A DNA stretch of 64,000 nucleotides, taken from positions 137,340 through 201,339 of the forward strand of contig JBEKXF010000001.1 in the NCBI GenBank assembly GCA_049512315.1. Reading direction: 5' to 3'. The first letter of the stretch is position 1. Each line of letters starts with the position of its first letter. The notes beneath the pieces were generated by a model. The model saw nothing but the letters and a program-made list of their open reading frames with translations. It had not been told where the DNA came from and searched no databases. The position numbers and the translations under genes are program-made. Positions 1-64,000 of the stretch are shown one piece after another. The stretch comes from Candidatus Aminicenantales bacterium. GTDB taxonomy: Bacteria; Acidobacteriota; Aminicenantia; Aminicenantales; Saccharicenantaceae.

Positions 1-561
1 ATCCTCCTCGATGGGAAGAACATCCACGATCCGGACGTGGACGTCGTGGAACTCCGCCGCCGCGTGGGCATGGTCTTCCAGAAACCCAACCCGTTCCCCA
101 AGTCCATCTTCGACAACATCGCCTACGGCCTTCGGATCAACGGCATGAGGGAGCGACGGAAACTGGAAGAGGTCGTCGAGAAGAGCCTCCGGGGTTCGGC
201 GCTCTGGGATGAGGTGAAGGACCGGCTGAACGAGAACGCTTTCGCCCTGTCGGGCGGGCAGCAGCAGCGGCTGTGCATCGCCCGGGCCCTGGCCGTCGAG
301 CCGGAGGTCATCCTCTTTGACGAGCCATGTTCGGCCATCGACCCCATCGCCACGGCCAAGATCGAGGACTTGATTCAAACGCTCAAAAAAAGCTACACTG
401 TCGTCATCGTGACCCACAACATGCAGCAGGCGGCCCGCGTTTCGGACTTCACGGCCTTCATGATGCTCGGGGAGCTCATCGAGTTCGACGCCACGGAAAA
501 AGTGTTCACGAACCCGGCGAGCAAGTTGACCGAGGATTACATCACCGGCCGGTTTGGATAA
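1..561 (+). CDS. pstB: Phosphate ABC transporter ATP-binding protein PstB (3' part; 5' end lies upstream of the window)
   Basis: Frame 1 is open from nt 1. ABC signature LSGGQQQRL, Walker B ILFDEP and H-loop VTHN are present. The PstB-typical C-terminus is followed directly by phoU. Confidence 0.9.
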
Positions 562-591
562 CGCGGATTCCCGCGGCGCCAGGGAGGATCC

Positions 592-1299
592 ATGTCAAAA
601 ACAGAACGCCCCTTCGATGAGGAGCTCAAGGACCTCAAGGAAAAACTTTTAGAGATGGCGTCGCGGGCTGAAGAGCAGATCGGCTTGGCCGTCCGGGGGC
701 TCAAGGACCGGAAGGAGGAAATGGCCTGCGAGGTTCTGGATAAAGAACAGGACGTCAACCGCCTCGACATCGAGATCGACGAGATGGCCATGCGGCTCCT
801 GGCCCTCCGGCAGCCCATGGCGACGGACCTCCGGTTCATCACCTCGGCGATGAAGATCGGGAGCGATCTCGAGCGGATCGGCGACCTGGCCGTCAACATC
901 GCCGAACGAACTCTCGACCTCCTCAAGGTTCCCCCGCTCAAACCGCTCATCGACATCCCCCGGATGGCCTCTCTGGCCCAGGGAATGGTCCGGGACGTCC
1001 TCAACGCCTTTGTCAACGGCGACGCCGACCTGGCGAAAAACGTCTGCCAGCGGGACGACCAGGTGGACCAGCTCAACGGCCAGATTTTTCGGGAGCTCCT
1101 GACGTTCATGATGGCCGACCAGACGACCATCCCCCGGGCGGTGGACCTGATCCTTGTCGGCCGTCACCTCGAGAGGATCGCCGACCATGCCACGAACATC
1201 GGCGAGGACGTGATCTACATGGTCAAAGGGAAGACCATCAAGCACCACATCGAGGAAGGCCGGTTCACGGGACTCAAGGGCTGCCCTGGGAAAGAATAG
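592..1299 (+). CDS. phoU: Phosphate transport system regulator PhoU
   Basis: 235 aa, helical two-repeat PhoU pattern (DxxxDxLE...ERIGD repeats). GGGAGG RBS lies 6 nt upstream. Sits immediately downstream of pstB. Confidence 0.9.
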   Translation: MSKTERPFDEELKDLKEKLLEMASRAEEQIGLAVRGLKDRKEEMACEVLDKEQDVNRLDIEIDEMAMRLLALRQPMATDLRFITSAMKIGSDLERIGDLAVNIAERTLDLLKVPPLKPLIDIPRMASLAQGMVRDVLNAFVNGDADLAKNVCQRDDQVDQLNGQIFRELLTFMMADQTTIPRAVDLILVGRHLERIADHATNIGEDVIYMVKGKTIKHHIEEGRFTGLKGCPGKE

Positions 1300-1322
1300 C
1301 CGGCCGAGCCGCGACCGGACCC

Positions 1323-2060
1323 TCAGCTCATCTTCCGGACCCGGACTTCGATCTCCTTTTCCGCTTGCAGGAGCCTCACGAGCTTGGATGTGTCCGTTTC
1401 CCCGAAATGGTAGGGGTAGAGGATCCTGGGCTTGAAGGTTTTTGCCGCATCGGCGACCATCTCGGGGGTCATGGTGTAGGGCAGGTTCATGGGGAGGAAG
1501 GCGACGTCGATATTCTTCAGGGTCTTCATTTCCGGTGTGTTCTCCGTGTCCCCGGCGATGTAGACGCGCTTGTCGCCGAAGGTGACGATATACCCGTTTC
1601 CGGCGCCCTTCGGATGGAACGGATTCCCGTCCGGACGTTTGTTGACGATGTTGTAGGCCGGGACGGCATCAATGGCCAGCCCGAGGACCGTCCGGGAATC
1701 CCCGTTGTTCATGATGATGGCGTCCTTGACCTTCCCGGCACAGACCCTGGAAACGACCACGGTCGTCCCCGGCTTGAGAATGGCCTGGAGCGCCTTCGGG
1801 TCCAGATGGTCGTAATGATCATGGGTGATGAGGACGAGGTCGGCCTTGGGCAGCTGGCTGTAGTCCGCCACCTGACCGAAGGGGTCGACCTGGATGACTT
1901 TTCCGCCGAAGCCCATCATCAGCGAACCGTGACCGAGAAAGGTCAGGACCAAATTTCCCTTCGATGTGTGGATCGTGTCTTCTTCGAATTTTCCCATGGC
2001 CGCGGCAAGGCCCGCGAGACCCAGGCCCAGGACAAGAACAACTAGGACAAATTTGTTCAT
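1323..2060 (-). CDS. Secreted MBL-fold metallo-hydrolase
   Basis: N-terminal signal peptide MNKFVLVVLVLGLGLAGLAAA. HxHxDH motif (ITHDHYDH) of the metallo-beta-lactamase fold. GGAGGG RBS upstream on the minus strand. Confidence 0.8.
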   Translation of the reverse strand: MNKFVLVVLVLGLGLAGLAAAMGKFEEDTIHTSKGNLVLTFLGHGSLMMGFGGKVIQVDPFGQVADYSQLPKADLVLITHDHYDHLDPKALQAILKPGTTVVVSRVCAGKVKDAIIMNNGDSRTVLGLAIDAVPAYNIVNKRPDGNPFHPKGAGNGYIVTFGDKRVYIAGDTENTPEMKTLKNIDVAFLPMNLPYTMTPEMVADAAKTFKPRILYPYHFGETDTSKLVRLLQAEKEIEVRVRKMS

Positions 2061-2187
2061 GATTTAAACCCTCCGATTGAGATCTCTATTATATTCTTCT
2101 GCGGAAGCGCGGGCAACCGGACCCGGCATCCGGCTCGAAAAATTCTCTAGGCCGCCGGGGGCGATTTCTTTTATAATATGTCCGGCC

Positions 2188-2889
2188 ATGATGGCCGAAA
2201 CGGGCCAGAAGATGTCGCCACTGATCGCCGCTCTGGATGATGAATCCGACATCCTCGAGCTGCTCAGGGTCAACCTCAGGAAAGCCGGATTCCGGTTCGA
2301 GGGCTTCCAGGAAGCCGAGGGACTCTACCGCTTCCTCCAGAGGGAGGCGCCGGACCTCATCCTCCTCGACCTCATGCTGCCCGACATGGACGGACTTGAC
2401 GTCTGCCGGCACCTGCGGCAAAGCGAAGGCCTGGCCCGCATCCCGGTGATCATGCTGACGGCTAAGGATCAGGAGACGGACAAGATCGTCGGGCTCGAGT
2501 TGGGAGCCGACGATTATGTCACCAAGCCGTTTTCCGTCAAGGAGCTCATCGCCCGCATCCACTCCGTCCTGAGGCGCGGCGATCAGACTCCTGACGGTCG
2601 TCCAGTTGTCCTGGGGGCGCTCACCATCGACCCCGGCAGGCACAAGGTGACGGTGGCCGGCACTGCCATTGATCTGACGGCCACGGAGTTCAATATCCTG
2701 CTCATCCTGGCGTCCCGCCGCGGCCGCGTCTTCACCAGGGATCAGATCCTGGACCACCTTTGGGGCCATGAAAAGGCGGTCGTAGACCGAACCATCGATG
2801 TCCATATCCGGAATCTCCGTGAGAAGCTGGGGACCGCGGCGTCGCTCATCAAGAATATCCGTGGCGTAGGGTACAAGATCGAAGAATGA
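2188..2889 (+). CDS. phoB: OmpR/PhoB-family response regulator (PhoB-like by context)
   Basis: Receiver domain (DD...LLDLMLPDMDG...KP) plus winged-helix output domain (RGVGYKI). A TATAAT box at 2172-2177 lies just upstream. In-frame alternative starts exist at 2191 and 2212, so the start is uncertain. The phoB symbol is assigned from context next to pstB-phoU only. Confidence 0.8.
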   Translation: MMAETGQKMSPLIAALDDESDILELLRVNLRKAGFRFEGFQEAEGLYRFLQREAPDLILLDLMLPDMDGLDVCRHLRQSEGLARIPVIMLTAKDQETDKIVGLELGADDYVTKPFSVKELIARIHSVLRRGDQTPDGRPVVLGALTIDPGRHKVTVAGTAIDLTATEFNILLILASRRGRVFTRDQILDHLWGHEKAVVDRTIDVHIRNLREKLGTAASLIKNIRGVGYKIEE

Positions 2890-4616
2890 AACCATCGCTT
2901 TTTCTGAGGGTCTTCCTTGGCTATGCGGTCGTCATCGTCTTCTTGGCGGGCGGCATCGCCCTCTTCGCCCCGGGCTTGATGCGGAAGCACCACATCCAGG
3001 AGCAGGCCGCGACCCTCGAACATCTCGGCGTCCTCCTCGAAGAGCCCGTCCTGCCCTATCTTCTCGGAGAAGGGAAGGGGAACCTCGAAGATTATGTCAC
3101 GTCCATCGGCAAGAAGACGGCGACCCGGATTACCGTCATCAGCCGTGACGGCCAGGTCCTGGCCGACTCCGAGAAAGAGCCGAAGGACATGGAAAACCAT
3201 TTCTACCGGCCGGAGATCTTCGAGGCCCTCCAGGGGCGGAAGCAGATGTCGGTCCGCCGCAGCTCGACGCTCAACCAGGACATGATGTACATGAGCTTGC
3301 CCCTTGTCTCGGGAGGAAAGGTCGTGGGGGCCATCCGCCTGAGTCTGTTCATGGCGGAGCTTGACCTGCTTTTCGACCGGCTCCGGGCCGACCTCCTCAA
3401 AACGCTTGGCCTCGTGACCGTCCTGGCCCTCGCGGCGGCCTTCTTCTTCACCCGAAGCATTGCCCGGCCGGTCAGGGAATTTGTCGATGCTTCGGCCAGG
3501 GTCGCGGCGGGCGATTTCGACGCCAAGGTATCCGCGAGGCAGCGGGGGAGTGAGTTCAGGACCTTCGCCCGGAGTTTCAACACGATGACGTCGGAGCTGA
3601 AGAATCTTTTCCTGGAAACCCGGCTCAAGACCGAGGAGCTCGACAGCATCCTGGCGTCCATCAAGGAAGGGCTCTGCGTTCTCGACGATGAAGCCCGGAT
3701 CGTCCTCAGCAACGCGAGCTTCCGGCGGATCGTCCAGAACGACCGGCCGGAGGGCAAGCCTTACTGGGAGGTCGTCCGGAGCTCGAAATTCGCCGAAATC
3801 ATCAAGAAAGCGGGCGCGTCCCGGAGCGGGGTCGAGGAGGAGCTATCCTTGACCGACAGGGTCTACTCCTGCAACGTCTCTTACCTGCCGACCCGCGAGC
3901 GGTACGTGGTGATGCTCCATGACGTGACCGAGTTCAAGAATCTCGAGAAGGTCAAGAAGGACTTTGTCGTCAATGTCTCCCATGAGCTCAAGACGCCCCT
4001 GACTGCGATCAAGGGCTTTGTCGAGACGATGGAACCCACGGCCGGGCCGGAAAACCACTCCTACCTGGAGATCATCAAGAGAAACACGGAACGCATGATC
4101 GCGATCGTCGGCGACCTCCTGGCCCTCTCGGAGCTCGAGGAAAAGGGGACGAAGCTAGTGAAGGAAAGGGTCGACGTGCGCGCCGTGGCCGAGAACGTCG
4201 TCATGATCTTCGAAAAGCCGGCCGGCGAAAAAGGATTGAGCCTGGTTCTGGAAGCGGCTCAGAGTCTGCCCGCCGTCATGGCCGATCCGTACGAGATCGA
4301 ACGGCTGCTCATTAACCTCGTTGACAACGCCGTCAAGTACACGGAAAAAGGGCGGGTGACGCTCCGGCTTGCGGCCGCCGGAGACAGGTTCACGGTCGAG
4401 GTCGCGGACACGGGCATCGGGATCGACACGGAAGACCTGCCCCATGTTTTCGAGAGGTTCTACGTCGTCGACAAATCGCGGTCCAAGAAGCTTGGGGGGA
4501 CGGGGCTCGGCCTGTCCATCGCCAAGCATATCGTCATGGCTCACCAGGGGACGATCGCGGCCAAAAGCCGCCTCGGCGAAGGGACGACGTTCACCGTCTG
4601 GCTTCCTCTCTCCTGA
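2886..4616 (+). CDS. phoR: Sensor histidine kinase (PhoR-like: TM, HAMP, PAS, HisKA, HATPase)
   Basis: ATGA overlap with the response-regulator stop. N-terminal TM segment and H-box NVSHELKTPLTAIKGF. N, G1 and G2 boxes present (DNAVKYT, DTGIGI, GGTGLGLSI). The phoR symbol is by context only. Confidence 0.8.
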   Translation: MKPSLFLRVFLGYAVVIVFLAGGIALFAPGLMRKHHIQEQAATLEHLGVLLEEPVLPYLLGEGKGNLEDYVTSIGKKTATRITVISRDGQVLADSEKEPKDMENHFYRPEIFEALQGRKQMSVRRSSTLNQDMMYMSLPLVSGGKVVGAIRLSLFMAELDLLFDRLRADLLKTLGLVTVLALAAAFFFTRSIARPVREFVDASARVAAGDFDAKVSARQRGSEFRTFARSFNTMTSELKNLFLETRLKTEELDSILASIKEGLCVLDDEARIVLSNASFRRIVQNDRPEGKPYWEVVRSSKFAEIIKKAGASRSGVEEELSLTDRVYSCNVSYLPTRERYVVMLHDVTEFKNLEKVKKDFVVNVSHELKTPLTAIKGFVETMEPTAGPENHSYLEIIKRNTERMIAIVGDLLALSELEEKGTKLVKERVDVRAVAENVVMIFEKPAGEKGLSLVLEAAQSLPAVMADPYEIERLLINLVDNAVKYTEKGRVTLRLAAAGDRFTVEVADTGIGIDTEDLPHVFERFYVVDKSRSKKLGGTGLGLSIAKHIVMAHQGTIAAKSRLGEGTTFTVWLPLS

Positions 4617-4638
4617 TCCCAGTGTGGGCCGCGGCTTT

Positions 4639-4666
4639 TTGACAGCCGGAACAGCTCTGGTATAAT
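4639..4666 (+). promoter_or_regulatory. Sigma70-type promoter TTGACA-N16-TATAAT upstream of the DsrM-like gene
   Basis: Exact consensus -35 (4639-4644) and -10 (4661-4666) hexamers with a 16-nt spacer, about 70 nt upstream of the ATG at 4738. Confidence 0.5.
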
Positions 4667-4737
4667 AAATATTTTCAGGCCGCCCGAATTTTTGGATTCC
4701 GGCAAGCCCGTAATCATCAGGAATTGAAAGACCTCCC

Positions 4738-5442
4738 ATGAGTAAGCTCCTGAGCGCCCTCGAGAATGAGGTGCAAATCGGCGCTCTTCTGTTCATGACC
4801 GTCGTCTACACGCTCCGCCTGATCTGGATTTTTAGGTTCAAATCCGGCCGGGAGCGGACCACCGCGGCGGGAAGCGAGGCGGCCGGGATCAGTTATTCTC
4901 TAATGAACGTCGCCATGCCGTGGGCCATGGAGTCGACACGGAAGAGGCCTTGGTTTTACGCCCAATTCGTGATCTTCCACCTCGGAGTCGTGGCCGCCAT
5001 CACCGCCACGTTCATCATTCCCTATGCCCCGGCCCTATTTAAGGTCAAGGCCGTTGTCCGGCTGTTCCAGGTCATCATCGGCGCCGCCTGCCTCGTTGGC
5101 CTCCTCCGCTTCATCCGGCGGCTGAGGAACCCGACTCTCCGGCTCATCAGCACGGCCGATGATTATCTCTCGCTGGCTTTGATGATCCTGTTCTTCGCCG
5201 CCGGCGTTCTGGCCGTCCCGAACGAATACCGGAAAGCGGAGTGGCCCATTGCCATTTTCTTCGGCCTCACCGCATTTTTCCTCATCTACGTTCCTTTCTC
5301 CAAGATCTGCCACTATCTCTATTATCCCTTCAGCCGCTATTTCTTGGGGCGGACCCTGGGTCATCGGGGGGCGATGCCTCCCGGGATGAAAGGTAAGCGC
5401 ACTTGCCTTCCCTCCAGCCCCGACGGAGGGGGATCGCGATGA
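4738..5442 (+). CDS. NarI/DsrM/HdrE-family membrane b-type cytochrome subunit (DsrM-like)
   Basis: Five predicted TM helices, His in TM2 (VIFHLGV), and a C-terminal PFSR motif shared with nitrate reductase gamma / DsrM proteins. Confidence 0.7.
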   Translation: MSKLLSALENEVQIGALLFMTVVYTLRLIWIFRFKSGRERTTAAGSEAAGISYSLMNVAMPWAMESTRKRPWFYAQFVIFHLGVVAAITATFIIPYAPALFKVKAVVRLFQVIIGAACLVGLLRFIRRLRNPTLRLISTADDYLSLALMILFFAAGVLAVPNEYRKAEWPIAIFFGLTAFFLIYVPFSKICHYLYYPFSRYFLGRTLGHRGAMPPGMKGKRTCLPSSPDGGGSR

Positions 5443-6857
5443 AACGAAGGAAAGCTGCAGTCTCGGGGATCGCGGACGCCCCACTGGATACTAGATCCCA
5501 GGAAAGGGCCCGCCTGGACAGGATCCCTTCGCTCGCCCCCGACCGTCTCCAAACGTACGATGCAAGCGCCGACAACGTCGGGAGGTTTCTCCGCTTGCTG
5601 GGCGAACGGATCACCCGGCCCCTGGCCGTGTCCCTGACCGCCTGTGTCCATTGCGGGCTGTGTGCCGACTCGTGCCACTATTTCCTGGCCAGGCCAGACG
5701 ATCCGACCATGACTCCTGTCTACAAGGCCGACCAGATCCGTCGCATCTTCAAAAGACATCTGGACTGGACGGGCCGGGTCGTCCCCTGGTGGGTCCACGC
5801 GGGCTCGCCTCGAAATGACGAAGATCTCAACCGTCTGAAGAATATCGTGTTCGGTACCTGCAGCGCCTGCCGCCGTTGCACACTCAACTGTCCCATGGGA
5901 GTGGATACGGGGCTCCTTGTCCGGTTCACGCGGGGACTCTTGACCGAGGTGGGGATCGTCCCGGAAGGCGTTTTCAACGTCAGCCGGGACCAATGGGAGA
6001 CGGGAAACCAGATGGCGGTCACGGAGGAAGAATATCTGGAGACCCTTCAGTGGATGGAGGACGAGCTCCGGACCGAGTTCGGGACGCCGGAGGTGGACAT
6101 CCCCGTCGACCGCCCGGACTGCGATGTCCTTTACACGATCAATCCCCGGGAGGTCAAGTTCGACCCGCGGTCCATCGCCAATGCGGCCAGGGTTTTCTTT
6201 GTCGCCGGGGAGAAATGGACCCTGCCGAAATGGGGCTGGGACCAGACGAACTTCGGCCTCTTTTCCGGGGACGACAAGCTCGGGGCCTATGTGGCCCGAA
6301 ATGTCTACGAAGCCGCGGAACGGCTCCGCGCCAAGAGAATCGTCATTTCCGAGTGCGGGCACGGCTACCGGTCTACCCGATGGGAGGGTTATAACTGGGC
6401 TGGATACGACCAGAAGGTCCCGACCGAATCGGTGGTCGTGACCCTCCAGCGATATCTCCGGGAAGGCCGCATCCGGGTCGATCCCGCCAGAAATCCCGAT
6501 CCCGTGACCTTTCATGATTCCTGCAACATCGCCCGCTCGGGAGATCTCGTCGAAGAGCCCCGATGGGTCCTCCGACGGGTTGTCACGGATTTCCGCGAGA
6601 TGCATCCCAATCGCCGGGAGAATTTATGCTGCACGGGCGGGGGAGGCCTTCTCTCCATGGCGGAATACAGGCCCCTCCGGCTTGAGGTCGCCAAGATCAA
6701 GGCCGAGCAGCTCAAGGCCACGGGAGCCAAGCTCGTCTGCACGATGTGTCACAACTGCATCGACGGGCTGACGGATGTCATCAAGCATTACAAGCTGGAG
6801 ATGAAAGTCGTCCAGGTCTTGGACCTGGTCTCGAACGCCCTCGTGATCCCGGAGTAG
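5439..6857 (+). CDS. Iron-sulfur CCG-domain protein of the DsrK/HdrD type
   Basis: Start overlaps the upstream stop (ATGA) and a GGAGGGGGA RBS precedes it. Two ferredoxin motifs (CVHCGLCADSC, CSACRRCTLNC) followed by Cys-rich CCG-type motifs (NLCCTGGGG). Confidence 0.75.
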   Translation: MKRRKAAVSGIADAPLDTRSQERARLDRIPSLAPDRLQTYDASADNVGRFLRLLGERITRPLAVSLTACVHCGLCADSCHYFLARPDDPTMTPVYKADQIRRIFKRHLDWTGRVVPWWVHAGSPRNDEDLNRLKNIVFGTCSACRRCTLNCPMGVDTGLLVRFTRGLLTEVGIVPEGVFNVSRDQWETGNQMAVTEEEYLETLQWMEDELRTEFGTPEVDIPVDRPDCDVLYTINPREVKFDPRSIANAARVFFVAGEKWTLPKWGWDQTNFGLFSGDDKLGAYVARNVYEAAERLRAKRIVISECGHGYRSTRWEGYNWAGYDQKVPTESVVVTLQRYLREGRIRVDPARNPDPVTFHDSCNIARSGDLVEEPRWVLRRVVTDFREMHPNRRENLCCTGGGGLLSMAEYRPLRLEVAKIKAEQLKATGAKLVCTMCHNCIDGLTDVIKHYKLEMKVVQVLDLVSNALVIPE

Positions 6858-6902
6858 AAATCGGGGCAACGGACGACGAGAAAATATTCGGAGGAGAGCG
6901 AT

Positions 6903-7223
6903 ATGCCGTTTATCGAAAAGGATGGCAAGAAGATCGAAGTCAACGAAGAAGGATTCCTGGCCCGCCCCGGCGAATGGGATGAGCAGGCGGCCGGCATCCT
7001 GGCGAAAATCGAGGAGGGCCTCGACGAAATGACTGCCGAACATTGGGCCGTCGTGAATTATATCCGGGGCTACTACCTTGAAAAAGGGCTGGCTCCCATG
7101 GTCCGCAAGATCTGCCAGACCACGGGCTTTCCGCTCAAGCACATCTATGAGCTGTTTCCGTCGGGGCCGGCCAAGGGGGCCTGCAAGGTGGCCGGGCTTC
7201 CTAAGCCCGACGGCTGCGTCTGA
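6903..7223 (+). CDS. dsrC: DsrC-family protein with both C-terminal cysteines (true DsrC type, not TusE)
   Basis: The C-terminus ACKVAGLPKPDGCV matches the DsrC swinging arm (CysA penultimate and CysB 10 residues upstream). GGAGGAG RBS upstream. Confidence 0.8.
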   Translation: MPFIEKDGKKIEVNEEGFLARPGEWDEQAAGILAKIEEGLDEMTAEHWAVVNYIRGYYLEKGLAPMVRKICQTTGFPLKHIYELFPSGPAKGACKVAGLPKPDGCV

Positions 7224-7232
7224 CGTTCAGGA

Positions 7233-8399
7233 TTATCCCTTTTTCTTTTTCAGCCCGGCGATTTCGCCGACGGCCCGGACGGCGGCCGCGATGTGCTCCT
7301 CGGTGTTGAAGGGGCCGATGCCGAACCTCACGGCGCCGTGGATCCCGGCGATGCCCAGCTGCTCGTGGACCAGGGGGGCGCAATGGAGCCCCGTCCGGGC
7401 GGCGATGTTGTAGTCGACGTCGAGCATCGTGCCCACGTCGGCGGCGACCATGCCGTCGACGTTGAAGGCCAGGACGCTGATGTGATCGGCGAGGTCTTCC
7501 AGGCAGTAGAGCGTCACCCCAGGGATCTCCCGCAGCCCGTCGCGGAGCTTGCGCGCAAGCCCCATTTCATGCTCTTGGAGGGTTTTCAGGCCCTTGGCCA
7601 GGATCCACTTCAAACCCGCGTTCAATCCGGCGATTCCCATAATATTCGGAGTCCCGTATTCGAGCCGGTACGGATATTCCTCGAGATGGGTCCGGACCGC
7701 GGACCGGACGCCCGTCCCGCCGGCCCTCGTGTGCCGGACCTCGATCCCCTCCCGGACGTAGAGACCGCCGATGCCGGTGGGGCCGAGAAGCGACTTGTGG
7801 CCGGTGAAAGCGACGACGTCCAGGAACTGGTCTTCCATGTCGATCGGGACCTTGCCCGCGGACTGCGACGCGTCAATGGCGAAGGGGATCCCGGCTTCCC
7901 GGCAGAGCCTTCCGATCTCACGGATCGGCTGGACGGTCCCGATGACATTCGAGGCATGGTTGACGATGACCAGGCGGGTCGTCGTCCGGAACCTTTTCCG
8001 GATCTCCGCGGGGTCGACGAAGCCCGCGCCGTCAAACGGAACGTGGTCGACCGCGACTCCCGCGAGTGACTGGTGATAGAGGGGACGGAGAACGGAATTG
8101 TGCTCGATCATCGTCGTGATGGCGTGTTCGCCGGGCTTGAGCATTCCGAAGATGATGAGGTTGAGGGCGTCCGTGGAGTTGTAGGAGAAGCAGAGCCGGT
8201 TGGGGTCCGTGCCGTTGAAGAACTGCGTCATCATCTTCCGCGTCGCCTCGACGACTTCGCCGGCCTCCAAACAGAGGTCATATCCGGATCGCCCCGGGTT
8301 GACTCCGAAATTCCTGTAGAAGTGGTCCATGAAGGTGTAGACCTCTTCGGGTTTCGGGAAGGACGTCGCCCCGTTATCCAGGAAGATCAGCTTGCTCAT
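7233..8399 (-). CDS. Class V aminotransferase-fold cysteine desulfurase (SufS/CsdA-like)
   Basis: PLP-lysine motif HKSLLGPTGIGGLYV and active-site Cys loop RTGLHCAP. Start chosen at MSKLIFLDNG with a GGAGG RBS 5 nt upstream. The longer ORF-track start lacks an RBS. Confidence 0.8.
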   Translation of the reverse strand: MSKLIFLDNGATSFPKPEEVYTFMDHFYRNFGVNPGRSGYDLCLEAGEVVEATRKMMTQFFNGTDPNRLCFSYNSTDALNLIIFGMLKPGEHAITTMIEHNSVLRPLYHQSLAGVAVDHVPFDGAGFVDPAEIRKRFRTTTRLVIVNHASNVIGTVQPIREIGRLCREAGIPFAIDASQSAGKVPIDMEDQFLDVVAFTGHKSLLGPTGIGGLYVREGIEVRHTRAGGTGVRSAVRTHLEEYPYRLEYGTPNIMGIAGLNAGLKWILAKGLKTLQEHEMGLARKLRDGLREIPGVTLYCLEDLADHISVLAFNVDGMVAADVGTMLDVDYNIAARTGLHCAPLVHEQLGIAGIHGAVRFGIGPFNTEEHIAAAVRAVGEIAGLKKKKG

Positions 8400-8590
8400 G
8401 AAAACCTCCAGCGTCGAAACGGCTTTGTTTCTGCAGCAGCGAGGTCTTATACTAATCAAAGGAATTGTGAAAATCAAATTCCGGGCGCGAAGGGACGCGA
8501 GTGACGGTTCCATGGAAACCTCAAGGAAATGGGCTACAATGGAGGCTCGGGAAGGGCAGGAATTTCGCGACAGGACCTGAGAAAAGACCG

Positions 8591-9088
8591 ATGATCTTCT
8601 TTCTTGGATTGGGGAGCAACCTCGGCCGACGGAGACGGAACCTGGCCTTGGCCCGGCTATCGCTCGAGAAAGCCGGCGTCGCGGTCCTCAGAGCGTCGTC
8701 GATCTACATGACCGAGCCTGTCGGCGTCCCGGACCAACCCTGGTTTCTCAATCAGGTCCTCAAGGTCAGGTCAAACCTCAGTCCGCGGGAGCTCCTGGAG
8801 ATGGCCAAGTCCATCGAAAAAAAGATGAGGCGGATCCCGACGGTCGACAAGGGCCCGCGGACGATCGATATCGACATCCTCCTGGCCGAAGATACGGTCA
8901 TTGACACGCCCGGGCTGACCATCCCGCATCCTCGTCTCACCTGGCGCAATTTCGTGCTGGTCCCCTTGAAGGAAATCGCCCCCCGGGCCGTTCATCCGGT
9001 CCTGAAGAAAACGTTCAGCAAGCTCGCGGGTGAGTCGCGGGACGCTTCAGCCGTCTTCAAAGATGAACTTCGGCCCTTCCGAAAATGA
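8591..9088 (+). CDS. folK: 6-hydroxymethyl-7,8-dihydropterin pyrophosphokinase (HPPK)
   Basis: MIFFLGLGSNLG start and HPPK motifs (TIDIDIL, PHPR...RxFVL). Start placed at the conserved N-terminus rather than the ORF-track start. Confidence 0.85.
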   Translation: MIFFLGLGSNLGRRRRNLALARLSLEKAGVAVLRASSIYMTEPVGVPDQPWFLNQVLKVRSNLSPRELLEMAKSIEKKMRRIPTVDKGPRTIDIDILLAEDTVIDTPGLTIPHPRLTWRNFVLVPLKEIAPRAVHPVLKKTFSKLAGESRDASAVFKDELRPFRK

Positions 9089-9114
9089 CGGCCTGCGGCC
9101 CGGCCCCCTGGGCC

Positions 9115-9483
9115 TCAGAAAGCATCCACGTAATGGTCGATGGTAAACCCGGCGTCATCCGTCGGCCTGATGGCGATGACATCGAACCGGCAGGCCACGT
9201 CCCCGAGCCGGCGCTTGAAGAGATAGCCCTGGGCCACTTTCCTGATCTGCCGCTGTTTCCCCGGGGTCACCGCTTCCTCCGGACGGCCATAGGCCCCGCT
9301 CGTCCGCATCTTGACCTCGATGAAAACGAGGCTTTTCCGGTCGCGGGCGATGATGTCGATCTCGCCGCGGGCGAAGCGGAACCCGGTTTCGACGATCTCG
9401 TACTTTTTGCGGCGAAGGTATCTTAAGGCGAGTTCTTCTCCGAATCGGCCGACAGTCTGGGTGCTGTTCTGAATACCCCTCAC
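9115..9483 (-). CDS. YraN/UPF0102 family endonuclease-like protein
   Basis: 122 aa with GEELALRYL...GEIDIIARD...VFIEVK, typical of the YraN family. Confidence 0.7.
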   Translation of the reverse strand: MRGIQNSTQTVGRFGEELALRYLRRKKYEIVETGFRFARGEIDIIARDRKSLVFIEVKMRTSGAYGRPEEAVTPGKQRQIRKVAQGYLFKRRLGDVACRFDVIAIRPTDDAGFTIDHYVDAF

Positions 9484-9540
9484 TGGGCTCTCGATTCCGC
9501 CGGGATCATGCAGCCCCTCCGGATTCGCCGGGACTGCCGC

Positions 9541-11016
<1,476 letters not shown>

Positions 11017-11023
11017 CAGGGTC

Positions 11024-11052
11024 ATTATGAAAATTCCCAGGCCTCGAGTCAA
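11024..11052 (-). promoter_or_regulatory. Promoter TTGACT-N17-CATAAT placed for a leaderless or very short-leader cysS mRNA
   Basis: On the minus strand, -35 TTGACT is at 11052-11047 and -10 CATAAT at 11029-11024. The predicted TSS falls about 7 nt downstream, on or next to the cysS ATG at 11016. Confidence 0.4.
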
Positions 11053-11263
11053 CCGATTTTACGGCCCCCATCATGAAAAGGACGGCGCGCGCCTTCGTCA
11101 AGTGTCATGGAATGGAGAATCAAGCGGGATTGGCCCGATGAGAGGGGACGGCCCTCGGGGCTTAGGGAAGGGGTAAGACGGAGCGGATTCCCCCTCCAAG
11201 GAGGTTGACCCCTGATAGCTTTTTGTGAAATAATTGATTTTCGATCTCACGAGGGCAGTCATC

Positions 11264-12577
11264 ATGAACACAAAGATCGGCATCCGGAGAGAAGACATCA
11301 ACAAGTGGGAAAAGCGCGTCCCTCTCATCCCTTCGCACGCCCGGGAGCTCGTCGGGAAATATCCCATCGAGATCCGCATTCAGCCGTCCGACATCCGCGT
11401 CTTCACGGACGACGACTACCGCCTCTCTGGGATTCCCGTCAATGAAAACCTCTCGCCGTGCGACATCGTCCTGGCCCTCAAGGAGATCCCCATCGAGCGC
11501 CTGGAAAAAGACAAGGTCTATGTCTTTTTCTCCCATACGGCCAAGGGCCAGAGCCACAACATGCCCATGCTCAAGAAGATGATGGAGATGGGCTGTTCCA
11601 TCATCGATTATGAGAGAATGGTCAACGACAAGGGCCAGCGCGTCCTGTATTTCGGAAATTACGCGGGACACGCGGGGATGGTCGACACGCTCTGGGCCCT
11701 GGGCCGGCGGCTGGCCCTGGAGGGTATCCCGAACCCGTTCACCGTCCTCCATCCGGCCCACCAATACAGGAACCTCGTGGATGTCAAGGAGGCCGTCGGC
11801 GAAGTGGCCTGGAAGATCATCCGGGAAGGCCTGCCGCGGGAGCTCGATCCCCTGGTTGTCGGCTTCTTCGGCTACGGCCACGTGTCCCAGGGGGCCCAGG
11901 AGATCTTCGATATCCTCCCCGTGGAGACGATCCGGCCGCGCGACCTTCCCCGGCTCTTCGAGAGCGGTCGGGAATCGCCCCGGACGATGTACAAGGTCGT
12001 CTTCAAGGAAGAGGACATGGTGGAGCCGGTCGTCCCTGGCCGGCCGTTCGAGCTTCAGGATTATTATCAGAACCCCCAGAGCTACAAGCCGGTCGTCGAA
12101 GGGCTGGTCCCTTACCTGACGGCCCTCGTCAACGGCATCTACTGGACGCCGAAATACCCCAAGTTCGTGACCAAGACCTTTCTGAAAAAGCTCTACGGCG
12201 GCGGTTCCCGGCCGCGCCTCCGTGTCATCGGCGACATCACTTGCGACATTGACGGGTCGGTCGAATGCACGGTCGAGGCCACCGACTCCGAGAACCCGGT
12301 GTATGTCTACGATCCCTTAAAAGACAAAGTTCTTCTTGGGTTCGAGGGCCCGGGCCCCGTGGTCCTGGCCGTCTACAATCTTCCCGCGGAGCTCCCGCTC
12401 GAGGCCTCCACGTATTTCAGCGGCGGCCTGAAGGAGCATGTCCCGGCCATCGCCAGTGCGGATTTCCGGGCAAGCTTCGCCCGCTGCGGGCTGCCGGACG
12501 TCCTCCGCCGGGCGGTCATTCTCTATCGCGGGGAGTTCCCCCCCGGCTACGCCTACCTCAGCGGTTTCATCCAATAA
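11264..12577 (+). CDS. Lysine-ketoglutarate reductase / saccharopine dehydrogenase (L-lysine-forming), AlaDH-PNT fold
   Basis: N-terminus MNTKIGIRREDINKWEKRVPL is typical of LKR/AlaDH-like enzymes. A Rossmann segment follows. The partner saccharopine dehydrogenase lies immediately downstream. Confidence 0.7.
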   Translation: MNTKIGIRREDINKWEKRVPLIPSHARELVGKYPIEIRIQPSDIRVFTDDDYRLSGIPVNENLSPCDIVLALKEIPIERLEKDKVYVFFSHTAKGQSHNMPMLKKMMEMGCSIIDYERMVNDKGQRVLYFGNYAGHAGMVDTLWALGRRLALEGIPNPFTVLHPAHQYRNLVDVKEAVGEVAWKIIREGLPRELDPLVVGFFGYGHVSQGAQEIFDILPVETIRPRDLPRLFESGRESPRTMYKVVFKEEDMVEPVVPGRPFELQDYYQNPQSYKPVVEGLVPYLTALVNGIYWTPKYPKFVTKTFLKKLYGGGSRPRLRVIGDITCDIDGSVECTVEATDSENPVYVYDPLKDKVLLGFEGPGPVVLAVYNLPAELPLEASTYFSGGLKEHVPAIASADFRASFARCGLPDVLRRAVILYRGEFPPGYAYLSGFIQ

Positions 12578-12596
12578 AACCTATCAGGAGGGCGTC

Positions 12597-13922
12597 ATGA
12601 AAAAGATCCTCGTCTTCGGCGCAGGACTGGTCGCGGGACCCCTGGTGAAATACCTCCTCGACCGGCCGGACTTCCACGTGGCCGTGGCGGACGTCGAGCC
12701 CGGCCGGGCGGCCCGGCTCGTTTCCGGCCATCCGCGGGGCGAGGCGATGGTCCTTTCCATCGAGGACCGGGCGGCCGTGAAGGCCGCGATCGAAAAGGCC
12801 GACCTGGTCATCAGCATGCTTCCGTATGTCTTCCATCCGGTCGTCGCGGCAGCCGCGATCGATTCCGGCAAGAGCGTCGTGACGGCTTCTTACGCGAGCC
12901 CGGCCATGAGGGAGCTCGACGGCCGGGCCCGGGAGAAGGGGGTCATCGTCCTCAACGAGCTCGGGCTCGACCCAGGGATCGACCACATGGAGGCCATGAG
13001 GGTCATCCACAAGGTCCATGGCGAAGGCGGCCGCGTCCTGGGTTTCATGTCTTATTGCGGAGGGTTGCCGGCCCCGGAAGCCAACACCAACCCCTTCGGA
13101 TACAAATTTTCGTGGAGTCCCAGGGGTGTTCTGCTGGCCTCCAAGAATTCGGCCAAGTATCTCAAAGACGGGAAGGTCGTTCTCATCCCCGCGGAACAGC
13201 TCTTCGATAGCCCGGAAATGATCTCATTTCCCGGCCTCGGTGAATTCGAAGCGTATCCCAACAGGGATTCAGTATCCTACCGGGAGATCTACGGGATCCC
13301 GGAAGCCAGGAATGTCCTGAGGGGGACCCTCCGGTATCCGGGCTGGTGCCGGACCTTGAAAAAGATCGGGGACCTGGGGCTTCTGGACGACACAAGCGTC
13401 AAAGATTGGACGGGGCGCACGTATCGCGACTTTATGGCTGGCCTCGCCGAGGCCCCGGCCGGAGCGGACCTCAAGACGGCTGTCGCCGCCCGCTTGGGGC
13501 TCGACGCCGGTTCGGACATCATCGGGCGCCTGGAATGGCTGGGCCTGTTCGAAGCCGAACGGCTCCCAATCCAAAAAGGCTCAGCCCTCGACATCCTGGC
13601 GGCGAGGATGGTCGAGCGGCTCAAGTATGCCGAAGGCGAGAGGGACATGGTCATCCTCCAGCATGAATTCGTGGCGGAGGACCGGAACGGCCGCCGGGAG
13701 AAAATCATATCGACGCTCATCGACTTCGGGATCCCCGGCGGAGACTCCTCGATGTCCCGGACGGTCGGGCTGACGGCGGCCATCGGCGCCCGCTTCATCC
13801 TGGAAGGCAAGATCCAGGGAACCGGAGTCCATGTCCCCGTCACTCCGGATATCTACAACCCTATCCTCGACGAGCACGCCCGGCTCGGCATCCGGTTCAA
13901 AGAGACGCGACAGCCATTGTGA
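12597..13922 (+). CDS. Saccharopine dehydrogenase (NADP+, L-glutamate-forming)
   Basis: AGGAGGG RBS, then MKKILVFGAGLVAG Rossmann start. Sacchrp_dh-type motifs ELGLDPGIDHM and the C-terminal domain (YPNRDS...GWCRTL). Confidence 0.8.
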   Translation: MKKILVFGAGLVAGPLVKYLLDRPDFHVAVADVEPGRAARLVSGHPRGEAMVLSIEDRAAVKAAIEKADLVISMLPYVFHPVVAAAAIDSGKSVVTASYASPAMRELDGRAREKGVIVLNELGLDPGIDHMEAMRVIHKVHGEGGRVLGFMSYCGGLPAPEANTNPFGYKFSWSPRGVLLASKNSAKYLKDGKVVLIPAEQLFDSPEMISFPGLGEFEAYPNRDSVSYREIYGIPEARNVLRGTLRYPGWCRTLKKIGDLGLLDDTSVKDWTGRTYRDFMAGLAEAPAGADLKTAVAARLGLDAGSDIIGRLEWLGLFEAERLPIQKGSALDILAARMVERLKYAEGERDMVILQHEFVAEDRNGRREKIISTLIDFGIPGGDSSMSRTVGLTAAIGARFILEGKIQGTGVHVPVTPDIYNPILDEHARLGIRFKETRQPL

Positions 13923-13978
13923 CCATCCCTGTTTGACTTTCGCCGGGCCCGCGCCTATTGTTGAGAGGGGAGGGCCAG

Positions 13979-14785
13979 ATGAAAAGAAAACCGTGCGTCG
14001 CCGGTACCTTCTATCCCGGCCAGAAGGACAATCTCCTCGATACGCTCGGGAGGCTGACCGACCCGAAAGCCGAGAAAAAACAGGCCGTGGCCGTGGTTGC
14101 CCCTCACGCCGGGTACGAATACTCAGGCCCGGTCGCCGGCGCCGTGTTTTCTTCCGTCAAGGTGCCCCGGACCGTCATCGTCTTGGGCCCCGGACACCGG
14201 GAGATCGGGTCGCTTTTCGCCATCCAGAAAGAGGGCAGCTGGCTGACTCCTCTGGGCGAAACCCCGATCGAGGCGGACCTCGCCGCGCTGATCATGGGCC
14301 ATTGCCGGCTGGTCACCGAGGACGACCGGGCCCATCTTTGGGAGCACTCCCTCGAAGTTGAGTTACCGTTCATCCAGTATTTCGAAAAAAAGGCCGCCCT
14401 CGTCCCGATATGCGTTTCCTATGAGGCGGAATACGACGACCTGGAATCCCTGGGGCGGGGCGTGGCTGCGGCGGTCCGGGCCTATGGCCGGCCTGTCCTG
14501 ATTGTGTCGAGCACCGACATGAGCCATTACGTCAGCCAGAAGACGGCGGAAAAAAAAGACTCACTGGCCATCCGGAAGATTCTCGACCTCGACGCCCGCG
14601 GCCTTTTCGATACGGTTCGGGGGGAAGGGATCTCCATGTGCGGCTACCAGCCCACGACGTCGGCCATTGTCGCCAGCCGGGAATTGGGTGCGGCCGAGGC
14701 CGAGCTCATCAAATATCAGACTTCGGGCGAGACGACCGGGGACTTCGCCCAAGTTGTTGGATATGCGGGAATTAGGATCGTTTAG
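13979..14785 (+). CDS. MEMO1 / AmmeMemoRadiSam system protein B family
   Basis: CVAGTFYPG...VAPHAGYEYSG...HSLEVELPF motifs of the Memo dioxygenase-like family. Confidence 0.75.
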   Translation: MKRKPCVAGTFYPGQKDNLLDTLGRLTDPKAEKKQAVAVVAPHAGYEYSGPVAGAVFSSVKVPRTVIVLGPGHREIGSLFAIQKEGSWLTPLGETPIEADLAALIMGHCRLVTEDDRAHLWEHSLEVELPFIQYFEKKAALVPICVSYEAEYDDLESLGRGVAAAVRAYGRPVLIVSSTDMSHYVSQKTAEKKDSLAIRKILDLDARGLFDTVRGEGISMCGYQPTTSAIVASRELGAAEAELIKYQTSGETTGDFAQVVGYAGIRIV

Positions 14786-14810
14786 AGGGCGCCCCTTAAC
14801 TCTCAGTCAT

Positions 14811-14840
14811 TTGACAATAATCCTCCTTTAGTGCTATAAA
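14811..14840 (+). promoter_or_regulatory. Sigma70-type promoter (TTGACA-N18-TATAAA) for hrcA-grpE-dnaK-dnaJ
   Basis: Exact -35 at 14811-14816 and TATAAA at 14835-14840. The ATG follows at 14859 with a GAAGG RBS. Confidence 0.45.
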
Positions 14841-14858
14841 ATTCGGGAAAGAAGGTCG

Positions 14859-15917
14859 ATGGCCAAGTCTGCCCTGCGCGATAAAGACAAGAAGGTCCTG
14901 TACCTCGTCGTCGAGGGCTATGTCCGAGGCGGCCATCCCGTCAGCTCGGGCTCGATCGCCCAGACGAGGAAGTTCGACGGCTCGCCGGCGACCATCCGGA
15001 ATATCATGGTCAAGCTCGAGGAGCAGGGATACCTATCCCAGCCCCACACGTCGGCCGGCCGGGTGCCGACCGACAAGGGATTGAAGTATTACGTCAACAG
15101 CCTCCTCTCGGAAAAGACCTTCGCCCGGGACGATTTTCCCCTGATTCAGGACGAATTCACGGCCAAGACGGCGGATCTCGATTCCCTCCTGATCCAGGCT
15201 TCCCGTCTCCTGGCCGACTATTCCGACAACCTAGGTTTCGTGATCTCGCCACAGGTCTCCCGGGTCCAGTTCGAGCACCTCCGGTTTATCAGGATCTCCC
15301 CGCAAAGGACCATGGCCATCCTGGTGACGCCGTTCCAGATGGTCCTGACCGAAACCCTGGAGACCCCGCTTTCCCTTTCCCAGGCCGAGCTCGACCGAGC
15401 CTCCCAGTTCATCAACCAGAATTTCCGTGGGAAGACGCTGATCTTCGTCCGTGACGCCCTGCTCCAGGATCTTCCCAAGTACCGGATGAGATACGAGGAC
15501 ATCATCAACAAGCTCCCCGAGCTTGTCCGGGCCGTCATCAACCGCGAGGAGGACGAGAACCGGATCTTCATCCAGGGCTCGTCCCGGCTCCTCGGCAAGG
15601 CCGAGCTGTCCGACATGGGCAAGCTGAGGTCCCTGTTCGAGAACTTCGAGGAAAAGGCCGGCCTGGTCAGGCTTCTGGCTGATTTCATCAGCTTGGACCG
15701 GGTCAAGGTCCTGATCGGGGCCGAGGTCAATTTCCCCAACGTCCAGGACTGCTCCCTGGTCCTGTCCCATTATGGGACGAGCCACCAGGTCCTCGGCTCC
15801 CTGGGCATCATCGGTCCCAAGAGGATCCCTTATGCGAAGATCATCCCGCTCGTCGACCGGGTCGCCAAGCGGCTGAGCCAGGCCATCACCATCTACGGGA
15901 GAGAGGTCTCGTTATGA
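14859..15917 (+). CDS. hrcA: Heat-inducible transcription repressor HrcA
   Basis: N-terminal winged-helix region (KKVLYLVVEGYVRGGHPVSSGSIA) and the HrcA C-terminal domain. First gene of the grpE-dnaK-dnaJ operon. Confidence 0.85.
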   Translation: MAKSALRDKDKKVLYLVVEGYVRGGHPVSSGSIAQTRKFDGSPATIRNIMVKLEEQGYLSQPHTSAGRVPTDKGLKYYVNSLLSEKTFARDDFPLIQDEFTAKTADLDSLLIQASRLLADYSDNLGFVISPQVSRVQFEHLRFIRISPQRTMAILVTPFQMVLTETLETPLSLSQAELDRASQFINQNFRGKTLIFVRDALLQDLPKYRMRYEDIINKLPELVRAVINREEDENRIFIQGSSRLLGKAELSDMGKLRSLFENFEEKAGLVRLLADFISLDRVKVLIGAEVNFPNVQDCSLVLSHYGTSHQVLGSLGIIGPKRIPYAKIIPLVDRVAKRLSQAITIYGREVSL

Positions 15918-16564
15918 CGGACGATGATAAAAAAAAGCCAACCGAAGAGATCGAATACATTGCGGAGCCCGGTGCCCCCGGGGAAGTCAGACCGAAGGAG
16001 AAGGAGCCGGCGGCCGCCGAACCGGAGAAAACGGAGCCCGCCGCCCAGGAAAAAGAGCCGTCCCAGGCGATCAAGCATCTGAAGGAGAAGCTCAAGAAGC
16101 GTGAGGCCGAGATCAAGAACCTCAAGAAAGAGGCGGAGGACCTCAAGGACCAGTACCTGAGAAAACTCGCCGACGTCGAGAACCTCCGGAAAAGGCTCGA
16201 GCGGGAGAAGAACGATTACTTCCAGTTCGCCTTGAGCGAGGTCCTGCTCGAGTTCCTGGGCATCCTGGACAATTTCGAGCGGGCCCTTCAGGCCTCGGGC
16301 CGGGACGCGGACGGAAAGACGTTCCGGGAGGGGATCGACCTTATCTACAGGATGTCCATGAACCTCCTTCTCAAGCGGGGCGTCCGGCCGATCGAGATCA
16401 AAGACGGTCATTTCGACCCGGCCCTCCAGCAGGCCATGGCCGTGGAGGAGTCGGCGGAGGTCCAGGAGCCCCGCGTCACGGAGGAGCTCCAGAAAGGATA
16501 CATGCTCCACAACCGGCTTCTCCGCCCGTCCCTGGTCAAGGTCATCATTCCCAAGAAGGATTGA
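15914..16564 (+). CDS. grpE: Nucleotide exchange factor GrpE
   Basis: ATGA overlap with hrcA. LADVENLRKRLEREK...ILDNFERA GrpE signature. Confidence 0.9.
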   Translation: MTDDDKKKPTEEIEYIAEPGAPGEVRPKEKEPAAAEPEKTEPAAQEKEPSQAIKHLKEKLKKREAEIKNLKKEAEDLKDQYLRKLADVENLRKRLEREKNDYFQFALSEVLLEFLGILDNFERALQASGRDADGKTFREGIDLIYRMSMNLLLKRGVRPIEIKDGHFDPALQQAMAVEESAEVQEPRVTEELQKGYMLHNRLLRPSLVKVIIPKKD

Positions 16565-16568
16565 CGCT

Positions 16569-18149
16569 ATGGACCGCATCATCGGAATCGACCTCGGCAC
16601 GACCTATTCCTGCATCGCCTATCTCGAAGGGGGCAGCCCCGTCGTCCTTCCCAACCTGGAAGGCCTGCCGACGACGCCCTCCGTCGTCTCGTTCACTTCG
16701 GCGGGGGAAAGGCTGGTCGGGACACTGGCTCTGAGGCAGGCCATCACCAATCCCCAGAACACCATTTTCGCCGTCAAGCGGCTCATCGGCCGGAAATTCG
16801 ATTCCGATGAGATCTCGTCGGCCCGGGCCAGGTTGCCCTACAGGCTGAGCGAAGCCAAGAACGGGGATGTGCTCGTGGCCGTGGACTCGAGAGCTTTTAC
16901 TCCCCAGGAGCTCTCGGCCATGATCCTGTCCTACCTCAAGGGCTGTGCGGAGTCCTTTTTCGGCGAAAAGGTCTCGGACGTCGTCATCACGGTCCCCGCC
17001 CATTTCAACGACCACCAGAGGCAGGCGACGAAGGACGCCGCCCTGATCAGCGGCTTCAACGTCCAGCGGGTCATCAACGAGCCGACGGCCGCCGGCCTGG
17101 CCTACGGTCTCAACAGCAAGAAAAACGGGATCGCGGCGGTCTTCGACCTCGGCGGCGGGACCTTCGATATCACCCTGATGGAGATCCGAGACGGCGTTTT
17201 CAACGTCCTCGCCACGAACGGCGATTCCTACCTCGGCGGCGAGGATTTCGACAACAGGATCATCGAGTGGCTGGTCGAGGATTTCCGCAAGGAGATGGGG
17301 ATCGACCTCCATCACGATAAGCTGGCTCTGCAGAGGATCAAGGAGGCCGCGGAAAGGGCCAAGCGGGAGCTATCCTTCACTCTGGAGACCGAGATCAACC
17401 TGCCGTTCATCTGCTCGGACCAGACCAGTTCCAAGCACCTCAGGAAGATCCTGACCCGTCAGAGTCTCGAGGAGTTGACCTTCGACCTCGTCGAGCGGAC
17501 GATCCCCCTGGTCGAAGAAGCTTTCGGCGAGGCCCGCCTGGACCCCGACAAGATCGACGATATCATCCTCGTCGGCGGGCAGACCCGGATGCCGCTCGTC
17601 AAGAAGAGGCTGACGGAGTTCTTTGAGAAAAAGCCGGCCGAGTACATCAATCCTGAGGAGATCGTGGCCATGGGGGCGGCCATCCAGTCCGGCATCCTGC
17701 AGGGTCAGGTCCGTGGCCTTATTCTTCTCCTCGATGTCACTCCCTTTTCCCTCGGGATCGAGACGGAGAACGATGGCTACGAAACGGTCATCGAGAAGAA
17801 CTCGACGATCCCCCTGCGGAAGACCAAGGCCTTCACGACCGTCGACCACAACCAGCGCCGGGTCAGGCTCCACGTCCTCCAGGGCGAAAACCCGCTCGCT
17901 TCGCTGAACAAATCGCTGGCCGTGTTCGAGCTCGTGGGCATCGAGCCCGCTCCCGCCGGCGTGCCCCAGATCGACGTGACCTTCGAGATCAACGCCGACG
18001 GCCTCGTCAAGGTCTCGGCCAGGGACATCGCGACGGGGCTGCAGCAGAAGATCGAGGTCCGGCCCTCTTCCGGTCTTGCGCCGAACGAGATCGCGGCGAT
18101 CATCGAGAGGCAGAAGGGCGAGGGGGTGAGGTCGAACCCGAATGGCTAA
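16569..18149 (+). CDS. dnaK: Hsp70 chaperone DnaK, C-terminally short (526 aa; helical lid and C-terminal tail absent)
   Basis: [40 protein letters not shown] and [14 protein letters not shown] motifs. The ORF ends just after the SBD-beta. Its stop overlaps the dnaJ ATG, so no room remains for the roughly 100-aa lid. Confidence 0.85.
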
Positions 18150-19275
18150 GCGGGATTATTATGAGATCCTCGGGATTCCGCGGACCGCCCCGGCCGAGGA
18201 GATCAAGAAGGCCTACCGCCAGATGGCGCTGAGGCACCATCCTGACCGCAACCCCGGGAACAAAGAAGCCGAGGAGAGGTTCAAGGAGGCCGCCGAAGCC
18301 TACAGCGTCCTGATCGACGTCGAGAAGCGATCGATCTATGACCGCTACGGCCAGGACGGGCTGCGCGGCGAAGGATTCCAGGGCTTCTCCGGATTCGATT
18401 CGACCGTCTTCGAGGACTTCGAGGATATCCTCGGGAATTTCTTCGGTTTCAGCTTCGGGGATTTTTTCGGCGGCGGCCGGCGCCGGGGCGGCCCCGAGGG
18501 TGAGAGAGGCCGTGACCTGGCCCTTGAGGTCGAGGTCAGCCTCGCGGAAGCCGCGGCCGGAGTCGACAGGGAGATCAAGCTGAACCGGTCCGAGGTCTGT
18601 CCGACCTGTCACGGGTCTAAAAGCAAGCCCGGGACGGCCCCCTCCACCTGCCCGTTATGCGGCGGAAAGGGCCAGATGCGTTACCAGCAGGGCTTCTTCA
18701 CGGTGGCCAGGACATGCCCGAGGTGCCAGGGCCGCGGCCAGGTCATTGCCTCGCCGTGCGAAAGCTGCGAGGGCAAAGGCCACGTCAAGGAAAAGCGGGC
18801 CCTCCGGGTCCGGATCCCGGCCGGGGTCAGCGACGGCTCCCGGTTGAGGCTTGTCGGGGAAGGGGAAGCCGGAGACGAGGGGATGCCGGGAGGCGATCTT
18901 TATGTCGTGACTCGGGTCCGCAAGCATCCGTTTTTCGAGCGGGAAGGGAACGACCTGATTTGCCAGATCGGGATCTCGTCGACCCAAGCGGCGCTCGGAG
19001 CCAGGATCGAGATCCCGACCCTCGACGGGAGCGAAGTCTTGAAAATTCCCGCCGGGACCCAGCCGGGAGAAACCTTCAAGCTCAAGGGCAAGGGTGTCCC
19101 CGATATCTCAGGCCGGAGGAGGGGGGACCTCTTTGTCAGGGTCCAGGTCAAGACGCCGGAGGGGCTGTCCAAGGAGCAGAGAACGCTCCTGGCCAAACTG
19201 GCCGAGCTCAGGGGTGAAACGACCGAGGCCGTCGACCAGAGCGTCATCCACAAGGTCAAGAACATTCTCCATTAG
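18142..19275 (+). CDS. dnaJ: Chaperone DnaJ
   Basis: J-domain with HPD, a G/F-rich region, and four CxxCxGxG zinc-finger repeats. Confidence 0.95.
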
Positions 19276-19283
19276 GCCAAGGG

Positions 19284-19856
19284 ATGGATTTGACGTCGAA
19301 CCAGTTTTACATTCCGCGATTAGAACCGGGGGTGTCCCGCGTCAGGCTGGCCCTGGCCCAGGGTCTCCTGCAGCCCGATAAAATGGAGTTGATCCTGCAG
19401 AAAGCGTCGGAGATCGGGATCTCCGATTTCATTCCGGTTCAGACCGCCCGTTCGTTGAAGGCTTCCGCAGGCGGGAAATCCATGCAGGCGGAACGCTGGG
19501 CGAGGATTGCCAGAGAGGGCACCAAGCAGAGCAAGGGCTGGGCCGCTCCAACCGTTCATCCGGCCGAACGCCTGAAAGACGTTCTCGCCCGCCCCGGAGA
19601 GGGACTGAGGCTTTTTCTCAGCGAAAACGGAGGACAGCCCCTCAAGAGATTTCACCTCGAGGCGGAAAGCAAGGGAGGGCTGCCGGCTCCGGCGGTCACG
19701 ATCTTCGTCGGGCCGAAAGGAGGGTGGACCGAAACCGAAGAACGGGCCTTCAAGGAGGCCGGCTGCGAGGCCGCCAGTCTCGGGCGCCGGATCCTCAAAG
19801 CCGAGACGGCGGCGATCGCCGGGCTCGCGATGATCGCCCACTTTTGGAACGATTGA
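19284..19856 (+). CDS. rsmE: RsmE-like 16S rRNA methyltransferase, SPOUT domain only (N-terminal PUA-like domain absent)
   Basis: Aligns with the C-terminal 170 aa of RsmE (KMELILQKASEIGISDFIPV...GPKGGWTETEE...LGRRILKAETAA). Only 8 nt separate it from the dnaJ stop. Confidence 0.6.
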   Translation: MDLTSNQFYIPRLEPGVSRVRLALAQGLLQPDKMELILQKASEIGISDFIPVQTARSLKASAGGKSMQAERWARIAREGTKQSKGWAAPTVHPAERLKDVLARPGEGLRLFLSENGGQPLKRFHLEAESKGGLPAPAVTIFVGPKGGWTETEERAFKEAGCEAASLGRRILKAETAAIAGLAMIAHFWND

Positions 19857-19857
19857 C

Positions 19858-20796
19858 ATGTTTCTCCAGGGCCAGAAGGTCGGAAAATACGAGATCCTCC
19901 GCTCGCTCGGCAGCGGTGGCTTCGGCTCCGTCTATCTGGCCAAGGACACCTGGCTTGACATCAAGGTCGCCATCAAGGTCCCCCACAAGCAGTCCGCCGA
20001 GCTCTACAAGCTCCTGAAGGAGCCGCGGCTGCAGGCCGCCCTCAGCCATCCGAACATCGTCCGGATGCTGGCCGCCGAAAAAGAGAAGAACATTTTTTTC
20101 ATGGTCATGGAGTATGTCAAAGGTCCGACTCTGGAGAAAATCCTGGAGAAGGAGCGGGTCCTCGGCTGCGAGCAGGCCCTGGACTACGTCAAGCAGGTCG
20201 CCTACGGCATCGACCACGCCCACAAAAACAAGATCATCCACCGGGACCTGAGACCGTCGAATATCATCATCTCGGAGGACGGGACGGCCAAGATCACCGA
20301 CTTCGGGACGTCGGCCTGGCTCAACTCCGTACCGTACGCCTCGACGAGGATCGGGTCTCCGCCCTACATGGCCCCGGAGCAGTTCCTGGGCAAGGCCAGC
20401 TACGCGTCGGATATCTATTCGATCGGCTGCATCTTCTATGAGATGATCATCGGCCGGCCCCCGATCTTCGACCCGGACCCGTTCAAGATCCTGGAAAAGG
20501 CCCAGCAGGGCAAGATCACGCCGCCGCGGATCCGCAACAACAAGGTCCCCAAGGAGATCGACGTCATCATCATGAAGGCCCTGGCCCCCAAGGTCGAGGA
20601 CCGTTACCAGAGCGCCGCAGAGATCGTCCGGGACCTGTCGCTTTACAAGGGCAAAACCCCCAGAACGTCGGAGATCGACGACATCATGCTCCGGATCAAG
20701 GCCCGGGAGCAGAAGGCTTCTGGCCAGTGCTGGAACTGTCGCCGGCCTCTGCCGCCGAAGTCCCGCAACTGCCCCCACTGCGGGGAGAACGTCTGA
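19858..20796 (+). CDS. Hanks-type Ser/Thr protein kinase with C-terminal zinc-ribbon
   Basis: GSGGFGSVY, VAIK, HRDLRPSNIII, DFG and APE motifs. C-terminal CWNCRRPLPPKSRNCPHCGENV. No TM segment. Confidence 0.85.
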   Translation: MFLQGQKVGKYEILRSLGSGGFGSVYLAKDTWLDIKVAIKVPHKQSAELYKLLKEPRLQAALSHPNIVRMLAAEKEKNIFFMVMEYVKGPTLEKILEKERVLGCEQALDYVKQVAYGIDHAHKNKIIHRDLRPSNIIISEDGTAKITDFGTSAWLNSVPYASTRIGSPPYMAPEQFLGKASYASDIYSIGCIFYEMIIGRPPIFDPDPFKILEKAQQGKITPPRIRNNKVPKEIDVIIMKALAPKVEDRYQSAAEIVRDLSLYKGKTPRTSEIDDIMLRIKAREQKASGQCWNCRRPLPPKSRNCPHCGENV

Positions 20797-20832
20797 GGGC
20801 CGGGGACGCCACCTGAGCCCTGTCTTGGGGGT

Positions 20833-20860
20833 TTGACTTCCCGCCGGGGATTGATATAAC
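20833..20860 (+). promoter_or_regulatory. Candidate promoter TTGACT-N16-TATAAC upstream of ilvE
   Basis: Hexamers at 20833-20838 and 20855-20860. The ilvE ATG at 20939 is preceded by a GAAGGAG RBS. Confidence 0.3.
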
Positions 20861-20938
20861 ATGAGGCCTCGAAAAGCCGTGAGGTTCGCTCCGCCGGGAG
20901 AGGAACCTCGAACGAACGATCGAACGAAGGAGTCGTCG

Positions 20939-21865
20939 ATGAGCGCCTTCCTGGAGACCGGTTTTGTCTGGATGAACGGGCGGTTCGTCCCTTGGAAAGA
21001 CGCCCATATCCATATCGCTTCCCACGTCGTCCACTACGGGAGCTCCATCTTCGAAGGCTTCAGGGCGTACGACACGCCCAAAGGGACCGCCGTCTTCCGC
21101 CTGCAGGATCACACCCGGCGGCTGTACAATTCATGCAAGATCTACCGCATTGAGGTCCCGTACACCCAGGAGGAGTTCAACCGGGCCGTCCTCGAGACGA
21201 TCAAGGTCAATCAGCTGAAGGCCTGCTATGTCCGTCCCATCGTCTACCGGGGGTACAAAACCCTCGGCGTCGATCCCTTTCCGAATCCCGTCGATTGCGC
21301 CATCCTCGTCTGGGAATGGGGACAGTACCTGGGCCCGGAAGCCCTGGAGGGCGGCGTGGACGTCTGTATCTCGTCCTGGTGGCGCATGGCCCCGAACACA
21401 TTCCCGGCCCTGGCCAAGTCGGGCGCCAACTACATGAACTCCCAGCTCATCAAGATGGAGGCCAAGTTGGACGGCTACGCCGAGGGCATTGCCCTCAACA
21501 TCCGCGGGCACATCAGCGAGGGGAGCGGAGAGAACCTCTTCCTGGTCCGGGAGGGGACGGCCTATACGCCGCCCCTATCCTCGTCGGTCCTGCCCGGCAT
21601 CACCCGGGACTCGGTCATGACGCTTCTCAAGGAGATGGGCGTCCGGGTCGTCGAAGAGACCATCCCGCGGGAGATCCTCTACATTTCGGACGAGGTGTTC
21701 TTCACCGGCTCCGCGGCCGAGATCACTCCGATCCGCTCGATCGACAAGATCGTCATCGGGAGCGGAAAGCGGGGGCCCGTCACCCGGAAGGTCCAGGAGG
21801 CGTTTTTTGCCTATCTCAACGGGACGCGGGATGACACTTATGACTGGCTTACGTATGTGGCCTAA
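20939..21865 (+). CDS. ilvE: Branched-chain amino acid aminotransferase
   Basis: Class IV aminotransferase motifs (GFVWMNGRFVPW, HYGSSIFEGFRAY, EGSGENLF, PGITRD). Confidence 0.9.
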   Translation: MSAFLETGFVWMNGRFVPWKDAHIHIASHVVHYGSSIFEGFRAYDTPKGTAVFRLQDHTRRLYNSCKIYRIEVPYTQEEFNRAVLETIKVNQLKACYVRPIVYRGYKTLGVDPFPNPVDCAILVWEWGQYLGPEALEGGVDVCISSWWRMAPNTFPALAKSGANYMNSQLIKMEAKLDGYAEGIALNIRGHISEGSGENLFLVREGTAYTPPLSSSVLPGITRDSVMTLLKEMGVRVVEETIPREILYISDEVFFTGSAAEITPIRSIDKIVIGSGKRGPVTRKVQEAFFAYLNGTRDDTYDWLTYVA

Positions 21866-21885
21866 TTTCACGGGAGGAGAGCCTC

Positions 21886-23043
21886 ATGGTTATTGATGAA
21901 TTCTTGAAAATCGGCATCGAACGTGACGCTTCGGACCTTCACTTCAAGGCCGGCAACCATCCGATGATCCGCGTCCACGGGACGTTGACGCCCCTGACCG
22001 GGTTCCCGCGCCTGGCGACCGCCGACTGCGAGGAGCTGGCCAACCAGATGATGACGGATTTCCAGAAGAAAAGGCTCCGGGAGGAATTCGACATCGACCT
22101 GGCCTACAGCCTCCCGGGCTTCGGCCGCTTCCGCGGCAGCATCTATTATCAGCGGGGATCGCTGGCCATCGCTCTGCGCATCATCCCCCTGGAGGTCAAA
22201 ACGATCCGGCAGCTCCTCCTGCCCGAGGTCCTGGAGAAGATCGCCTTCTACCAGAGGGGCCTCGTCCTCGTAACCGGGACGACCGGCAGCGGCAAGACCA
22301 CGACTTTGGCGGCCATGATCGAATACATCAACACCTTCCGCCGGGAGAACATCATCACGATCGAGGACCCGATCGAGTACCTCCACAAGGACAAGAAAAG
22401 CACCATCAGCCAGCGGGAAGTCGGGATGGACGTCACGAGCTTCTCCCGTGGCCTGCGGGCCTGCCTCCGCGAGGACCCCGATATCATCCTCGTGGGCGAA
22501 ATGCGCGACCTGGACACGATCGAGACGGCGCTGCTCGCGGCCGAGACGGGCCACCTCGTCCTCAGCACCCTCCACACGCTCGATGCCCCGGAGAGCATCA
22601 ACCGCATCATCTCCGTTTTCGCCCCCCACCACCAGAGGCAGATCCGCCTCCAGCTCTCCAGCATCCTCAAGGCCATCATCTCCATGCGCCTCATCCCGAG
22701 GATGGACGGGCAGGGCCGGGTGCCGGCCGTCGAGGTCATGATCATGACCCCCTACCTCCAGGAGTGTATCGCCGACAAGGACAAGTCGGGAATGATCAAG
22801 GACGCCATCTCGGCGGGCGTCTCCCAGTACGGGATGCAGACCTTCGACCAGTCCATCTACCAGCTCTACCGGGACGGCTATATCTCCTTCGAGCAGGGGA
22901 TGAAATTCTCTTCCAATCCGGACAATTTCAAGCTCCGCGTCATGGGCATCCAGTCCACCCTGGACATCGCCACGGAAGAGATGGAGAAAGGGATGGGCAA
23001 GGTGGAGCGCGTCGAGGGAGGGGCTGAAGAAGAGCCCAAATGA
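21886..23043 (+). CDS. pilT: Type IV pilus retraction ATPase PilT family
   Basis: ASDLH, Walker A GTTGSGKTTT, Asp box, Walker B and His box (LSTLHT) of PilT/PilU secretion ATPases. Confidence 0.85.
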   Translation: MVIDEFLKIGIERDASDLHFKAGNHPMIRVHGTLTPLTGFPRLATADCEELANQMMTDFQKKRLREEFDIDLAYSLPGFGRFRGSIYYQRGSLAIALRIIPLEVKTIRQLLLPEVLEKIAFYQRGLVLVTGTTGSGKTTTLAAMIEYINTFRRENIITIEDPIEYLHKDKKSTISQREVGMDVTSFSRGLRACLREDPDIILVGEMRDLDTIETALLAAETGHLVLSTLHTLDAPESINRIISVFAPHHQRQIRLQLSSILKAIISMRLIPRMDGQGRVPAVEVMIMTPYLQECIADKDKSGMIKDAISAGVSQYGMQTFDQSIYQLYRDGYISFEQGMKFSSNPDNFKLRVMGIQSTLDIATEEMEKGMGKVERVEGGAEEEPK

Positions 23044-25703
23044 AGTCCTCCGAGATCCGCGAAACGTTCCTCCAGTATTTCGCGGCGAGAGGCCACAAGG
23101 TCGTCAAGAGCTCGCCGCTCCTGCCCAAGGACGACCCGACCATCCTGTTCACGAACGCGGGGATGAACCAGTTCAAAAGCCTCTTCCTCGGGCTCGAGAC
23201 GCGAAGCTACAAGCGGGCGGCGACCGTCCAGAAGTGCCTGCGGGTCAGCGGCAAGCACAACGACCTGGAGACGGTGGGCCGGACAACCAAGCACCACACC
23301 TTCTTCGAGATGCTCGGCAATTTCTCCTTCGGCGATTACTTCAAGAGAGAGGCCATCGGGTTCGCCTGGGAGCTCGTCACCGGCGTCTTCGGCCTGCCCA
23401 AGGACAAGCTGTACGCGACGGCCTACCTCGACGACGGCCAGGCTTATCGTATCTGGGCGGACGAGATCGGGGTCCCTCCGACGAGGATCTTCCGCTACGG
23501 CAAGAAAGACAATTTCTGGGCCATGGGTGACACGGGCCCGTGCGGCCCCTGCTCAGAGCTCCACTTTGACCTGGGCGAGGACCTCGAGGCCGGGACGCCG
23601 GGCGCCCTCATCGAGAAGGGCAGCGACCGCTTCCTCGAGCTCTGGAACCTCGTCTTCATGGAGTTCGACCGGGACGAGAGCGGCGTCCTCAGGCCGCTCC
23701 CCGCCCCCTCGATCGACACGGGCATGGGGCTCGAGCGGATGGCCGCGGTCCTCCAGGGAAAGAGGAGCAATTTCGAGACCGATCTCTTCGTCCCCCTCAT
23801 CGAGGCTGTCGCCGAGCTGGCCCGTCGTGAATACCCCGCGGGTGACGAAGGCGACGTTTCCGTGAGGATCATCGCCGACCACGTCCGGGCGGTCTCCTTT
23901 CTCGTCGGGGACGGCGTGACGCCGGCCAACGTCGGCCGCGGCTACGTCCTGCGACGGCTCATCCGCCGGGCCTACCGCAAGGGAAACCTCCTGGGGATCG
24001 ACCGTCCCTTCCTGTTCGAGCTCGTCGGCCGGGTCGCCGACATCATGAAGGACGCCTATCCCGAGCTCCTGGCCTCGATCCACTACGTTTCCAAGGTCTG
24101 CCTGGCCGAAGAAGAGCGGTTCGCGGCCACCCTCGCCTCAGGACTGCGCTTCTTCGACCAGGCCGTCCGGGAGACCCTCAACGAAAGCCGGACGGTCCTC
24201 GCCGGGGCCAGGATCTTCAAGCTCTACGACACCTTCGGCTTTCCCCTGGATCTCTCCCAGGAGCTGGCCCGGGAGAAGGGCCTCGACGTGGACGAAGCCG
24301 GATTCGCGAAGGAGCTCGAGGAGCAAAGGCAGAGGGCCCGGCTCACGTGGAAGGGCGGACTCGACCAGAAGGAAAAGAAAGTCCAGGAAGAGCTCAAGGA
24401 CGTCAAGGTCATCTCCCGCGTCTACGAGGCGGCCGAGCTCAGCGACGTGAAGATCCAGGCCCTGCTCAAGGATGGCCGGAGAACGGATATCCTCGGGCCG
24501 GGAGAAACCGGGGAGGCCGTCCTGAGCGAGACGCCCTTTTACGCCGAAGCCGGCGGTCAGGTGGGCGACACCGGTTCTTTGAAGGGAGCCCGGTTCTCCG
24601 CCCTCGTGGAAGGGACGTATTATCTTGCACCGGAGCTCCCGGCTCACAGGATCAGGGTCCTCGCGGGAGAGCTGAGGGCGGGCGACACGGCCGACGCGGC
24701 CGTGGACCTCGTCCGGCGCCAGGCCGTCTCTAACAACCACACGGCCACCCATCTCCTTCACGCGGCCCTCCGGCAGGTCCTCGGCGACCATGTCCGCCAG
24801 GCCGGGTCGCTGGTGTCCGCGACTCGGCTTCGCTTTGACTTCACCCATTTCTCGCATCTCTCCAAGGAGGAAATCCACAGGGTCGAGTCCTTGGTGAACG
24901 AGAAGATCCGGGAGGATATTCCCGTGGGGACCAGGGTCACGACGCTCGAGGAAGGGATCCGGGAAGGAGCCACGGCCATCTTCGAGGAAAAGTACGGCGA
25001 AAAGGTCACGGTCATCGAGATCGGCGATTTCAGCAAGGAGCTTTGCGGCGGCGTCCATGTCCAGTCGACGGGCCGGATCGGGCTGTTCAAGATCCTCTCG
25101 GAATCGAGCATCGCCTCGGGGATGCGCCGGATCGAGGCGGTCACCGGCGAGGAGGCCTTCCGCTATCTCCGGGACCTCGAGGACATCGTGGCCGGCGTCG
25201 AAAAGACCCTGGGCGCCTCTCGGAAGGAGCTCCTGGCTAAGATCGAGAAGCTCAAGGACGGGCTGGAGTCTCTGGAAAAGGAGAACAAGGCCCTCCGCAA
25301 GAGGATGGTCTTGGCGACCGGGACTGCCGAAGCAAAATCCCCGGTGGCGGGGAAAGGGACGGTCATCAGGAACATCAAGGGTATCTCCGTTCATGTCCAG
25401 AGAGTGGAGGGGTTATCGGTGGCCGAGCTCCGCGACATGGCGGACGCGTTGAAGCAGAAAATGGGGACCGGCGTCGTCGTGCTCGGAGCGACCGACGGGG
25501 AAAAGGTCTCCCTGGTGGCTTCCGTCAGCAAGGACCTCACGGCACGGATCCAGGCCGGAGCGCTGATCAAGGAGGCCGCTCCCGTCGTCGGAGGCGGAGG
25601 CGGGGGCCGGGCCGATTTTGCCCAGGCCGGGGGCAACCGGCCGGGGGAGCTCGGCAAGCTCCTCGAGATGATGCCGGGAATTGTCGAGAAGCTCCTGGCC
25701 TGA
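23040..25703 (+). CDS. alaS: Alanine--tRNA ligase
   Basis: ATGA overlap with pilT. 887 aa with class II AlaRS N-terminus (FLQYFAARGHK, FTNAGMNQFK) and an editing domain carrying HTATHLLH and CGGVHV. Confidence 0.95.
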   Translation: MKSSEIRETFLQYFAARGHKVVKSSPLLPKDDPTILFTNAGMNQFKSLFLGLETRSYKRAATVQKCLRVSGKHNDLETVGRTTKHHTFFEMLGNFSFGDYFKREAIGFAWELVTGVFGLPKDKLYATAYLDDGQAYRIWADEIGVPPTRIFRYGKKDNFWAMGDTGPCGPCSELHFDLGEDLEAGTPGALIEKGSDRFLELWNLVFMEFDRDESGVLRPLPAPSIDTGMGLERMAAVLQGKRSNFETDLFVPLIEAVAELARREYPAGDEGDVSVRIIADHVRAVSFLVGDGVTPANVGRGYVLRRLIRRAYRKGNLLGIDRPFLFELVGRVADIMKDAYPELLASIHYVSKVCLAEEERFAATLASGLRFFDQAVRETLNESRTVLAGARIFKLYDTFGFPLDLSQELAREKGLDVDEAGFAKELEEQRQRARLTWKGGLDQKEKKVQEELKDVKVISRVYEAAELSDVKIQALLKDGRRTDILGPGETGEAVLSETPFYAEAGGQVGDTGSLKGARFSALVEGTYYLAPELPAHRIRVLAGELRAGDTADAAVDLVRRQAVSNNHTATHLLHAALRQVLGDHVRQAGSLVSATRLRFDFTHFSHLSKEEIHRVESLVNEKIREDIPVGTRVTTLEEGIREGATAIFEEKYGEKVTVIEIGDFSKELCGGVHVQSTGRIGLFKILSESSIASGMRRIEAVTGEEAFRYLRDLEDIVAGVEKTLGASRKELLAKIEKLKDGLESLEKENKALRKRMVLATGTAEAKSPVAGKGTVIRNIKGISVHVQRVEGLSVAELRDMADALKQKMGTGVVVLGATDGEKVSLVASVSKDLTARIQAGALIKEAAPVVGGGGGGRADFAQAGGNRPGELGKLLEMMPGIVEKLLA

Positions 25704-25773
25704 CCCCTCGATTCACCCCCCGGGGGGATTGTCAAACGAGAGCGCCCCGGCCATGATGGGATATGGAGCTCCG

Positions 25774-26340
25774 ATGAACGCCTGGAAAAGAGGATGGGCG
25801 GCCCTGGCCATCGTTCTCTGGACCCCGGCTCTTTTTGGGGCCTCTTCCGCCGACCTCAAGAAGCTCTACAACCCCATCGTCCAGCGGGTTGCCGACAAGC
25901 ACAGGGTGGACCCGGAGCTCATCCACGCCATCATCCGGGCCGAATCCGATTATGACAGCTTCGCCCTCTCGGAAAAGGGCGCGATGGGGCTCATGCAGCT
26001 GATGCCGGATACGGCCACCCAGTACGGGGTCCGGAACGTCTTTGACGCCGCCCAGAACATCGAAGGCGGGACGAAATACCTGAAAGACCTGATCCGGCTC
26101 TACAACGGCAAGACCAAGCTCGTGCTCGCCGCCTACAACGCCGGCCAGGAAGCCGTCAAAAAATACGGCGGAAAGATCCCGCCCTATCAGGAGACCCGGG
26201 ACTACATCAGCCGGATCATGACCAGATACAACAAAGCCGAGGTCCGCTCCGCGCACGCGGTCGTCAAGATCCGCGATGCGTCAGGCCGCACCGTCCTGAC
26301 GAACGACCCGGAGCTCGCCGGCCAGAAAAAGGACTTTTGA
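25774..26340 (+). CDS. Lytic transglycosylase (SLT domain), exported
   Basis: Signal peptide, then the SLT catalytic region AIIRAESDYD...GLMQLMPDTA...AYNAG. Start chosen at MNAWKRG. An upstream in-frame ATG at 25753 is possible. Confidence 0.75.
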   Translation: MNAWKRGWAALAIVLWTPALFGASSADLKKLYNPIVQRVADKHRVDPELIHAIIRAESDYDSFALSEKGAMGLMQLMPDTATQYGVRNVFDAAQNIEGGTKYLKDLIRLYNGKTKLVLAAYNAGQEAVKKYGGKIPPYQETRDYISRIMTRYNKAEVRSAHAVVKIRDASGRTVLTNDPELAGQKKDF

Positions 26341-26379
26341 CGGACGCAGGCTCTGCGGGGGGCCGGCTTTTCCCGGCCG

Positions 26380-27327
26380 TCAGCGGACCTGTTCGAGAAA
26401 TCCCTTGATCGCCAGGTTCCGCGGGAAGATCTCGAACGTCGCCGGCAACCGCCCGAGGGACTCCCCGTCGAGCTCGAGAAGGACATCGTCGGTTCCGTCC
26501 GGGACCGCCTCGACCTTCCGCCCGCGGATGAACGAGATCTTCGGGTGGGAGAGGTGGCTGCCGTTGATGAGCTTCCAGCCGTGGAGGCAGAACTCGAGGA
26601 ACCTCAGGCTCCGGACGAGGACGTTGTCGAAGAGGCCGTCGTCGAGCCGGGCTCCAGGCGCGATCTTCATCCCCTTGCCGAAGATGCGGCCGTTGGCCAC
26701 GGCCCCGATCAGGTATTCTCCCTGAGGGATGTCCTCGCCGTCCACCCGGATCCGGACCCTCTTGCTCCGGTACTGGACCATGGTCTCCACGAGGCAACGG
26801 ACGTAGGACGAGGCCTTGCGTTCGAGGCGGCGCTCGCTGACCTTCCGGACGACCTCACCCCCCAGGCCGAAATCGGCAACATTCAGGAAAAAGCGCTCCT
26901 CGTCCACGCCCGAGTGGTTCTTGTACCGGACCTTGCCCACGTCCATCCGGACGGACGGGGCTTCCGTGATGACCTTGAGCGCGCCCGTCAGTCCCGGCGG
27001 GATGTTCAAGCTCTTGGTCAGGTCGCAGCCGGTGCCGGCGGGGACGATGCCGAGGGTGGCCTCGGGATTGATCATCATCCGGTCCTCGAAGAAGCCGTTG
27101 GCGATCTCGTTCATGGTCCCGTCGCCGCCGACGCCAATGACCAACTCGGCCCCGTCCTTGATGACCTGGCGGGTGATCTCCGTGGCGTGACAGGGCTTCT
27201 CCGTGAACTCGAACTTGTACTCGCGGATGAAATTCTTCAGGGCGTCACGGATGTCTCCCCAGCGCTTCCGGGTCCGGCCCTGATTCGACTCGGGATTGAC
27301 GATGATGTGGGTCTTAAGCCGTCGCAT
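26380..27327 (-). CDS. Diacylglycerol/lipid kinase family protein (YegS/DagK-like)
   Basis: HIIVNP...GGDGTMNE...GTGCDL motifs of the DAGK catalytic domain. Start at MRRLKTHIIVNP. Confidence 0.8.
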   Translation of the reverse strand: MRRLKTHIIVNPESNQGRTRKRWGDIRDALKNFIREYKFEFTEKPCHATEITRQVIKDGAELVIGVGGDGTMNEIANGFFEDRMMINPEATLGIVPAGTGCDLTKSLNIPPGLTGALKVITEAPSVRMDVGKVRYKNHSGVDEERFFLNVADFGLGGEVVRKVSERRLERKASSYVRCLVETMVQYRSKRVRIRVDGEDIPQGEYLIGAVANGRIFGKGMKIAPGARLDDGLFDNVLVRSLRFLEFCLHGWKLINGSHLSHPKISFIRGRKVEAVPDGTDDVLLELDGESLGRLPATFEIFPRNLAIKGFLEQVR

Positions 27328-27850
27328 CCGGCGGTCCTTGCGAGGGTAGGGGAGAGGCCGGGGTCTTTTTCCGGCCGAAGATGGAAACGCCGATGACACC
27401 GCCGAGGACGCCCAGGACGGCGAAGATCGCAGCCGAGAAAAACAGGCCGAAGAGGAATCCGGACACGGAAAAGCCGCCAGCGGAGTTTCGCTGCATCAGT
27501 TCCTGCCATTGGGCGGGCATCTGATCGGAGAACCGGGCCAGGCTGTCCATGATCCTTCGGAGAAAGACCGCGTTGACGGGCCGGAGGGGGACGCTGATCA
27601 GGCTGTCGATCACGGCGGCGACGATGCCGGTCAGGGCGCCGACGATCGCTCCGTCACCCGCCGTCAGGGGCCCGGCCGTGTTCCTGGCGAGGAGGAATGA
27701 GGCCAACACGGCCCCGCCGATGATCCACAGGCAGCACAGGCAGTTGACGAACGGGATTCCGGAGAGGGCGCCGGAGACGGCCCCGGCGATGAGCGCGGGA
27801 ACGAGGTATTCCGGCTTCCGGTTATTCATGGCGGCTCCTGGTTCGTTCAT
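27314..27850 (-). CDS. Small multi-TM membrane protein, function unknown
   Basis: Three to four hydrophobic helices and a CLCCLW motif. Overlaps the kinase start by 14 nt. Start could instead be 27829. Confidence 0.5.
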   Translation of the reverse strand: MNEPGAAMNNRKPEYLVPALIAGAVSGALSGIPFVNCLCCLWIIGGAVLASFLLARNTAGPLTAGDGAIVGALTGIVAAVIDSLISVPLRPVNAVFLRRIMDSLARFSDQMPAQWQELMQRNSAGGFSVSGFLFGLFFSAAIFAVLGVLGGVIGVSIFGRKKTPASPLPSQGPPDATA

Positions 27851-27856
27851 GATTCC

Positions 27857-28432
27857 CTATTCTATGTTTTTTCTCCGGGGAGAATCAAGGGCCGGCTCAT
27901 CAATCCGGGGGGATGGTTCGGGCCCCTTTTTGCGGCTGGAACGCCAAAGGACGAGCTCCGAAACCCCGGTGATGAAATAAAAGGGAAGGAGGATGCCCCA
28001 GAGGGCCCCGACGGCGAACCGGAGGCCGATGGGGGAGGCCCAGATCCGGACGAATCCACCGGCGAAATCGAGCCCGACCGGGACCGAGAGAAGAAGGAAG
28101 AGGCGTGCCGGGGGCAGGGAGATCCTCGAAAACCCCCGGGCGAAGGGATAGATGACGAGGCCGGCCAGAAAGCCGGCGTAGATCCCCAGGCACCGCCCGC
28201 AAACGGCCAGCGGATAGCCGTCAAAGGTGAACGAGCGGCCGGGGATCTGGTGGCAGACGGGGGAGAAGAAGGAATAGAGAAAGGCGGCCGCGGCCGGGGA
28301 CCGGCTCTTGAGGCAGGGAGCGAGAAAGATGGCCGAGAGCCAGGCCAGCGTCCCCGCCAGGGTGAGGGCGAAAACGGGGATGACGGCCCGGCGGACAGCG
28401 GCCTCCGATGTCGGGGGGATCCTCTCTCTCAT
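27857..28432 (-). CDS. DUF2085-like membrane protein
   Basis: CHQIPGRSF...AVCGRCLGIY motif pair with flanking TM helices. Confidence 0.55.
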   Translation of the reverse strand: MRERIPPTSEAAVRRAVIPVFALTLAGTLAWLSAIFLAPCLKSRSPAAAAFLYSFFSPVCHQIPGRSFTFDGYPLAVCGRCLGIYAGFLAGLVIYPFARGFSRISLPPARLFLLLSVPVGLDFAGGFVRIWASPIGLRFAVGALWGILLPFYFITGVSELVLWRSSRKKGPEPSPRIDEPALDSPRRKNIE

Positions 28433-28599
28433 GGACTTCGACCCGGAAGCCGTATTTTAGTCCTTTCTTTTTTTCCTGTCATCCGTCACCCTCAGCGGCG
28501 TCCCGCGGCTTTCATATTTGATTTGACAGGTCGGCCGGTCCTTCTGTACATTATGGCTAAGCCGCATTCATCGGAACATCCTTGATGGAGGAGGGCACG

Positions 28600-30438
28600 A
28601 TGATCGCATTCCGCAAAGCTTCCCCGACCCTGGTTACGATCTTATTGCTCGTTTCCGCGTCGGCCTTCGGCCAGACCGAAGACGCCAACAAGATCCTGAC
28701 CCAGGCGAACGGCGGGGCGCTGTCGCTCGTGATCTACGGGGCCGATAAGGCCGAGGTCGCCAAGGGCTCGGCCATGGCCCTGGCGGAGGACATCCTGGCC
28801 ACGGCCTACCATGTCATCAGCCAGGCCTATGACGTCGAGGTCCTCACCATCAAGGGAAAGAAGATCAAGGTCGACGGGATCATCGCGATCGACAAGGCCC
28901 ATGACGTCGCCCTGCTGAAGCTGAAGGGCAAGGTCCAGCCCCTGAACGTCAGCGTCGCCGGTCATGAAGGCTTGGCCGAGGGGGCCCGGCTTTTCGCCCT
29001 CGGGTCGAACGAATCGGGCCAGGTCATCGTTTCCGAAGGGACCCTTCGCCGGTTCGTCGAGATCGAGCCCGGGGAGAAGGTCATGGAGGTCTCGCTCACG
29101 ACCCCCGACCAGTTCTCGGGCGGTCCAGTCCTCGACATCGGAGGCCAGGTCGTGGGCATGATGATCATCATCGGCCCGGGAGTCAAGGTCGCCCTCCCGG
29201 TCGACGTCCTCCAGAAGGTTTCCCGGACGGGGAAAGTCGCCGAATTCAAGACCTGGACCCGGGAGGATTATTTCGGCCTCTTCGAGGGGGCCTCTTTCGC
29301 CGGCCGGGTGGCGGCCGGCCTGGACGAGCAGATGGCCGCCCGGATGCACCTTGAGAAGGCCGTGAAATTGAACCCCGCCTTCAAGGAAGGCTACCGGCTC
29401 CTGGCCGCCGTTTACGACAAGCAGAGGGACTATTCGGCCGCGATCGAGGCCTATCGCCAGGTCACGGCCCAGGAGGGGGCGGGCGCCGACGCCTTTTTCG
29501 GCCTGGGGAATGTCCTGAAAAGGACGACGAAGTACCAGGAAGCCGTGGAGGCCTATGAAAAGGCGATCTCCATGAATATCGCCAATAAAGAGATCTATTT
29601 CGAGCTCGGGGACACCTATGAGGCGCTCCAGAACTGGGCCAAGGCGGCCGACGCCTATGAGAAATACCTGGCCCTCAAGCCGGAGGTGACCTGGAACGGA
29701 TATCTGCGCCTGGGGGCCTGCCGGAGCCAGTTGCAGCAGTACGACGCCGCCATCTCCGCCTTCCTCGAGGCCCAGAAAAGCCAACCCAAGGACTTGAAGG
29801 TCAATTTCAGCTTGGCGGAAGCCTATGAAAAGGCCGGCCAGATCGAAAAAGCGGAAGATGTCTATAACAACCTTGCCCAGATCAACCCGGCCGAGGCCCG
29901 GTCCTATTACGCCCAGGCCCTGCGGATATATAACACCGCGGGGAGATACGACAAGGCCGTCGGGCCGGCCAAGAAAATCGTCGACCTCGACCCCAAGAAT
30001 GAGATGAATGTCTATAACCTGGGCCTGATGTATTTTCAGCTCAAGAACTACAACGAGGCCATCGCGGCCTTCAAGCAGTGCCTGGCCATCAAACCGGACC
30101 TGCCTAACGCCTGGTTCCAGATCGGCAGCGCCTACCTTAACGAGAAAATGTACAAGGAGGCCATCGACGCCTTCAAGAAGTTCACCGCGCTATCCCCGGA
30201 CGAGCCCGGCGGGTGGCTCAGCATGGGCATTTGTTACATGTACCTGAAGAATTTCGAAGCGGCCCTCGAGCCCATAAAAAAAGCGGTGGACCTTAGGCCG
30301 GACAATGCTAACGCCCAGTTCAACTTGGCCATCGTCTATATCAACCTCAAGGATTATCTCAGTGCCAGGGAGATCCACAAGAGGCTCACGACCCTGGACC
30401 CGGCCCTGGCCGATAAGCTGAGGAAGTATCTCCGCTAG
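28600..30438 (+). CDS. Secreted trypsin-like serine peptidase domain fused to TPR repeats
   Basis: Signal peptide MIAFRKASPTLVTILLLVSASAFG. Trypsin-like motifs (TAYHV, GNSGGP-like GGPVLD). At least eight TPR repeats in the C-terminal 400 aa. Confidence 0.7.
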   Translation: MIAFRKASPTLVTILLLVSASAFGQTEDANKILTQANGGALSLVIYGADKAEVAKGSAMALAEDILATAYHVISQAYDVEVLTIKGKKIKVDGIIAIDKAHDVALLKLKGKVQPLNVSVAGHEGLAEGARLFALGSNESGQVIVSEGTLRRFVEIEPGEKVMEVSLTTPDQFSGGPVLDIGGQVVGMMIIIGPGVKVALPVDVLQKVSRTGKVAEFKTWTREDYFGLFEGASFAGRVAAGLDEQMAARMHLEKAVKLNPAFKEGYRLLAAVYDKQRDYSAAIEAYRQVTAQEGAGADAFFGLGNVLKRTTKYQEAVEAYEKAISMNIANKEIYFELGDTYEALQNWAKAADAYEKYLALKPEVTWNGYLRLGACRSQLQQYDAAISAFLEAQKSQPKDLKVNFSLAEAYEKAGQIEKAEDVYNNLAQINPAEARSYYAQALRIYNTAGRYDKAVGPAKKIVDLDPKNEMNVYNLGLMYFQLKNYNEAIAAFKQCLAIKPDLPNAWFQIGSAYLNEKMYKEAIDAFKKFTALSPDEPGGWLSMGICYMYLKNFEAALEPIKKAVDLRPDNANAQFNLAIVYINLKDYLSAREIHKRLTTLDPALADKLRKYLR

Positions 30439-30720
30439 ATTTTGGAGATCGAAGACTCGTTTCAGATATTTATCAGAACTGCAGCTCCGAGTTGCTCCAC
30501 AGCACTTCTGCTGGTCGCTCCTCAGAATTCGCTTCCCGTGGCAGGGGGAATCCGCTTCGCTTTCCGCTTTCCGACGGTCGCCCGGAAGGCTCTTCGAGGG
30601 AGCTTCGATCCGGCCCGGAAATTGACAGGACGGGCCGGCTGTGCTAAAAAAGAGGCTCGGACTACCACACTTAAACCCCTCCCGCCTGGGGAGTGGTCGA
30701 ATTCCGGATTCGGCGCCGGA

Positions 30721-30750
30721 TGACCTTTAATTTATTTAAAATGAGATAAT
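30721..30750 (+). promoter_or_regulatory. Candidate promoter (TGACCT-N18-GATAAT) for tRNA-Leu
   Basis: The -10 GATAAT at 30745-30750 lies 10 nt upstream of the tRNA 5' end. The -35 is weaker. Confidence 0.3.
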
Positions 30751-30760
30751 TACTGATGAA

Positions 30761-30845
30761 GGGCAGGTGGCGGAATTGGCAGACGCGCTAGGCTTAGGAC
30801 CTAGTTCCTGATGAAGGAGTGCGGGTTCGATTCCCGCCCTGCCTA
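30761..30845 (+). tRNA. tRNA-Leu (anticodon UAG)
   Basis: Manual fold. Acceptor stem GGGCAGG/CCTGCCT, D-arm, anticodon stem CTAGG/CCTAG with loop CTTAGGA, a long variable arm, T-arm GCGGG-TTCGATT-CCCGC and discriminator A. CCA is not encoded. Confidence 0.85.
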
Positions 30846-30921
30846 TTCTTGGCGCCCCCGGAGGGCCGGTCGGCTTTTCGGGGCCCTCTCCGGCAGCTGT
30901 GGACCGTGAAAGAGAGCAGCC

Positions 30922-32196
30922 ATGAGCGAACAGGACAAGAAGAACCGCCTCCTCGACAAGAGCCCGAGCAGCAAGGAGATCGAGCTCGAGATCCCGTCCG
31001 AGGAGGTCGAGAGGGAATACGCCAAGGTCCTCTGCGACTACGCCGGCCGGGTCAAGCTCCCGGGCTTCCGGAAAGGGCATGCCCCCAAGGACATGGTCAG
31101 GAACCTTTTTGACCATGACATCCTCCATGACGTCTACGACGAGCTCATCCCCAAGGTCCTCGGCGAGGAGCTCAAGGCCCACAACCTGAATCCGGTCAAC
31201 GTCCCCGCGATCCATGACCTCCGCCACGAACACGGTCAGCCCCTGCGCTGCACGGTGGCCTTTGAGGTCCTGCCCGATTTCGATCTCCCCGATTACCGGA
31301 GCGTCCAGGTCCCGGAACACGCGGCCGCCGTCGACGAGGCCGAGCTCGAGAAGGCCCTGGAGCAGCTCCAGGCCAGGGCGGCGGAGTACATCTCGGTAGC
31401 GGGCAGGGGAGTGGCGGACGGGGATTATGTGGCGGCCGAGATCCACGGTAAGGACCTCAAGACCAAACGGTTCCTGCCTGTGGAGAAAGCCGTCGTCCTG
31501 GCCGGCCACTCTGATAACGAGCCGGCCCTGAACGAAGCCATCAAGGGCCAGAAGCCCGGGGAAGAGCGTGTTTTCCTGGTCTCCCACGGAAAGGACCATG
31601 CCAATAAGCGCGTGGCCGGGAGAGAGATCAAATACACCCTGAAGGTCAGCGAGATCAAGGAGAAGAAGATCCCGGAGCTCAACGACGAATTCGCCAAGGC
31701 CGCGGGCGACTATGCCGACCTCAACGACCTCAGGGAGAAGGTCCGCAAGGAGCTCTTGGAAGCCCGGGAGCGGGCCGGCCGGAACGCCACCGCCTCGGCC
31801 GTCCTCCGGGAGATCGCCAAGAAAGTGCCTCTGGAACTCCCCGAGTCCGTCGTCGAACATGAAACCCTGAGCGTCCTCAAGCGGATGCTGAACGCCGTCC
31901 GGCAGCCCCGGATCCCCGCCGACGCCCTGGAGGGGCTCAAGGCCCAGGCCAGAAACCAGGCCGGCGAGAACCTGACGAACCACCTCATCCTGGAAAAGAT
32001 CGCCCGCCAGGAGGGTTTCGAGGTTTCCGACGAGGAGATCCAGGCGGAGATCAAGACCCTAGCCCAGGCCAACGGGGTCCCCGAGAAGTACCTGGCGGAT
32101 ATGATCGCCAGGGAGAACCGCCGCGAGGAGATCCAGGAAACCCTGCTCTTCCGCAAAACAGTTGACTTTTTGGTGAAAAACGCTATAATTAAATGA
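30922..32196 (+). CDS. tig: Trigger factor
   Basis: N-terminal ribosome-binding region (GFRKGHAPK), a PPIase-like middle domain and a C-terminal arm. 424 aa. Confidence 0.9.
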   Translation: MSEQDKKNRLLDKSPSSKEIELEIPSEEVEREYAKVLCDYAGRVKLPGFRKGHAPKDMVRNLFDHDILHDVYDELIPKVLGEELKAHNLNPVNVPAIHDLRHEHGQPLRCTVAFEVLPDFDLPDYRSVQVPEHAAAVDEAELEKALEQLQARAAEYISVAGRGVADGDYVAAEIHGKDLKTKRFLPVEKAVVLAGHSDNEPALNEAIKGQKPGEERVFLVSHGKDHANKRVAGREIKYTLKVSEIKEKKIPELNDEFAKAAGDYADLNDLREKVRKELLEARERAGRNATASAVLREIAKKVPLELPESVVEHETLSVLKRMLNAVRQPRIPADALEGLKAQARNQAGENLTNHLILEKIARQEGFEVSDEEIQAEIKTLAQANGVPEKYLADMIARENRREEIQETLLFRKTVDFLVKNAIIK

Positions 32197-32324
32197 CTTG
32201 ATCGTTCATATGCTCAGATTTCCCTTGAGCTCAACAGATAAACAATAAAAGCGGGCTCCAATCTTATCTCCTGAGCCCCGCATCAGAGGCGGTCGGGGGT
32301 CCCTGCGGGCCCGGAGCGTAAATC

Positions 32325-34757
32325 ATGCAGGATTCCAGCGAGCATTCCGAGGTCCTCAGGAACATCCCTCTTATCCCCCTGAGAGACCTCGTGGTCTTTC
32401 CCGCGACCCTGGTGCCCTTCATCGTCGGGCGCTCCTCCTCCATTCAGGCCCTGGAAAAGGCCGCGGAAAAGGACAAGATGATCTTCCTCGCCGCCCAGAT
32501 GGACGCCTCGATCGACAATCCGACGGCCAAGGACATTTATTCGGTGGGAGTCACGGCCAAGATCATCCGGACCATCAAGTCCGACGAGAAGAACATGAAG
32601 GTCATCGTCGAGGGCAAGAGCCGGGCCCGGATCGTCGAATACCTCAGCACCTACCCTTATTACCAGATCCTGGCCAAGGTGATCAAGGAGGTGGACGAGC
32701 ACTTGCCGGAGTCCAAAGACCTCCTGAAAAGGGTGCTGGCCCTCTTCGAGGACTACCTCAAGCTCATCCAGAACGCCAACCTCGATTCGATCATCCCGGC
32801 CCTCAGGGAGAACACCCCTGACCGGATCACGGACATCATCGCGTCCCATGTCTACATGCCGCTTGAGGAGAAGCAGAACCTCCTCGAAACGGCCAACAGC
32901 CTCGAGCGGCTCCGCCGCCTGAACTACGTCCTGGAGAACGAGATCCTGAAGATTCACGCCTCCTACCAGAAGGACCCCCAGAGGGCCAACCGGCGGCGGG
33001 TGAGCCTGAAGGAACAGGGGCAGAAGGCCTTCCCGCCCGGGTCCCCCAATTTCCGGAAGGAAGACCAGCCGAACGAGATCGAGGAGCTCCGCCAGAAGGT
33101 CGTCAAAGCCAAGATGCCTCCGGACGCCGAGGAGAAATCCTACAAGGAGATCGAGCGCCTGGAGGCTATGCCCCCCATGTCGGCCGAGGCGACGGTCAGC
33201 CGGAATTACCTGGACTGGCTCATCTCCCTCCCCTGGGTCAAGAAATCCCGCGAGAAGCGGGAGCTCAAAGAGGCCGAGAGGATCCTCAACGAGGACCATC
33301 ACGGCCTGGAAAAGGTCAAGGAGCGCATCCTCGAGTACCTGTCCATCCGGCAGCTCGTCAAGAACCCGCGCGGGGTCATCCTGGGCTTCATCGGCCCCCC
33401 GGGAGTGGGCAAGAGCTCCCTGGGCAAGTCCATCGCCCGGGCGACCGGGCGGAAGTTCGTCCGCCTATCGCTCGGCGGGGTCCGGGACGAGGCCGAGATC
33501 CGGGGCCACCGCCGGACCTACATCGGCGCCTACCCTGGACGCATCATCCAGATGATCAAGCGGGCCGGGACGAAAAACCCCGTCTTCCTCCTCGACGAAG
33601 TCGACAAAATGAGCATGGATTTCCGCGGCGACCCGGCCTCGGCCCTAATGGAAGTTCTTGACCCTGAACAAAATGGCACCTTCCTGGACCATTACATCGA
33701 CACCGATTTCGACCTCTCCCAGGTCATGTTCATCGTCACGGCGAACATGCTCGACCCCATCCCGAGGCCCCTGCTCGACCGGATGGAGATCATCCGGCTC
33801 CCCGGCTATACGGAGGACGAAAAGCTCCAGATCGCCAAGCGCTTCCTCCTGCCCAAGCAGATGGGCGCCCACGGTCTGAGCCAGGTCAACCTGAAGATCT
33901 CCGACCAGTCCCTTCTCAAGCTCATCCGCAGCTACACCCGGGAGGCCGGCGTCCGGAGCCTGGAGCGGGAGATCACGACGATCTGCCGCAAAGTCGTAAA
34001 GCGGGTCGTCCAGAAAGGCAAGGACCATTCCGAGAAGGTCACGCCCAGGAACCTGGAGTCTTTCCTCGGAGTCCCCAAGTTCCGGCGCTCCGAATTCGAC
34101 ACGAGGGACGAGGTGGGCGTATCGACCGGGATGGCCTGGACGGAGTTCGGCGGCGAACTCCTGAGGTTCGAGGCCAACAAGATCCACGGCAAGGGGAACT
34201 TCACCCTGACCGGACAGCTGGGCGAGATCATGCAGGAGTCGGCCCAGGCGGCCTTCAGCTTTGTCCGCGGCAAGATCTACGAGCTCGATATCGCTCGGGA
34301 CCTCCATCGCAACTTCGACATCCACGTCCACGTCCCGGAGGGCTCGACCCCCAAGGAAGGCCCTTCAGCGGGCATCACCATCGCCACGGCCATCATCTCC
34401 CTCCTGACCGATATCCCGGCGAGCAAGAAGGTGGCCATGAGCGGGGAGATCACCCTGAAAGGCAAGGTCCTGCCCGTGGGCGGGATCAAGGAAAAGCTCC
34501 TCGCGGCCTACCGGGAAGGGATCCGGGAGGCCGTCCTGCCTTTGGACAACAAGCCCGACCTGAAGGACCTGCCGAAAGTCCTGAGGCTGCATATGGTCAT
34601 CCACCTCGTCGAGACGATGGACGAGGTCCTCAAGATCGCCCTGACCAGGGAGCTTCCCCAAAAGCCCGAAAGCCCAGAGGCGAAAGCCGCCGAGGCTGAA
34701 CGGAAAGCCCGGGCAGGGGAGGAGGAGGCGCCCAAGGAGCCGCCCCTGACGAACTGA
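32325..34757 (+). CDS. lon: ATP-dependent Lon protease
   Basis: LON N-domain, AAA+ module (GPPGVGKSS), and a protease domain with catalytic S (PKEGPSAG) and K. Confidence 0.95.
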
Positions 34758-34841
34758 GCCCGAACGGGCTCCCACGATGAGCGGCGTTGCCGCCGGTCCG
34801 AGCCGAAAACCAATTAACTTGTTGTAAATAAATACTTTACA

Positions 34842-36134
34842 GTGAGGTCAATGATGAAAGAGTACAATCTGGTCGAGCTGGAGGAAAAAGAGCTCTCCGC
34901 CCTGAAGAAGCTCGCGGTCAGCATGGGGATCGAGGAGCCCGAAATCGAGGAAACCAGCAAGCACCAGCTGATCTTTAAGGTCCTCGAGGCCCAGGCCAAG
35001 AGGCAGGGAATGCTGTTCTCGGAAGGCGTTCTCGAGTGCCTCGAGGACGGCTTCGGGTTCCTGAGGGCCCCGGAGTTCAGCTACCTGCCGAGCCAGGACG
35101 ACATCTATGTTTCGCCTTCCCAGATCCGGAAATTCCAGCTCCGGACCGGGGACACGATCTCGGGCCACGTCCGGGCCCCGAAAAACGGGGAAAAATACTT
35201 CGCCCTGATCAAGATCGAGGCCGTCAACTTCATGCACCCGGACGTCATCATCGAGGAAAGGCGGAACGTCATCTTCGAAAGCCTGACGCCGCTCTATCCA
35301 TTCGAGATGATCAAGCTCCAGGACGGGAACCCGAAGAACATGAACGCCCGGGTCATGGAGCTCCTGACGCCCATCGGCAAAGGCCAGCGCGGGCTCATCG
35401 TGTCGCCGCCGAGGGCCGGCAAAACGACCATTCTCAAGACGATCGCCAAGTCCATCGAGAAAAACCACCCCGAGATCTTCCTGATCGTCCTCCTGGTTGC
35501 CGAGCGGCCGGAGGAAGTGACGGATTTCAAGAGGAGCGTCAACGGGGAGGTCGTCGCCTCGACGTTCGACGAGCCGCCGACCCGGAACGCCCAGGTCGCG
35601 AACATCGTCCTCGAGAAGGCCAAGAGGCTCGTCGAGATCAAGCGGGACGTCGTTATCCTGCTCGACTCGATCACCCGGCTGGCCAGGGCCCACAACGCGA
35701 TCGTCCCGCCCTCGGGGAAGGTCCTATCGGGCGGCATCGACGCCAACGCCCTTCACAAGCCGAAGAAGTTCTTCGGGTCGGCCCGCAAGGTCGAGGAAGG
35801 CGGGAGCCTGACCATCCTGGCCACGGCCCTGGTGGACACGGGAAGCCGGATGGACGAGGTTATTTTCGAGGAGTTCAAGGGGACGGGCAACATGGAGATC
35901 AACCTCGACCGGAGGCTCGTCGACAAGAGGGTTTTCCCGGCCATCGACATCAGCCGGTCCGGGACCCGGAAAGAGGAGCTCCTGATCGAGGAGGCGGACC
36001 TCAACCGGATCTGGGTCCTACGGAAGGTCCTCAGCCAGATGAACGAGGTCGAGGCCGTGGAACTCTTGATCGACAAGCTGAGCAAGACGAAGACCAACCA
36101 GGAGTTCATGAGCGCCATGAGCAAGGCCCTGTAA
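34842..36134 (+). CDS. rho: Transcription termination factor Rho
   Basis: N-terminal OB/RNA-binding region ([14 protein letters not shown]), Walker [11 protein letters not shown]-loop and R-loop. The start may instead be 34851 or 34854. Confidence 0.95.
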
Positions 36135-36156
36135 AAGAGCCAGAGACGGGGAACGA

Positions 36157-36192
36157 GGCCGGGCGGCCTAAGCCGCGCCGGCCTCTTTTTTT
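36157..36192 (+). terminator. Rho-independent terminator after rho
   Basis: GC-rich hairpin GGCCGGGCGGC-ctaa-GCCGCGCCGGCC followed by TCTTTTTTT. Confidence 0.65.
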
Positions 36193-36591
36193 GGCCAAAA
36201 AGCGATATAGACGCGGGCGTCGGAGTAGTTTTTGGGATCGCCTTGAAGAAGGATCGGTTCAGAAAGCGGACGATAATGGGAAAAGTCATGAAGCGGTTGC
36301 AAGGGACATTCTTTATAGAGGGGCAAAGAATTTCCACATTTGCACAAGGATTGGTCAGCGGGGATATTCACAGGCTGTGAAGAATTCTAAGTGAATGTAA
36401 TAGAAATAGATAAAGTGGGCTGGAATAATGAGTCGCATAAGGATTATTATGTCAACTAATATCAGGATCTGCCCAGAGGCAACAAATGGCCCGCCGATCG
36501 GCCGCTTTTCCCCATATGAAGGCTTGCGCGAGGGTTCCTTGGGGGGTGAGATTTGTAATGAAAAACCTTCCCGGAGCTGGACCTTACGACC

Positions 36592-37389
36592 TTACCCTTC
36601 TTTGGCTTTCAGTCTGCGGATGATGTCCTCGAGGACTTCGATAATCTCGCTTTGGGAAATAGATTGCTTCTTGAACTCCAGCCTAAGTCTGAACCTGTCC
36701 GTGTCTTCGGGGACGAAATTATAGACGTAATATTTGAGCTTTTTCAGCTTCCCCTTGAGGTGCTTAGAAAGGTCGCGGGTATCTTCTCGGGTCAGATGGC
36801 GCTCGGCGATCTCCTTGACGAGCTTGAGCATGTCTTCGTCGGTCTTCTGTTTGGCGATCTCGATGATCGTGCCCCGGCTGAATGCTCCGGAGGACTTGAT
36901 GATCTCCCGGACAGACGCCGGGATCCTCGAGATCGAGAGTATTTCGGTGATCGTCGAACGGGCTTTCCCGATCTTTTCGGAGACCTGTTGGTGGTTGTAC
37001 CCGTAAAGGTCGATCAGGGATTGGAGGCCGTCGGATTCCTCGAAGAGGTCAAGGTCTTTCCGCTGAAGGTTCTCGATCAGGGCGATCTCCATGGCCTCGT
37101 TTTCCTCGACGTCCATCTCGATGCACGGGATCTCCTTGAGCCCGATATTCCTCGAGGCCAGAAACCGCCGCTCGCCGGCGATGATCTCAAACCTGTTCCC
37201 TTTGGAGCGGACAAGGATGGGCTCGAGGACACCCTTGCTCCGGATGGATTCCATGAGCTCCTGGATGTTGCCGAGCTCGCTCCGGGCCTGATGGGGGTTC
37301 GGGTCGATATGCTCGAGCGGGATCATCCGGATGCGGGGTCCGAGCGACCTGGACGAAAGCAGGTCGACAAAGTGGCCATCATGCCTCAT
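36592..37389 (-). CDS. parB: Chromosome partitioning protein ParB
   Basis: ParB box (GERRFLASR), HTH and C-terminal dimerisation region. Start at MRHDGHF. The longer ORF-track N-terminus is Arg/Ser-rich, low-complexity, and overlaps parA. Confidence 0.85.
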   Translation of the reverse strand: MRHDGHFVDLLSSRSLGPRIRMIPLEHIDPNPHQARSELGNIQELMESIRSKGVLEPILVRSKGNRFEIIAGERRFLASRNIGLKEIPCIEMDVEENEAMEIALIENLQRKDLDLFEESDGLQSLIDLYGYNHQQVSEKIGKARSTITEILSISRIPASVREIIKSSGAFSRGTIIEIAKQKTDEDMLKLVKEIAERHLTREDTRDLSKHLKGKLKKLKYYVYNFVPEDTDRFRLRLEFKKQSISQSEIIEVLEDIIRRLKAKEG

Positions 37390-37417
37390 CGTGACGGTTT
37401 CAGGAAGACCGGATCGC

Positions 37418-38182
37418 TTAGCTTTTTGCACGTTCCAATATCTCCTCGGCGACTTTTCGGTATTGCTCCGCCCCGACGGATTCGGGAGCATATGTGAAGA
37501 TCGATTCCTTGTAGGCCGGGCTCTCTTCGAGCTTGACGCTCTTCGAGATAAATGTCTTGAAGACCTTCTTTCCGAAGACGCGGCGGATCCTCTGCACGAC
37601 ATCCCGCCCGAGGTTCGTCCTCCTGTCGTGAAGAGTGACCAGGACCCCGATGATCTTCAGGCCGGGGTTGGCGATCCGGCGGACTTTCTCGATGGTCTCT
37701 AGGAGGTCATCCGTGCCCTCGAGAGCCAGATATGAGGATTGGATCGGGATCAGGATGGCCGACGCGGCGACGAGGGCGTTCATGGTGATCAAGCCCAGGG
37801 TCGGCGGGGTGTCGATGAAGATGAACTGGTATTTGTGCTTGATGGATTCGAGGGCGTCCTTCAGGCGGAAATGAGCGTCGATCTCGCCGAGAAGGGATGG
37901 CTCCAGCTTGGCCATGGAGATCTTGGCCATCGCCATGTCCAGGCCAGGAACCGTTGAACGGACGATAATGTTATCCATCTTCTCGTGTTTGTTCATTAGG
38001 ACATCGTAGAGCGATTTTTCATAGCTCGACGGGTCGGCCACGGTCGAGATCGTGCTGTGGGCCTGAGGGTCCATGTCTATGAGGAGGACCTTCTTCCCCA
38101 TCAAAGCCAGGGCAGATGAAATGTTGATGGATGTCGTGGTTTTCCCTACGCCGCCTTTCTGGTTCGTGATAGCGATGATCAA
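37418..38182 (-). CDS. parA: Chromosome partitioning ATPase ParA/Soj
   Basis: Deviant Walker A NQKGGVGKTT. Putative TTG start giving (M)IIAITNQKGG, preceded by GGAGGGAGAG at a 6-nt spacing. A GTG two codons upstream is an alternative. Confidence 0.8.
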   Translation of the reverse strand: MIIAITNQKGGVGKTTTSINISSALALMGKKVLLIDMDPQAHSTISTVADPSSYEKSLYDVLMNKHEKMDNIIVRSTVPGLDMAMAKISMAKLEPSLLGEIDAHFRLKDALESIKHKYQFIFIDTPPTLGLITMNALVAASAILIPIQSSYLALEGTDDLLETIEKVRRIANPGLKIIGVLVTLHDRRTNLGRDVVQRIRRVFGKKVFKTFISKSVKLEESPAYKESIFTYAPESVGAEQYRKVAEEILERAKS

Positions 38183-38222
38183 GAGCCTCTCTCCCTCCAC
38201 GACGGATTGAAACAAGATTACA

Positions 38223-38251
38223 TTTATAATAAAAGAGGACTTGGAATGCAA
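38223..38251 (-). promoter_or_regulatory. Candidate parAB promoter TTGCAT-N17-TATAAA (minus strand)
   Basis: Minus-strand -35 at 38251-38246 and -10 at 38228-38223, about 40 nt upstream of the parA TTG. Confidence 0.4.
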
Positions 38252-38275
38252 GCGAATTCTAGTTCTTGGACAGGA

Positions 38276-38297
38276 AAATGTCGGCACGCCGACATTT
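38276..38297. repeat. Perfect 10-2-10 inverted repeat AAATGTCGGC-AC-GCCGACATTT
   Basis: Exact reverse-complement arms. Lies about 25 nt upstream of the parAB -35 element. Confidence 0.6.
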
Positions 38298-38503
38298 ATT
38301 GTAAATATTTGAATATAAATGAGTAAAACAAATGTCCAGAATCCGGTCGGAAGTCTTGGTCCGGCCTTTTTGCGACCGGGCGAGGTCGCGGCTAAATAAC
38401 GGTAGAATTAGTGGTAGCTGACGGATTGGTTTCGTGGGCGGGGGTGAATTAGGAAAAGAAGAAAAACGTGGCTGAATAAGATCGGGCGTTTGGCGACGGT
38501 TGA

Positions 38504-38519
38504 TTTGCCGAAATCGGCA
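38504..38519. repeat. Perfect 7-2-7 inverted repeat TTGCCGA-AA-TCGGCAA
   Basis: Exact reverse-complement arms within the AT-rich non-coding region. Confidence 0.5.
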
Positions 38520-39070
38520 AAGGCTGTCCGGCGTCGGTCGATGGTAGGGCTTGCTTCTGTCATGTGAAGACGGGCCGAAAAAAAGGCGGCTCAAGACCCG
38601 TGATATGAATTCAAAGGTGCGAAATCTCGATCAAACTGAGCCTGCCCTCCCCTCTTTTTAAAGCTGGTGATCTTGCGTCGGCATAACCGGGTTGCCCATT
38701 GCCCGTTAGGCTTGATAGGCGGATAGACAATCGAAAAGGGTAAGCCGGGGAGACGGCTCGATGACAATTCTATAAGGAATAGCGATTGCGTAAAATTAGA
38801 TTTCGAATGGAGGTGATGAATTAATAATCTCTTATCTAGCTGATAATAAATAATATACTAAGATGTCACACCGGCTGGACAAGAGAGTCAGGAGAGATAG
38901 CTCGGGAAGCTCAATGCGTCGTTCCGGAGGGAGGTTTGGGCGGACGTCAAGCACGGGTTGGCGTCCATGATGCCGCTCGGCGCCAAGGGCTGTCGCGTTT
39001 TTGCGGAGCTCGGAAAATATTCCTCACGCTTTATCCCGAAAATCCCGTACAATGAGGCCTGGCCGAGAGC

Positions 39071-40480
39071 ATGAGCCCGGAAACATCCGAACCAAAATTT
39101 CTCAGGCGGCTGAACCTCATGGACACGGCCTTCCTCGTCGTCGGTGCCGTCATCGGGTCGGGGATCTTCATGACGCCGGGCCTGATCGCCGCCGGCGTCC
39201 CCTCCCCCGGCCTCCTGCTCGTCGTTTGGCTGGCCGGAGGCCTGGTCACTCTCTGCGGGGCACTCTCCTTCGCCGAGCTCGGGGCGATGTACCCGCAGGC
39301 CGGGGGCCAGTACGTCTATCTCCGCGAAGCGTACGGACCTGGCGCCGCCTTCCTTTTCGGCTGGGGCTTTTTCGGGTTCATCATGTGTGGCGGCCTGGCG
39401 GCCCTGGCCGTCGGCTTCGCCGAATTCTTCGGCTCCTTCGTTCCCCGCCTGTCCACGGGGGTCGAGATCGCCCATTTTTCGGCCTTAGGTTTTTCCTATT
39501 CGCTATCGGCCGGGCAGCTGGTCGCCGCCGCCTCTATCGTCCTCTTGACCGTCATCAACTCGTTCGGGATCCGGGCGGGCGTCGCCGTCCAGAACCTCCT
39601 GACCGTCTTCCGGATCGGGGCGGTCGGGGCGCTCGTTGTCCTGGGGCTCGTTTTTGGGACCAAGTCGGGCGGGACGAACTTCCACCCGCTCTTCCCCGGA
39701 GGGTTGGAATTCCCCGGCCTCCTGAAACCGCTCGGCCTGGCCCTGGTCGCGGTTTTCTGGACCTATGACGGCTGGTATTCCGTCAACTGCACAGCCGAAG
39801 AGATCCGGGACCCGGAGAAAAATATTCCCCGGGGGCTGGCCCTCGGCGTCGCCGGGGTCACGGTCTTATATGTCTCGGTCAATCTCGTCTACCTTCTGGC
39901 CCTTCCGCTGGAGAAGCTGAAGGGGGTCGTGCGGGTCGGGGAACTCGTCACGACGGCCCTTTTCGGCGGCGGCGCGGGAGCGGCGATCGCGGCCGTGATC
40001 ATGGTCTCGGTCTTCGGCTGCCTGAACGCCAACCTGCTTTTCGGGCCGCGGGTCTATTACGCCATGGCCAAGGACGGGAGCTTTTTCCGGTCCATGGCCC
40101 GCCTCAGCCCGCGCACCAGAGTCCCGACGCGCGCCCTCTGGGGCCAGGCCGCCTGGTCCGCCGTGCTCTGCCTGTCGGGGACCTACCAGGCCCTGTACGA
40201 GTACATGGTCTTCGCCCTGCTCGTCTTCTTCGCGGCGACGGGCCTGGCCGTCATTGTCCTCCGCCGCCGGCGACCCGAAGCCAGCCGCCCCTACCGGACG
40301 TGGGGATATCCTATTATTCCTATGATATTTGTAGTAATTTGCCTGGCGATCTTCATCAACATTCTCCTTGCCCAACCCCTGAAGTCCGCAGCGGGCCTGG
40401 CCCTGCTCGGGGCCGGCCTGCCGGCCTTTCTGATCTGGCGGAGGCGCCGTCCGGCGGATGGCGGGAACCTCAAAAAATGA
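39071..40480 (+). CDS. APC-superfamily amino acid/amine permease
   Basis: 469 aa with 12 predicted TM helices. The N-terminal FLVVGAVIGSGIFMTPG motif is typical of APC transporters. Confidence 0.8.
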   Translation: MSPETSEPKFLRRLNLMDTAFLVVGAVIGSGIFMTPGLIAAGVPSPGLLLVVWLAGGLVTLCGALSFAELGAMYPQAGGQYVYLREAYGPGAAFLFGWGFFGFIMCGGLAALAVGFAEFFGSFVPRLSTGVEIAHFSALGFSYSLSAGQLVAAASIVLLTVINSFGIRAGVAVQNLLTVFRIGAVGALVVLGLVFGTKSGGTNFHPLFPGGLEFPGLLKPLGLALVAVFWTYDGWYSVNCTAEEIRDPEKNIPRGLALGVAGVTVLYVSVNLVYLLALPLEKLKGVVRVGELVTTALFGGGAGAAIAAVIMVSVFGCLNANLLFGPRVYYAMAKDGSFFRSMARLSPRTRVPTRALWGQAAWSAVLCLSGTYQALYEYMVFALLVFFAATGLAVIVLRRRRPEASRPYRTWGYPIIPMIFVVICLAIFINILLAQPLKSAAGLALLGAGLPAFLIWRRRRPADGGNLKK

Positions 40481-40536
40481 TAGGCAAGGCCGGAGATTTG
40501 GTTTAAAATGAGGCTTCTCGTGGCTGGCTGCGGAAG

Positions 40537-42315
40537 ATGACGGACGTGACGTATTCCCTCGAGATCCTCCCTGACGGGACCAAGGTCCGGGTCCGGGCCG
40601 GGGAGCTCCTGGCCGACGCCCTGACGAGGGTCGGCATCCCTCTCAGCCTCTATTGCCACAAGCGGGGCGTCTGCGGGAAATGCGCCGTCCGGATCCGGGC
40701 GGGGCTCCTTCCCCTTCTCGAGGCCCCGGAGAAGGCCGTCCTCGAAAAACGAGGCCTCAGCCCCGACCACCGGCTCGCCTGCCGGTTCGCCGTCCGGGGC
40801 GATATGGCCGTGGAAATCCTCCCGGAATCGCGCCTGGGCAAGGTGGCCGTCCTCGAGACCGGCCTTTCCGCCCCCGTCACCCTCGACCCCCAAATCAAGA
40901 AGCTCGCCGTGACCCTGGGAAAGCCGCCTCTATCCGCCCCGGCGGCCGTGACGGAGAGCCTGGAATCCCTCCTCCGGACGCCCGGCCTGGGCTTCCCTCT
41001 TCCAGCCCTGAGGGGCCTCAAGGGTCTGGACTCTGGGTCCCCCCGGACGGTCACGGCCGTCCTCTACGGCGAGCGGGAGGTTGTTGATGTCGAGCCCGGC
41101 GATACCTCCGGGCGGGCCTTCGGCCTGGCGGTCGACATCGGCACGAGCACGGTCGTCGTCGAGCTCGTCGACCTGGTCACGGGAAAATGCGCCGGCCGGG
41201 CTTCGGCCCTCAACAGCCAGGCCTCCTACGGCGCCGACGTCGTCTCGAGGATCGCCTATGCTTTCCAGGAACCGGACAATCTCAAGCGCCTGAAGAAGTC
41301 CATTGCCCATCTCCTGAACACCCTGGCCGGCGAATTGTTGGAAAAAAGCGCCGTCCCGAGGGAGCGCGTCTACGAGGCTGTCGTCGCCGGAAACACGGCC
41401 ATGAACCACTTCCTTTGCGGCGTGAGCGTGGATCCGCTGGCCTTGTCCCCCTTCCACGCGGTCTTCGCGGCCCTTCCACCCTTCCCCGCCGCCGAGATCG
41501 GCCTCGAGCTCAACCCGGCGGCCCGGGTTTACATCGTCCCCAACATCAAGAGTTTCGTCGGCGGGGACATCACGGCCGGGCTGGCCGCCTGTGCCCTGGC
41601 CGAGAAGCCGGGCCACGCGCTCTTCATCGACATCGGGACCAACGGCGAGATCGTCCTCAAGAAAGGCCAGCAGTTCATGGCCACCTCAACGGCCGCCGGG
41701 CCGGCCTTCGAGGGGATGAGCATCAGCTGCGGCATGCTGGCCGTCGAGGGCGCCGTCCACCGGGCCGAATGGCGGGACGGCTTCCGTCTCCAGACGATGG
41801 GCGGAGGGACGCCACGCGGCCTCTGCGGTACGGGGCTTATCGACGTCCTGGCTGTTGGCCTGGCCCGCGGCCTCATCGGCCGCGACGGCAAGATCGCGGG
41901 CCCGGAGAAAAAGCTCCGGCTGGGCGACAGGCTCAGCCTGACCCAGAACGATATCCGGGAGGTCCAACTGGCCGCGGCTGCGATCAAGACCGGCATCCGG
42001 CTGATGCTCCGGGAATTCCAGGTGCCGCTGAAGGACCTCGACGCCGTGTACATCGCCGGCGCCTTCGGCAACTCGCTCGATATCCGTAACGCCCAGGCCT
42101 TGGGCCTTCTGCCCGGGATCCCGGATCAAAAGATCGCCTTCGTCGGGAACTCGTCGTTGGCCGGGGCGCGCAAGCTCCTTCTCTCGGCCCCCGCGCGGGC
42201 GGCCGCCGAGTCCCTGGCGAAGAGCATCGTGCATGTCTCGCTGGCCACGAGGCCGGATTTCCAGGATGAATTCGTCCGCTGCCTGGAATTCGGGCCCCTG
42301 CCCGGAGGTGGATGA
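40537..42315 (+). CDS. RACo-type reductive activase of corrinoid proteins (N-terminal 2Fe-2S ferredoxin plus ASKHA ATPase domain)
   Basis: Plant-type ferredoxin cysteines (CHKRGVCGKCAV...LAC). ASKHA/actin-fold phosphate motifs (GLAVDIGTSTV, LFIDIGTNGEIV, GAFGN). Confidence 0.75.
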   Translation: MTDVTYSLEILPDGTKVRVRAGELLADALTRVGIPLSLYCHKRGVCGKCAVRIRAGLLPLLEAPEKAVLEKRGLSPDHRLACRFAVRGDMAVEILPESRLGKVAVLETGLSAPVTLDPQIKKLAVTLGKPPLSAPAAVTESLESLLRTPGLGFPLPALRGLKGLDSGSPRTVTAVLYGEREVVDVEPGDTSGRAFGLAVDIGTSTVVVELVDLVTGKCAGRASALNSQASYGADVVSRIAYAFQEPDNLKRLKKSIAHLLNTLAGELLEKSAVPRERVYEAVVAGNTAMNHFLCGVSVDPLALSPFHAVFAALPPFPAAEIGLELNPAARVYIVPNIKSFVGGDITAGLAACALAEKPGHALFIDIGTNGEIVLKKGQQFMATSTAAGPAFEGMSISCGMLAVEGAVHRAEWRDGFRLQTMGGGTPRGLCGTGLIDVLAVGLARGLIGRDGKIAGPEKKLRLGDRLSLTQNDIREVQLAAAAIKTGIRLMLREFQVPLKDLDAVYIAGAFGNSLDIRNAQALGLLPGIPDQKIAFVGNSSLAGARKLLLSAPARAAAESLAKSIVHVSLATRPDFQDEFVRCLEFGPLPGGG

Positions 42316-43205
42316 TGAGCCGTTCGATATTGGACTTGGTCCGTCAAAGGACCGTTCTCCTGGACGGGGCCATGGGCACGGAGCTCATGGCCCGCGGGCT
42401 GCCCCAAGGGACATGCCCCGAATCATGGAACGTCGAGAAGCCCGCGGTCGTCGAGGAGATCCACCGGAGATATTTCGAGGCCGGCTCCGATGTGGTCTCC
42501 ACGAACAGCTTTGGCGGCAGCCGGATCAAGCTTGCCGGCCACGGCTTGGAAGGCCGGACCGCCGAACTAAATCTTGCGGCGGCGCGTCTGGCAAGGGTCG
42601 TCACGCCCGCGGGCAGATATGTGGCCGGGAGCATGGGCCCGACCGGAAAATTCCTCAAGCCCCAAGGCGAATTCGCGGAAGGGGAATTCGAGGCCGTTTT
42701 CGCCGAACAGGCCCGGGCTCTCGCCGACGGCGGGGCGGACGTGCTTCTCATCGAAACCCAGTACGACCTCCGGGAAGCCCTCTGCGCCCTCCGCGGCGCC
42801 CGGCGGAGCTCTCCCCTGTCGGTCTTCGTCACCATGACCTTCAACGCCGTCCCGCGGGGGTATTTCACGCTCATGGGCGATACCGTCGCCCGGTGCATGC
42901 AGGAACTCGAAAAGGAAGGCGCCCGGGCCGTGGGAGCCAACTGCACTCTCAACAGCGAGCAGATGACGGGTCTCGTCAAAGCCATGCGCCAGGAGACACG
43001 CTTGCCTCTGATCGCCCAGGCCAACGCGGGCCAGCCCGTCCTCGGGAGCGACGGCCGCGTGTCCTATTCTCAGGGGCTCGAAGACTACGTCAGGTTCGTT
43101 CCAGACCTCATCCGGGCCGGGGCCAATATTGTCGGCGGCTGCTGCGGCACGAGCCCCGCCTACATCAGGGCCATGGCCGAATCGATCTCAAGGAGGACCG
43201 CATGA
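42312..43205 (+). CDS. Homocysteine-binding-domain S-methyltransferase (MetH Hcy-domain-like, zinc thiol methyltransferase)
   Basis: LLDGAMGTEL, ETNSFGG, LIETQYDL, and the zinc ligands NCTLN plus GGCCGTSPAYI match the MetH N-terminal homocysteine domain. No pterin-binding domain. Confidence 0.75.
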   Translation: MMSRSILDLVRQRTVLLDGAMGTELMARGLPQGTCPESWNVEKPAVVEEIHRRYFEAGSDVVSTNSFGGSRIKLAGHGLEGRTAELNLAAARLARVVTPAGRYVAGSMGPTGKFLKPQGEFAEGEFEAVFAEQARALADGGADVLLIETQYDLREALCALRGARRSSPLSVFVTMTFNAVPRGYFTLMGDTVARCMQELEKEGARAVGANCTLNSEQMTGLVKAMRQETRLPLIAQANAGQPVLGSDGRVSYSQGLEDYVRFVPDLIRAGANIVGGCCGTSPAYIRAMAESISRRTA

Positions 43206-43855
43206 AAAAGGAAGATCTCTATCTGCAGATGAAGAAGGCGATCGTCGAGGGCGACGGCGCCGGGGCCGGGCGGCTGGCCGGCGAGGCCGTCAAGGCGGGC
43301 CTGGACCTTCTCGAAGTCATTGAAAAAGGCTATGTTCCAGGGATCCAGAAGGTCGGCGAGCTGTGGGAGCAGGGAGAGTATTTCCTGCCCGAGCTCATCT
43401 CCAGCGCCGAGGCCATGAAGGCGGCCATGGCCGTCCTCAATCCCGAGCTCCAGCGCTCCCGTCTTCAGGCCAGGACGGCCGGAAAAGTGGTCATCGGGAC
43501 GATCGAGGGGGACATCCACGACATCGGCAAGAACCTCGTGTCCTCCATGCTCCAGGCCGGCGGCTTCGAGGTCTTCGACCTCGGCGCCGACGTCAAGCTC
43601 GAAAGGTTCATTGAAAAGGCCGAGTCCGTCGGCGCGGATTTCATCTGCCTGTCCGCCCTGCTGACGACGACGATGGTCAACCAGAAGCGGTTGGTCGCGC
43701 TCCTCAGGGAGAGAAACCTCAGGGACAGATACAAGGTCCTCGTGGGAGGGGCACCGGCTAGCCAAAGGTGGGCCGACGAGGCGGGTGCCGACGGCTATGC
43801 TGAGAACGCGGTGGCCGCCGTCAAGCTGGCGAAGAGCCTGGCCCCGAAGAGATGA
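43202..43855 (+). CDS. Cobalamin-binding corrinoid protein (B12-binding cap plus Rossmann domain)
   Basis: ATGA overlap with the upstream stop. DxHxxG motif (GDIHDIGKN) and SxL (SALLTTT) of B12-binding domains. 217 aa. Only the C-terminal part of the long ORF-track entry 42233..43855 is real. Confidence 0.8.
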   Translation: MKKEDLYLQMKKAIVEGDGAGAGRLAGEAVKAGLDLLEVIEKGYVPGIQKVGELWEQGEYFLPELISSAEAMKAAMAVLNPELQRSRLQARTAGKVVIGTIEGDIHDIGKNLVSSMLQAGGFEVFDLGADVKLERFIEKAESVGADFICLSALLTTTMVNQKRLVALLRERNLRDRYKVLVGGAPASQRWADEAGADGYAENAVAAVKLAKSLAPKR

Positions 43856-43868
43856 CGGGAGACAGACC

Positions 43869-45338
43869 ATGATCGAGACAAAAAGACCGAAGATCGAGCT
43901 GCTGAGCCCCGAGTTAGTCGAAAAAATCGTCGACGAGGGTCTTGTGCTCCTCGAGAAGCAAGGGGTCTTCGTCGAGAACCAGGAGGCTTTGAAGCTCCTG
44001 GCCGCGGCCGGCGCCCTTGTCGACACGGGCACTGAGAGGGCCCGGCTCGACAGAAAACTCGTCCTGGACTGCCTGTCGTCGACACCGGCCACGATCACGA
44101 TGTACGACCGGGGCGGCGAAAAGTCTTACCTCGTCGGAGGCGACGAGATCCATTTCGACCCGGGCTCGGCGGCCGTCTCCCTCCTCGACCACGAGACCCA
44201 GGAGGAGAGGAAGGCCGTGACGCGGGATCTCGTGGCGTTCTGCCGGCTCGTGGAGACGCTCGAGCACATCCATTTCCAGAGCACGGGACTGATCTCCTCG
44301 GATGTCCCGGCCGCGATCGCCGACTGTTACCGGCTGTACCTGGGACTTCTCCTCTCGTCCAAGCCCATCGTCACGGGGACGTTCCGGGTCGAGAGCTTCA
44401 AGCCCATGAAGGATCTTCTCGTGGGCGTCCGGGGCGGCGAGGCCGAGCTCGCCCGCAAGCCCCTGGCGATCTTCGACGCCTGCCCCTCCCCTCCCCTCAA
44501 ATGGAGCAACCTGACGACCCAGAGTCTGATCGACTCGGCCCGGGCCGGCATCCCCTCGGAGCTCATCTCGATGGGCATGACGGGCGCGACGTCCCTCGCC
44601 ACCATCTCGGGGACCCTGGTCCAGCACGTGGCCGAGAACCTCTGCGGCCTCGTCATCTGCCAGCTGGCCCGGCGTGGCGCCCCGGTCATCTTCGGGGGAT
44701 CGCCCTCGAGCTTCGACATGAGGAAGGGGACGACGCCGATGGGGGCCATCGAGACCATGATGATCGACTCGGCCTATGCCCAGATCGGGAAAAACCTGAG
44801 GCTCCCGACCCATGCGTATATGGCCCTGAGCGACTCCAAGGTCAACGACGCCCAGAGCGGGATCGAGACGGCCCTGGGAGCGGCCCTAGCGGCACTCTCC
44901 GGGATCAACGTCATCTCGGGCCCGGGCATGCTGGACTTCGAGAGCTGCCAGAGCCTCGAGAAGCTGGCCATCGACAACGAGATCTGCGGTATGGTCTACC
45001 GGCTGGTCGCTGGCATCGCCCAGCGGGAAGACCCGATCGCCCTCGACAAATTCGAGGGCTTCAAGGCCGATTTCCAGTTCCTGTCCCATCCCCACACGCG
45101 CCAGTGGTACAGAAAAGAACACACGATGCCGGCACTCATGGACAGGGACCCTTACGAGGCTTGGGTCATGGCCGGCCGCAAGACCGTCCTTGACAAGGCC
45201 CACAAGGACGTGACGGACAGGATCAGGAAATATACCCTCCCTCCGCTTCCCGATGGTTTACGGAAAGAGCTGGAAAGGATCATGACCGGCTACGCCCGGT
45301 CCCAGGGACTTGGAACCCTGCCGAAGACGGGCCTCTAA
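43869..45338 (+). CDS. MttB-superfamily (non-pyrrolysine) substrate:corrinoid methyltransferase (MtgB/MtpB/MtcB-like)
   Basis: GGGAG RBS. 489 aa TIM-barrel MttB-family protein with no in-frame amber codon. Start at MIETKRPKIELLS. Confidence 0.75.
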   Translation: MIETKRPKIELLSPELVEKIVDEGLVLLEKQGVFVENQEALKLLAAAGALVDTGTERARLDRKLVLDCLSSTPATITMYDRGGEKSYLVGGDEIHFDPGSAAVSLLDHETQEERKAVTRDLVAFCRLVETLEHIHFQSTGLISSDVPAAIADCYRLYLGLLLSSKPIVTGTFRVESFKPMKDLLVGVRGGEAELARKPLAIFDACPSPPLKWSNLTTQSLIDSARAGIPSELISMGMTGATSLATISGTLVQHVAENLCGLVICQLARRGAPVIFGGSPSSFDMRKGTTPMGAIETMMIDSAYAQIGKNLRLPTHAYMALSDSKVNDAQSGIETALGAALAALSGINVISGPGMLDFESCQSLEKLAIDNEICGMVYRLVAGIAQREDPIALDKFEGFKADFQFLSHPHTRQWYRKEHTMPALMDRDPYEAWVMAGRKTVLDKAHKDVTDRIRKYTLPPLPDGLRKELERIMTGYARSQGLGTLPKTGL

Positions 45339-46735
45339 TCGAGGACGAGGGAACCGAGGTACTCCGGGGCCTCCGCCGTCCAGCCCCGCTCCCGGCGGAT
45401 CCTTTCGGCGAAGCGGAGAGCGACCTGCGCGTCTCCATGGTTGACGAACAGCCGGCGGGGCGGCGCTTGGAAGGCGTCAAGCCAGCGGCCCAGGGCTTTC
45501 CTATCGGCGTGGGCCGAGAACCCGTTGATCTTGACTACCCGGGCCCGGACGGGGTAAACCTGTCCTAAGATCCGGACTTGGGCTTGTTTCTCGAGGATCT
45601 GGCGGCCGAGCGTTTCCCGCGCCTGGTATCCCACGAAGAGGATGGTCGATTCAGGCCGGCTGATGTTATAGCGGAGATGGTGCTTGATCCGGCCGCCCGT
45701 GCACATCCCAGACCCAGCCATGATGATGACCGGACCCCGGACGGAGTTGATGGCCTTGGACTCCTCGATGGTCCGGACGATGACGAGCCCGGGGAAATCG
45801 AAAGGGCTCGTTCCGGCTTCAAAGAGCGCCCGGGCGTCCTCGTCGAGGTCGGTTGGATGGCGGCGGAACACCTCGGTGACTTCACGGGCCATGGGGCTGT
45901 CCAGGTAAATTGGAAGCGCGGGGATGGCCTTGGCCCGGACGAGACGGCTGAGATAGAACATGAGCTCCTGGGCCCGTTCGATGGCGAAGGTGGGGATGAC
46001 GATGTTCCCGCCGGCCTGGGCGGCCTCCACGATCGTCTCGCGGAGGATCTCGTCCACGGCCTTGGGGTCCTCGTGGTCGTGGTCCGCATAAGTGGATTCC
46101 ATCACCACGTAATCGGCCCGGTCAAAGACGGAGGGGTCGCGGACGAACGGCTTGTCCCACTGGCCTATATCACCCGAGAAAACGATGCTCTTCGATCCGC
46201 CGTCCTGCCGGCCGGTCAATTCGATCATGGCCGAGCCAAGGATGTGGCCCGCGTCCCTGAACCGGGCGGTGAGGCCATCGGAGAGGGGGAGGTCGGTTTC
46301 GTAGGGGATCTCCTCGACGAGGGGCATGGCCCGCTGGACGTCCTCGATGGTATAGAGCGGCACCTCAGGGTGGGACCCGGGCCGCCCTTCCTTCTTGTGA
46401 CGCTTCTGCTTAAAGGCTGCGTCTTCTTCCTGGATCCGGGCCGAATCCAGGAGGGCGATGGACAGGAGATCGGCGGTGGCTTCCGTGGTCAGGATCGTCC
46501 CCGAAAAACCCTCGCGGACGATCTTCGGGATGAGGCCCGAATGGTCCAGATGGGCATGGGTCAGAAGCAGCAGGTCGAGCTCTTCCGGAGGAACGGGAAA
46601 CGGATCCCAATTCCTTTTGAGAAACGGCCGTTCCTGGTAGAGTCCGCAGTCGATGAGCACCTTCATCCCGCCGGCTTCGAGGAAGGAGCAGGACCCCGTC
46701 ACCTGGCCCGCCGCACCCAAGAAGGTGATCTTCAT
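45335..46735 (-). CDS. MBL-fold beta-CASP ribonuclease (RNase J / CPSF-like)
   Basis: HAHLDHSG motif 2 plus beta-CASP motifs A, B and C (D, H, H). Start at MKITFLGAAGQVTGSC. The long N-terminal extension in the ORF track is rejected. Confidence 0.75.
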   Translation of the reverse strand: MKITFLGAAGQVTGSCSFLEAGGMKVLIDCGLYQERPFLKRNWDPFPVPPEELDLLLLTHAHLDHSGLIPKIVREGFSGTILTTEATADLLSIALLDSARIQEEDAAFKQKRHKKEGRPGSHPEVPLYTIEDVQRAMPLVEEIPYETDLPLSDGLTARFRDAGHILGSAMIELTGRQDGGSKSIVFSGDIGQWDKPFVRDPSVFDRADYVVMESTYADHDHEDPKAVDEILRETIVEAAQAGGNIVIPTFAIERAQELMFYLSRLVRAKAIPALPIYLDSPMAREVTEVFRRHPTDLDEDARALFEAGTSPFDFPGLVIVRTIEESKAINSVRGPVIIMAGSGMCTGGRIKHHLRYNISRPESTILFVGYQARETLGRQILEKQAQVRILGQVYPVRARVVKINGFSAHADRKALGRWLDAFQAPPRRLFVNHGDAQVALRFAERIRRERGWTAEAPEYLGSLVLD

Positions 46736-46740
46736 GGCCG

Positions 46741-47607
46741 TCAATAATGGCTCATCCGATAAAATTCGGCCTGGGCGGCGAAATAGGTCATTTTCGTCCA
46801 CAGACGGAAGACGATAAAGGCCTGTTCCCAGAGGAGGCCGAGCCCGAGCCAGAAAAGGCCCGAGTCCGGAAGATGCCCCCGGACAAGGAAGAAAACGGCC
46901 GTCCCGGCTAGGAAGCCTATCCCGATAAGGAGGTAAAGGGACCAGGCCCGGAAAAAGCGCTTCCCGATGAACGCGAAGGCCCCCTTCAACGCCTGGAGGG
47001 CTCTCTTCTCGTCCCCGGCCACCACGATGATCCTCGCGTAATCGAAAACCATGTGGACGAGGCTGAGAAGGAGGAGGGCGACCACGGTCCTGAAGTCGGA
47101 GATCCAGAAAAGCGTCCATTCCGTCCGGGCGTTTTCCAGGACGGGCTTGAAGAGGGCCGAAAGGGCTCCCAGGATGACCCCGAAGGTCAGGGCATAGAAA
47201 AGGAGAGAGATCAGGAAAAGCCTGGCGAACCGCCAGAAGTACCGTCCGCAGTCCGCGAAAAATGCCTGGGGAGTCGTCCGCCCTTCCCTGTCGAGAAGGC
47301 GGCCGATGATCCCCCCGTTGAGGAAGACATAGAGGACCGGGTAGAGGAGCAGGGGAACCAGGATCAGGCCCAGGGCAGCCGGGGCCATGTCCTGGTACTT
47401 GTAGATGAAGTCTCCCAGCCAGATGAAGTCCAGGGGCTGGAGGTTACGCCCGAGCAGGGAATGGCCGAGGTCCGCCTTGAAGAGCGCATAGAGCGGCGCC
47501 GCGATGAGGAGGGCGTAGACCATGTTGATGACCCACAGGTCGATGAGGAGCCTGGGGCGGCGGGTCGCCGTTCCGACCCCGTTTCCGAGCGCTTTGAAGA
47601 CAGCCAT
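46741..47607 (-). CDS. Polytopic membrane protein, function unknown
   Basis: Six to seven TM helices. GGAGGAG RBS before MAVFKALG. Stop lies 6 nt before the RNase start. Confidence 0.55.
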   Translation of the reverse strand: MAVFKALGNGVGTATRRPRLLIDLWVINMVYALLIAAPLYALFKADLGHSLLGRNLQPLDFIWLGDFIYKYQDMAPAALGLILVPLLLYPVLYVFLNGGIIGRLLDREGRTTPQAFFADCGRYFWRFARLFLISLLFYALTFGVILGALSALFKPVLENARTEWTLFWISDFRTVVALLLLSLVHMVFDYARIIVVAGDEKRALQALKGAFAFIGKRFFRAWSLYLLIGIGFLAGTAVFFLVRGHLPDSGLFWLGLGLLWEQAFIVFRLWTKMTYFAAQAEFYRMSHY

Positions 47608-47624
47608 GACGATCTCCTCCTTCC

Positions 47625-49769
47625 TCAGCTGAACGAGCTCGCCAGCTGCAGGATGTTCTGGACCGCCCAGAGGAGCCGCGAGAGGAGCTTGATGAGGCCC
47701 CGCCGGGCGGGTTGGACGAGGAACGAGTTGTTGGCGAAATTCGAGTCGATGAGCCAGACGCCGTCGGGGTCGACCTTGGCCCACACCGCTTTGGAAGGCT
47801 TCACGAAGACGAGCCGGGCCCAGCGGTCCTGGCCGTCCCAGAAGGCGGTTTCCCGGGTCCCGTCCTCGAAGGCCACGACGAGATTGACCCGGGCATCTCC
47901 CCTCACCCGGGCCTCGCCGTAGCGCCGGAGGGTCACGGTCGTCAGGAATTCTTTTTTCTCCGCCGCCTCCTCGCCCCGGGGTTTGTGTTTCGCCTTGGAG
48001 TTGAGCTCGCGGACCCTCGCCGACGTCATCTCCTCCTTTTTCCCGCCGACGTCAAAGACGCCCCTCGGGTTCTTCGGCGTTTCCCGGGAAACGACCGAGG
48101 CGATCCCGTAGTCGAAGTTCAGCGTGTTCCGCATCAGCTCGTCGAAGAACCAGGTCATATCCCGACCGGATACCTGGTTGACGACCTGGACGAAATCTTC
48201 GGTCCTCGGGTGCTTGAACCGGTAGCGTCCCTGGAAGGTCCGCATGACCCGGGCCATCGTGGGCTCACCGAGGAGCCGTTCGAGCGTGTTGAGGCAGGTC
48301 GATGCCCGCATGTACACGTTCGCCCCGTAGCTCCCCCTGTTATAGAAGCGCCAGGAGAAAGTGGGGACGGGGTCGTACCGGACGGTGTTGATGGCGACTG
48401 CCCGGTCGGTGTCCTCATCGAGAACCTTCGGCATCCTGAAGACCGAGGCCAGGGGGATTCCCAGGACGTCGAGGGAGAACGCTCCCGGCCCGTAGGCGTG
48501 GGCGAGGACGCGACCGGTCGAATAGGTGTTGATGCCCTCGTCGAGCCAGGCCTCCTCGAACTCGTTGTTGGCGACGAGCCCGTACCAGTAGCCGTGACCG
48601 AACTCGTGGACGATGACGCCCTCGGGCGAGAGCACGTCCGCGCTGGCCATCACTCGGGTGCCCGCGGTGAAGAGCGTGGGGTATTCCATGCCCCCGCTCG
48701 CGGTCCGAAAGGGAGGGTCGACCATGGTGACGGTTTCGTACGGATATGGGCCGTACCAGAGTCCGTAATACTTGATGGCCGCGACGAGGGCCTTGAAGTG
48801 GCGGTCGATCTGACCCTTGTGCTCGGGGGCGATGAGCAGGGTCATCTTGACGTCGGGGAGCCTCACCTCTTCGACCGGGAGGCCGAGGAGGGCGGCCGTC
48901 TCCTCGTATTCACGGGGGCTCACTTCCTTCGAGGCGATGAAGACCCGCTCGACCTTGAGATAGCGCGGGTCGGCCGTCCAGGCAAAATCGTGGATCATCG
49001 TCTGGCGGAACGTGTGGGTGACCCGGCCCGGCGCGGACCCGGTTTCGAGGCCCGTCTCCCGGCCCGACGCCCCGACGACAAACTTCTCAGGGACGGTGAT
49101 GTGGACGACAAAGTCGGCGAAATCGGAGAAGAATTCGGAGCTCTGATGGTACTCATGGCAGTTCCAGCCCTTCCCCTCCTCGTAGACGCCGGGCTTGGGG
49201 AACCACTGGCCGATGAAATAGGAGGTTTGATAATAGCCCGAGCGGGCCACGGTCCGCGGGATCTTGCTCCGGAATTCCAGGCGGAGCCGGACGTTGTCCC
49301 CGGGCTTGACGGGCTCGGCGAAGCGGACCCGGATGACGGTCTCATCTCCCCCGTGAACCGGCTCGTCCCGCCTGACGAACTCCTTGGTCGGGCCGAGGTC
49401 CCGGCCGTCGGCCAGACGGATGTCCGTGACGTCGACCCAGCCCCAATCGCCGCCCTCGGGCTCGGTCCCGCGGGCGGCGAAGGTCTCCTCGGCCGCCTCG
49501 CGGAGGAACGTGCTCGTCGAATTCTTGAAGGCGTTCCAGTACAGGTGAAAGAGCATGTCGGGCACGGTGTCCCGGGTGCGATTGGTCCAGACGATGTCCT
49601 CCTTGCCCCGGAGCGTTTTCGCCGCGTCGTCGAGCTCGACCCAGATCTCGTAGCGAAGCACGGGCGCCTTCGGGACGGGATCCGCGGGCGCCTGGGCCGC
49701 CGCCGCGGCGGGACGGGGAAAAAGGCCCCAGGCCGCGCACAGGAATAGGATTCCGAGACGGTTCCTCAT
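47625..49769 (-). CDS. Secreted M1-family zinc aminopeptidase (HEXXH-E)
   Basis: Signal peptide MRNRLGILFLCAAWGLF, then HEFGHGYWYGLV...NEFEEAWLDEG. GGAGG RBS. Confidence 0.75.
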   Translation of the reverse strand: MRNRLGILFLCAAWGLFPRPAAAAAQAPADPVPKAPVLRYEIWVELDDAAKTLRGKEDIVWTNRTRDTVPDMLFHLYWNAFKNSTSTFLREAAEETFAARGTEPEGGDWGWVDVTDIRLADGRDLGPTKEFVRRDEPVHGGDETVIRVRFAEPVKPGDNVRLRLEFRSKIPRTVARSGYYQTSYFIGQWFPKPGVYEEGKGWNCHEYHQSSEFFSDFADFVVHITVPEKFVVGASGRETGLETGSAPGRVTHTFRQTMIHDFAWTADPRYLKVERVFIASKEVSPREYEETAALLGLPVEEVRLPDVKMTLLIAPEHKGQIDRHFKALVAAIKYYGLWYGPYPYETVTMVDPPFRTASGGMEYPTLFTAGTRVMASADVLSPEGVIVHEFGHGYWYGLVANNEFEEAWLDEGINTYSTGRVLAHAYGPGAFSLDVLGIPLASVFRMPKVLDEDTDRAVAINTVRYDPVPTFSWRFYNRGSYGANVYMRASTCLNTLERLLGEPTMARVMRTFQGRYRFKHPRTEDFVQVVNQVSGRDMTWFFDELMRNTLNFDYGIASVVSRETPKNPRGVFDVGGKKEEMTSARVRELNSKAKHKPRGEEAAEKKEFLTTVTLRRYGEARVRGDARVNLVVAFEDGTRETAFWDGQDRWARLVFVKPSKAVWAKVDPDGVWLIDSNFANNSFLVQPARRGLIKLLSRLLWAVQNILQLASSFS

Positions 49770-49788
49770 GAGACACCTCCGACAGGGA

Positions 49789-50238
49789 TCAAGACAGCCA
49801 CTCTTCCCAGCCCGAGCGGCGTGGAAAGAACATGATGACCAGGAGAATGGACGTGGCGAGGAGGATGTAAAAATCGGCTTTGAGCCCGCCGAGAATGAAG
49901 AGGACAAGGCCGAGGAGGGCCGGGACCTCCGCCAGGACGAGAGTCAAGAGGGTGGCCCGCTCGAGCCTGTGGAGGGCCGTTTTCCTGTCGTCCCGGGGGG
50001 TCTTCTTCAGGAGGGCTTGGCGGAGGACCAGGATCAGGGCCAGGGCCACGGCGGCCAGGGCAAAAAAGCCGTAGCGGAGCGGTTGGCGGTCGGCAATCCC
50101 GGCGAACCCGTAGAACGGCTTGAAACGGGCCCGGATGAACTCCTCGAGGCCGAGGTAAATGAGGAGGCTCGTGACGATGGAAACGCCGATCAGGGAAAGG
50201 GTTCTGAGGTGCCGCCGGAGCTCGTCCTGGATGTCCAT
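49789..50238 (-). CDS. Small membrane protein (4 TM), function unknown
   Basis: AAGGAGG RBS before MDIQDELRR. Hydrophobic helices throughout. Confidence 0.5.
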   Translation of the reverse strand: MDIQDELRRHLRTLSLIGVSIVTSLLIYLGLEEFIRARFKPFYGFAGIADRQPLRYGFFALAAVALALILVLRQALLKKTPRDDRKTALHRLERATLLTLVLAEVPALLGLVLFILGGLKADFYILLATSILLVIMFFPRRSGWEEWLS

Positions 50239-50390
50239 TTCAGCCTCCTTCCGCGGGCTGGCCGGTCGTGGACCGACCCCGAAGAGAACGATTATATGTA
50301 TTTCCGGGGGGCCGCGCAATTGTCTCCCGGCGGGGAGTGAATTATACTGACCCGGAGCGCCCGTCCGAAGGCCGCGTGTGAGGTCATATC

Positions 50391-51764
50391 ATGGTGAAAA
50401 ACTGGTTTCTGACGATCCTGGGATTGTGCTTCCTGGCCGCGGGGACTCCCTTCCTGCGGGCCCAGCCTCCCGTTCAAGCGGAAGACGAGCTGACCGTTAA
50501 GGCCCGCGAGTTCCTGGCCGCTCTCGGGAAGGGCGATTTCACCCTGGCCGCCCGGGACTTCGACGAAACGATGGCCAAGGTCTCCGGCCCCGACAAGCTC
50601 GAAACACTGTGGAAAGAGCAGCTCCCGAAACAGCTGGGGGCTTTTAAAAAACAGACTTCCGCGCGGCGCGAGCAGTTGGGAGCCTACGAGATCGCTCTCG
50701 TCACCTGCGAGTTCGAAAAAGCCACCGTGGACGCCCGTGTCGTTTTCGATAAAACCGGAAAGATCGCCGGCTTCGGATTCGTTCCGTCGGGTCCGCCTGC
50801 CAAGTACGAAGCGCCCGGCTATGCCGACCCGGCGCGTTTCGAAGAAAAAGAGCTCGTGATCGGGACGGGAGAATGGAAGCTGCCGGGAACCCTGACCCTG
50901 CCCAAAGGATCCGGGCCTTTTCCGGGGCTCGTCGTCGTCCACGGCTCCGGCCCGAATGACAGGGACGAATCGCTCGGCCCCAACAAGCCTTTCCGGGACT
51001 TGGCCTGGGGACTGGCGATGCGCGGCATCGCCGTCCTCCGCTACGACAAGCGCAGCAGGGTCTACGGGGCCAGGATCGTCGCCGACCCCAAGCTCGAAGC
51101 GACCATGACGGTCAAGGACGAGACGATCGATGACGCCTTGGCCGCCGCGGCCATGCTCCAAAAAACCGAGGCCGTCGATAAAGGCAGGGTCTTCATCCTG
51201 GGCCACAGCCTGGGCGGCTTCCTCATGCCCAGGATAGCCCTCGCGGCGAAACCTCTTGGGGTGGCCGGGTTCATCAGCCTGGCCGGCCTGACCCGACCCC
51301 TAGAAGACACGATCCTCCGCCAGTTGAAATACCTCTCCGGCCTGTCGGGGGGGGCAGCGTCCGAGGCGGACAAAAAGAGGCTCGAGGAGATCGAAGGCGC
51401 GGTCAGGAAGATCAAGGCCCTGACGGACGCCGACAAAATGTCCACGATCAAGCTCCTGGGCGCGATGCCGACCTATTGGCTGGACCTCCGCGGCTACAAT
51501 CCTCCTGAGCTGGCCAAGTCGGTAACAAAGCCCATGCTCATCCTGCAAGGCAGCCGCGATTATCAGGTGACGACCGAGGATTTCGAGAACTGGAAGGCTG
51601 CCCTGGGATCGCGCCAGGATGTCGAGCTCCACCTCTATCCCAAGCTGAACCACTTTTTCTTCGAAGGCAAGGGTCTGATCATGCCCACCGAGTACGTCCA
51701 GGTCCACGGCAGCGTCGCGCCCTACGTCATCGGGGACATCGCGGCCTGGATCCTCAAGCACTGA
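50391..51764 (+). CDS. Secreted alpha/beta hydrolase (dienelactone hydrolase / S9-like)
   Basis: Signal peptide. GHSLGG nucleophile elbow, with downstream Asp/His positions. Confidence 0.7.
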   Translation: MVKNWFLTILGLCFLAAGTPFLRAQPPVQAEDELTVKAREFLAALGKGDFTLAARDFDETMAKVSGPDKLETLWKEQLPKQLGAFKKQTSARREQLGAYEIALVTCEFEKATVDARVVFDKTGKIAGFGFVPSGPPAKYEAPGYADPARFEEKELVIGTGEWKLPGTLTLPKGSGPFPGLVVVHGSGPNDRDESLGPNKPFRDLAWGLAMRGIAVLRYDKRSRVYGARIVADPKLEATMTVKDETIDDALAAAAMLQKTEAVDKGRVFILGHSLGGFLMPRIALAAKPLGVAGFISLAGLTRPLEDTILRQLKYLSGLSGGAASEADKKRLEEIEGAVRKIKALTDADKMSTIKLLGAMPTYWLDLRGYNPPELAKSVTKPMLILQGSRDYQVTTEDFENWKAALGSRQDVELHLYPKLNHFFFEGKGLIMPTEYVQVHGSVAPYVIGDIAAWILKH

Positions 51765-51777
51765 AGGCCGCTTCCGC

Positions 51778-52944
51778 TCAGTCGACGTAGAGCAAGAAGC
51801 CTTTGAGGTATTCGGTTTCCGGATGGAAGATGTTGACCGGATGATCGAAGGCCTGGCGGTGGCGCTGGAGGATCTTGACCCGCCGGCCAGCTTCCTGTGC
51901 GGCCTGGAAAACAACCTGCTGGAAAAGTTTCTCGTCTACGAAATGGGAGCAGGAAAAGGTCAGGACCAGGCCCTGTGCCTTGACCTTCTGGATGGCCAGG
52001 CGGTTGATGTCCTTATAGCCGCGGCAGGCCTGGACGACGTCCATTTTCTTCTTGGCGAAGGCGGGCGGGTCAAGGATGATGAAGTCGTAGGCGAGGCCGG
52101 GCTCCCGCAGGAACTCGAAGACATCGGCCGTGAAGAAGACGCCGGAATCCGCCGGCAGGGTGTTGATCTCGAAATTCTCCTGGGCCAGGGCGATGGCGCT
52201 TTCGGAAGAGTCCACGGAGTCGGCCCGGACCGCGCCTCCCTTGAGGGCATAGACGGAAAAAGCCCCGGTGTAGGCGAACGCGTTGAGGACGTGGCGGCCG
52301 CGGGCGGAGGCCCTGACGAGCTTCCGCATCTCCCGCTGGTCGAGGTAGAACCCCGTTTTCTGGGAGCGGGCCAGACTGACTTCGAATGGGAGGCCCTCCT
52401 CGAGGATCCGGACCCTCTCCACGGGCTCGCCGAAAATCGTCCCTTCGAGATCCGCCAGGCCCTCTTCCCGTCGCGCCGGGAGGTCCGACCTCTCGTAGAC
52501 GCTCCGGGGCTTGATCGTGGCGACGAGGATGTCGAGGACGAAGGCTTTGAGCTTTTCCATGCCGAGCGTTGTGACCTGGAGGACGAGGACGTCCCCGTAG
52601 AGGTCGGCGACCAGCCCAGGCACGAGATCCCCCTCGGCGTTGACCAGGCGGAAGGCGTTGGTCGCAGCCGGGTCGAAGAGCCGCCGGCGGAGGCGGACCG
52701 CCTGCTCGATGCTCTGCCGCATGGCATCCTCGGGGGCCGATTTCCCGAAGCTGACCATCCGGCCGGTGATCGACGAGTTCCGGTTGAAATAGGCGTGGCC
52801 GAGGAGGTCACCGTCGGCGCTCCTGACCGGGAGGATGCTCCCGTTGTCGAAATCCGGCATCGTCCGGATCGCGCCGGAAAAGATCCAATGATGCCGGTTC
52901 CGGACCGCTTTGTCCTTCCCCGGCTTGAGAATGACGCCGTCCAT
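51778..52944 (-). CDS. Class I SAM-dependent rRNA (cytosine-C5) methyltransferase, RlmI-type with PUA domain
   Basis: LNAFAYTGAFSVYAL...DFIILDPPAFAKKK align with RlmI motifs. Start at MDGVILKPGK. Confidence 0.7.
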   Translation of the reverse strand: MDGVILKPGKDKAVRNRHHWIFSGAIRTMPDFDNGSILPVRSADGDLLGHAYFNRNSSITGRMVSFGKSAPEDAMRQSIEQAVRLRRRLFDPAATNAFRLVNAEGDLVPGLVADLYGDVLVLQVTTLGMEKLKAFVLDILVATIKPRSVYERSDLPARREEGLADLEGTIFGEPVERVRILEEGLPFEVSLARSQKTGFYLDQREMRKLVRASARGRHVLNAFAYTGAFSVYALKGGAVRADSVDSSESAIALAQENFEINTLPADSGVFFTADVFEFLREPGLAYDFIILDPPAFAKKKMDVVQACRGYKDINRLAIQKVKAQGLVLTFSCSHFVDEKLFQQVVFQAAQEAGRRVKILQRHRQAFDHPVNIFHPETEYLKGFLLYVD

Positions 52945-52967
52945 GCCGGCTCCTTGAGAGACCGCGC

Positions 52968-53414
52968 TCACCCGTCGGGGTCCGGGCTCCCCGGACCCGG
53001 ACGCGCATCGCCGGCCTTGAGTAGCCGGACCACAGGACGGTCGGGCTCGGTGAAGGCCGATTCATCCAGCCCGGCCGGCTCCACCCAGCGGACCTCGTCG
53101 TGGTCGGTCGGGTTGAGCTCGCCCGAGACATGGGCCACTGTGTAAGCCAGAAGCTCGATCGACAGGACCGGACCCCGGTACGGGACGGAGCAGAAGAACC
53201 CCTCGATCCGTACTTGGATGCCGAGCTCTTCGAGGAGCTCGCGCTCGAGCCCGCTCTCGGGATCCTCGCCGTCCTCGAGCTTGCCGCCCGGGAACTCCCA
53301 GAGGCCGCCGAAACGGATGTCTTTCCGGCGGCGGGCGACGAGGACCTTCCCGTCCCGCTCGATGATCGCGGCCACGACCTTGGGCAGGGCCTCCATTCCG
53401 TTCTTTTTTTTCAT
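52968..53414 (-). CDS. NUDIX hydrolase (MutT-like)
   Basis: Nudix box GGLWEFPGGKLEDGEDPESGLERELLEELG. Confidence 0.8.
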   Translation of the reverse strand: MKKKNGMEALPKVVAAIIERDGKVLVARRRKDIRFGGLWEFPGGKLEDGEDPESGLERELLEELGIQVRIEGFFCSVPYRGPVLSIELLAYTVAHVSGELNPTDHDEVRWVEPAGLDESAFTEPDRPVVRLLKAGDARPGPGSPDPDG

Positions 53415-53502
53415 CGGCTTTTCCCCGGTCTCATCTTATTCTAAGCGGGGAGCATTCACAAGCCTCCCTGAAAACGCCGGATTGTGCTAGAATAGCCCAA
53501 CC

Positions 53503-54951
53503 ATGAGAATCGCACTCCTCGCCTCAGAAGCCATCCCCTATGCCAAGACCGGCGGCCTGGCCGACGTAGCCGGCGCCCTGCCGAAGTTCCTGTCCCAGCT
53601 CGGGGCCGACGCCCGGGTCTTCCTGCCTTTTTATCGGGAAGTACGGGAAAAAAACCTCCCTCTGCGGAAGGTCATCGAAAACATCTCCCTGGATTGGGCC
53701 GGCGCCAGGACCGGCTTTTCCGTCCTCGAACACCGGGCAGACGGGTTTTCCGTGAACTTCATCGTCCGGGACGGGTATTTCGACCGGAACTGTCTTTACG
53801 GGACCCCGGCGGGCGATTATCCCGACAATGGCGAGCGCTTCGCCTTTTTCGCCCGGGCCTCGCTCGAATCGATGAAAACCCTCGGCTTCTCCCCCGACGT
53901 CGTCCACGGCCACGATTGGCAGGCGGCCTCCGCTTTCGCCTACCTGAAGTTCATCTACGCCGACGACCCGTTCTTCAAGGACACCAAGTCCCTTTTCACG
54001 GTCCACAACCTCGCCTATCAGGGGCTTTTCGAGAAAGAGGTCCTGGCGGCGGTCGGCCTTCCCGGGCATCTTTTCAACATGAACGACCTCGAGTTCTTCG
54101 GCAAGGTCAACTCTATGAAGGCCGGCATCCTCTATGCGACGGCCGTGAATACCGTGAGTCCCCGCTACAGCCGCGAGATCCAGACACCGGAGTTCGGCTG
54201 CGGCCTGGACGGCCTCCTGAGGTGGCGCTCCTATGCCCTCTCCGGCATCCTGAACGGCGTCGACTACGCCGACTGGGACCCGGCGACGGACCGGCTGATC
54301 CCGGCCCACTTCTCCCCGGGCGACCTTTCCGGAAAGGCCCGGTCGAAGGCGGTGTTGCTCGATATGTTCGGGCTCGAGAAGGCTCCCGGCGCCCCGGTCG
54401 CCGGGATGGTCACGCGATTGGCCGGCCAGAAGGGCGTCGATATCGTCTGCGACGCCCTCGACGAGATCTTCCGCCTCGGGGTCACGGTCGTCATCCTCGG
54501 GACCGGCGACCAGAAGATCCAGGACTTCCTGAAGGACGCCAAGAAAAAATACGCCGGCCGCTTCGGCCTGATGATCGCCTTCGATGAGAAGGCGGCCCAC
54601 ACGATCTACGCCGGAAGTGACCTCTTCCTGATCCCCTCACGCTATGAGCCGTGCGGCCTGACCCAGATGTACGCCCTCAAGTACGGGACCGTCCCGGTCG
54701 TCCGGGCCACGGGCGGGCTCGACGACACGATCCAGGAGTTCACGCCGGGCTCGGCTTCGGGGAACGGATTCAAGTTCGAGGACGCGTCGCCCGAGGCCCT
54801 CTTGGCCTCTCTCCGCAGGGCGCTCGACACCTATTCCCGGAAGGATCTCTGGGGGGCCCTCGTGCGGAACGCCATGGCCTCCGATTTCTCTTGGACGAGG
54901 TCTGCCGGAGAGTATCTCGGGCTCTACAGGAAGATCACGGGACTCTCTTAG
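53503..54951 (+). CDS. glgA: Glycogen synthase (ADP-glucose type)
   Basis: N-terminal KTGGLADV motif and a GT-B C-terminal domain. Confidence 0.9.
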   Translation: MRIALLASEAIPYAKTGGLADVAGALPKFLSQLGADARVFLPFYREVREKNLPLRKVIENISLDWAGARTGFSVLEHRADGFSVNFIVRDGYFDRNCLYGTPAGDYPDNGERFAFFARASLESMKTLGFSPDVVHGHDWQAASAFAYLKFIYADDPFFKDTKSLFTVHNLAYQGLFEKEVLAAVGLPGHLFNMNDLEFFGKVNSMKAGILYATAVNTVSPRYSREIQTPEFGCGLDGLLRWRSYALSGILNGVDYADWDPATDRLIPAHFSPGDLSGKARSKAVLLDMFGLEKAPGAPVAGMVTRLAGQKGVDIVCDALDEIFRLGVTVVILGTGDQKIQDFLKDAKKKYAGRFGLMIAFDEKAAHTIYAGSDLFLIPSRYEPCGLTQMYALKYGTVPVVRATGGLDDTIQEFTPGSASGNGFKFEDASPEALLASLRRALDTYSRKDLWGALVRNAMASDFSWTRSAGEYLGLYRKITGLS

Positions 54952-55017
54952 AGTCGGGAGCCCTCACGGGTTCGGTGACGAGATCGCTCAGAGGGGCAAT
55001 CCCCCCGGCGATAGTCC

Positions 55018-56043
55018 CTATCCTTTTCTGAGGAATACGGCCGCCGTTTCCGGCGGGACCGGATTGATGTAGTAACCCGTCCCCAACTCGAAACCCGCTA
55101 CCTTTGTCAGGATTGGGAGGATCTCGATGTGCCAATGGTAGTTGTGGTCGATCCCCGGCCAGTTCTTGAGAGAGAGAGCCGGGCTGGGCGCCTGATGGAG
55201 GACCATGTTGAAGGCGGGGTCGCCGAGCGTCGTCTTCAACCTGGTCAGGACGGCCTTGATGGTCTCGGCCATCGCCTCGAGCTCCTCCCCCCGCAGGGCC
55301 GTGAAGAACGGCGAATGGCGGAGCGGGTAGATGGCCATTTCGAAAGGGAAACGCGAAGCGAAAGGGGTGATGGCGGCGAAATGCCGGTTCTCAAAGACGA
55401 GCCTTTCGCCCATGGCCTGTTCCTCGCGGATGATCCGGCAGAAGGCGCATTCCTTGAGGCTCCGGAACAGGCGCTCGGCCCCGTAGATCTCCTCCTTGAC
55501 CCGCTTCGGGACGATGGGGGTTGCTATGAGCTGAGAGTGCGGGTGGCTGAGGGACGCGCCGGCCTCCTTCCCCTTGTTCTTGAACAGCTGGACGTACTGG
55601 TAATGAAGCTCCTCCTCGATGGCCCGGATCCTCTGCTGGCAGACCTCGAGGACGTCCCGGACATGGCCGGGGGGGAGGTCGCCGAGCTCCTTGTCGTGGT
55701 CGGGGTTTTCGATGACGACTTCGTGGACCCCGATGCCTTCCATCCATTCGAAAACGCCCTTGGTGTGCTTGGGAGGCGTCGTCCCGCGGTTCAGAGCGGG
55801 GAACTTGTTGGGGACGACCCGGACCCGCCATCCCGGCGCGTCCGGCAACGTTCCGCCCTCCCTCAGGGCGAAAACCTCGGGCGGGGTCTTCCCCTCGTTT
55901 CCCTCGCAAAAAGGGCAGAATCCCCTGGGTTCCCCGGCCGGCGCCGGACCGCCGGCCGGCCGGAAATCGTCCGGCCGCTTGCTCCGCTCCGTGGCGATGA
56001 TGACCCAGCCTCCGCTGATCAGGTCTTTTCTGAGTTCAGACAT
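55018..56043 (-). CDS. galT: Galactose-1-phosphate uridylyltransferase-like (HIT family)
   Basis: CPFCEGNE zinc motif. NKFPAL and HPHSQ catalytic-histidine motif. Confidence 0.75.
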   Translation of the reverse strand: MSELRKDLISGGWVIIATERSKRPDDFRPAGGPAPAGEPRGFCPFCEGNEGKTPPEVFALREGGTLPDAPGWRVRVVPNKFPALNRGTTPPKHTKGVFEWMEGIGVHEVVIENPDHDKELGDLPPGHVRDVLEVCQQRIRAIEEELHYQYVQLFKNKGKEAGASLSHPHSQLIATPIVPKRVKEEIYGAERLFRSLKECAFCRIIREEQAMGERLVFENRHFAAITPFASRFPFEMAIYPLRHSPFFTALRGEELEAMAETIKAVLTRLKTTLGDPAFNMVLHQAPSPALSLKNWPGIDHNYHWHIEILPILTKVAGFELGTGYYINPVPPETAAVFLRKG

Positions 56044-56402
56044 TATTCACCAATGAGTTCCTTGATCTTGAGCTTGAGCTCATCGAGCGAGGACGATTTC
56101 ACGACGTAGGCGTCGGCAGCCCAGGTCATGAAATCCTCCTTGTGGCTCTGGTAGGCCGAGTTGATGATGATGGGGATATCCTTGCGGAGCCCCATGATCT
56201 GGGTGATGAGCTCGATCCCGTTCTTCCCCGGCATCCGGATGTCGGTAATGATGAGGTCGAAGGTCGTTTTCTTGAGCTCCCTCAAGGCGGCGTCGGCATC
56301 GTAGGCCGTCGTGACGGCGTAGCCGGCCTTGCCGAGCTCCTCCCCGTACAGCAGACAGAGTGCCTTCTCATCTTCGACGACGAGGATCTTCTTCATGGCC
56401 AA
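56043..56402 (-). CDS. Stand-alone CheY-like response regulator receiver
   Basis: 119 aa: VVEDE...DLIITDIRMPG...K. No output domain. Its stop overlaps the galT ATG (TAATG). Confidence 0.85.
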   Translation of the reverse strand: MAMKKILVVEDEKALCLLYGEELGKAGYAVTTAYDADAALRELKKTTFDLIITDIRMPGKNGIELITQIMGLRKDIPIIINSAYQSHKEDFMTWAADAYVVKSSSLDELKLKIKELIGE

Positions 56403-57746
56403 TTACCCCCTTTCCCGGCTTTGAAAAATGAGCTTGAACAGGGCCCCCTTCCCGGCCCGGCTCTGGACCTCGATCTTCCCGCCGCAGGTGTCCATGACCC
56501 TCTTGATGAACGACAAGCCCAGGCCCATCCCCTTCTCCTTGGTGGTGAAAAAGGGCCTGAAGAGCTGGCCCTTGTCCGGGTTGGAGATGCCCTGGCCCGT
56601 GTCCCTCACCGAAAGGATGAATGACGTCTTGTTCTTCCGGTAGGCCCGCACGGAAACCGTTCCTTCCTCCGGCGTTGCGTCGAACGCGTTGTCGAGGAGG
56701 TTTCGCAGGACCTCCCCGAATAAGGTCGGGTCGCAGAGGACCTGGGGCAGGCAGTCCTCGATCTTGACGTTGAGGGTGGTGCCCTGGCCTTTGGCCAGGA
56801 CCTCGGGGCTGCGGAGGACGGATTCGATCGCCGGCCCGACATCGAAGTAGACCGGTTCCTTCAGGCTGACCTTGAGGAAGTGGCCCATCTGGTAAACGAT
56901 ATTCTCCAGGCGCCGGATCTCGTCCCGGATGATCCTCAGGTTCCGCTCCCTCTTGTCCTCGGAAACCCCCGGCTGGAGGAGCTGGTCGGTGAATCCGCCG
57001 ATGGTCACCAGCGGATTCCTGAGTTGGTGGGTGACGAACATGGCCATCTCGCCCATGGCGGCCATCTTTTCCGCTTCGAGAAGCCGCTCGTGAAGCGTGG
57101 CCGAATAGATATAATTGCTGGCGATCAGGCCGCAGAGGCTGGCGAGCTTGACGTCCCCCGGGCTGATGGGGACGCGGGTGAAAGCGTTGTCCAGGATGAT
57201 TTCGCCGAAGACCTCGTCCCGGGCGAGGAGCGGGATGCAGAGGAACTCGTCGACCTGGATGAGCTCGAGGAACTCCTTGTCCACCATCGGGTCCTTCGAA
57301 GCCTCGCGGACGAGGTAGGTCTCCTTGTTGCAGGCCGCATAGGCCGGAATCAAAGCGCAGGTCTCCTCGTCCATGGTAAAAACGAGATTCTTGATGCGGC
57401 GGCTGAGGGTGTCCTCGTTCTTGCTGACGAGGGTCCGGTTGTGCTCGATGATCTCGACGTAGCCGATCCCCGGCGTCGAGAGGACCTCCCAGATGTACCC
57501 GGCCTCCTCCGGAGTCCGCGGCCCAAGCCAGGTCTCGCCCCGGAGGCAGTCTCCGTCTCGGAGGAAGAGCATGGCCCGGTTGAAGCCGACCCCGGAGCCG
57601 GAGGTCAGGGCGGTCATGATGACGAGGAGGTTGTCCTCCAGGGAAAAAGGCTGGAAGAAGCTCTGGGAGATGATGGACAGAAGCATCATCTCCTTGGGGG
57701 CGTTCTTCTCGAAATCCGAAGCCAGGAAGTTGTACTTCTCGATCAT
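56403..57746 (-). CDS. Cytoplasmic GAF-domain sensor histidine kinase
   Basis: Two GAF-like regions, H-box FVTHQLRNPL, then N and G boxes (DNAFDAT, DTGQGI, GMGLGLS). No TM helices. Confidence 0.85.
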   Translation of the reverse strand: MIEKYNFLASDFEKNAPKEMMLLSIISQSFFQPFSLEDNLLVIMTALTSGSGVGFNRAMLFLRDGDCLRGETWLGPRTPEEAGYIWEVLSTPGIGYVEIIEHNRTLVSKNEDTLSRRIKNLVFTMDEETCALIPAYAACNKETYLVREASKDPMVDKEFLELIQVDEFLCIPLLARDEVFGEIILDNAFTRVPISPGDVKLASLCGLIASNYIYSATLHERLLEAEKMAAMGEMAMFVTHQLRNPLVTIGGFTDQLLQPGVSEDKRERNLRIIRDEIRRLENIVYQMGHFLKVSLKEPVYFDVGPAIESVLRSPEVLAKGQGTTLNVKIEDCLPQVLCDPTLFGEVLRNLLDNAFDATPEEGTVSVRAYRKNKTSFILSVRDTGQGISNPDKGQLFRPFFTTKEKGMGLGLSFIKRVMDTCGGKIEVQSRAGKGALFKLIFQSRERG

Positions 57747-58927
57747 TCGTCCTTCCAGCCTTTGGGGACGACCCGGACGCCGGACTTGCTGATCTTGAAA
57801 TTCCGGCCGTCCTTTTCCGCGTCGATGCCGATCTCGAAGCGCTCGGGGATGACGCTGAACTTGTCGACAATGACTTTCTTGAGCTTGGCCCCTCGGCCGA
57901 CCTTGACCCCTTCGAGGAGGATTGAATCATAGACCTCGGCCCTGTCGCAGATCCGGACACCCGGAGAGATGATCGAATTCTCGACCCGCCCCCCGGACAG
58001 GGTGACCCCCGGGCTGAGGATCGAATTCCGGATCGTGCCTCCCTCGATATAGGCCGGCGGGTACTGGGGCTTGTAGGTCCTGAAAGGCCAGTCCGGGTCG
58101 CGGAGAATGGCCGGTGAGGGGTCGGCCAGGAAGGCCATATTGGCTTCCCAGTAGGCGTCGATCGTCCCGATGTCTTCCCAGTAGTCATCGAAGAGGTAGG
58201 CGAAGGTCCGGTGGTCATGGATCAGGCTGGGGATGATGTCCTTCCCGAAGTCGTGGGCGCTCGCGGAGCGCCGGGCGTCCTTGAACAGGGCCTTGATCAG
58301 GACCGGAGTCTTGAAGAGGTAGACGCCCATGGAGATCAGGCTCCTCCCTGGATCCCAAGGCGTCGCTGAGGCTTTCTTTGGCTTTTCCATGAACTCGATG
58401 ATCCGGCGGTCCTCGTCGATCCCGAGGACGCCGAACCGGGACGCCTCCCGGGCCGGGATGACCCTCGTCATGATCACCGCGTCGGCGTCCCGCTCCCCCG
58501 AAAAGAGGAGAAGCTTCCGGTAGTCCGCCTTGTAGATGTGGTCGCCCGAGAGAACGAGGACGTGTTCCGGGGCCTCCTGCTGGATGGTGTAGATATTCTG
58601 GAAGACGGCGTCGGCCGTGCCCTCGTACCAGCGGTCGCCGACCCGGCCCTGGGCCGGAATGGACAGGATGAAGTCGCCGCTCTCGGCGTGGAAGATGTTC
58701 CAGCCGTTGATGATGTGCCGCTCGAGGGACAGGGATTTGTACTGGGTGACCAGGGCAATCTTCCGGAGCCCCGAGTTGAGGGCGTTCGAGAGGCTGAAAT
58801 CGATGATCCGGTAAGCGCCGAGGAACGGGACGGAGGGCTTGGCCCGGTCCCGGGTGAGGGGGTAAAGCCTCTCCCCCTTCCCCCCGCACAGGACCATGAC
58901 CAGCGTTTTCTTAGATGACAGTTCCAT
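57743..58927 (-). CDS. glgC: Glucose-1-phosphate adenylyltransferase
   Basis: LCGGKGERLYPLT...PAVPF-like motifs. Start at MELSSKK. ATGA overlap with the kinase gene. Confidence 0.9.
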   Translation of the reverse strand: MELSSKKTLVMVLCGGKGERLYPLTRDRAKPSVPFLGAYRIIDFSLSNALNSGLRKIALVTQYKSLSLERHIINGWNIFHAESGDFILSIPAQGRVGDRWYEGTADAVFQNIYTIQQEAPEHVLVLSGDHIYKADYRKLLLFSGERDADAVIMTRVIPAREASRFGVLGIDEDRRIIEFMEKPKKASATPWDPGRSLISMGVYLFKTPVLIKALFKDARRSASAHDFGKDIIPSLIHDHRTFAYLFDDYWEDIGTIDAYWEANMAFLADPSPAILRDPDWPFRTYKPQYPPAYIEGGTIRNSILSPGVTLSGGRVENSIISPGVRICDRAEVYDSILLEGVKVGRGAKLKKVIVDKFSVIPERFEIGIDAEKDGRNFKISKSGVRVVPKGWKDE

Positions 58928-60560
58928 CGGGCAAAACGACCTCGTCGAAAAGGCCGTCCTCTTTTTCATAGACTTGGAGGAGGGCCTCCTCGGCGGCCGT
59001 GAGGACGCGTCCGCTCCGAAGCCAGCCGGCCAGCTCCAGGGCCCTCGTAAAGTGCTCGGCGGCCCGGTTTTCGGCGTAGTCCCGGGCCGTCCATGTCGAG
59101 ATGAGGAACGGCCAGTCCGAGCTTTCGAGAAGAAATTTCTCCCGGTAGAACTGCCTCAGGACGAGCTTGTCGAGGACGGCCGCGCGGGGACGGATCTCCT
59201 CTTCGGCCTCCTCGATCCGGTAGATGTCTTTCCAGATCCAGGCCGTCTCCTCGTTGAGCCAGATCCAGTGGAATCCGCCCTGCCCCCATGAGCCTTCGGG
59301 CAGAGAGATGATCGCCGTCGGAGGCAGTTTTTCCAGGCACTCGCCCGCTGTCAGGGGCTGGACCGGACTCCGAGCGAGCTTCTTGATCATGCGGTAGAGC
59401 CACTCGGGGCCCTCGAACCACCAGTGTCCGAAAAGCTCGGTGTCGTAGAGGGCGGCGACGACCCCCGACTCCTTGTCCTTGAGGGCCGACTCGAGGACGG
59501 AGACGAAGTGCGAAGCGTGGTCCTCTATCCGGCCCGCGGCCGCGGCCGGGTCATAGGCCTCTTTGAGCGCCAGGTCGGGGTCGTTCGAGGTGATCCGCCA
59601 GTAGCGCATGCCGCCGGGGAAGTGCTTTTTGTGGAATTCGAGGTAGCAGCCGTCTCCCGGATAGCCCATTTGGCGGCTCCAGACCTGGGAGCCCGAAACC
59701 TCGTCGCGGACGAAGAACGGGAGATTCGAGGGATACGCCAGATAGGCCGAATAAGGGTCGCGCTTGATCTCGTCGGCTGGCCGGTATTCCTTTCGGGATT
59801 TTTCCCAGAGGAGCTTCAGGCTCGGGAACCGGTCGAGGTAGACGCCCTTGGCTTCGCCGCCCTTGAGGAGGTGGCCGTCGACGAAAAAGTAGCCGATCCC
59901 CTCCTGGCTCAGGATCTCGTCCACTCCGAGCCGGGGGGCGGCTTGACTCTCACCGAAGGGCGGCTTCCAGGCATAGGCCGGACGATAGGCGCACTCGGGG
60001 ATCCAAAAACCTCTGGCCTCTCGTCCGAAATACCGCCGGTAGACGTGACGCCCCTGCCGGATCTGATGGCGGATGCTGGCGTCTTTCTTGAGGAGGGGGA
60101 AATAGCCATGGGTGGCCGCCGACGTCAGGACCTCAATCTGCCCCCGGTCCTGGAGCAACCGGAAGCCTTCGATGATGTCGCCGTGGTATCTCTCGTGGAA
60201 GTCGTGGAGGAGCTTTCGATACCAGTCCCCCCAATAGACCGTGAGGGACAGGAGGGGGTGCCCGGTCGCCCGGAACGAGGCCCCGTCGCGGTCGGCGACC
60301 TCGATCTTCATCCGCAGGTACCCGTCGAAGCCCCGGACGAAATCCGGGTCCTTGAGTTGGGCCATGAGGACCGGCGTGAAGCCGATATTCACCCGGGGAG
60401 GGACGCCCTCCGCCGCCAGCCGCTCGAAGACGCCGAGGAGAGGGAGATAAGTTTCGGCGGCGGCTTCATACAGCCAGTCCATCCCGTGAGGCCAGCTGCC
60501 GTGGTCGAGGACGTACGGGATGTGGCTGTGGAGGACGAGGGAGAAATATTTATCGGCCAT
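58911..60560 (-). CDS. GH57-family 1,4-alpha-glucan branching enzyme (DUF1957 type)
   Basis: N-terminal YFSLVLHSHIPYV and the GH57 catalytic region (WIPECAY). 549 aa. Confidence 0.8.
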   Translation of the reverse strand: MADKYFSLVLHSHIPYVLDHGSWPHGMDWLYEAAAETYLPLLGVFERLAAEGVPPRVNIGFTPVLMAQLKDPDFVRGFDGYLRMKIEVADRDGASFRATGHPLLSLTVYWGDWYRKLLHDFHERYHGDIIEGFRLLQDRGQIEVLTSAATHGYFPLLKKDASIRHQIRQGRHVYRRYFGREARGFWIPECAYRPAYAWKPPFGESQAAPRLGVDEILSQEGIGYFFVDGHLLKGGEAKGVYLDRFPSLKLLWEKSRKEYRPADEIKRDPYSAYLAYPSNLPFFVRDEVSGSQVWSRQMGYPGDGCYLEFHKKHFPGGMRYWRITSNDPDLALKEAYDPAAAAGRIEDHASHFVSVLESALKDKESGVVAALYDTELFGHWWFEGPEWLYRMIKKLARSPVQPLTAGECLEKLPPTAIISLPEGSWGQGGFHWIWLNEETAWIWKDIYRIEEAEEEIRPRAAVLDKLVLRQFYREKFLLESSDWPFLISTWTARDYAENRAAEHFTRALELAGWLRSGRVLTAAEEALLQVYEKEDGLFDEVVLPDGTVI

Positions 60561-62511
60561 TTCTTTCCTTCAAGAGGATCTCGAGTCTTTCCCTTTTTTT
60601 CCCGGCCAGAGAGAGGGACCACAACGGCATGAAGCTGAAACCCTGGTGTATTATATCAAATCCCTCCTCGGATTGGGAGAGTGTCTCGAGGGGCATCGTC
60701 CAGAGTTCCACTGGGTTTTGCGGCTCCAGGGCGAGCCGCCCCCCGTAAAGGATGACCCAGCCGCGGCGGTGGAACTCGACCTCCTCGGGGAAGGCCAGGA
60801 AGTTCCATTCCGAACCGAAGCGAAGCCGGAGGCTCCTCTCGGAAAGGTTCTCGACGTCGTAGACAACCCTGATCAGGCTTGATCCGGGCTCGATCCGTTT
60901 TCGGACGAGGACCGGGAGCCGTTCCCCGTCCACCCAAACCCATCCCCTTCTCTCGAGCTCGAGGCCGCCGTCTCGGACCGAAGCCTCGTACGGCTGGTTG
61001 ACGAAATCCCCCTGCTCGCCGTAGTTGACTTTTCGGAAGTCCTCCTCCGTGGAATCGGCATGAATGAAGTGGTCGAGGAGCGAGTAGCGGGGATGCCAGT
61101 CGTAGCGCATGAGATCCTTGGCCCGGGGCGGCAGTTTTTTCTCGATCTCGTGGATGCTCTTCCCTTCGTCGGACTCCTCGCCGCGCGGGAAATGGTAAGA
61201 CTCGGGCCGGCGGGAGAGGACATCGGAGAGATTCCTGGCCCAGGGCACATGGTCGACCTCGACCAGGCCGCCTCCGAAGGACGGCTTAACGAGAAGGTTG
61301 AACGTCTCCCCGCGCCAGAAGAGCTCCTCCCGGCCGTCGAGGTCGTAATCGAGAGTCGCCCAGTCCCCGGGACGCGGGGTCCGTTTCTCTGCCTCGAGAA
61401 GATGATGGTAGACGGCCTCCCGGAGGTGAGGGAGATAGAGGCCCCCGAAAACGCCGTGCCAGTACGGGTCATTACATTGGCCCCGGTAGAGCTCGCGCAG
61501 AGCCTCCGCATCCCCGGGCGCGCCGTGGACCTCCCGGGAGATCATGATCATCCTCTTGTGGAGGTGGTTGCTCTCGACATATTTCAGGAAGAAATCCCGG
61601 AAGAAGCCGCCCCGGAGGAATCGCCGGCTGGCCTCAGGAATCATGGCCCGGATCTCTTCATAAGCGCGGGATTCGGCCGGCTCGAGGACCCATTCCATCA
61701 TCTCCTCGTAGGAGGCGGGAGGTAGGTAGGCTCGCCCGGCCGGCGGGAAGGCGTCCAGGTATTCCGAGCAGGTCATCATCCGGATGCCCCGGTCCTCGAC
61801 GAAGGCCAGGAACTTTTCGAGCCAGCCGTCGTCATAAACCCATTTCTTCGTCCCGGGCCAGACCCCGAACTTCTCTCCGTCATCGCCCAGGATGGCCGTT
61901 CCGCCCGAGGACTGGATCCCCCTGAGGTACTCCTCGACCTTATCGAGGGAATGGAAGGGGATCATGTAACGGAGCTTCTTGTCGATGGGGAAAATCCGCA
62001 GGGGCCGGCCCTCGTCCTCGGTGAGATACGTGGTATAGAGGTTCCGGACGCCGGCATAGTGGAAGTGCTCTTCGTCGAGCAGGGTGTACTCGATCCCCGC
62101 CGCGGCGATCGACTTCGGCAGTTGGGGCTCCCAGACCCGCTCCGTCAGCCAGAGACCGCGAGGCGTCTGGCCGAAGTTCGCCGCGATGAAGTCGTTCATC
62201 AGCCGGACCTGCCCGACACGGTCCTCCTCCGGGATGATGGACAGGATGGGCTCGTAAAAGCCCCCGCTGAGAAGCTCGATTTGGCCGCGGCCGGCCATGG
62301 CCTTCACCAGGTCCCAGCTCGCCCGCTCCTTTTTTTCCATGTGTTCCCAGAGCGGGCCGGAAAAATGGAGAGAGAACTTGAACCCGGGGTGTTTTTCGAG
62401 ATGCTCGAGGAACGGACGGTAGCAATCCTTGAAGGCCCTGTCCACGACGCGTTCGAAATTGCCGACCGGCTGATGGTTGTGGACGGCGAAGAGAAAACGG
62501 AGTTCCTTCAT
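60550..62511 (-). CDS. GH57-family glycoside hydrolase (alpha-amylase / 4-alpha-glucanotransferase-like)
   Basis: N-terminal FAVHNHQPVGNF GH57 motif. 653 aa. Start at MKELRFLF. Confidence 0.75.
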   Translation of the reverse strand: MKELRFLFAVHNHQPVGNFERVVDRAFKDCYRPFLEHLEKHPGFKFSLHFSGPLWEHMEKKERASWDLVKAMAGRGQIELLSGGFYEPILSIIPEEDRVGQVRLMNDFIAANFGQTPRGLWLTERVWEPQLPKSIAAAGIEYTLLDEEHFHYAGVRNLYTTYLTEDEGRPLRIFPIDKKLRYMIPFHSLDKVEEYLRGIQSSGGTAILGDDGEKFGVWPGTKKWVYDDGWLEKFLAFVEDRGIRMMTCSEYLDAFPPAGRAYLPPASYEEMMEWVLEPAESRAYEEIRAMIPEASRRFLRGGFFRDFFLKYVESNHLHKRMIMISREVHGAPGDAEALRELYRGQCNDPYWHGVFGGLYLPHLREAVYHHLLEAEKRTPRPGDWATLDYDLDGREELFWRGETFNLLVKPSFGGGLVEVDHVPWARNLSDVLSRRPESYHFPRGEESDEGKSIHEIEKKLPPRAKDLMRYDWHPRYSLLDHFIHADSTEEDFRKVNYGEQGDFVNQPYEASVRDGGLELERRGWVWVDGERLPVLVRKRIEPGSSLIRVVYDVENLSERSLRLRFGSEWNFLAFPEEVEFHRRGWVILYGGRLALEPQNPVELWTMPLETLSQSEEGFDIIHQGFSFMPLWSLSLAGKKRERLEILLKERNGR

Positions 62512-62632
62512 GAGGGCTCCTTGGTCCCCGCGACCCTGTGGGCCTTTCGGAGGCAGGCTCGGAAGAGCTCGTCGAAGACCTCTTTGCCGTTGTCGGGCTG
62601 GCGGAGGTGCCAGACGAACGAAAGGTCCATGT

Positions 62633-64000
62633 TCAGATCCCCACCTGGGCCAGGACATAGGCTAAGGTCGCGAGGATGATCGCCTGGATCTCGAGCTCCC
62701 GGGGATGGACTCTCGAAAGGACATCGAGGGCCGAATGATGGACGTCGAAATATGGCTGGGCGTTCCGGATGACGGCGACCGGCACGGCCCCCTGCTTGAC
62801 AAGAGGCCCGACGTCCACCCCGCCGCCTCCGGGGCCGATGCTCGTGATCCCCAGCGGCCGGAAAAGGTCAGCGCAGGCTCGGAGCCGGCGCAGGACTCTT
62901 CCGCCTGTCCTGTCGGCCGCGATCCCGACCGGAAGGAAGCCGCCCCTGTCGGATTCCATGGCGACCAGGTGTCTTTCGCCCTTTCTCTGGGAAGCGAAGA
63001 CGTAGAACCGGCCGCCCGTTCCGCCGAACTCCTCGTCCATGAAGAGCACGGCCCGGATGGTCCGCTTCGGCCGGAGCCCGAGGTCCTTGAGCAGGCGAAG
63101 CGCCTCCAGGCTGGCGGCGCAGCCGGCCCCGTCATCGTGGGCCCCCGTGCCGAGGTCCCAGCTGTCCAGATGTCCGCCGACGAGGATGATGTCATGAGGG
63201 GATTCCGAGCCCGTGATCTCGCCGACGACATTGGCGGATGGAACTGGAGGAAGGTTTTCGCAGCTCATCTTGAGAAAAACGGAGACCGATTTTCCGTTTT
63301 TCAAAAGAGCGCTCAGCGTTTCGGCGCCGGTGGTGCTGACCGCGGCTGCCGGGATCTTCGGGACATCGGAGGAATAACTCATCACGCCGGTATGCGGCTC
63401 ATCATCGATACGGAAGGTCAACGACCGGACCAGGACGGCCGCCGCGCCCAGCCGGGCCGCGTGGACCGCCCCGCTGACCCTCTGGTCGGCGGCCCCGCCA
63501 TAGGCCGCGAAGGGGTCGACCTGCGTCCTGTCCATGGGCCTGTTGAAAAAAACGAGCTTCCCTCTGGCCCCGGTCCCGAGACGATCGAGCTCCTCAAAGG
63601 ACCTGACTTCGACCACAGGGGCCGTGATCCCCGACCCGGGCGTCCCGATGCTTCCCCCGAGCGCCGTGACCGATAGGGAGATCGCCCCGGGCTCGCCCGA
63701 ACAGATGATCTTGGCTTCTTCCTTGGCCCCCCTGACCCACCGGTTGACGGTGATGGGTTCCAGGTGGACATTGTCGAAGCCCATCCCCTCCATCATCTTC
63801 CGGGTCAGGTCGACCGCCGCGGCCGCTTCCGGCGAGGCCGTCAGCCGGGGGCCGACGTCCGTGATCCGGCGCAGGAACTCGTAGGCCTTTTCATCCGTCA
63901 ACCCCATCTTGCGGATCTTGTCCGCGACCATTCCGTAATGGGAAAGAGACTGGTCCCTGGCGCAAGAGATCATGGCCAGGCCAAAAACGAGGCCGGCGAG
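62633..64000 (-). CDS. M28-family zinc peptidase with PA domain (N-terminus beyond window end)
   Basis: Zn ligands HLDSW...DDGAG...MDEEFGG. The frame is open to nt 64000, where the translation LAGLVFGLA indicates a signal peptide. Confidence 0.75.
   Translation of the reverse strand, partial: LAGLVFGLAMISCARDQSLSHYGMVADKIRKMGLTDEKAYEFLRRITDVGPRLTASPEAAAAVDLTRKMMEGMGFDNVHLEPITVNRWVRGAKEEAKIICSGEPGAISLSVTALGGSIGTPGSGITAPVVEVRSFEELDRLGTGARGKLVFFNRPMDRTQVDPFAAYGGAADQRVSGAVHAARLGAAAVLVRSLTFRIDDEPHTGVMSYSSDVPKIPAAAVSTTGAETLSALLKNGKSVSVFLKMSCENLPPVPSANVVGEITGSESPHDIILVGGHLDSWDLGTGAHDDGAGCAASLEALRLLKDLGLRPKRTIRAVLFMDEEFGGTGGRFYVFASQRKGERHLVAMESDRGGFLPVGIAADRTGGRVLRRLRACADLFRPLGITSIGPGGGGVDVGPLVKQGAVPVAVIRNAQPYFDVHHSALDVLSRVHPRELEIQAIILATLAYVLAQVGI

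Follow-up and report, generated by a model that had tools for sequence, protein, structure and literature searches.

A five-gene operon of an uncultivated Aminicenantes bacterium joins an MttB-family methyltransferase and a corrinoid protein to a MetH-type homocysteine module

The DNA analysed here, a 64-kb stretch that we refer to as the window, comes from an uncultivated Aminicenantes bacterium and contains a same-strand operon of five genes in the order permease-RACo-SMT-B12-MttB, the leading gene of which encodes an APC permease (Table 1). The genes from RACo to MttB are contiguous (40537-45338, plus strand), and the MT1, the carrier, the MT2 and the activase are all encoded in this one cluster. 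The RACo and SMT genes overlap by 4 nt at an ATGATGA junction (42312), and the SMT and B12 genes overlap by 4 nt at an ATGA junction (43202). Both overlapping starts are preceded by a Shine-Dalgarno-like GGAGG sequence. The homologues of SMT begin at the second ATG (42315), which gives a protein of 296 aa. A gap of 13 nt separates the B12 gene from the MttB gene, and neither a SAM riboswitch nor a cobalamin riboswitch was found upstream of the operon.

Table 1. Genes and sequence features of the operon (positions within the window)
Feature	Position	Strand	Length or residues	Basis
APC-family amino-acid permease, operon gene 1, presumed methyl-donor importer	39071..40480	+	469 aa	AA_permease_2
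RACo/RamA-type ATP-dependent reductive activase of corrinoid proteins	40537..42315	+	592 aa	Pfam
SMT, stand-alone MetH-type Hcy-binding zinc methyltransferase module, proposed MT2	42312..43205	+	297 aa	PF02574
Cys210 codon of SMT, first zinc ligand	42942..42944	+	NCTLN motif, residues 209-213	Aligns to GINCSLG of T. maritima MetH
Cys276 and Cys277 codons of SMT, zinc ligands	43140..43145	+	GGCCGT motif, residues 274-279	GGCCGT identical in T. maritima MetH
Corrinoid (B12) carrier, methylamine-methyltransferase cognate type	43202..43855	+	217 aa	PF02607, PF02310, TIGR02370
DxHxxG motif (DIHDIG) of the corrinoid protein	43511..43528	+	Residues 104-109	Sequence motif
Non-pyrrolysine MttB-superfamily methyltransferase, proposed MT1	43869..45338	+	489 aa	PF06253
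Leu320 codon (CTG), position matching Pyl334 of Methanosarcina barkeri MttB	44826..44828	+		Alignment to 7xcl

A first-pass annotation of this DNA had assigned a MetH-type homocysteine (Hcy) fold to the 297-aa SMT protein, and our searches bear this out. The protein matches the Pfam profile S-methyl_trans (PF02574) with an E-value of 1.8e-69 (235.2 bits; cutoff, 22), and its residues 15-291 cover profile positions 1-282 of 283, i.e. the full length, whereas the Pfam profile search gave no match to Pterin_bind (PF00809). The closest relative of solved structure in the phmmer search is Thermotoga maritima MetH, whose Hcy module (1q7m, residues 5-288) aligns with SMT residues 4-293 at an E-value of 6.7e-45; the corresponding E-values for E. 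coli MmuM and BHMT are 1.2e-21 and 2e-19. In pairwise comparisons, SMT is about equally similar to E. coli MmuM (30.7% identity, 95.5 bits) and to the Hcy module of E. coli MetH (30.7%, 118 bits). The zinc ligands, also reported as intact, are indeed present in the NCTLN and GGCCGT motifs and are at least 97% conserved among 66 SMT homologues. They are among 55 positions conserved to this degree, which also include D17-G18, T63-N64, E147-T148 and Q235-x-N237-A238-G239, and the DG, TN, ET and NAG motifs are common to the T. maritima MetH Hcy module. SMT did not reach the NCBIfam cutoffs for full-length MetH (TIGR02082/PRK09490; 177 bits, cutoff 1010.85), for the MtgE/'bmt' Hcy subunit (PRK07534; 218 bits, cutoff 338) or for the MmuM type (PRK09485; 122.1 bits, cutoff 215); its scores with the models for MetH, YitJ-N and 'bmt' range from 177 to 250 bits. 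In tblastn searches it scored 105-137 bits with rhizobial bmt and 152-172 bits with clostridial MetH. SMT shares its superfamily and proposed role with MtgE/'bmt' without being an orthologue.

The next gene encodes a separate B12-binding protein that, as the annotation had stated, is translationally coupled to SMT. It contains the B12-binding_2 (PF02607; E 8.7e-23) and B12-binding (PF02310; E 1.4e-28) domains, in an architecture of a helical cap and a Rossmann B12 domain. In MetH and MtxC B12 domains, the histidine of the DxHxxG motif coordinates cobalt as its lower axial ligand. The protein passes the NCBIfam model TIGR02370 (MtmC/MtbC/MttC/MtgC type; 236.7 bits, cutoff 215.3), but stays below the MtgC-specific models (241.7 versus 310 bits, and 177.4 versus 370) and the MetH model (146.9 bits, cutoff 1010.85). 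Although its B12 domain is homologous to that of MetH (36% identity to E. coli MetH 650-896), the protein is closer to the corrinoid proteins of methylamine systems, and these scores indicate that it is of that type and not MetH-derived. The earlier description of the locus as resembling a 'split MetH' is consequently too simple in view of the carrier (236.7 bits with TIGR02370 versus 147 with MetH) and of the activase, which is of the RACo/RamA type and does not correspond to the SAM domain of MetH.

The MttB homologue matches PF06253 over residues 2-470 (E 3.3e-86; 289.8 bits, cutoff 25). It is not a pyrrolysine MttB: it scores 371.7 bits with TIGR02369 (cutoff, 525), its gene has no internal stop (UAG), and the position of Leu320 is a leucine in 27 of 34 Aminicenantes orthologues. 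It resembles Pyl-MttB (193.6 bits) and MtgB (190.7 bits) to the same degree. Neither can it be classified as MtgB, whose glycine-betaine-binding residues Y97, R312, H348 and F356 (Picking et al. 2026, PMC13080624) correspond to S100, H315, S350 and E358, residues that are kept in 27-31 of the 34 orthologues. The 'quaternary amine' named as the donor in the first-pass annotation was a guess, and the four MtgB residues offer it no backing.

The activase carries a 2Fe-2S ferredoxin domain at its N-terminus, with Cys40/46/49/82, as well as an ASKHA domain, and matches Fer2, RACo_linker, Raco_middle and RACo_C_ter (E 1e-68), all above the Pfam cutoff. Since it scores 383.7 bits with the NCBIfam equivalog model AcsV, for which the cutoff is 800, and 162 bits with RamA, for which it is 500, it belongs to a separate RACo/RamA subgroup. 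The permease matches AA_permease_2 (E 4.8e-63), reaches no NCBIfam equivalog and shares only 23% identity with E. coli MmuP. It lies upstream of RACo-SMT in loci of the window type.

Considering the predicted functions of these proteins together, the operon probably encodes a complete corrinoid-dependent methyl-transfer chain that ends on homocysteine. Firstly, the APC permease would bring in a methylated amine. Secondly, judging from its family membership, the MttB-family MT1 would pass a single methyl group to the 217-aa corrinoid protein in its Co(I) state. Thirdly, the MT2 would hold homocysteine as a zinc thiolate via Cys210, Cys276 and Cys277, and this thiolate would attack methyl-Co(III) to give methionine and Co(I) again; the fold, the zinc site and the Hcy-contact motifs are observed, and the chemistry is predicted, with genomic context as the support for methyl-corrinoid dependence. 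Finally, any corrinoid oxidised to Co(II) would be re-reduced by the RACo-type activase with its 2Fe-2S cluster and ATP, as expected for a member of this family. The net reaction would be R-N-CH3 + homocysteine -> R-NH + methionine. The formation of methionine from a methylated amine and homocysteine, which the annotation had also proposed with a quaternary amine as donor, is the best reading of the locus and is partly supported by its sequence. Counting against it are the lack of a SAM or cobalamin riboswitch that would link the operon to the regulation of methionine, the missing MtgB betaine-binding residues, the similar pairwise scores of SMT with MmuM and the MetH Hcy module, the loci described below in which SMT has no corrinoid neighbour or is accompanied by a permease alone, and the stand-alone pterin methyltransferases of the phylum.

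This idea is not new, as it was preceded by the studies of Williams et al. (2022) and Mausz et al. (2025). The former (Environ Microbiol, PMC9324843) found the same cluster type in Electryoneota MAGs and 'diverse bacteria', and put forward the hypothesis of corrinoid-dependent methionine synthesis with an unknown methyl donor. The Electryoneota cluster and the Aminicenantes operon, both predicted from genomes, bring the same three core modules together, and in both cases the MttB homologue falls outside MtgB and Pyl-MttB, in a clade that is uncharacterised. They differ in the mode of activation, which involves a SAM-binding MetH activation domain in Electryoneota and a RACo/RamA-type ATP-dependent activase here, and in the APC permease, which is inside the operon only in the latter. 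The Electryoneota MAGs also encode a full-length MetH (PMC9324843).

Mausz et al. (2025, PNAS, PMC12478193) used genetics in Ruegeria to show that MtgB and the Hcy module MtgE work with a single common corrinoid protein. As in the MtgBCDE systems of Ruegeria pomeroyi and Sinorhizobium meliloti, a PF06253 enzyme and a PF02574 module share a stand-alone PF02310 protein in the operon. A RamA-like reactivation protein (DUF4445, equal to RACo_C_ter) is likewise common to these systems, to the operon and to the three-part split MetH of Phaeobacter inhibens, which is reactivated by such a protein (Price et al. 2018, PMC5764234). However, the MtgBCDE systems include and genetically require the pterin module MtgD, which has no counterpart in the operon, and DUF1638 is absent here. 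Furthermore, mtgE is usually unlinked from mtgBC (about 6 kb away in S. meliloti), whereas here the SMT gene overlaps the B12 gene; in the proteobacterial systems it is the pterin module, not the Hcy module, that travels with mtgB/mtgC, and here the reverse is the case. The hosts also differ, being aerobic Proteobacteria on the one hand and an Acidobacteriota lineage often carrying CODH/ACS on the other.

The combination of MttB-family MT1, MtxC-type carrier, MT2 and RamA/RACo-type activase is also found in MtgB-MtgC-MtgA of Desulfitobacterium hafniense, whose MtgB betaine-binding residues are not conserved here, and in MtpB/MtcB/MtyB-MtqC-MtqA of Eubacterium limosum. Their MT2 is a pterin-type methylcorrinoid:THF methyltransferase, whereas the MT2 of the operon has the MetH Hcy fold. 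Compared with MetH itself (E. coli, T. maritima and the clostridial enzymes of ~790 aa), the Hcy module is homologous over its whole length and the GGCCGT zinc motif is identical, but the modules are separate proteins, and the operon has no pterin or SAM activation modules. BHMT and MmuM share the PF02574 fold and the acceptor chemistry (a zinc-homocysteine thiolate) with SMT, and the net reaction proposed here would be equivalent to that of BHMT. These enzymes, however, take the methyl group directly from betaine, SMM or SAM without B12, and their similarity to SMT is much weaker than that of MetH.

Gene neighbourhoods were surveyed in 80 species-representative Aminicenantes genomes. The 80 SMT loci lie in 80 different assemblies. 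The order RACo-SMT-B12-MttB is present in half (27/54) of the species-level genomes with both flanks readable; RACo lies directly upstream of SMT in 44 of 69 loci, and B12 and MttB lie directly downstream in 30 of 62. In 15 of 58 loci, SMT stands at the end of a CODH-ACS-CooC-AcsD-AcsC-RACo-SMT cluster, and 15 of 54 loci have no corrinoid gene adjacent to SMT. On a plasmid of the cultured bacterium Gemmatirosa kalamazoonensis, genes for URO-D, B12, RACo, an unknown protein and SMT are found in a row, the same acceptor module being paired with a URO-D-type donor enzyme. SMT thus also partners other corrinoid machinery, of the CODH/ACS and URO-D types, and in Aminicenantes it is best explained as a single-copy, mobile 'acceptor' module.

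The statement that a pterin-binding domain is lacking proved correct for the operon and for the whole window, in which no pterin-binding, MetE, MTHFR or MetH-activation genes were found. It is based on the precomputed Pfam matches of every called gene in the window, and on phmmer searches of all six-frame ORFs, in which the AcsE and E. coli MetH pterin domain queries had no match at E<=0.1, while positive controls gave 1e-40. No pterin gene was found at any window-type locus either, and no match to the MetH SAM activation domain at any locus examined. Stand-alone pterin methyltransferases are nevertheless common in the phylum: among the 543 stand-alone Pterin_bind homologues recovered, several come from named Aminicenantes, and at two loci (L044 and L094) the orthologous SMT adjoins a Pterin_bind gene, which marks SMT as the Hcy portion of a methionine synthase that has been split. 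At L094, serine-pathway genes are present as well, and the surroundings of SMT are methionine-synthase-like. On the complete chromosome CP070825.1, the pterin gene (at about 1.00 Mb) is unlinked to SMT (at about 2.74 Mb, in the acs cluster). Because Aminicenantes carry such enzymes, some of them beside SMT, an unlinked folate module in the source genome is quite possible, and the methyl groups handled by MttB could also flow to THF. The claim that MttB replaces the methyl-THF domain is therefore unproven; as SMT elsewhere adjoins a pterin methyltransferase or ends a CODH/ACS-CFeSP-RACo cluster, MttB may add to the folate input instead of replacing it.

These observations bear on an alternative in which the carrier and SMT form an ordinary folate-dependent methionine synthase with an unlinked pterin methyltransferase, and in which MttB is accessory, most of its methyl groups passing over the same carrier to THF, and so into catabolism or the Wood-Ljungdahl pathway, instead of reaching homocysteine. 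Besides the pterin genes described above, the model and the genetics of Mausz et al. (PMC12478193) in Ruegeria speak for this possibility. We nevertheless consider it rather unlikely, as the pterin gene is absent from the operon, the window and all window-type loci, the operon as it stands needs no further component, since it encodes MT1, carrier, MT2, activase and transporter, and the association of pterin and Hcy modules with the MttB-type gene is opposite to that in Proteobacteria. The partner of the SMT orthologue is, depending on the genome, an MttB/corrinoid pair, the CODH/ACS CFeSP or a stand-alone pterin methyltransferase, which suggests that the operon is one of the branches feeding a modular methionine synthase and not a catabolic route to methyl-THF.

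It is also conceivable, although very unlikely, that SMT methylates a thiol or selenol other than homocysteine, such as sulfide, methanethiol, a mercapto-acid or a cofactor thiol, an option raised in the first-pass annotation. Enzymes whose acceptors have changed are known in the PF02574 family. Engineered mixtures of Mtg and Mta proteins are reported to use glycine betaine for the methylation of non-native thiols (PMC13618148). On the other hand, the strong conservation of motifs beyond the zinc site that align with the MetH Hcy module (D17-G18, T63-N64, E147-T148 and N237-A238-G239), and the neighbourhood of the L094 orthologue, argue against a different acceptor. Finally, seven loci (L013, L015, L034, L042, L047, L049 and L077) contain permease-SMT alone, resembling the E. 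coli mmuP-mmuM pair, and, together with the pairwise identity to MmuM, this might suggest that S-methylmethionine, or a sulfonium donor like it, enters through the permease and is used by SMT to methylate homocysteine without corrinoid, as in MmuM/YbgG, the linkage of SMT to B12, MttB and RACo reflecting shared regulation only; this is very improbable in view of the low MmuM score compared with the MetH, YitJ-N and 'bmt' models, the far better phmmer match to MetH, the weak identity of the permease to MmuP, the 4-nt overlaps with corrinoid-handling genes on both sides, and the frequency of RACo directly upstream of SMT.

Returning to a corrinoid-dependent chain ending on homocysteine, the broader proposal that the Aminicenantes SMT is a general 'methyl-corrinoid sink', taking the methyl group from the MttB-charged carrier here or from the CODH/ACS CFeSP in acs-linked genomes, seems to us doubtful and quite unlikely at this stage. 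If it were true, methionine would be made without methyl-THF; window-type genomes without a pterin methyltransferase would rely wholly on an imported methylated amine for methionine, and acs-type genomes would pass methyl groups of acetyl-CoA/CO2 fixation directly from CFeSP to homocysteine.

To our knowledge, the non-pyrrolysine MttB superfamily is very large, most of its members have no known substrate, and the methyl acceptor of every biochemically characterised member is THF in bacteria and coenzyme M in archaea. Homocysteine as a third outlet, if true, would constitute a B12-dependent counterpart of betaine-homocysteine methyltransferase. Since the operon is compact, comprising four soluble proteins, and has relatives in a cultured bacterium, the genome-based hypothesis of 2022 becomes directly testable by reconstitution. 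If correct, it would mean that bacteria widespread in sediments and peat can regenerate methionine and SAM without relying on the folate methyl branch, and would imply an added cobalamin demand and a methylated-amine sink in anoxic carbon and nitrogen cycling.

The first-pass annotation had proposed that the second methyltransferase of this operon carries the homocysteine-binding (Hcy) fold of MetH with intact zinc ligands. Profile comparison bears this out. SMT, the stand-alone Hcy module and proposed MT2, matches Pfam S-methyl_trans over its full length (E 1.8e-69), and no Pfam match to Pterin_bind was obtained for the protein. Among solved structures the nearest is T. maritima MetH, whose Hcy module (residues 5-288) is matched by residues 4-293 of SMT at E 6.7e-45, the matches to E. 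coli MmuM (1.2e-21) and BHMT (2e-19) being far weaker. By these matches, the assignment of SMT to the S-methyl_trans fold is unambiguous. Both zinc motifs, NCTLN at 209-213 and GGCCGT at 274-279, are present, and the three zinc cysteines belong to the 55 positions that are at least 97% conserved in 66 homologues, a set that also includes D17-G18, T63-N64, E147-T148 and N237-A238-G239, all of which align with MetH.

The arrangement of SMT next to a separate B12 protein likewise stands as first described. The stop codon of RACo, the corrinoid activase gene, overlaps the SMT start (ATGATGA), the SMT stop overlaps the start of the corrinoid-protein gene (ATGA), and 13 nt separate the latter from MttB; the SMT and B12 starts are each preceded by a GGAGG-like sequence. 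The operon lies among housekeeping genes, with those for Lon, Rho, ParB and ParA on its upstream side and a convergent beta-CASP nuclease gene and an M1 peptidase gene downstream. The GC content of the operon is similar to that of the remainder of the window, so there is no obvious island, and two public metagenome contigs carry the identical locus; homologous sequences place the organism in Candidatus Aminicenantes (Acidobacteriota). At the gathering score, the sole Rfam match in the whole window is a tRNA; ahead of the operon there is no match to a riboswitch or leader, and a relaxed scan (E<=1) of positions 38150-39150 gave none either. The unusually long, AT-rich intergenic region between the divergent parA and permease genes, around which GC falls to 0.55-0.57, has no Rfam match, but its minus strand carries several hexamer pairs that look like promoters; it may serve in regulation or lie close to an origin, beside parAB. 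Elsewhere in the window, a DsrC-family gene is found beside genes for an HdrD-like CCG/4Fe-4S protein and for a 234-aa protein that is uncharacterised, and a class-V aminotransferase/cysteine desulfurase-like gene adjoins this group, which points to redox chemistry of the sulfur-relay or heterodisulfide type in an organism that is putatively a fermenter.

Locations of the genes and regions discussed; entries without a locus label are window positions, and L numbers label fetched loci containing SMT relatives
Feature	Location	Strand	Remarks
APC-family permease	39071-40480	+	First of five close-packed genes
RACo/RamA-type corrinoid reductive activase (RACo)	40537-42315	+	N-terminal 2Fe-2S domain
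SMT, S-methyl_trans protein	42312-43205	+	297 aa
Corrinoid (B12) protein	43202-43855	+	217 aa
MttB-family protein	43869-45338	+	489 aa
parA-permease intergenic region	38201-39070		~870 nt
DsrC-family gene	6903-7223		Group with its neighbours: 5595-7223
Class-V aminotransferase/cysteine desulfurase-like gene	7233-8399		
tRNA gene, single	30761-30845		Rfam RF00005, 58 bits; upstream of trigger factor, Lon and Rho genes
Second MttB paralogue	L028:3529-4941; L039:13209-14654; L057:13207-14637; L082		
Second MttB paralogue	L012:15261-16631; L026:16330-17754	-	
c52	L040:5428-6030; L020; L079:6006-6617		~200 aa
SMT and Pterin_bind pair	L044:9983-11724; L094:9113-10789		
Gemmatirosa cluster	L091:4731-10918 (SMT at 10001-10918)		
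acs cluster, example	L030:56-10885		All on one strand; CODH = Prismane, ACS = CdhC; SMT last
acs-cluster loci	L012, L019, L024, L026, L027, L030, L033, L035, L036, L039, L046, L048, L055-L057, L059		
c16	L024:860-1900	+	346 aa
c16	L029:18678-19715; L046:1-1020		

The B12 protein has cap and Rossmann domains with a DxHxxG motif (DIHDIG); it passes TIGR02370 (236.7 bits, cutoff 215.3) and reaches just 146.9 bits with the MetH model, and is by these scores a carrier of the type cognate to methylamine methyltransferases, not a MetH derivative. All four RACo Pfam domains are matched by the activase, which is thus of the RACo/RamA type and, by domain content, differs from the SAM-binding activation domain of MetH; neither the window nor any related locus contained such a domain in a search of six-frame ORFs. 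The MttB homologue, the proposed MT1, has no in-frame stop codon, its pyrrolysine position being Leu320, and it is equidistant from pyrrolysine-containing MttB (193.6 bits) and D. hafniense MtgB (190.7 bits). The residues of MtgB that bind glycine betaine are Y97, R312, H348 and F356 (Picking et al. 2026, PMC13080624). These four residues align to S100, H315, S350 and E358 in the window protein, so that we reject its assignment as MtgB, and 27-31 of 34 Aminicenantes orthologues share the replacements. The loss of the betaine-binding residues and the conservation of their replacements therefore indicate a conserved donor, which from the sequence is probably not glycine betaine and not demonstrably a quaternary amine. 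The permease is an amino-acid-type APC protein according to Pfam and NCBIfam and belongs to neither the BCCT nor the ABC betaine transporters. In several loci, a second, highly divergent MttB-family paralogue (25-30% identical) is located just after or near the first, which hints that more than one methyl donor feeds one carrier. In three loci, the MttB gene is adjoined by c52, which has no Pfam or NCBIfam match.

It had also been claimed that the system lacks a pterin-binding (methyl-THF) domain, and this proved true of SMT and of the entire 64-kb window by Pfam, tblastn and phmmer. Firstly, the precomputed Pfam matches of all called genes on the matching public contig include no Pterin_bind, MetE, MTHFR or Met_synt_B12 gene in the window. 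Secondly, tblastn with E. coli MetH domains found no pterin or MetH-activation gene there. Thirdly, M. thermoacetica AcsE (sequence identical to PDB 2e7f) and the pterin and activation domains of E. coli MetH were compared by phmmer with the ORFs of all six frames, both in the window and in 87 fetched loci, and gave zero matches in the window; clostridial MetH controls matched at 1e-40 or better. Plasmid-borne clostridial proteins annotated as members of the homocysteine S-methyltransferase family (R. albus, P. acidaminophilum, C. difficile) proved to be ordinary MetH of ~790 aa with a separate activation-domain gene and do not represent MttB-linked systems.

The architecture is real and conserved. 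The sequence data show the fold, the metal site, the conserved motifs, the structure of the operon and its synteny, and we infer the chemistry from what is established for MT1 enzymes of the MttB family, carriers of the MtxC type, the Hcy module of MetH and activases of the RACo/RamA type. The permease would import a methylated amine, the MttB homologue would methylate the Co(I) carrier, and a zinc-bound homocysteine thiolate on SMT would demethylate methyl-Co(III), yielding methionine, while RACo would repair Co(II) at the expense of ATP. By analogy with these enzymes, the reading of the first-pass annotation, taken broadly as a methylated amine and homocysteine giving methionine, appears the most plausible, and we hold the whole chain, RACo repair included, to be somewhat probable. 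The main alternative, possible though we would not expect it, is that the carrier exchanges methyl groups with a pterin protein as well, one encoded by an unlinked gene, MttB then supplementing methyl-THF and not replacing it; the replacement of the folate module by MttB, as proposed in the first-pass annotation, is a conjecture. Such dual input has been genetically established for MtgBCDE, the proteobacterial glycine betaine/methionine system, in Ruegeria, and it is a live possibility here because stand-alone Pterin_bind proteins are abundant in Aminicenantes (543 such homologues were found, several of them named as Aminicenantes). That the acceptor on SMT is a thiol other than homocysteine seems very unlikely. 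Least likely is that SMT resembles MmuM and acts, independently of corrinoid, on a donor that the permease supplies: the MmuP/MmuM analogy is weak in model scores and genomic context, NCBIfam scores disfavour it, the permease is only 23% identical to MmuP, and 4-nt couplings tie SMT to corrinoid genes.

The preferred reading, methyl transfer from a methylated amine to homocysteine, has already been published as a genomic hypothesis, and this kind of system has been predicted and partly supported genetically. In MAGs of Ca. Electryoneota and in "diverse bacteria", Williams et al. (2022, PMC9324843) described clusters that combine a non-pyrrolysine homologue of MtgB/MttB and a homocysteine S-methyltransferase with a corrinoid protein and a protein for its activation, and they proposed the same idea. 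In their clusters, however, the activation protein is a SAM-binding MetH domain, whereas that of the window is of the RACo type, and their MAGs additionally encode full MetH. Knock-outs have shown that MtgB in demethylating glycine betaine and the Hcy module MtgE in making methionine both depend on a single corrinoid protein, MtgC, and on the pterin protein MtgD, and S. meliloti "Bhmt" is reported to be an MtgE-type Hcy module (Mausz et al. 2025, PMC12478193), whose loose co-location with Mtg genes we confirmed. Price et al. (2018, PMC5764234) established that MetH can be split into three parts and that a RamA-like protein takes part in reactivating it. The window differs from the published systems in its lineage, in having a RACo-type activase within the cluster, in that the Hcy module rather than the pterin module accompanies MttB and its carrier, and in including an APC permease; moreover, its SMT scores 218 bits against the 338 cutoff of the MtgE-type model and is nearer to genuine MetH modules. 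The mercury-methylation literature mentioning MttB proved tangential.

One scan of species-representative genomes gave 80 loci with SMT orthologues (48-84% identical, one assembly each), nearly all from Aminicenantes; the synteny counts, based on tblastn matches and a self-trained codon-usage gene caller, are approximate. RACo is directly upstream of SMT in 44 of the 69 loci with sufficient flank, B12 and MttB are directly downstream in 30/62, and the complete order RACo-SMT-B12-MttB occurs in half of the loci with both flanks (27/54). Seven loci have the permease and SMT alone, at the same ParAB-adjacent position; in others, SMT follows serine-pathway genes and a NifS-like gene. In two loci, L044 and L094, where SerC-like, SerA-like and NifS-like genes precede the block, SMT is followed at once by a stand-alone Pterin_bind gene (262-268 aa; 136.8 bits to M. 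thermoacetica AcsE), with no B12 protein gene within 10 kb. These neighbours represent a split methionine synthase, its Hcy and folate halves being encoded by separate adjacent genes, and by this adjacency SMT is the Hcy half of a modular methionine synthase. On the complete chromosome CP070825.1, the pterin gene stays at the serine/NifS-type locus (~1.00 Mb) and SMT is in the acs cluster (~2.74 Mb).

The best cultured match outside the phylum is on plasmid 1 of Gemmatirosa kalamazoonensis KBS708 (NZ_CP007129.1; SMT 41% identical), where genes for a URO-D-family methyltransferase, a corrinoid protein, RACo and a 403-aa ORF lacking a Pfam match precede SMT. The same acceptor module is here combined with a different donor-enzyme family, and this cultured aerobe is a possible experimental handle. 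Across these varied contexts, what the neighbours of SMT have in common is the handling of corrinoids, and the donor modules are interchangeable.

SMT stands at the end of a Wood-Ljungdahl gene cluster in 15 of 58 loci, the order being c16, CODH, ACS, CooC, AcsD, AcsC, RACo, SMT, sometimes followed by B12-MttB; the RACo of these loci is AcsV-type (693 bits). The conserved c16 protein heading the cluster has no Pfam match at 1e-3 and matches MtbA/URO-D only faintly (E 0.009); FIDEPILS, GIHCCGN and TPSCGTG, which are invariant in c16, are similar to the zinc site in methyltransferases of the MetE/core-MetE type, and the protein is possibly an unrecognised methyltransferase of the acs cluster.

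No Pterin_bind (AcsE) gene is present in the 10 kb around acs-linked SMT, and the literature searched contained no description of an SMT wired to the CODH/ACS CFeSP cluster. This tie of the same single-copy Hcy module to the CFeSP cluster in other Aminicenantes is the less expected result of our analysis: it suggests that methyl-CFeSP may serve as donor for methionine synthesis in acs-linked genomes, and that methionine may be made from methyl-corrinoid pools by a route that does not depend on folate.
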